Notes under the pieces: generated by a model
The model's database searches: none
Seen by the model: the letters and a program-made list of their open reading frames with translations, nothing else
What the model was told of the DNA's origin: nothing
Shown here: positions 1 through 9,660 of the stretch, piece by piece
How the letters are laid out: the number at the start of each line of letters is the position of its first letter
How positions within the stretch are numbered: position 1 is the stretch's first letter
Position numbers and translations under genes: made by a program
DNA from: a virus
Lineage: Duplodnaviria > Heunggongvirae > Uroviricota > Caudoviricetes
Direction: 5' to 3' (one strand)
DNA length: 9,660 nt
IMG/VR virus record: IMGVR_UViG_2636415712_000005
Location: 1-9,660 of that record

Positions 1-1169
<1,169 letters not shown>

Positions 1170-1205
1170 TGGAGCACCTGTGTTGTTCTGAGGTGAGCAT
1201 ATCAC

Positions 1206-1241
1206 CTCTGTTCAGGTGGCCAAATTCAGTGTGCCACTTCA
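1206..1241. repeat. IS911 terminal inverted repeat (orfA-proximal end)
   Basis: The IS-outward end at 1241 reads TGAAGTGGCACACTGAATTTGGCCACCTGAACAGAG on the minus strand. It shares the TGAAGTGG...TGGCCACC pattern with the opposite end. Confidence 0.7.
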
Positions 1242-2108
1242 CCTGGCTGGGATTTTGTGTCTGATGCAGAGCGACTGATGTTCTCCCGTGAGCTAAACCG
1301 CGACATGGGCATCAGTTACTTCCTGAACCCTGACGATTACCGCAAAGCAGGCCGCAACCTGGTAGATGGTGACATCTTCGGGCGCGTTCCTGAAGAAGCA
1401 TATCGAAACGGTACTATTCAGCGTCAGATTGCTGGCTTTGATGAAATTCTTCGCTCACCGAAACTTCCGGCAGTTACCAAGTCAACCGCGACTGGTGTAA
1501 CTGTTTCTGGTGCGCAGAAGTTTAAGCCGCAGGCATACACCCTTGATACCGATGGTAACAAAGAGAACGTCGACAACCGTGTTGCAACGGTGACCGTATC
1601 CTCCACCACCGGATTTAAGCGCGGCGACAAAATCAGCTTCATTGGTGTGAAGTTCCTGTCTCAGATGGCGAAGAATGTGCTGACTGATGACGCGACTTTC
1701 TCAATCACCCGTGTGATCGATGGTACTCACATCGAAATCACGCCGAAGCCGATTGCGCTGGATGACGCGTCACTGACAAAAGAAGAGAAGGCTTACGCTA
1801 ACGTAAACACCTCTCTTGCTGATACCACTCCGGTAAACGTTCTGAACGTGGCAACAACCACCGCTAACGTGTTCTGGGCTGATGACTCAATCCGCCTGCT
1901 GTCTCAGCCGATCCCGGTAACCCATGAACTGTTTGCTGGCATGAAAACGTCTTCCTTCAGCATTCCAGGTATTGGTGTTAACGGCATCTTCGCAACGCAG
2001 GGTGATATCAACACTCTGTCTGGTAAGTGCCGTATTGCTGTGTGGTATTCAGCATGTGCTGTACGACCAGAGGCAATTGGTGTTGGTCTGCCTAACCAGA
2101 CCGCGTGA
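1242..2108 (+). pseudogene. 3' fragment (about 288 codons) of a P22-type major capsid (coat, gene 5) gene, interrupted by the IS911 insertion
   Basis: The reading frame is open from the first base after the IS911 end (translation ...[27 protein letters not shown]...) to TGA at 2106-2108. The sequence strongly resembles the C-terminal two-thirds of P22 coat protein as I recall it ([38 protein letters not shown], ending ...GVGLP-QTA). The N-terminal ~140 codons must lie beyond the IS, outside the window. Confidence 0.85.
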
Positions 2109-2116
2109 TAACCAGA

Positions 2117-2138
2117 GGGAGCTTCGGCTCCCGTTTTT
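2117..2138 (+). terminator. Intrinsic terminator-like hairpin 10 nt downstream of the coat stop
   Basis: GGGAGC (2117-2122), TTCG loop (2123-2126), GCTCCC (2127-2132): a perfect 6-bp GC-rich stem with a UUCG tetraloop, followed by G then TTTTT (2134-2138). Confidence 0.6.
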
Positions 2139-2152
2139 ATCTGGAGACAAGC

Positions 2153-2377
2153 ATGACACACATGATCTTTCGTCATGGCGACATGAAGAAGTGGAAAGGC
2201 GTTGGCTACGACTTTGAAATCGTGAAAGCCGAAGAGCTTCAGGAATATCTGGATGCTGGCTGGTTTTCACATCCTGATGACCTTTTGAAGGATGTTGCAG
2301 AGCCAGAAGAAAAACAGTGTAAAAAGCCTGGTCGAAAACCTAAGGCGGCAGCAGATGAACCTGACAACGAAGGGTGA
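2153..2377 (+). CDS. Small hypothetical protein (74 aa) between coat and gp4; occupies the position of the small ORF found here in P22-like phages
   Basis: ATG at 2153 preceded by GGAGA (2143-2147) with 5-nt spacing. Product [74 protein letters not shown]. Its 3' end overlaps the gp4 start by 23 nt. No family recognised; coding status rests on the RBS and the compact operon context. Confidence 0.5.
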
Positions 2378-2855
2378 TTTAGTTCTTGCGGCATTACGTA
2401 AGCTCGGTGTTGCATCAAATGCCACGTTAACCGATGTCGAACCGCAGTCTATGGAAGACGGCGTCAACGACCTTGAAATGATGATGGCTGAATGGCTTGG
2501 CGGTGATGCGTCACCTGGTATCAACGTTGGCTACATTTTTGCTGATGCAGATGTTGCTCCGGATCCGGGCGATGAGCACGGTTTATCAAATAACGCTATC
2601 AATGCCGTCATTTTCAACCTTGCCTGCCGAATTGCTCCAGATTATGCGCTGGAAGCGTCTGCAAAACTTATAACCACTGCCAGATACGGGAAAGAGCGAC
2701 TCGTCAAACTGTCTGCAATGGACAGGGCAAAAGCAGCTAAATGTAAGTCCGGTTATCCAAACCGTATGCCTGTTGGTAGTGGTAACCAGTTGGCGAAGTG
2801 GAATGGTTGGAATTACTTCCACCGAAAGGAACCTTGCGATAACGGGAGCGAATAA
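2355..2855 (+). CDS. P22 gp4-like tail accessory / packaged-DNA stabilisation protein (166 aa)
   Basis: Start [33 protein letters not shown]... chosen over the track's upstream start (2292) because it follows an AAGGCGG Shine-Dalgarno and gives 166 aa, the length of P22 gp4. Motifs remembered from gp4 are present ([40 protein letters not shown]). Stop TAA overlaps the next ATG (TAATG). Confidence 0.8.
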
Positions 2856-4273
2856 TGCCTATTCAGCAACTTCCGCTTATGAAAGGTGTCGGCAAAGACT
2901 TCCGAAACGCCGACTATATCGACTATCTGCCAGTGAATATGCTGGCTACACCCAAAGAAATCCTGAACAGCAGCGGATATCTTCGCTCATTCCCGGGCAT
3001 TGCCAAACGTTCTGACGTGAACGGTGTATCTCGCGGCGTCGAGTACAACATGGCGCAGAATGCTGTTTATCGCGTGTGTGGCGGCAAGCTGTACAAAGGA
3101 GAAAGTGAAGTCGGTGATGTTGCCGGAAGTGGTCGTGTATCAATGGCGCATGGTCGGACATCACAGGCGGTAGGCGTTAATGGTCAACTGGTCGAGTATC
3201 GCTATGATGGCACGGTCAAAACCGTCTCAAACTGGCCTACAGACAGTGGATTCACTCAGTATGAGTTAGGTTCAGTTCGCGACATTACGCGCTTACGTGG
3301 GCGTTATGCGTGGTCAAAAGACGGAACTGATTCATGGTTTATCACTGACCTTGAAGACGAATCTCATCCTGACCGTTACAGCGCACAATATCGTGCCGAG
3401 TCTCAGCCTGACGGCATCATCGGTATCGGGACATGGCGAGACTTCATCGTCTGCTTTGGTTCATCGACTATTGAATATTTCTCCCTGACTGGCGCAACCA
3501 CCGTTGGTGCCGCTTTGTATGTTGCACAACCATCGCTGATGGTGCAGAAAGGCATTGCCGGAACTTACTGCAAAACGCCATTCGCTGATTCGTATGCGTT
3601 TATCAGCAATCCGGCAACGGGTGCGCCGTCTGTGTATATCATCGACTCCGGTCAGGTGTCACCAATTGCCAGCGCGAGCATTGAGAAAATCCTCCGCTCC
3701 TACACTGCTGATGAACTGGCTGATGGTGTGATGGAATCGCTGCGATTTGATGCTCATGAGTTGCTGATTATCCACCTTCCGCGTCACGTCCTCGTGTACG
3801 ACGCATCTTCAAGCGCCAATGGCCCACAATGGTGTGTGCTGAAAACAGGTCTGTATGACGATGTGTACCGCGCTATCGACTTCGTTTACGAAGGCAATCA
3901 GATAACGTGCGGCGATAAGCTGGAATCTGTTACCGGGAAACTGCAATTCGATATCAGCAGCCAGTACGACAAGCAACAGGAACACCTGCTGTTTACTCCA
4001 CTCTTCAAAGCGGATAACGCCAGAGTGTTCGACCTTGAGGTTGAATCGTCAACTGGCGTTGCGCAGTACGCCGACCGCCTTTTTCTCTCTGCAACCACTG
4101 ACTGCATCAATTACGGGCGTGAGCAGATGATTGAGCAGAATGAACCGTTCGTTTACGACAAGCGTGTTTTGTGGAAGCGAGTAGGGCGCATCAGGAAAAA
4201 TGTCGGCTTCAAATTGCGCGTTATCACGAAGTCACCTGTCACTCTGTCTGGCGCTCAGATAAGGATTGAGTAA
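2855..4273 (+). CDS. P22 gp10-like tail accessory / packaged-DNA stabilisation protein (472 aa)
   Basis: Synteny directly after gp4 and a length of 472 aa, identical to P22 gp10. Start overlaps the gp4 stop (TAATG at 2853-2857); stop overlaps the next start (TAATG at 4271-4275). Confidence 0.85.
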
Positions 4274-5070
4274 TGGCTGATTCGAATCTCAATGTGCCGG
4301 TAATCATCCAAGCTACGCGGCTCGATACATCAGTCCTTCCACGCAATATCTTCTCGCAGTCGTATCTGCTTTACGTTATCGCACAGGGCACTGATGTTGG
4401 TAACGTGGCTAACAAAGCCAACGAGGCCGGACAGGGCGCTTATGATGCACAGGTCAGGAACGATGAGCAGGATGTGATTCTCGCTGACCATGAGCAGCGA
4501 ATTTCTGCTGCGGAAGCAACGCTTGTTAATCATGAGGAGCGAATCAGACAGGCAGAATCAACTCTTCAGGACCATGAAACACGAATAGCTCAGAATGAAA
4601 GCGATATTTCGTCGCTTGACACAAGAGTTCAGTCGCTGGAGTCGCAGGTTTCAGACCATGAAACGCGCATCGATGCTCTGGAGTATGCAACCACACGCAA
4701 GAAGTCAGAGGTTGTTTACTCTGGTGTATCTGTAACCATCCCGACAGCGCCGACCAACCTTGTTAGCCTGCTGAAAACGCTCACACCGTCATCCGGCTCG
4801 TTGGCACCATTCTTCGACACCGTTAACAACAAGATGGTTGTGTTCAACGAGAACAAAACCCTGCTCTTCAAGTTGTCGATTGTCGGCACGTGGCCCAGCG
4901 GAACCGCCAACAGGTCAATGCAGCTAACCTTTTCCGGCTCTGTTCCTGACACACTGGTCAGCAGTCGTAATGCGGCGACAACAACCGACAACATCCTGTT
5001 AGCTACGTTCTTCAGCGTGGATAAAGACGGCTTTCTTGCCACAACCATCAAGATAATCGCGGAGCAGTGA
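4273..5070 (+). CDS. Tail needle (P22 gp26-like N-terminus, trimeric coiled-coil shaft, divergent C-terminal distal domain), 265 aa
   Basis: N-terminus [43 protein letters not shown]... resembles the conserved gp26 N-terminal portal/gp10-plug domain as I recall it. Residues ~60-137 are a heptad-periodic segment with four D/N-H-E-x-R-I motifs spaced by 14 or 28 residues. Residues ~140-265 are beta-rich and not coiled-coil, unlike the all-helical P22 gp26. Confidence 0.85.
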
Positions 5071-5525
5071 TGATTACATTCAAACCAACGCGAAACATCG
5101 ACCTGATAGAAGCAGTCGGAAATCACCCTGACATTATCGCCGGGAGCAACAACGGTGATGGATACGACTACAAACCTGAATGCCGTTACTTTGAGGTGAA
5201 CGTGCACGGTCAGTTTGGCGGCATTGTTTACTATCAGGAGATTCAGCCGCTGACATTAGATTGCCACGCCATGTACCTGCCAGAGATTCGCGGCTTCAGC
5301 AAGGAAATTGGGCTGGCGTTCTGGCGATACATTCTGACTAACACCACCGTTCAGTGCGTAACATCGTTCGCTGCACGCAAATTCCGACACGGTCAGATGT
5401 ACTGCGCAATGATTGGCCTTAAGCGTGTAGGAACCATCAAGAAATACTTCAAAGGCGTGGATGACGTGACTTTTTACAGCGCCACACGCGAAGAACTAAT
5501 CGACTTCCTGAATCACGGGAGATAG
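5070..5525 (+). CDS. Gene-14-position protein (P22 gp14-like by synteny; virion assembly / ejection-associated), 151 aa
   Basis: ATG at 5070 overlaps the tail-needle stop (TGATG); the track uses a GTG one codon upstream (5067). Assignment is by position between the tail needle and the gp7-like gene; I do not recall the gp14 sequence well enough to confirm by similarity. Confidence 0.55.
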   Translation: MITFKPTRNIDLIEAVGNHPDIIAGSNNGDGYDYKPECRYFEVNVHGQFGGIVYYQEIQPLTLDCHAMYLPEIRGFSKEIGLAFWRYILTNTTVQCVTSFAARKFRHGQMYCAMIGLKRVGTIKKYFKGVDDVTFYSATREELIDFLNHGR

Positions 5526-5527
5526 CC

Positions 5528-6136
5528 ATGTTATATGCATTTAAGCTGGGCAGAAAACTGTGCGGCGAGGAACCTTATTGCCCTGAAAAAGGCGGGAAAG
5601 GTGGCAGTTCTGATAAAAGCGCAAAGTATGCAGCAGAAGCCCAGAAGTATGCTGCAGACCTGCAAAATCAGCAGTGGCAGACGATCATGAAAAACCTTGC
5701 TCCGTTCACGCCTCTTGCGGAGCAGTATGTTAACCAGCTTCAGAACCTTTCCAGTTTAGAAGGTCAGGGGCAGGCACTTAATCAGTATTACAACTCTAAG
5801 CAGTATAAAGACCTTGCAGGGCAGGCGCGTTACCAGAGTCTTGCTGCTGCGGAGGCGACGGGTGGACTTGGTTCGACAGCCACAAGCAATCAACTGGCTA
5901 CGATCGCGCCGACACTCGGTCAGTCTTGGTTATCAAATCAGATGAGCAATTACAACAATCTGGCAAACGTTGGGCTTGGTGCGCTGCAAGGTCAGGCAAA
6001 CGCCGGGCAGACGTACGCCAACAACATGAGCAGCATTGCACAGCAAAGCGCAGCTCTTGCCAGCCTTTTGGGAACATCAACGCCTTGGGGCGCTGGTATT
6101 GGTGCTGGTATCGGATTGCTTGGCTCGTTGTTTTAA
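5528..6136 (+). CDS. P22 gp7-like ejection (internal virion) protein, 202 aa
   Basis: N-terminus MLYAFKLGRKLCGEEPYCPEKGGKGGSS resembles the gp7 leader region as I recall it. GGGAG Shine-Dalgarno at 5516-5520. Gly/Ala/Gln-rich with a C-terminal glycine-zipper-like hydrophobic tail (WGAGIGAGIGLLGSLF). Correct synteny. Confidence 0.75.
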   Translation: MLYAFKLGRKLCGEEPYCPEKGGKGGSSDKSAKYAAEAQKYAADLQNQQWQTIMKNLAPFTPLAEQYVNQLQNLSSLEGQGQALNQYYNSKQYKDLAGQARYQSLAAAEATGGLGSTATSNQLATIAPTLGQSWLSNQMSNYNNLANVGLGALQGQANAGQTYANNMSSIAQQSAALASLLGTSTPWGAGIGAGIGLLGSLF

Positions 6137-6145
6137 GGGGTAATC

Positions 6146-7477
6146 ATGGCTACTTGGCAAGGAACAAACGGCGGATTGTTGGCTGGTATCGGCGGCGTCA
6201 ACTCAAACGCTCCGAGCGTAAATGACATCGGCAATACGCTTCAGCTTATCAGGCAGAACAATGATATTGAGCGTTCAGGCGCTAACAATGTTGGGCTGAC
6301 TGCTTTGCAAGGTCTTTCAGGTATTGCGGGTGTTTTTCAGCAGGAAAAGCAGGCTCAGCGGCAGAAAGAATTTCAGCAGGCGTACGCTAATGCTTATGCG
6401 TCTGGTGATCGCGGTGCTTTGCGTCAGTTGGCTACTCAATATCCAGACCAGATTGAATCCGTTCGTAAAGGCATGGGATTCATTGATGAAGAGCAGCGTA
6501 ATTCTATCGGCACCTTAGCGGCTGGCGCACGCCTTGCGTCATCGTCTCCAGAAGCAATGCAATCATGGCTGCAAAACAACGCCGGTGAGTTAGCTCGTGT
6601 TGGCGTTAATCCTCATGACGTCGCTCAGATGTACCAACAGAACCCGCGGCAGTTCGGCGAATTTGTCGATCACCTGGGGATGAACAGTCTCGGGCCCGAA
6701 AAATACTTTGACCTACAGGATAAAATGCAGGGTCGCCAGGTTACCATGCGCGGTCAGGATCTGGATTCGCAAACCGCCGCTCGGAATCAGGCAATCACAA
6801 TGCGCGGACAAGATATCCAGGCGAATTTAGGTCAGCAGCGCATTAATCTGGACGCAGAAACAAACCGCATTAACAACGAAAATAAGCGCCTTGACCGGAT
6901 GCTATCAGCAGAAACTAACGACCTGAAGCGCCAGGAAATACAGAGCCGCATAGCAGCCAACAACCAGCAGTTGCAGCAGAAGCAGCAAGCGCTAAATGAT
7001 GGCTACAAAGACGGCATCAACACCCTCACAACCAGCATGTTCACTCTGAACGATATCGTTAGTTCTCCTTCACTTAAGAGCATTACAGGCTTACGTGGAG
7101 TAATCCCCAACGTTCCAGGCTCACAGGCTGCAGACACTCAGGCACGACTTGATACCTTTAAATCACAAGCATACCTGACAGCGGTTCAGGCCATGCGAGG
7201 CATGGGCGCACTTTCTGATGCCGAGGGCAAAAAGCTCGACCAGGCTGTTGGTTCGCTGCAGAACTCGCAGAGCGAGGAGTCCTTTCGTCGCAACGCTGGC
7301 GTCATCCTGAACACGCTCAACCAGAAGCGTAATGAGGCGGTTGGTAAGTACGTTCAGCAAAACGGTATCAAGCGAGTGGAAGCGCCTCAGGCTTCTATAG
7401 ATTACCTGAAGCAGCACCCCGAGCTGTCAATCGACTTCATTAATCGCTACGGATATCTTCCATCTTTGGGGCAGTAA
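6146..7477 (+). CDS. P22 gp20-like ejection (internal virion) protein, 443 aa
   Basis: Synteny after gp7, with AAGGGG Shine-Dalgarno at 6135-6140. Gly-rich N-terminus and a long Q/N-rich predicted coiled-coil (RINNENKRLDRMLSAETNDLKRQEIQSRIAANNQQLQQKQQALN). Stop TAA is immediately followed by the next ATG (TAAATG). Confidence 0.7.
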   Translation: MATWQGTNGGLLAGIGGVNSNAPSVNDIGNTLQLIRQNNDIERSGANNVGLTALQGLSGIAGVFQQEKQAQRQKEFQQAYANAYASGDRGALRQLATQYPDQIESVRKGMGFIDEEQRNSIGTLAAGARLASSSPEAMQSWLQNNAGELARVGVNPHDVAQMYQQNPRQFGEFVDHLGMNSLGPEKYFDLQDKMQGRQVTMRGQDLDSQTAARNQAITMRGQDIQANLGQQRINLDAETNRINNENKRLDRMLSAETNDLKRQEIQSRIAANNQQLQQKQQALNDGYKDGINTLTTSMFTLNDIVSSPSLKSITGLRGVIPNVPGSQAADTQARLDTFKSQAYLTAVQAMRGMGALSDAEGKKLDQAVGSLQNSQSEESFRRNAGVILNTLNQKRNEAVGKYVQQNGIKRVEAPQASIDYLKQHPELSIDFINRYGYLPSLGQ

Positions 7478-9208
7478 ATGGCTAATTACCGTGATTTGTT
7501 AGAGCAGGCTGGCGCACGTTACGGTGTGCCAGAAGGGTTGATGACTGCACTGGGTGCCAAGGAGTCTTCTTACAACCCTGCCGCAGTAAGCTCCGCCGGG
7601 GCTGTAGGATTGACTCAGGTCATGCCTGGGACATGGCGTGATATGGGTTATACCGATGAGCAAATGCAAAACCCCGAATATCAGGCTGACGCTGGCGCGC
7701 GCTATCTGGCAAAGATGTACCAGCAGTTTGGTAACTGGCGTGACGCTCTTCAGGCTTATCACGACGGTCCCGGCAACGTTATGAAGGCAAAGCGTGGTGA
7801 ATATACGCCAGGACCTGAAGGCCGCGGTTACGTTGATGATCGCTTTGCTCAATGGGCTGGTGACCCGGTGACAGACTCAACAGTCGAACAGCGCGCCACC
7901 TCTGCAAAGGTACATCCTCAGCAAGACCCTAACAACCCGTTTGCACAACTGGAAGTACAGTCATCCGAACAAGTATCGGCATCAGGTGTGCAGTCAGACC
8001 CAAATAATCCATTTGCTCAGATTGAGCAGCAGGCAGCCAGTCAGCAGCCACCTCAACCCGTAAGTTCTGTCGCACCGAAACCTGTTCAGCAACAAACAGT
8101 TAATCAGGCCAATAATGCACCAACACGGGAAGAACCATCATTGATGCAACAAGCTGGCGATTGGCTCACTGGTGGTCAAAGTGCAGGGCAAATTGCAGAA
8201 CAGGCTGGTCGTGGTCTGGTAAACATACCATTTGACGTATTGCAGGGTGGCGCAAGTCTGATTAATGCAATCAGTCAGGGGCTTGGGGGGCCAAAAGTAT
8301 TGGATGATGTTTATCGTCCAGTAGACAGACCGACAGACCCCTACGCGCAAGCTGGAGAGTCAATAGGCGGTTATCTTGTTCCTGGAGCAGGTGTAGCTGG
8401 AAACATGGTCATTGGTTCTCTCGCTGACGCGGCGAATCAACGGGGTGATTTTGCCGAAAATGCCGCTATTAATGCCGGACTTAGCATTGCTACGCATGGC
8501 CTGATAAATGGCGTTACCCGTGGTGTTCGTGGTGCATCAAATATAATTAGTGGCAATAAAACATCTGCACAGAGAGCGACCACTGCGCCAACAGAAACAT
8601 CACCATTCTCCGGTGATGCCGCTGCAGCAACAAATCCTGCGGTTCATGCCGCAGAGGCAAGAGTAGCACAAGGTGTACCAATGACGCCTGCGACGAAGAA
8701 CCCAGAGGAAGTCGTTCGCACAGTAGCAGCACAAAAAAGGCCAAATCTCGCTTCATCGCTTGATGAACTAGATATCAATCCTCAGGCTGAAGTTCTGGAG
8801 TCTGCTGAAAGGCTTAATGTTGATTCATTACTCCCTTCACACTTTTCCGGGAACGAGCAATACAAGGCAGTTGAGCAAGCAATCAAGTCCCGTGCGGGTT
8901 CTGCTCTACAGGTGCAGGAAAATGAAGCAATCAGGCAGCTAGCACAGGGCGCGGGTGAGATAATTGATCGCGTTTCCGGTGCAAAAGATGCTCTTGGTAT
9001 GAGCGACAAGTTTATTGATACGGTCAATGGAAGAATGTCTGCGCTGATGAAACGAAGCGACCAGCTTTATCGCAATGTTGAAAAGGCGATGCCTGCAGGT
9101 GCAAAAATTGATGCGCCATCAACAAGGTCAATGCTCAAACAGGTGGCAGAAGATCTTGGCGGGATGAAAAACCTTGACCCTATTGAAAAGAGAGTTGAGG
9201 TAGCCTGA
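7478..9208 (+). CDS. Gene-16-position ejection protein with N-terminal lytic transglycosylase (SLT) domain, 576 aa
   Basis: Residues ~20-125 carry family-1 SLT hallmarks: catalytic Glu in GAKESSYNP (codon at 7562-7564), [14 protein letters not shown], and [13 protein letters not shown]-rich linker follows with two tandem DPNNPFAQ(L/I)E repeats (7925-7960 and 7997-8032), then a ~380-aa C-terminal region. Position corresponds to P22 gene 16. Confidence 0.8.
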
Positions 9209-9220
9209 GTTTAACGGACA

Positions 9221-9253
9221 CTCCTTCCTGAAATAGAATGGCATCAGAAGGAG
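9221..9253 (+). promoter_or_regulatory. Inverted repeat able to sequester the Shine-Dalgarno of the downstream (IS-truncated) gene
   Basis: CTCCTTC (9221-9227) is the exact reverse complement of GAAGGAG (9247-9253), which is the Shine-Dalgarno of the ATG at 9260. A 7-bp stem with a 19-nt loop. Confidence 0.3.
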
Positions 9254-9259
9254 CTAATA

Positions 9260-9279
9260 ATGAGCAGAAAAACCCAACG
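9260..9279 (+). pseudogene. 5' stub of an unknown gene (MSRKTQR...) truncated by the IS629 insertion
   Basis: Strong Shine-Dalgarno AAGGAG (9248-9253), 6-nt spacer, ATG at 9260. The frame runs straight into the IS629 terminal repeat after 7 codons. Confidence 0.4.
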
Positions 9280-9305
9280 TGAACCGCCCCGGGAATCCTG
9301 GAGAC
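9280..9305. repeat. IS629 left terminal inverted repeat
   Basis: Begins with the IS3-family terminal TG(A) at 9280. The exact inner boundary cannot be set without the partner repeat, which lies outside the window. Confidence 0.55.
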
Positions 9306-9333
9306 TAAACTTCCTGAGAAAGAGGTAAACAGG

Positions 9334-9660
9334 ATGACTAAAAATACTCGTTTTTCCCCCGAAGTCCGTCAACGGGCAGTCCGTATGGTTCTGGAAAGTC
9401 AGGGCGAATATGACTCACAATGGGCGACAATTTGTTCCATTGCCCCAAAGATTGGCTGTACGCCGGAGACTCTGCGTGTCTGGGTTCGCCAGCATGAGCG
9501 GGATACCGGGGGCGGTGATGGAGGGCTCACCACCGCTGAACGTCAGCGTCTGAAAGAGCTGGAGCGTGAAAATCGTGAACTGCGCCGCAGTAACGATATC
9601 CTTCGCCAGGCTTCCGCTTATTTTGCGAAGGCGGAGTTCGACCGCCTCTGGAAAAAATGA
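9334..9660 (+). CDS. IS629 OrfA (helix-turn-helix transposase N-terminal subunit, 108 aa)
   Basis: [108 protein letters not shown], with stop TGA at 9658-9660 exactly at the window end. An A-rich tract (GGAAAAAATGA) at the orfA terminus is where orfB would overlap. Confidence 0.9.

What the first reader, a model, noticed from the sequence alone, without database searches (positions are those of the whole stretch)
1242..9279. Tail and ejection gene string is intact despite the dead coat gene and IS on both flanks
Between the two IS elements there are about 7.1 kb of uninterrupted, translationally coupled ORFs (gp4, gp10, tail needle, gp14-position, gp7-, gp20-, gp16-like) with no frameshifts or premature stops. 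P22 lengths are preserved exactly for gp4 (166 aa) and gp10 (472 aa). Either the IS insertions are very recent, or this module is being maintained, for example as a source of virion parts or for recombination with incoming P22-like phages. Two different IS3-family elements bounding the block also make it a candidate for IS-mediated deletion or inversion.
Basis: inference. Interest (0 to 1): 0.5.

Follow-up and report, generated by a model that had tools for sequence, protein, structure and literature searches.

The report
IS-eroded P22-like prophage relic in Shigella
This is an ordinary decaying remnant of an Sf101-like (P22-type) prophage in Shigella flexneri: its tail and ejection genes look open only because the relic is young, three of them are in fact damaged, and related strains show it being deleted piece by piece by insertion sequences.

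Summary
The gene string is real: IS911 ends at 1241, IS629 starts at 9279, and coupled P22-type late genes lie between them. "Intact" is only partly true.

- **Full length (4 genes plus a small ORF):** gp4 (166 aa), gp10 (472), gp14 (151), gp20 (443) and the small ORF orfX.
- **gp16-like ORF:**
- **Needle:** a derived 51-nt in-frame deletion in its knob.
- **gp7:** a derived 84-nt in-frame deletion.
- **Absent:** portal, scaffold, terminase and tailspike.

The window is identical to S. flexneri contig AMJY01000028.1. Other S. flexneri genomes carry the same gp16::IS600::IS629 junction, including NCTC1 from 1915. Their left ends are nested, at portal, coat, the end of gp10 or the needle, and at least one is a one-sided deletion next to IS911.

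Copies differ by about 0.05%. Within the relic there are 14 nonsynonymous (one nonsense) and 3 synonymous changes (ω about 1.4), plus a coat frameshift in one strain lineage. Against functional relatives ω is 0.06-0.08.

Open frames are therefore the neutral expectation (P about 0.85). I found no evidence that the block is maintained.

The parts
1..1241 (-). IS911 (IS3 family). orfB is at 1-840 and orfA at 867-1205. The IRL end abuts the phage DNA at 1241. The window starts 8 nt inside the element.
   Evidence: Pfam rve and HTH_Tnp_1. 100% identical to copies annotated 'IS3-like element IS911 family transposase' and 'IS911 ORF1/ORF2'. The terminal sequence was read.
1242..2108 (+). 3' fragment of the P22-type coat gene (codons 144-431 of 431), truncated by IS911.
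   Evidence: Pfam P22_CoatProtein profile positions 148-422 of 423. Aligns to NCTC1 copy L007 from position 3624. 280/283 aa identical to the APC_JM3.2 coat.
2117..2132 (+). Terminator-like GC hairpin followed by a T-run, just after the coat stop codon.
   Evidence: Consensus scan only. Any function is inferred.
2153..2377 (+). Small conserved late-operon ORF (orfX, 74 aa). Its length varies among copies with the copy number of a CAGAGC hexamer.
   Evidence: phrog_1175. 6-nt in-frame difference from L007. Lengths of 74-88 aa in related loci.
2355..2855 (+). gp4 tail accessory / head-tail adaptor, 166 aa, full length.
   Evidence: Pfam P22_Tail-4. 165/166 aa identical to APC_JM3.2.
2855..4273 (+). 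gp10 tail hub / DNA stabilisation protein, 472 aa, full length.
   Evidence: Pfam Phage_stabilise profile 1-469 of 469. 467/472 aa identical to APC_JM3.2.
4273..5070 (+). Tail needle (gp26 homologue) with an Sf6-type knob, 265 aa. It carries a derived 51-nt in-frame deletion at the TGCCACAA repeat (5037-5044).
   Evidence: The knob profile matches only 1-152 of 175, against 1-175 in L007. The junction was read. Alignment to the Sf6 knob structure 3RWN shows the residues between chain positions about 137 and 152 missing. E. coli matches all span an extra 51 nt.
5070..5525 (+). gp14-position protein (DUF2824), 151 aa, full length.
   Evidence: Pfam DUF2824 and phrog_651. 150/151 aa identical to APC_JM3.2.
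5528..6136 (+). gp7 ejection protein, 202 aa. It carries a derived 84-nt in-frame deletion at the TCTTGCC repeat (6055-6061), which removes residues 177-204 of 230, plus the substitution R12C.
   Evidence: Pfam P22_gp7 profile 1-179 of 230, against 1-230 in L007. Junction read. Five-way alignment. E. coli matches all span an extra 84 nt.
6146..7477 (+). gp20 ejection protein, 443 aa, full length.
   Evidence: Pfam Inj_translocase and phrog_2534 profile 1-435 of 435. 442/443 aa identical to APC_JM3.2.
7478..9208 (+). N-terminal 573 codons of a 911-aa ejection protein that carries an SLT transglycosylase domain (gp16 position). The last 3 codons and the stop are IS600 sequence.
   Evidence: 567/573 aa identical to Sf101_0013 residues 1-573 of 911. 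911-aa ORFs are present in APC_JM3.2, Sf101 and E. coli F1005.
9196..9278 (+). Left-end stub of IS600 (83 nt, including the orfA start ATGAGCAGAAAAACCCAACG), interrupted by IS629.
   Evidence: 100% identical to IS600 ends in plasmids annotated 'IS600 family transposase' and in pCP301. In L001 the rest of IS600 follows IS629 with a 3-bp ACG duplication.
9279..9660 (+). Left part of IS629 (IRL and orfA), running off the end of the window.
   Evidence: 99.5% identical to the pCP301 region annotated 'IS629 ORF1'. Pfam HTH_Tnp_1 in related loci.

Best explanation
The block is the middle of a defective, IS-scrambled P22-like (Lederbergvirus) prophage of Shigella flexneri. The prophage is related to the oacB-carrying serotype-converting phage Sf101. 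It lies next to psiF-phoA.

**Order of events (steps 1 and 3-5 read directly from sequence comparisons; step 2 partly; their order largely inferred)**
1. IS600 landed in, or deleted from, gene 16 at codon 573. In the fullest copy, its other side abuts the C-terminal part of the tailspike gene followed by oacB.
2. IS629 inserted into IS600 with a 3-bp ACG duplication. In most lineages, DNA to the right of IS629 was later lost or moved, so IS629 now abuts psiF.
3. IS911 entered the head-gene region. Deletions and rearrangements at its IRL end then removed progressively more of the late operon in different lineages.
4. In the window's lineage, slippage between 7-8-nt direct repeats removed 51 nt from the needle knob and then 84 nt from gp7.
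5. The last step, seen only in this assembly, moved the IS911 junction from coat position 3336 to 3624.

**Function (inferred)**
- The genes have no function for the host and cannot build a particle. Portal, scaffold, terminase, full coat and tailspike are missing. The needle, gp7 and gp16 are damaged.
- They are probably not transcribed as an operon. The late promoter and antiterminator are gone. No promoter-like site precedes the block. A terminator-like hairpin follows the coat fragment.
- The frames are open simply because the copies differ by about 0.05%, which is too little time for point mutations to close them.
For: - **Source.** The window is identical to AMJY01000028.1 nt 11-9670. 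The gp16/IS600 junction is found in a genome titled Shigella flexneri. It is also in NCTC1 (LM651928), G1663 and FDAARGOS_535.
- **Gene lesions.**
- **Deletion alleles are derived.** L017 has the needle deletion but an intact gp7. The long forms are in Sf101 (gp7), APC_JM3.2 (gp7), F1005 and NCTC1.
- **Nested left ends.** IS911 abuts the phage DNA at 280, 3336, 3624, 6644 and 7058 of the NCTC1 reference, and contigs L024/L025 end at about 1651. The IS911 left flank is the same in L003 and the L005 group.
- **IS629 history.** The 3-bp duplication, and IS600 abutting the tailspike C-terminal part and oacB in L001, are.
- **Neutral pattern.** 14 N: 3 S plus portal W157* and a coat frameshift. Against functional relatives ω is 0.06-0.08.
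- **Open frames are expected.** P(no nonsense) is 0.85 for 4 SNPs.
- **Transcription signals.** No upstream promoter-like site, and a hairpin at 2117-2132.
- **Literature.** oacB lies in a 'transposon-like structure upstream of adrA', and disruption of an Sf101-like prophage by IS elements has already been proposed (PMC4159516).
Against: - All three indels on the window's lineage (6, 51 and 84 nt) are multiples of three. For random lengths that has a chance of 1/27. The 6-nt change is hexamer-repeat slippage, which leaves 1/9 for the other two. This is a weak hint that frameshifts may be disfavoured.
- Very recent bacterial polymorphism has a raised dN/dS even in useful genes, so ω of about 1 from 17 changes cannot exclude mild constraint (ω = 0.5 gives p = 0.07).
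- Transcription was not measured.
- Most loci were retrieved through the exact 576-aa or 265-aa products, so the sample is biased towards copies that retain these genes.
- The exact mechanism of each deletion (IS911 transposition versus recombination between IS copies) is inferred. The left flank of IS911 in the window's own genome is not available.
Confidence: 0.88

Rival explanations
1. The block is kept by selection as a functional module. It might supply virion parts to helper or incoming phages, or act as a domesticated structure.
For: - Four genes (gp4, gp10, gp14, gp20) are full length and 98.9-99.8% identical in protein to those of plaque-forming phages.
- All indels on this lineage are in frame.
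- The 576-aa and 265-aa products occur in hundreds of assemblies (573 and 635 index blocks).
Against: - Strains G1663 (L004), L002 and L006 have lost gp4 and gp10. L003 has lost everything up to the middle of the needle gene.
- Within-relic ω is about 1.4, against 0.06-0.08 for functional relatives.
- The needle knob, gp7 and gp16 are damaged.
- No tailspike, portal or late promoter is present.
- Wide occurrence is explained by clonal inheritance in a young species.
Confidence: 0.04
2. The relic persists as a recombination reservoir. Its main biological effect would be homologous exchange with infecting P22-like phages (marker rescue or mosaicism), without being selected in the host.
For: - L009 and L010 share the IS600 junction and have identical flanks, but they carry a patch of about 2.8 kb (gp10 to gp7) with 2-3% divergence. 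A segment was therefore exchanged with another P22-like genome.
- Sf101, isolated from S. flexneri, shares 98-99% identical gp7, gp20 and gp16 proteins with the relic, while its coat and gp4 are of another type.
Against: - Exchange is a by-product of homology, not evidence that the block is maintained.
- dS between Sf101 and the relic is 0.03-0.05, so no recent transfer from the relic to that phage is seen.
- The direction and frequency of exchange are unknown.
Confidence: 0.06
3. The truncated or deleted products (gp16 1-573 with its SLT domain, the knob-damaged needle, the short gp7, the coat fragment) are expressed. They would interfere with superinfecting P22-like phages as dominant-negative subunits.
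For: There is no direct evidence. The frames are open and the SLT domain is complete. All indels are in frame.
Against: - There is no promoter-like site, and a terminator-like hairpin lies upstream.
- The relic is freely lost in other lineages.
- Substitutions follow a neutral pattern.
Confidence: 0.02

Closest known systems
Shigella phage Sf101 (oacB-carrying serotype-converting Lederbergvirus; KJ832078; PMC4159516)
   Same: - The gene order gp10-needle-gp14-gp7-gp20-gp16(SLT) is the same.
- gp10, gp14, gp7, gp20 and gp16 residues 1-573 are 98-99% identical in protein.
- In the fullest relic copy (L001), the IS600::IS629 is followed by a tailspike C-terminal part and oacB that are 91% identical to Sf101.
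   Different: - Sf101 is a complete, inducible phage integrated at sbcB.
- The relic has a different coat, gp4 and needle type. These are APC_JM3.2-like for coat and gp4, with an Sf6-like knob.
- It lies next to psiF.
- It lacks the left and right arms of the phage and carries three IS elements and two internal deletions.
Escherichia phage APC_JM3.2 and the E. coli F1005 prophage (closest complete relatives of the whole string)
   Same: 96.9% nucleotide identity over the coat fragment to gp16 codon 573, with the same gene order and couplings.
   Different: Both have the full coat (431 aa), a 230/231-aa gp7, a 911-aa gp16 and a tailspike, and no IS elements. F1005 has the long 282-aa knob needle, whereas APC_JM3.2 has a different 233-aa needle.
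[quoted passage not shown] 2014, as cited in PMC4159516 and PMC4206707)
   Same: - The chromosomal neighbourhood is the same (psiF is the gene next to adrA in E. coli K-12; this is from my own knowledge).
- oacB is flanked by IS elements in loci L001, L003 and L016.
   Different: That description concerns oacB and its IS flanks, and I could not read the original paper. The window holds the structural-gene part of the same scrambled prophage and not oacB itself.
IS-eroded cryptic prophages of Shigella and E. coli in general
   Same: Truncated genes at IS borders, missing essential modules, strain-to-strain nested deletions and neutral substitution patterns.
   Different: Nothing essential differs. 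This is a well-resolved example because the 1915 isolate NCTC1 preserves a longer ancestral state.

Membership tests
P22-like (Lederbergvirus) late-operon virion module | Colinear order coat - small ORF - gp4 - gp10 - needle - gp14 - gp7 - gp20 - gp16, with family-specific domains. | tested here: met
   Pfam and PHROG hits for every ORF. Synteny with APC_JM3.2, Sf101 and E. coli F1005.
Intact (functional) tail and ejection module | Every gene is full length relative to plaque-forming relatives. | tested here: not met
   gp4, gp10, gp14 and gp20 are full length. The needle lacks 17 aa, gp7 lacks 28 aa and gp16 lacks 338 aa.
Intact (functional) tail and ejection module | Tailspike and portal are present, so that a tail can be assembled. 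| tested here: not met
   Neither gene is in the window. In the source contig the right flank is IS629 then psiF-phoA. In other copies only a C-terminal tailspike fragment survives.
Defective or cryptic prophage remnant eroded by insertion sequences | Phage genes are truncated exactly at IS termini. | tested here: met
   Coat is cut at the IS911 IRL (1241/1242). gp16 is cut at the IS600 IRL (about 9196). IS600 is cut by IS629 (9279).
Defective or cryptic prophage remnant eroded by insertion sequences | The extent of the remnant varies among related strains (nested deletions). | tested here: met
   IS911-abutted left ends at 280, 3336, 3624, 6644 and 7058 of the NCTC1 reference, contig ends at about 1651 (L024/L025), and an IS-less oacB-flank fusion at 3627 in L023 (BLAST match from 3615). 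The IS911 left flank is shared by L003 and the L005 group.
Defective or cryptic prophage remnant eroded by insertion sequences | Relaxed selection compared with functional relatives. | tested here: met
   14 N: 3 S, one nonsense and one frameshift within the relic. ω is 0.06-0.08 against phages. The number of changes is small, so mild constraint is not excluded.
IS3 family elements IS911, IS629 and IS600 | Near-identity to named reference copies, including the terminal inverted repeat and orfA/orfB. | tested here: met
   IS911 100%. IS629 99.5% and IS600 100% to the annotated pCP301 copies. HTH_Tnp_1 and rve domains.
IS3 family elements IS911, IS629 and IS600 | A 3-bp target duplication flanks a simple insertion. 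| tested here: inconclusive
   Met for IS629 within IS600 in L001 (ACG on both sides). Not testable in the window, because the far ends of IS911 and IS629 lie outside it. In related loci the flanks are unrelated, which indicates deletion or rearrangement.
Domesticated phage-derived machine (tailocin, GTA or satellite-like) | A complete particle gene set, its own regulation and conservation under purifying selection. | tested here: not met
   Essential genes are missing, there is no promoter-like site, the block is lost in several lineages and ω is about 1.

The most novel reading that the evidence does not exclude
The surviving open frames (gp4, gp10, gp14, gp20, the SLT-bearing gp16 stub, the shortened needle and gp7) are expressed at a low level. 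They would matter during superinfection in one of two ways: as donors in recombination or complementation that reshape incoming Sf6- or Sf101-type phages, or as defective subunits that poison their assembly. The all-in-frame indels would then reflect selection against frameshifts. The mosaic patch in L009/L010 shows that exchange with other P22-like genomes does occur.
Probability: 0.05. Interest if true: 0.5.

Novelty: already known. Interest (0 to 1): 0.12.

Why it matters
It matters little beyond housekeeping.

- **A caution for sequence readers.** 'No frameshift or stop' is not the same as intact. Comparison with full-length homologues exposed a 338-aa truncation hidden by an IS-supplied stop codon, and two in-frame deletions.
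- **A dated example of relic erosion.** The locus shows how IS911, IS600 and IS629 erode a prophage in a young pathogen. The 1915 isolate NCTC1 preserves a longer state than modern serotype 2a strains.
- **A link to O-antigen modification.** It ties the structural-gene relic to the Sf101-like origin of the oacB O-acetylation locus.
- **A database artefact.** The truncated 576-aa product appears to have entered reference protein sets: a PHROG profile is 576 positions long, and an intact 911-aa E. coli ORF is annotated as incomplete.

Tried and rejected
- **Source genome.** A search of 5,426 complete E. coli genomes for the whole window found no copy with both IS flanks (best 82% coverage). The source turned out to be Shigella.
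- **Exact look-up of the coat fragment.** The 283-aa GTG-start product found nothing. The 276-aa ATG-start product found the source contig.
- **Plasmid accessions.** I tried to name organisms through neighbouring plasmid accessions CP026872, CP037997 and CP007038. None is held. Names came from papers instead.
- **The oacB paper.** The original paper (PMC3993362) is not held, so I relied on how two later papers cite it.
- **Solved structures for gp7.** None was found, so the structural effect of its deletion is not assessed.
- **Non-coding features.** An Rfam scan of the window found nothing. A tandem-repeat scan of orfX found nothing, because only one hexamer copy remains here.
- **Gene-call differences.** The calls 'gp14 107 aa' (L008) and 'gp20 432 aa' (L020) are not mutations. 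L008 is identical to the window, and L020 has no variant there.
- **Alignment-edge artefacts.** I removed apparent SNPs at HSP edges next to deletion or IS junctions (7470-7475, 8577, 3620-3626, 283 and 7060 in L007 coordinates). Position 289 was first set aside for the same reason and later accepted, because L028 carries it away from any junction.
- **Origin of the 51- and 84-nt differences.** I considered that they were imported alleles rather than deletions. I rejected this because the flanks are identical, short direct repeats sit at both junctions, an intermediate exists (L017), and the short forms are absent from E. coli prophages.


Full report
**1. What is in the window**

ORF listing and profile searches give the following layout.
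- IS911 runs to 1241 on the minus strand, with orfB at 1-840 and orfA at 867-1205.
- A 3' fragment of a P22-type coat gene lies at 1257-2108 and matches Pfam profile positions 148-422 of 423.
- A small ORF (orfX) lies at 2153-2377.
- The tail and ejection genes follow:
  - gp4 2355-2855 (166 aa)
  - gp10 2855-4273 (472 aa)
  - needle with an Sf6-type knob 4273-5070 (265 aa)
  - gp14-position DUF2824 protein 5070-5525 (151 aa)
  - gp7 5528-6136 (202 aa)
  - gp20 6146-7477 (443 aa)
  - SLT-domain protein in the gp16 position 7478-9208 (576 aa)
- IS629 starts at 9279.

The IS names rest on two comparisons. The left element is 100% identical to copies annotated as IS911. The right element is 99.5% identical to the pCP301 region annotated 'IS629 ORF1'. 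The coordinates, the gene identities and the coupling are therefore confirmed.

**2. Where 'intact' fails**

Comparison with full-length homologues shows three lesions that cannot be seen as frameshifts.

(a) *gp16-like ORF.*
- The 576-aa ORF matches residues 1-573 of the 911-aa Sf101 protein at 567/573 identity and then stops.
- APC_JM3.2, Sf101 and an E. coli prophage all have 911-aa ORFs.
- The sequence from about 9196 to 9278 is the left end of IS600. It is 100% identical to annotated IS600 ends and includes the orfA start.
- IS600 therefore supplies the last three codons and the stop codon, and IS629 interrupts IS600.

(b) *Needle.*
- It lacks 51 nt between two TGCCACAA repeats (window 5037-5044).
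- The Pfam knob profile is matched only to position 152 of 175, against 175 of 175 in the long form.
- Alignment to the Sf6 knob crystal-structure sequence 3RWN shows the residues between chain positions about 137 and 152 missing.

(c) *gp7.*
- It lacks 84 nt between TCTTGCC repeats (6055-6061).
- This removes residues 177-204 of 230, which are present in all four comparators.

Both deletions are derived.
- The long forms occur in the NCTC1 copy of the same relic and in E. coli F1005. Sf101 and APC_JM3.2 have the long gp7.
- L017 carries the needle deletion with an intact gp7, so it is an intermediate.
- In 5,426 complete E. coli genomes, the best matches to the junction regions all span the extra 51 or 84 nt.

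Only gp4, gp10, gp14, gp20 and orfX are full length. Portal, scaffold, terminase and tailspike are absent from the window.

**3. Source and relatives**

- No complete E. coli genome holds the window with its IS flanks.
- An exact-product look-up found the 576-aa protein in 573 index blocks. Most are contigs of 5-10 kb, as expected for a segment bounded by IS elements in short-read assemblies.
- The window is 100% identical to AMJY01000028.1 nt 11-9670. This particular IS911/coat junction was found only in that assembly.
- The gp16/IS600 junction occurs in a genome titled Shigella flexneri SFBU1023.
- Papers identify LM651928 as S. flexneri 2a NCTC1 (isolated 1915), CP007037 as G1663 (serotype 2a2) and CP034060 as FDAARGOS_535 (serotype 1b).
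- In most of these genomes the right flank is IS629 followed by psiF-phoA-iraP-ddlA.

**4. History of the locus**

*Right side.* In L001, IS629 sits inside a complete IS600 with a 3-bp ACG duplication. The far side of IS600 abuts the C-terminal part of a tailspike gene followed by oacB, and both are 91% identical to Sf101. The ancestor was therefore an Sf101-like oacB prophage. About 2.5 kb, comprising the 3' part of gene 16, a small gene and the 5' part of the tailspike gene, was lost at IS600. In NCTC1 and in the window's type, IS629 abuts psiF directly, so the DNA to the right of IS629 was lost or moved.

*Left side.* Coordinates are those of the NCTC1 copy (L007).

| Position | Locus | State |
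|---|---|---|
| none in the held 10 kb | NCTC1 (L007) | terminase, portal, scaffold and full coat retained |
| 280 | L001 | IS911 IRL abuts |
| about 1651 | L024, L025 | contig ends |
| 3336 | L005, L008, L016, L021 (L018 3 nt upstream) | IS911 IRL abuts |
| 3624 | window, L019 | IS911 IRL abuts |
| 6644 | L002, L004, L006 | IS911 IRL abuts |
| 7058 | L003 | IS911 IRL abuts |

- L003 and the L005 group share an identical 60-nt IS911 left flank but differ in their right junction. That is the signature of a one-sided deletion growing from the IS end.
- L002 and L004 share a right junction but have different left flanks, which indicates rearrangement through IS copies.
- L020 has IS911 inverted at the coat site.

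This fits the published view that oacB lies in a 'transposon-like structure upstream of adrA', and that an Sf101-like prophage was broken up by IS elements.

**5. Is the block maintained?**

*Divergence.* Copies of the relic are nearly identical. About 4 SNPs separate the window from NCTC1 over 8 kb. Only 4.0% of possible substitutions in these ORFs create a stop, so the chance of seeing no nonsense mutation is 0.85. Open frames are the null expectation.

*Substitution pattern.* After removing alignment-edge artefacts, the changes seen among relic copies are 14 nonsynonymous (including portal W157*) and 3 synonymous. There is also a 1-nt deletion in an A6 run of the coat gene, seen in L028 and L029 (possibly the same strain).
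- With 8,890 nonsynonymous and 2,663 synonymous sites, ω is about 1.4. Values of ω ≤ 0.2 are rejected at p < 0.001.
- Within orfX to gp16 alone the count is 8 to 1. This rejects ω = 0.1 at p about 1e-4, using approximate site counts.
- As a control, the same genes compared with APC_JM3.2, Sf101 and F1005 give pooled ω of 0.06-0.08.

*Loss.* Several lineages have lost gp4 and gp10, or more.

*Transcription signals.* No promoter-like site precedes the block, and a terminator-like hairpin follows the coat stop codon. In P22-type phages the late operon depends on an upstream promoter and antiterminator. That is established knowledge, not tested here.

*Caveats.*
- The counts are small, and ω = 0.5 is not excluded.
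- Recent polymorphism inflates dN/dS.
- The three indels on this lineage are all in frame. This is 1/9 after discounting the hexamer slippage.
- Most loci were retrieved through products of the block itself.

**6. Verdict**

This is an ordinary, young, IS-eroded relic of an Sf101-like prophage. The 'maintained' idea is not. The kind of object is already known and interest is low. The most novel reading not excluded is a role during superinfection, through recombination or interference. It rests only on the mosaic patch in L009/L010 and on the in-frame indels, and I give it about 5%.

Noticed in passing
L013 14378-17113 (E. coli F1005) and window 7478-9208: The E. coli ORF is an intact 911 aa, but RefSeq annotates it as 'incomplete; missing C-terminus', ending exactly at codon 573. 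PHROG phrog_21143 has a profile length of 576, the same as the IS600-truncated Shigella product. The truncated form seems to have become a reference sequence in protein databases.
   Followed up: partly
L009 and L010, L007 coordinates about 5500-8300 (window about 3100-5900): These relic copies share the IS600 junction and have flanks identical to the other copies. They carry a patch of about 2.8 kb (gp10 to gp7) with 76-111 differences. This indicates homologous exchange with another P22-like genome after the relic was truncated.
   Followed up: partly
L023 2069-2120 (Logan SRR8281107); window 1242-1248: In this strain the upstream flank of oacB is fused directly to the coat fragment 3 nt inside the window's IS911 junction, through a GGCT microhomology, and there is no IS911. 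It may be an IS911 loss with flanking deletion derived from the window-type arrangement.
   Followed up: partly
L028 and L029 (L007 coordinate 3519); L001 and L028 (L007 coordinate 575): Other copies of the relic carry a coat frameshift (A6 to A5) and a portal nonsense mutation W157*. Point-mutational decay of the head genes is therefore under way.
   Followed up: yes
window 2153-2377 (orfX), around 2298: The small ORF between coat and gp4 varies from 74 to 88 aa among copies and phages, through the copy number of a CAGAGC hexamer (Glu-Pro repeat). The window has the minimum of one copy.
   Followed up: partly
window 2117-2132: A GC-rich hairpin with a T-run lies directly after the coat stop codon. 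It is probably the intra-operon terminator or attenuator that the phage antiterminator normally reads through. That is an inference.
   Followed up: no
L018 1251 versus L005 3476; L020 2041-3284: The IS911/coat junction differs by 3 nt between L018 (…CCA|TGGATG retained) and the L005 group. In L020, IS911 lies at the same site in the opposite orientation. This suggests an original insertion with a CCA duplication, followed by inversions and recombination between IS911 copies.
   Followed up: no
L014 (CP178302.1, titled Escherichia coli ECMA0423, 4.44 Mb): A genome labelled E. coli carries the same gp16/IS600 junction as S. flexneri. Its small size suggests a Shigella or EIEC-like organism filed under E. 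coli.
   Followed up: no

Follow-up and report, generated by a model that had tools for sequence, protein, structure and literature searches.

The window analysed here, by which we mean the whole stretch of 9,660 nucleotides, has in common with loci of identical sequence a run of genes in the order gp4-like, gp10-like, needle, DUF2824 (gene 14), gp7, gp20 and gp16, which is the gene order of phage Sf6. The ORF at 4273-5070 lies between the gp10-like hub gene and the gene-14/ejection-protein genes, as the needle gene does in the late operon of P22-like phages, and its stop codon is overlapped by the ATG of the gene-14 homologue (TGATG). In a PHROGs search, the 265-aa product matched phrog_1030 'tail needle knob' (E 2.2e-119) while its residues 1-146 matched phrog_1219 'tail needle protein' (E 2.8e-51). 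These assignments, along with the gp26 and knob matches described below, identify the ORF by homology as the gene for the tail needle of a prophage resembling Sf6 (P22-like, Lederbergvirus), in agreement with the first-pass annotation, which had called it a needle gene from the letters alone. Three ORFs antisense to the needle gene (4330-4533, 4544-4696 and 4716-5207, all on the minus strand) were rejected as incidental, the coding gene that they oppose being strongly supported. The features to which we refer are the following:

2855-4273, plus strand: upstream gene, homologue of P22 gp10 / Sf6 gp8 (the hub plugged by the needle), 472 aa, assigned from PF11134 (Phage_stabilise) in identical loci and from the Sf6 gene order
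4273-5070, plus strand: tail needle gene, homologue of Sf6 gene 9 / P22 gene 26, with ATG start, TGA stop and 265 codons
4273-4452, plus strand: N-terminal plug (tail-hub-binding) domain, aa 1-60, assigned from the match to the P22 gp26 cryo-EM entry 8eap_B
4453-4692, plus strand: predicted trimeric coiled-coil shaft, aa 61-140, about 11 heptads in unbroken register, from heptad analysis and homology to the gp26 helical core (2poh, 3c9i, 4lin)
4486-4503, plus strand: DHEQRI motif, aa 72-77, from the motif scan; DNA repeat D1
4528-4545, plus strand: NHEERI motif, aa 86-91, from the motif scan; DNA repeat
4570-4587, plus strand: DHETRI motif, aa 100-105, from the motif scan; DNA repeat
4654-4671, plus strand: DHETRI motif, aa 128-133, from the motif scan; DNA repeat
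4693-5067, plus strand: shortened Sf6-type knob (PF16532), aa 141-265 vs. 141-282, from Pfam and the 3rwn_A and 4k6b_A matches
5037-5044, plus strand: deletion junction with the one remaining copy of the 8-bp direct repeat TGCCACAA, from alignment with Sf6 DNA and protein
5070-5525, plus strand: downstream gene, homologue of P22 gene 14 / Sf6 gene 10 (DUF2824), 151 aa, assigned from gene order and identical loci

The exact 265-aa protein is already public as 'tail needle knob protein [Shigella flexneri]', being found on 343 contigs of which the longest measures 4.66 Mb, and a contig of assembly GCA_000815665.1 (locus L005) matches the whole window at 100% identity. One source gives E. coli as the label for the same protein. 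The needle family, the coiled-coil shaft, the Sf6-type knob and this very protein are thus already known and are correctly named in databases.

The proximal part of the protein closely resembles the P22 needle. A PDB sequence search aligned residues 3-64 with residues 1-62 of gp26 (8eap_B, the N-terminal piece in the P22 tail; E 1.6e-27), with ~49 of the 60 plug residues identical as counted by hand from the alignment, so that the conserved N-terminal plug of ~60 residues that typifies P22 gp26-type needles is present. The same search matched residues 1-144 with the gp26 structures 2POH, 3C9I and 4ZKP (E about 4e-43). Distal to the plug, a regular-expression scan for [DN]HE.RI returned four motifs with spacings of 14, 14 and 28 residues, a number beyond chance given that two or more motifs arose in only 1 of 200,000 shuffles of residues 60-140. 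With the position of the motif Ile taken as the register marker over residues 58-140, the successive residues at this position are N L I L I L I I V V I T, aliphatic in 10 of 12 heptads without any stutter, and those found four residues before them are A Q H A H A H N L L H L. From this pattern, we read the shaft as keeping a single heptad register throughout, its two core positions being occupied by Ile/Leu/Val and by the motif His, respectively. At the DNA level, the motifs are underlain by 23-nt direct repeats that lie 42, 42 and 84 nt apart and are 65-78% identical to the first copy. An AF2 model of the 265-aa protein as a monomer displayed a single helix over residues 42-145, with pLDDT >90 over residues 71-130; the heptads, the homology and this model together point to a continuous helical core able to trimerise, as in gp26-type needles. 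The first-pass annotation had recognized in this part of the protein a gp26 plug of ~60 residues, followed by a heptad coiled-coil shaft bearing four D/N-H-E-x-R-I motifs spaced 14 or 28 residues apart, and these readings are borne out by the structural matches and the unbroken register.

The distal part is of a different origin. All alignments to gp26 chains stop at query residue 137-149, and the P22 helical tip (gp26 residues 141-233) displayed no homology to the protein. The domain found there scored 334.4 bits (cut-off 27) with PF16532 ('Sf6-type phage tail needle knob', Phage_tail_NK), and residues 130-258 matched the knobs 3RWN (Sf6 'Gene 9 protein', E 1.2e-74) and 4K6B (HS1, E 1.2e-73) in the PDB sequence search, with 4-5 mismatches in ~129 residues. 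Judging from these matches, the distal domain is the known Sf6/HS1 knob, structures of which date from 2011 and 2013 (3RWN and 4K6B). The last ~125 residues had been described in the first pass as beta-type and not P22-like, which agrees with the end of gp26 homology at ~144 and with the PF16532/3RWN match, but as a candidate determinant this domain is not new, since it already has its own Pfam family and two structures. As for the comparison with Sf6/HK620-type knobs that had been recommended, near identity was indeed found with Sf6, whereas HK620 has a P22-type tip of subtype A and no knob (PMC3741392).

The knob of the 265-aa protein falls short of a complete domain, which comprises 175 profile positions and a seven-strand jelly roll: it matched positions 1-152 of PF16532, while all of positions 1-175 were matched by Sf6 gp9 and by a sister allele, P0019, from another S. 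flexneri assembly. What is absent is 51 bp, in frame, corresponding to the 17 residues of Sf6 gp9 aa 256-272, ATNGSTLTIQSNGASFT. In Sf6, the counterpart of this gap is bounded by two copies of TGCCACAA, one of which is left in the window, with overlapping BLAST segments (2850-5044 and 5037-6061) marking the junction. A pair of flanking 8-bp repeats reduced to one copy is characteristic of slippage or illegitimate recombination at short direct repeats. All 11 aligned relatives (267-345 aa) keep the residues lost here, 16 positions being invariant and the remaining one being either Ala or Ser. The 25-letter C-terminal string quoted in the first-pass annotation spans this very junction, which is not recognisable from the sequence alone.

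Matches spanning the junction were looked for in three collections. In a collection of 50,697 phage records, nine cover 80% or more of the gene, and in none of these nine did a match extend over the junction. In 5,426 complete E. coli genomes, the junction was absent from the best-ranked of 809 matching records, in which the probe matched in two pieces with a span of 122 nt, indicating that these best-ranked records contain the 51 bp. Lastly, an exact-match scan of one genome per prokaryotic species did not find the junction in any species representative, probably because S. flexneri does not have a representative of its own in that set. Compared with all these sequences, the 51-bp deletion is to be regarded as derived, and its occurrence here is confined to assemblies labelled S. 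flexneri (with the E. coli label in one source).

We then consider the surroundings of the gene. At the left, a copy of IS911 (window 1-1241, 99.1% identical to annotated IS911) cuts the coat gene at 1241/1242, leaving a coat ORF of 276-283 aa in the window vs. 431 aa in intact relatives; at the right, gene 16 ends at 9208 after 576 codons, where Sf6 and the intact prophage L011 both have 665, and an IS3-family element lies directly after it. Gene 16 is 576 aa in all eight genomic places examined, and no tailspike gene was seen in any of these eight, while L011 has one. The full coat gene, full gene 16 and tailspike gene of an intact P22-like prophage are therefore all missing from the window. 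The RefSeq annotation names the left element as IS911 and does not name the right one. With NCBIfam, only the IS ORFs were matched, as 'IS3 family transposase', and the phage structural proteins were not. The right IS3-family element may be IS629-like. Where complete chromosomes carry the remnant, its neighbours are an oac-type acyltransferase plus integrase fragment on one side and the host psiF-phoA-ddlA region on the other; the prophage described as carrying oac1b (PMC3630932) is a different, non-Sf6 prophage. Most contigs bearing the allele are 5-10 kb in length (585 of 635 index blocks), which fits with a unique segment of ~8 kb trapped between repeated IS copies. On this arrangement of genes and elements, the prophage is best described as a defective, IS-bounded Sf6-like remnant in the Shigella flexneri chromosome. 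Every surviving phage ORF of the ~8-kb remnant is still open, and both of its internal deletions are in frame. Neither the 51-bp deletion nor this defective setting had figured in the first-pass annotation.

Comparison of sister loci allows the losses to be placed in order. The locus of another S. flexneri assembly, L010, aligns to window 1242-9276 at 99.5-100% identity, and because the alignment covers the gene-16 stop plus 68 nt into the IS end, L010 and the window share the same truncating junction. In L010, the knob (P0019, 296 aa) and gene 7 (230 aa) are complete, as is the coat gene. Its needle carries S176, L198 and A234, the same residues that set the window protein apart from Sf6, but differs from the window protein in the intact knob and in a shaft lengthened by a tandem duplication of 42 bp (14 aa, two heptads). 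An identical gene-16/IS junction next to an intact knob implies that the knob was shortened after the prophage had been disabled, provided that there was no recombination between remnants. The remaining loci display progressively more damage: 1) in L003, the knob deletion is present and gene 7 and the coat gene are intact; 2) in L002 and L004, the knob deletion is accompanied by an 84-bp in-frame deletion in gene 7, between 12-bp repeats at window 6050-6061, and by IS911 in the coat gene, with 383 aa left; 3) in L005, which corresponds to the window, a further 288 bp of the coat gene is gone. Read from these alignments, the decay is stepwise, with IS truncation of gene 16 followed by the 51-bp slippage deletion in the knob, then the 84-bp one in gene 7, also ascribed to slippage, and finally coat erosion by IS911. 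The only value that the locus adds is as a neat illustration of how a Shigella flexneri prophage decays step by step.

With regard to the effect of the deletion on the knob, the published knob is a homotrimer with a TNF-like jelly-roll fold made up of seven antiparallel strands (Leavitt et al. 2013, PMC3741392), and an L-glutamate is bound at each subunit interface, contacted in Sf6 by E146, K200, S248, D250, L255 and K277 (PMC3741392). All six contact residues can be found in the 265-aa sequence, as E146, K200, S248, D250, L255 and K260 (equivalent to Sf6 K277); however, L255 and this lysine are 5 residues apart in the shortened allele vs. 22 in Sf6, and the geometry of the pocket is accordingly not to be assumed. 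Strands were assigned from the AF2 model of an intact 282-aa relative, P0002, and the description by Leavitt et al. (2013) rather than from crystal coordinates. The knob of the P0002 model matched 3RWN (Foldseek E 2.7e-18, TM 0.75) and displayed strands at 261-267 and 271-281 with pLDDT of about 84. Mapped on this model, the deletion takes away the entire last-but-one strand together with the turn on either side of it, and it also trims two residues from the start of the final strand. For the 265-aa allele, modelled as a monomer from an equivalent shallow alignment (11-12 close relatives), pLDDT was only 28-41 over residues 140-265, and a fold search with this model gave noise only, with no PDB match at E <= 0.001. 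This collapse in confidence is suggestive of a disrupted fold, bearing in mind that AF2 confidence is not a measure of stability and that both alignments were shallow and both models monomeric. We surmise that the knob, thus shortened, is most likely unable to fold or trimerise as it should, and that its function would be lost along with its fold. With the frame intact and the deletion in frame, the protein could still be made. Wild-type needles are said to melt at 85-95 C.

Taking these data together, we consider it very probable that the locus holds a decaying Sf6-type needle gene in a dead, IS-bounded prophage, in which a slippage or recombination deletion followed the loss of the gene-16 end and the tailspike and probably inactivated the knob. 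The data establish which gene this is, the deletion and the repeat at its junction, the defective setting and the succession of losses; the loss of knob fold and function is the predicted part of this reading. In a working phage, the needle trimer would plug the channel of the tail hub with its N-terminal 60 residues and hold the DNA in, residues 61-140 would form the trimeric coiled-coil shaft of 11 heptads with the motif Ile and His at core positions, and the TNF-like jelly-roll knob would sit at the distal tip, to be ejected with the needle and to influence the speed of DNA delivery. An IS insertion would then have removed the 3' end of gene 16 and the tailspike, disabling the prophage, and replication slippage or illegitimate recombination between the two copies of TGCCACAA would subsequently have removed the 51 bp. 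Since the deletion fell in a prophage already without these parts, it would represent neutral decay, the gene having ceased to contribute to virions. The presence of the allele in hundreds of isolates is what would be expected from clonal descent, although retention for some use is still compatible with it.

Short direct repeats flank the gap in the knob, and since such places can cause certain assemblers or polymerases to slip, one could argue that the gap is an assembly or sequencing artefact and that the true gene is a normal 282-codon Sf6-type needle. We find this vanishingly improbable, recognizing that the identical 265-aa product recurs on 343 contigs / 635 index blocks from independent NCBI and Logan assemblies, that the carriers include three chromosome-scale contigs of >1 Mb, and that an 8-bp repeat is far too short for assembly collapse. 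The deletion being genuine, the allele might still encode a functional needle with a naturally shortened knob, either in an active Sf6-like phage or expressed from the prophage, as an adaptive tip variant that alters envelope contact or DNA-delivery kinetics. The in-frame deletion, the open ORF, the retained ligand-contact residues and the wide distribution of the allele (343 contigs) are in keeping with such a needle, as is the capacity of P22 needle tips to bear drastic engineering, replacement with foldon being still viable (PMC3741392). It is difficult, however, to reconcile with this proposal that gene 16 is cut to 576 aa and the tailspike gene not seen in all eight places, that no record in the collection of 50,697 phage records displayed the junction, that every aligned relative conserves the deleted residues, and that AF2 confidence for the knob collapses relative to the intact relative; in addition, the sister remnant with the same IS junction and an intact knob places the deletion in a prophage that was already dead. 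For these reasons, a working needle with a smaller knob appears improbable to us.

We likewise doubt, and to a similar degree, that the remnant has been domesticated, with the host keeping the needle, ejection-protein and hub genes, modified knob included, for superinfection interference or as a particle-like device. It is true that all the surviving ORFs are open, the 51-bp needle deletion and the 84-bp gene-7 deletion both being in frame, that more than 100 E. coli genomes contain small P22-like remnants that include an Sf6-type needle gene (Leavitt et al., PMC3741392), and that the region of the knob/gene-14 junction was matched in 805 of 5,426 complete E. coli genomes. By chance alone, however, a pair of deletions would both be in frame in ~1 of 9 cases, and the remnant copies are 99.7-100% identical, pointing to a young remnant in which open frames are expected even without selection; moreover, the progressive IS-mediated loss between strains (coat products of 431, 383 and 276 aa) conforms to a pattern of decay and not of conservation. 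That the shorter knob might be a stably folding minimal TNF-like variant, or part of a host-retained needle/ejection cassette useful to the S. flexneri cell, for example against incoming P22-like phages, is in our estimate very improbable. We thus favor decay of an Sf6-type needle gene in a dead prophage, and the finding accordingly matters little, being that of an ordinary, described gene in decay with a late and probably inactivating deletion.

The first-pass annotation had also put the distal domain forward as a candidate host-contact or DNA-delivery determinant. For the family, the second half of this proposal agrees with published work while the first does not: a P22 chimera with the HS1 knob infects Salmonella efficiently, with no host specificity conferred by the knob (Leavitt et al. 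2013, PMC3741392); abolishing glutamate binding had no visible effect, while several alterations of the tip slow the release of K+ (PMC3741392); and, in the conclusion of Leavitt et al. (2013), host specificity is unlikely to be set by the tip, which does affect the kinetics of DNA delivery (PMC3741392). For the window copy, neither half applies, as a needle lacking 17 conserved knob residues in an IS-truncated prophage is very unlikely to be a determinant of anything. The needle trimer of P22-like phages closes the tail channel by means of its N-terminus, extends past the tailspikes and is released in the course of infection (PMC3741392). Sf6-type knobs diverge by no more than 4.9%, are restricted to P22-like phages of Escherichia/Shigella and occur in many small prophage remnants (PMC3741392). 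More distant homologues of the knob, T4-like and Vibrio Mu-like, have 37-63% identity.

Among known needles, P22 gp26 (2POH, 3C9I, 4LIN, 8EAP) shares with the window protein its role and gene position as well as a homologous plug and core (residues 1-144). Its motifs DHEARI and DHESRI coincide in position (72 and 86) with the first two of the window protein, albeit with two motifs in all vs. four. Homology ends at ~144-149, with domains III and IV of gp26 (residues 141-233) comprising a helical tip unrelated to the knob. The needle of the E. coli prophage HS1 (4K6B) is closer at the tip, its knob being ~97% identical over 128 aligned residues (E 1.2e-73) and belonging to the same TNF-like family with bound L-glutamate, but it comprises 16 shaft heptads and a complete knob (PMC3741392), compared to 11 heptads and a shortened knob in the window protein. 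The locus also illustrates that the length of needle shafts varies mostly in whole heptads, via recombination between the DHExRI-encoding repeats. Sf6 gp9 (282 aa), the full needle of which was modelled in a cryo-EM study of the Sf6 tail (PMC9728967), is very close to the window protein. Plug, four DHExRI motifs, 11-heptad shaft, knob sequence and gene order are all alike, with 98.5% DNA identity to Sf6 gene 9 over the full gene and identity at 262 of the 265 residues; what distinguishes the window copy is T176S, F198L and S234A, the missing residues 256-272, and its residence in a defective prophage rather than in the genome of a viable phage.

The length of Sf6-type tail needles varies mostly in whole heptads: the homologues P0016-P0134 comprise proteins of 268, 282, 296, 303, 310, 317, 324, 331, 338 and 345 aa, all of which correspond to 282 aa plus or minus whole multiples of 7 residues, with a few lengths (267, 298, 309 and 316 aa) as exceptions in this set. 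In alignment A3, the inserted or deleted shaft blocks are bounded at both ends by repeats of the DHExRI type, the recurring motif of the coiled-coil shaft; on this basis, the shaft seems to change length in whole heptads through unequal recombination. A distinct type of length variation was found in P0022 and P0023 (285 and 288 aa), in which the tripeptide ANK of ANKANEAG is present in one or two additional copies in A3. This expansion is located at the hinge between plug domain and shaft and represents gain of a 9-bp tandem repeat, which is not a heptad multiple:

4408-4425, aa 46-51 of the window needle (A3 columns 46-51), site of the extra ANK copies

Judging from sequence matches, Sf6-type needle genes are very common in E. 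coli, given that a 71-nt probe, spanning the 3' end of the knob through the start of gene 14 (the DUF2824 gene directly downstream), was matched in 805 of 5,426 complete genomes. Many such needle genes sit in prophage remnants (Leavitt et al. 2013, PMC3741392).

The remnant in the window comprises, beside the needle gene, the following features:

1-1241, minus strand, complete copy of IS911, 99.1% identical to annotated IS911
1242-2108, remaining part of the P22-type coat gene, its interior adjoining IS911
5528-6136, gene 7 homologue (ejection protein, PF25688), 202 aa
7478-9208, gene 16 homologue with SLT lytic transglycosylase and P22_gp16 domains
9209-9660, IS3-family element, starting where gene 16 stops

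Depending on the S. flexneri strain, the coat product that remains beside the same IS911 is 431, 383 or 276 aa long, which suggests that the coat gene has been eroded by successive deletions adjacent to the IS. At the other end, the gene 16 product terminates at 576 aa of a full-length 665 aa. The orfA of the IS3-family element (9334-9660), which may be IS629-like, continues past the window end; similar copies are named in RefSeq only as 'IS3 family transposase', with 'AL1L pseudoknot'.

Flanks were read from complete chromosomes for two identical remnants:

L002, 635-2620
L009, 791-1957

One flank carries an Acyl_transf_3 gene (an oac-like O-antigen acetyltransferase) together with a phage integrase fragment, and the opposite flank carries psiF-phoA-iraP-ddlA. 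The remnant may be what is left of a serotype-converting Sf6-like prophage; argW, the expected attachment site (PMC3630932), was not seen in these flanks.

Within the remnant, BLAST segments against L003, another locus with the 265-aa needle allele, overlap (window 1242-6061 and 6050-9660), revealing that gene 7 lacks 84 bp in frame between 12-bp direct repeats (site 6050-6061). This reads as a slippage-type deletion, the second such event in the remnant. Accordingly shortened, the gene 7 product has 202 aa in the window vs. 230 aa in Sf6, L003, the sister remnant L010 and the intact prophage L011.

Follow-up and report, generated by a model that had tools for sequence, protein, structure and literature searches.

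The window analysed here, meaning the whole stretch of 9,660 nucleotides, holds a prophage remnant that retains the C-terminal part of the coat gene, then gp4, gp10, gp26, gp14, gp7, gp20 and the N-terminal part of gp16, with insertion sequences (IS) at both edges. One edge is formed by an IS3-family element on the minus strand (1-1241, with a terminal repeat ending at 1241 and a Pfam rve match on the minus-strand ORF 1-840), which is presumably IS911, judging from its inverted repeat. The coat gene is cut short by this element: of the 423 positions of its Pfam profile, the remaining fragment matches only 148-422. Among the genes that follow, a gp4 homologue lies at 2292-2855, gp7 carries a 28-codon deletion and a gp20 homologue of 443 aa occupies 6146-7477 (plus strand; Pfam Inj_translocase). 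After gp7 and gp20, in the gene-16 position that the earlier note had assigned to it, stands the ORF of interest (7478-9208, plus strand), which encodes 576 aa without interruption and has both a start and a stop codon. Its downstream neighbours have been replaced by an 83-bp left-end fragment of IS600 (9196-9278, plus strand) and by the start of a second IS3-family element (9279-9660, plus strand) that sits inside the IS600 end, with orfA at 9334-9660 and a Pfam HTH_Tnp_1 match. Copies annotated "IS3 family transposase" in 3680 E. coli genomes match this second element at 99.7% identity, and it is presumably IS629/IS1203-like, judging from its inverted repeat and OrfA sequence. No portal, terminase, scaffold, coat N-terminus or tailspike was found within the window. 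Since IS600 cuts gene 16 and another IS cuts the coat gene, we consider the locus to be a dead prophage remnant, and it is fixed in Shigella flexneri.

The ORF product starts with an SLT lytic transglycosylase domain, as the earlier note had proposed: Pfam SLT (PF01464) matches aa 7-110 (7496-7807, plus strand; E=1.9e-25, 89.2 bits against a cut-off of 21.3), and the folded domain is wider, covering about aa 1-127. The three signature blocks read from the sequence are all present (E29-S-S-Y-N-P, G44-L-T-Q-V-M-P and A93-Y-H-D-G-P-G), and the predicted catalytic Glu29 (codon 7562-7564, plus strand) aligns with E478 of Slt70 and E37 of T7 gp16. In the alignment of homologues, E29 and AYHDGPG are invariant, while within GLTQVMP only G44, Q47 and V48 are. 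E. coli Slt70 was matched by phmmer (E=5e-10) and the N-terminus of T7-type gp16 by hhalign (probability 96.9%, E=1.6e-10, aa 2-123 against T7 9-143); the match to PHROG 342 (E=1.8e-24) is restricted to positions 14-243 of a profile of 1235. Residues 1-127 are predicted to adopt a lysozyme-like alpha-helical fold, with pLDDT values of 72-87 across most of this region in an AF2 model computed from a 26-sequence alignment. All of the best 50 of 75 Foldseek matches in the PDB were lytic transglycosylases, the Slt/Slt70 matches having rmsd values of 2.5-3.4 Å over about 141 columns. Slt70 and the other family-1 lytic transglycosylases share the catalytic fold and motifs of this domain, whereas the window type has neither a signal peptide nor the superhelical U/L domains and forms part of a phage ejection protein. 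As AF2 was confident for the SLT domain alone (pLDDT below 50 for 330 of the 572 residues), the model gives no structural support to roles of the linker or the body.

The domain is followed by a linker rich in Q, P, A, V and S (aa 126-220; 7853-8137, plus strand), recognised from its composition (Q 17%, P 13%, A 11%), for most of which the AF2 pLDDT is below 50. It contains two 12-residue repeats carrying DPNNPFAQ, located exactly where they had first been noticed (7925-7960 and 7997-8032, plus strand) and spaced with a period of 24 aa. The repeats share 24 of 36 nt, and the six differences within their 8-codon core are all synonymous third-position changes; composition-preserving shuffles of the protein produced an exact 6-mer repeat in only 1.7% of cases. 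In homologues from Escherichia, Cronobacter, Klebsiella and Shimwellia the motif keeps the form DPxNPFAQ[LI]E, and it occurs in conserved pairs across genera. Neither transmembrane segments nor a signal peptide were found in the window ORF product, whose maximum Kyte-Doolittle 19-residue mean (1.2) falls in a Gly/Ala-rich stretch around aa 300-315. We also considered, and rejected, an equivalence of the linker with the "molecular tape" of T7 gp16, where T7-like proteins conserve an NPFAQ-like P[FY]AKxFWE: hhalign aligns the SLT domain only, so this 4-residue resemblance is not evidence.

Behind the linker lies a conserved gp16 core (aa 221-353; 8138-8536, plus strand) common to P22, HK620, CUS-3 and epsilon34, which is 80% identical to residues 53-189 of P22 gp16 and about 91% identical at the nucleotide level to gene 16 of HK620, CUS-3 and epsilon34. 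A 10-residue motif related to the linker repeats is found in it (8327-8356, plus strand), and a related motif, DPYAQxG, is present in every gp16 core; PF26808 (Phage_P22_gp16) is on record for the identical protein cluster. The remainder (aa 354-572; 8537-9195, plus strand) is a gp16 body of the Sf101 type, cut short, for which Sf101 and APC_JM3.2 are the only DNA-level matches. The alignment of residues 130-576 with the C-terminal region of P22 gp16, suggested as a check in the earlier note, does not hold up in pairwise comparison: the 133-residue core alone aligns, and the rest is related to P22 gp16 at profile level only, through PHROG 770 (E=8e-163 against Sf101 aa 108-864). P22 gp16 itself (YP_063718.1, 609 aa; PHROG 770 / PF26808) resembles the window ORF in gene position and core, but it has a 52-residue N-terminus (MKVTANGKTF...) in place of the 220-residue SLT and linker, and its body is of a different sequence type. 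Nothing in it aligned to window residues 1-220, in keeping with the earlier view of the SLT domain as mosaic rather than conserved in P22.

The closest known protein is gp13 of Enterobacteria phage Sf101 (AII27837.1, annotated "transglycosylase", 911 aa), which likewise follows gp7 and gp20 and is 99% identical to the ORF product over residues 1-573 (567 of 573 aa). The corresponding DNA, Sf101 gene 13, is 98.5% identical over nt 1-1718 of the ORF, and the match ends there; homology to E. coli prophages likewise stops at window position 9195, and the IS600 terminal sequence starts exactly at this point (9195/9196). In E. coli, over 3000 copies with the annotation "IS3-like element IS600 family transposase" match the stretch 9196-9278 without mismatch. 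The phage-derived part of the ORF (7478-9195, plus strand) thus comprises codons 1-572 plus 2 nt of an intact gene of 911 codons, and the IS600 end contributes the last base of codon 573 as well as codons 574-576 and the TGA stop codon (9206-9208). As phage homology stops at 9195 and the last codons are IS600-derived, position 9208 is not the natural end of the gene, and the C-terminal region of about 380 aa described in the earlier note represents about half of the true gp16 body. Compared with Sf101 gp13, the window copy is missing 338 C-terminal residues and differs by six substitutions. The truncation also explains the partial coverage of the PHROG 770 profile (positions 3-349 of 668 for the window ORF, 3-651 for Sf101), which indicates that a complete gp16 body is absent from the window ORF. 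We found the exact junction in just two genomes, S. flexneri SFBU1023 and a 4.44-Mb genome labelled E. coli, and in these two the missing 3' part of the gene was not found within about 7 kb downstream of the IS elements. The exact 576-aa product occurs on 376 contigs, mostly of S. flexneri.

Intact relatives, all of 744-1047 aa, are widespread. The proteins of APC_JM3.2, IME10, phiKp_30, Huey and Dewey have an identical architecture (SLT, two NPFAQ repeats and gp16 core), and the gp7-gp20-SLT-gp16 gene order is shared by Sf101, IME10, Huey, phiKp_30, Skarpretter, IME_EC2, IME279, Kc259 and C130_2. SLT-gp16 was found in several Lederbergvirus phages and in all sampled phages of Skarprettervirus, Murrayvirus, Sortsnevirus and Hungariovirus; it is encoded intact by 70 of 5426 complete E. 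coli genomes (1.3%), and hundreds of genomes list it under the name "lytic transglycosylase domain-containing protein". The arrangement is not unusual, being the rule among the phages sampled from these four sister genera, and the intact architecture is common, already annotated and ordinary. The idea of an N-terminal module swap, put forward in the earlier note, is borne out. The same gp16 body is found with three alternative N-terminal modules, including the P22 type and the MAKAW type, and an identical SLT and linker (aa 1-206) is found on bodies that are just 20-40% identical, with a mosaic junction near aa 206 ("PKPVQQQ") beyond which IME10 and phiKp_30 diverge. From these comparisons, the SLT domain and its linker appear to form one of at least three interchangeable N-terminal cassettes.

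The exchange seems to extend into the preceding gene. gp20 is at least 95% identical in all Lederbergvirus phages that carry the SLT domain, the gp20 tail paired with SLT-type gp16 has the form [YF]G[YF]LP and, judged from the sequences, the C-terminal part of gp20, about its C-terminal half, appears to be exchanged or co-inherited together with the SLT and linker. As a separate observation, the type of the gp20 C-terminal tail co-varied with the type of the gp16 N-module in 14 of 14 cases. It has been reported that gp16 and gp20 must be matched for function (P22/Sf6 hybrids, PMC10883804). We tentatively raise the possibility, which we regard as rather doubtful, that the unit of exchange consists of two genes (the gp20 C-terminal part and the gp16 N-module) instead of the SLT domain alone, and that the paired motif is a docking peptide that links gp16 with the gp20 tail matching it, in a role equivalent to that of the "molecular tape" of T7 gp16 on gp15. 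The candidate docking motif takes the form DPxNPFAQ[LI]E in the window type and N-x-F-[AD]-Q-F in four of five sampled virulent relatives, and the related DPYAQxG of the gp16 cores would belong with it; two copies of the broader form N-x-F-[AD]-Q-[FLI] are present in four of the five.

These virulent P22 relatives (Skarpretter, IME_EC2, IME279, C130_2 and Kosakonia Kc259) encode "DNA transfer proteins" of 977-1047 aa in the same gene order. Their SLT domain is 55-63% identical to that of the window, whereas their gp16-family bodies are only distantly related. One of their motif copies precedes the SLT domain, at the very N-terminus, whereas the window type has both copies after it. A further analogue is T7 gp16 (internal virion protein D, PHROG 342), the largest of the ejected proteins, which likewise starts with an SLT domain; E37 and E29 are aligned, identity is 28% over 130 aa, and an "EGRxY" extension after the catalytic core is common to both. 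With hhalign and BLASTP, no homology was found past residue ~123, neither to the "molecular tape" of T7 (residues 157-228) nor to the C-terminal body of about 1100 aa. In the T7 virion these proteins are arranged as a core stack, which is absent from P22-like phages (PMC8954989).

Taken together, it is very probable that IS600 interrupted an Sf101-type gene 16 in a P22-like (Lederbergvirus) prophage at 9195/9196, so that the ORF represents its 5' 63% and is now a pseudogene in a defective S. flexneri remnant, and that the intact protein, presumably an ejected murein cutter, combines an SLT domain, a linker and a gp16 body and has a swappable N-terminal cassette. One could instead read the 576-aa ORF as a complete and functional mosaic ejection protein, considering that it is uninterrupted between its start and stop codons, that annotation pipelines call its product as a full protein and that the profile of PHROG 21143 has a length of exactly 576. 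This is almost certainly wrong, given that identity to the 911-aa protein breaks off at residue 573 directly before the IS600 terminal repeat, that none of the intact relatives is shorter than 744 aa, and that the IS-flanked prophage lacks the parts listed above within the window. Domestication of the truncated fragment by Shigella, which would use it as a murein enzyme and express it through an IS-derived or read-through promoter, would agree with the intact catalytic motifs and with a reading frame kept intact on 376 contigs. Yet this retention is accounted for by the clonal descent of S. flexneri, the fragment has neither a signal peptide nor a strongly hydrophobic segment, and its neighbours are decaying (the gp7 deletion and the cut coat gene), which makes such a host function highly unlikely. 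This window copy, a pseudogene cut off by IS600 in a remnant with IS elements at both edges, cannot deliver anything, and the earlier proposal that the injected protein itself cuts peptidoglycan does not apply to it.

The proposal may be transferred to the intact 911-aa protein, which consists of the SLT domain (aa 1-127), a disordered linker with two DPNNPFAQ motifs (aa 128-220) and the gp16-family body (aa 221-911). We suggest that this protein would be packaged in the capsid and leave through the tail with gp7 and gp20, that its N-terminal domain would reach the periplasm, where Glu29 would cut the MurNAc-GlcNAc bond locally, that the cut would open the murein for a gp20/gp16 trans-envelope conduit, as the T7 gp16 N-terminal domain does, and that the gp16 body would then work at the inner membrane. 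The presumed role derives from the likeness to T7 gp16, whose N-terminal transglycosylase is periplasmic and is required when the peptidoglycan is highly cross-linked (Moak & Molineux 2000, summarised in PMC8954989); by this analogy, a T7-gp16-like peptidoglycan cleavage during DNA delivery is likely. Alternatively, the SLT domain could be a non-catalytic peptidoglycan-binding anchor, or an enzyme of lysis or of the tail fibre, and not an ejected enzyme. One RefSeq record for the Sf101 protein, and also PHROG, do use the label "lytic tail fiber protein", and P22-type phages infect without an SLT domain. We regard this as very unlikely, however, as neither the catalytic Glu nor any of the three motifs varies across genera, the body is homologous to gp16 over its full length and occupies the gp16 slot, the nearest functional analogue (T7 gp16) is an ejected internal protein, and every complete relative encodes its tailspike separately, in a gene further downstream. 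For the preferred role as an ejected murein cutter, it must be considered that the muralytic activity of P22 is attributed to gp4 (PMC5380687), as the earlier note had stated. Since P22 lacks the SLT domain and its activity is attributed to gp4, of which a homologue is also present here, the SLT domain may be dispensable or only conditionally useful.

The window copy itself is of little significance, being a dead, IS-truncated version of an already catalogued protein. The phages that carry SLT-gp16 would be natural material for asking whether the activity associated with gp4 in P22 is supplemented or replaced by an ejected transglycosylase, and in which of their parts gp16 and gp20 have to be matched. 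If the docking reading were true, the determinants of gp16-gp20 compatibility in P22/Sf6 hybrids would be readable directly from genomes.

The 576-aa ORF in gene-16 position (7478-9208, + strand) starts, as the earlier note had proposed, with an SLT (lytic transglycosylase) domain. Within residues 1-130, where a Pfam check had been suggested, SLT (PF01464) matches residues 7-110 (E=1.9e-25, 89 bits for a cut-off of 21), and the three SLT motifs are present (E29-SSYNP, GLTQVMP and AYHDGPG), E29 being aligned with the catalytic E478 of Slt70 and E37 of T7 gp16. The AlphaFold2 model is reasonably confident over residues 1-127 and, when the SLT-domain model was compared with the PDB using Foldseek, only lytic transglycosylases (Slt, Slt70, MltD, MltE, MltF, LtgA) were found among the matches listed. 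The two 12-residue repeats described in the linker are also present (7925-7960 and 7997-8032, + strand). Their 8-codon core shows six third-position differences, all synonymous; what is conserved in the repeats is the peptide and not the DNA.

All the features previously described are thus in the sequence, except the 3' boundary: the end of the ORF comes from IS600, which makes its reading as a complete gene inappropriate. By megablast, the Sf101 gene (2736 nt, 911 aa, AII27837.1, annotated 'transglycosylase') is 98.5% identical to the ORF, but over nt 1-1718 of 1731 only. The two proteins share 567 of 573 residues, after which Sf101 runs on with ...IEKRVFRAVNPGKNG..., and the window continues from 9196 with TGAGGTAGCCTGAGTTTAACGG... 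Thousands of E. coli copies match this sequence at 100% identity, some of them annotated 'IS3-like element IS600 family transposase', and the final three codons of the ORF and its TGA stop belong to it. The IS600 left end extends over only 83 bp (9196-9278, 100% identical to annotated copies), up to a second, nested IS3-family element that interrupts it (9279-9660), presumably IS629/IS1203-like. RefSeq gives an 'AL1L pseudoknot' annotation beneath the E. coli copies matching the 9196-9278 / 9279-9660 region. In none of 5426 complete E. coli genomes was the ORF-IS600 junction found, every match to the phage gene ending at window position 9195. When one genome was scanned for each species, only two contained the exact junction, Shigella flexneri SFBU1023 and a 4.44-Mb genome with an E. 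coli label; in neither did the next ~7 kb contain the 3' third that the ORF lacks. In SFBU1023 (locus positions 1138-8000), the ~7 kb past the second IS are devoid of Sf101 homology and broken up into many short ORFs, possibly as a result of decay or of errors in the assembly. An identical 576-aa product is encoded on 376 contigs, S. flexneri and E. coli being among the names listed for it; the remaining members listed in its cluster are 'partial' S. flexneri proteins from contigs of ~12.6-13.8 kb. This pattern has the look of a fixed IS-bounded remnant in short-read assemblies. The profile of PHROG 21143 ('lytic tail fiber protein') is exactly 576 positions long, which suggests that the truncated Shigella form seeded this family and its misleading name.

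The window corresponds to the part of a P22-like (Lederbergvirus) late operon dedicated to virion completion and ejection, with IS elements at both edges (1-1241 and 9196 to the window end). Pfam identified, all on the + strand, a coat-protein fragment (1257-2108), gp4 (2292-2855, P22_Tail-4), gp10 (2855-4273, Phage_stabilise), the gp26 needle with an Sf6-type knob (4273-5070, Phage_tail_NK), gp14 (5067-5525, DUF2824), gp7 (5528-6136, P22_gp7), gp20 (6146-7477, Inj_translocase) and the SLT ORF. The terminal repeat of the IS3-family element at 1-1241 (- strand), which we take from this repeat to be IS911, ends exactly at the start of the coat fragment. The P22-type coat gene is cut by this element, its remnant (1242-2108) matching only profile positions 148-422 of 423, and no portal, terminase or scaffold gene is left on that side within the window. 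With regard to Sf101, gp7 is 202 instead of 230 aa long and has an in-frame 84-nt (28-codon) deletion at about 6055-6061, the junction of which shows a 7-nt overlap; the deletion falls where Pfam P22_gp7 matches as two stretches only. The needle is 265 aa long with knob domain PF16532 (212 aa in Sf101) and its DNA ceases to match that of Sf101 over about 4494-5069, a further mosaic joint within the same module. The ORF is an IS600-truncated pseudogene in a prophage unable to make particles.

The intact protein is composed of the SLT domain (residues 1-127), a linker rich in Q/P/A/V/S and modelled with low confidence (128-220), with short helices predicted at both NPFAQ motifs (the repeats), and a gp16 body from residue 221 to the end. 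P22 gp16 does not have this SLT extension, as had been supposed, and aligns only from window residue 221. The alignment proposed for residues 130-576 succeeded for the core (P22 residues 53-189 with window residues 221-353, 80% identity), the remainder giving no pairwise alignment. PHROG 770 (P22 gp16 family) covers Sf101 residues 108-864 (E=8e-163), the window copy reaching profile position 349 of 668 only, and PF26808 (Phage_P22_gp16) is the precomputed Pfam family of the ORF's cluster. The protein is therefore a true gp16 homologue, extended at its N-terminus by an enzymatic domain.

This architecture is common, annotated and already catalogued, which the earlier note had missed. About 154 phage records have a P22-type gp7; the SLT module was found at ≥98% identity in ten records representing seven phages. 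It is also present in 70 of the 5426 E. coli genomes (67 at ≥99% nucleotide identity), where it bears the name 'lytic transglycosylase domain-containing protein'. In a large protein search, PF01464+PF26808 was listed for Escherichia, Cronobacter, Klebsiella, Shimwellia and Serratia, with 1295 members in a single 797-aa cluster. Five virulent relatives sharing the gene order (Skarprettervirus, Murrayvirus IME_EC2, Sortsnevirus IME279, Hungariovirus C130_2 and Kosakonia Kc259) encode a gene-16-position protein of 977-1047 aa whose SLT domain is 55-63% identical to that of the window, the body matching the PHROG gp16 family in four of them.

The proposed mosaic nature of the N-terminus was found in both directions. 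The Sf101-type body (at least about 90% identical to the window from 'SLMQ.AG.WLTGG' on) also occurs without the SLT module in E. coli prophages, behind a P22-type N-terminus (MKVTANGKTF..., 743-754 aa) or a third type (MAKAWKDVIASPQYQ..., 754-777 aa). Conversely, Sf101, IME10, Huey and phiKp_30 share the SLT+linker module (residues 1-206) at 100% identity, in front of bodies only 20-40% identical (IME10, phiKp_30) or diverging past residue ~300 (Huey). Junctions cluster at 'PKPVQQQ' (about residue 206) and where the conserved core ends. Two DPxNPFAQ[LI]E copies are kept in all SLT-type Lederbergvirus-like homologues and, C130_2 excepted, the sampled virulent relatives (4/5) have two N-x-F-[AD]-Q-F copies, so that the motif, in the general form N-x-F-[AD]-Q-[FLI], spans several genera. 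One of these lies at the extreme N-terminus (MANVFDQFDQ, MANPFAQFAD) and the other behind the SLT domain, whereas both are behind it in the window-type gp16. A related DPYAQxG motif (8327-8356) belongs to the P22-type core common to all sampled Lederbergvirus-type proteins, P22 included, except IME10-type bodies.

The gp20 C-terminal tail co-varies with the gp16 N-terminal module in 14/14 phages and prophages: ...SKSGI[KQ]FTVE with MKVTANGKTF (3/3), ...FSSLWGD with MAKAWKDV (6/6) and ...RYGYLPSLGQ with SLT (5/5). Similar [YF]G[YF]LP-like tails end three of the four gp20s sampled from virulent SLT-type phages. Neither the first ~200 residues of gp20 nor the gp16 body follows this pairing, which argues for a mosaic exchange unit straddling the gp20/gp16 gene boundary (6146-7477 with 7478-8095). 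As the two segments abut in DNA, plain linkage of adjoining segments could explain the pattern. In P22/Sf6 hybrid phages, gp16 and gp20 function only if they come from one phage (PMC10883804), which fits a gp20-C/gp16-N interface.

The SLT domain of the ORF and the N-terminal domain of T7 gp16 are homologous (hhalign probability 96.9%, residues 2-123 with T7 9-143), and both have an 'EGRxY' extension past the generic SLT core. Homology was not found beyond this domain, to the T7 'molecular tape' or large C-terminal body; the protein is therefore not a member of the T7 gp16 family, although it would work like T7 gp16-N. According to PMC8954989, which summarises Moak & Molineux, T7 ejects gp16, an internal protein whose transglycosylase acts in the periplasm and matters with highly cross-linked murein. 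By analogy, the intact Sf101-type protein, and not the pseudogene copy of the window, would most likely cut peptidoglycan locally once ejected, while gp20 and gp16 build the conduit. The muralytic activity of P22 virions has been assigned to gp4 (PMC5380687), in agreement with the earlier note, and a gp4 homologue is also present in the window (2292-2855); the SLT domain may be an additional or conditional aid.
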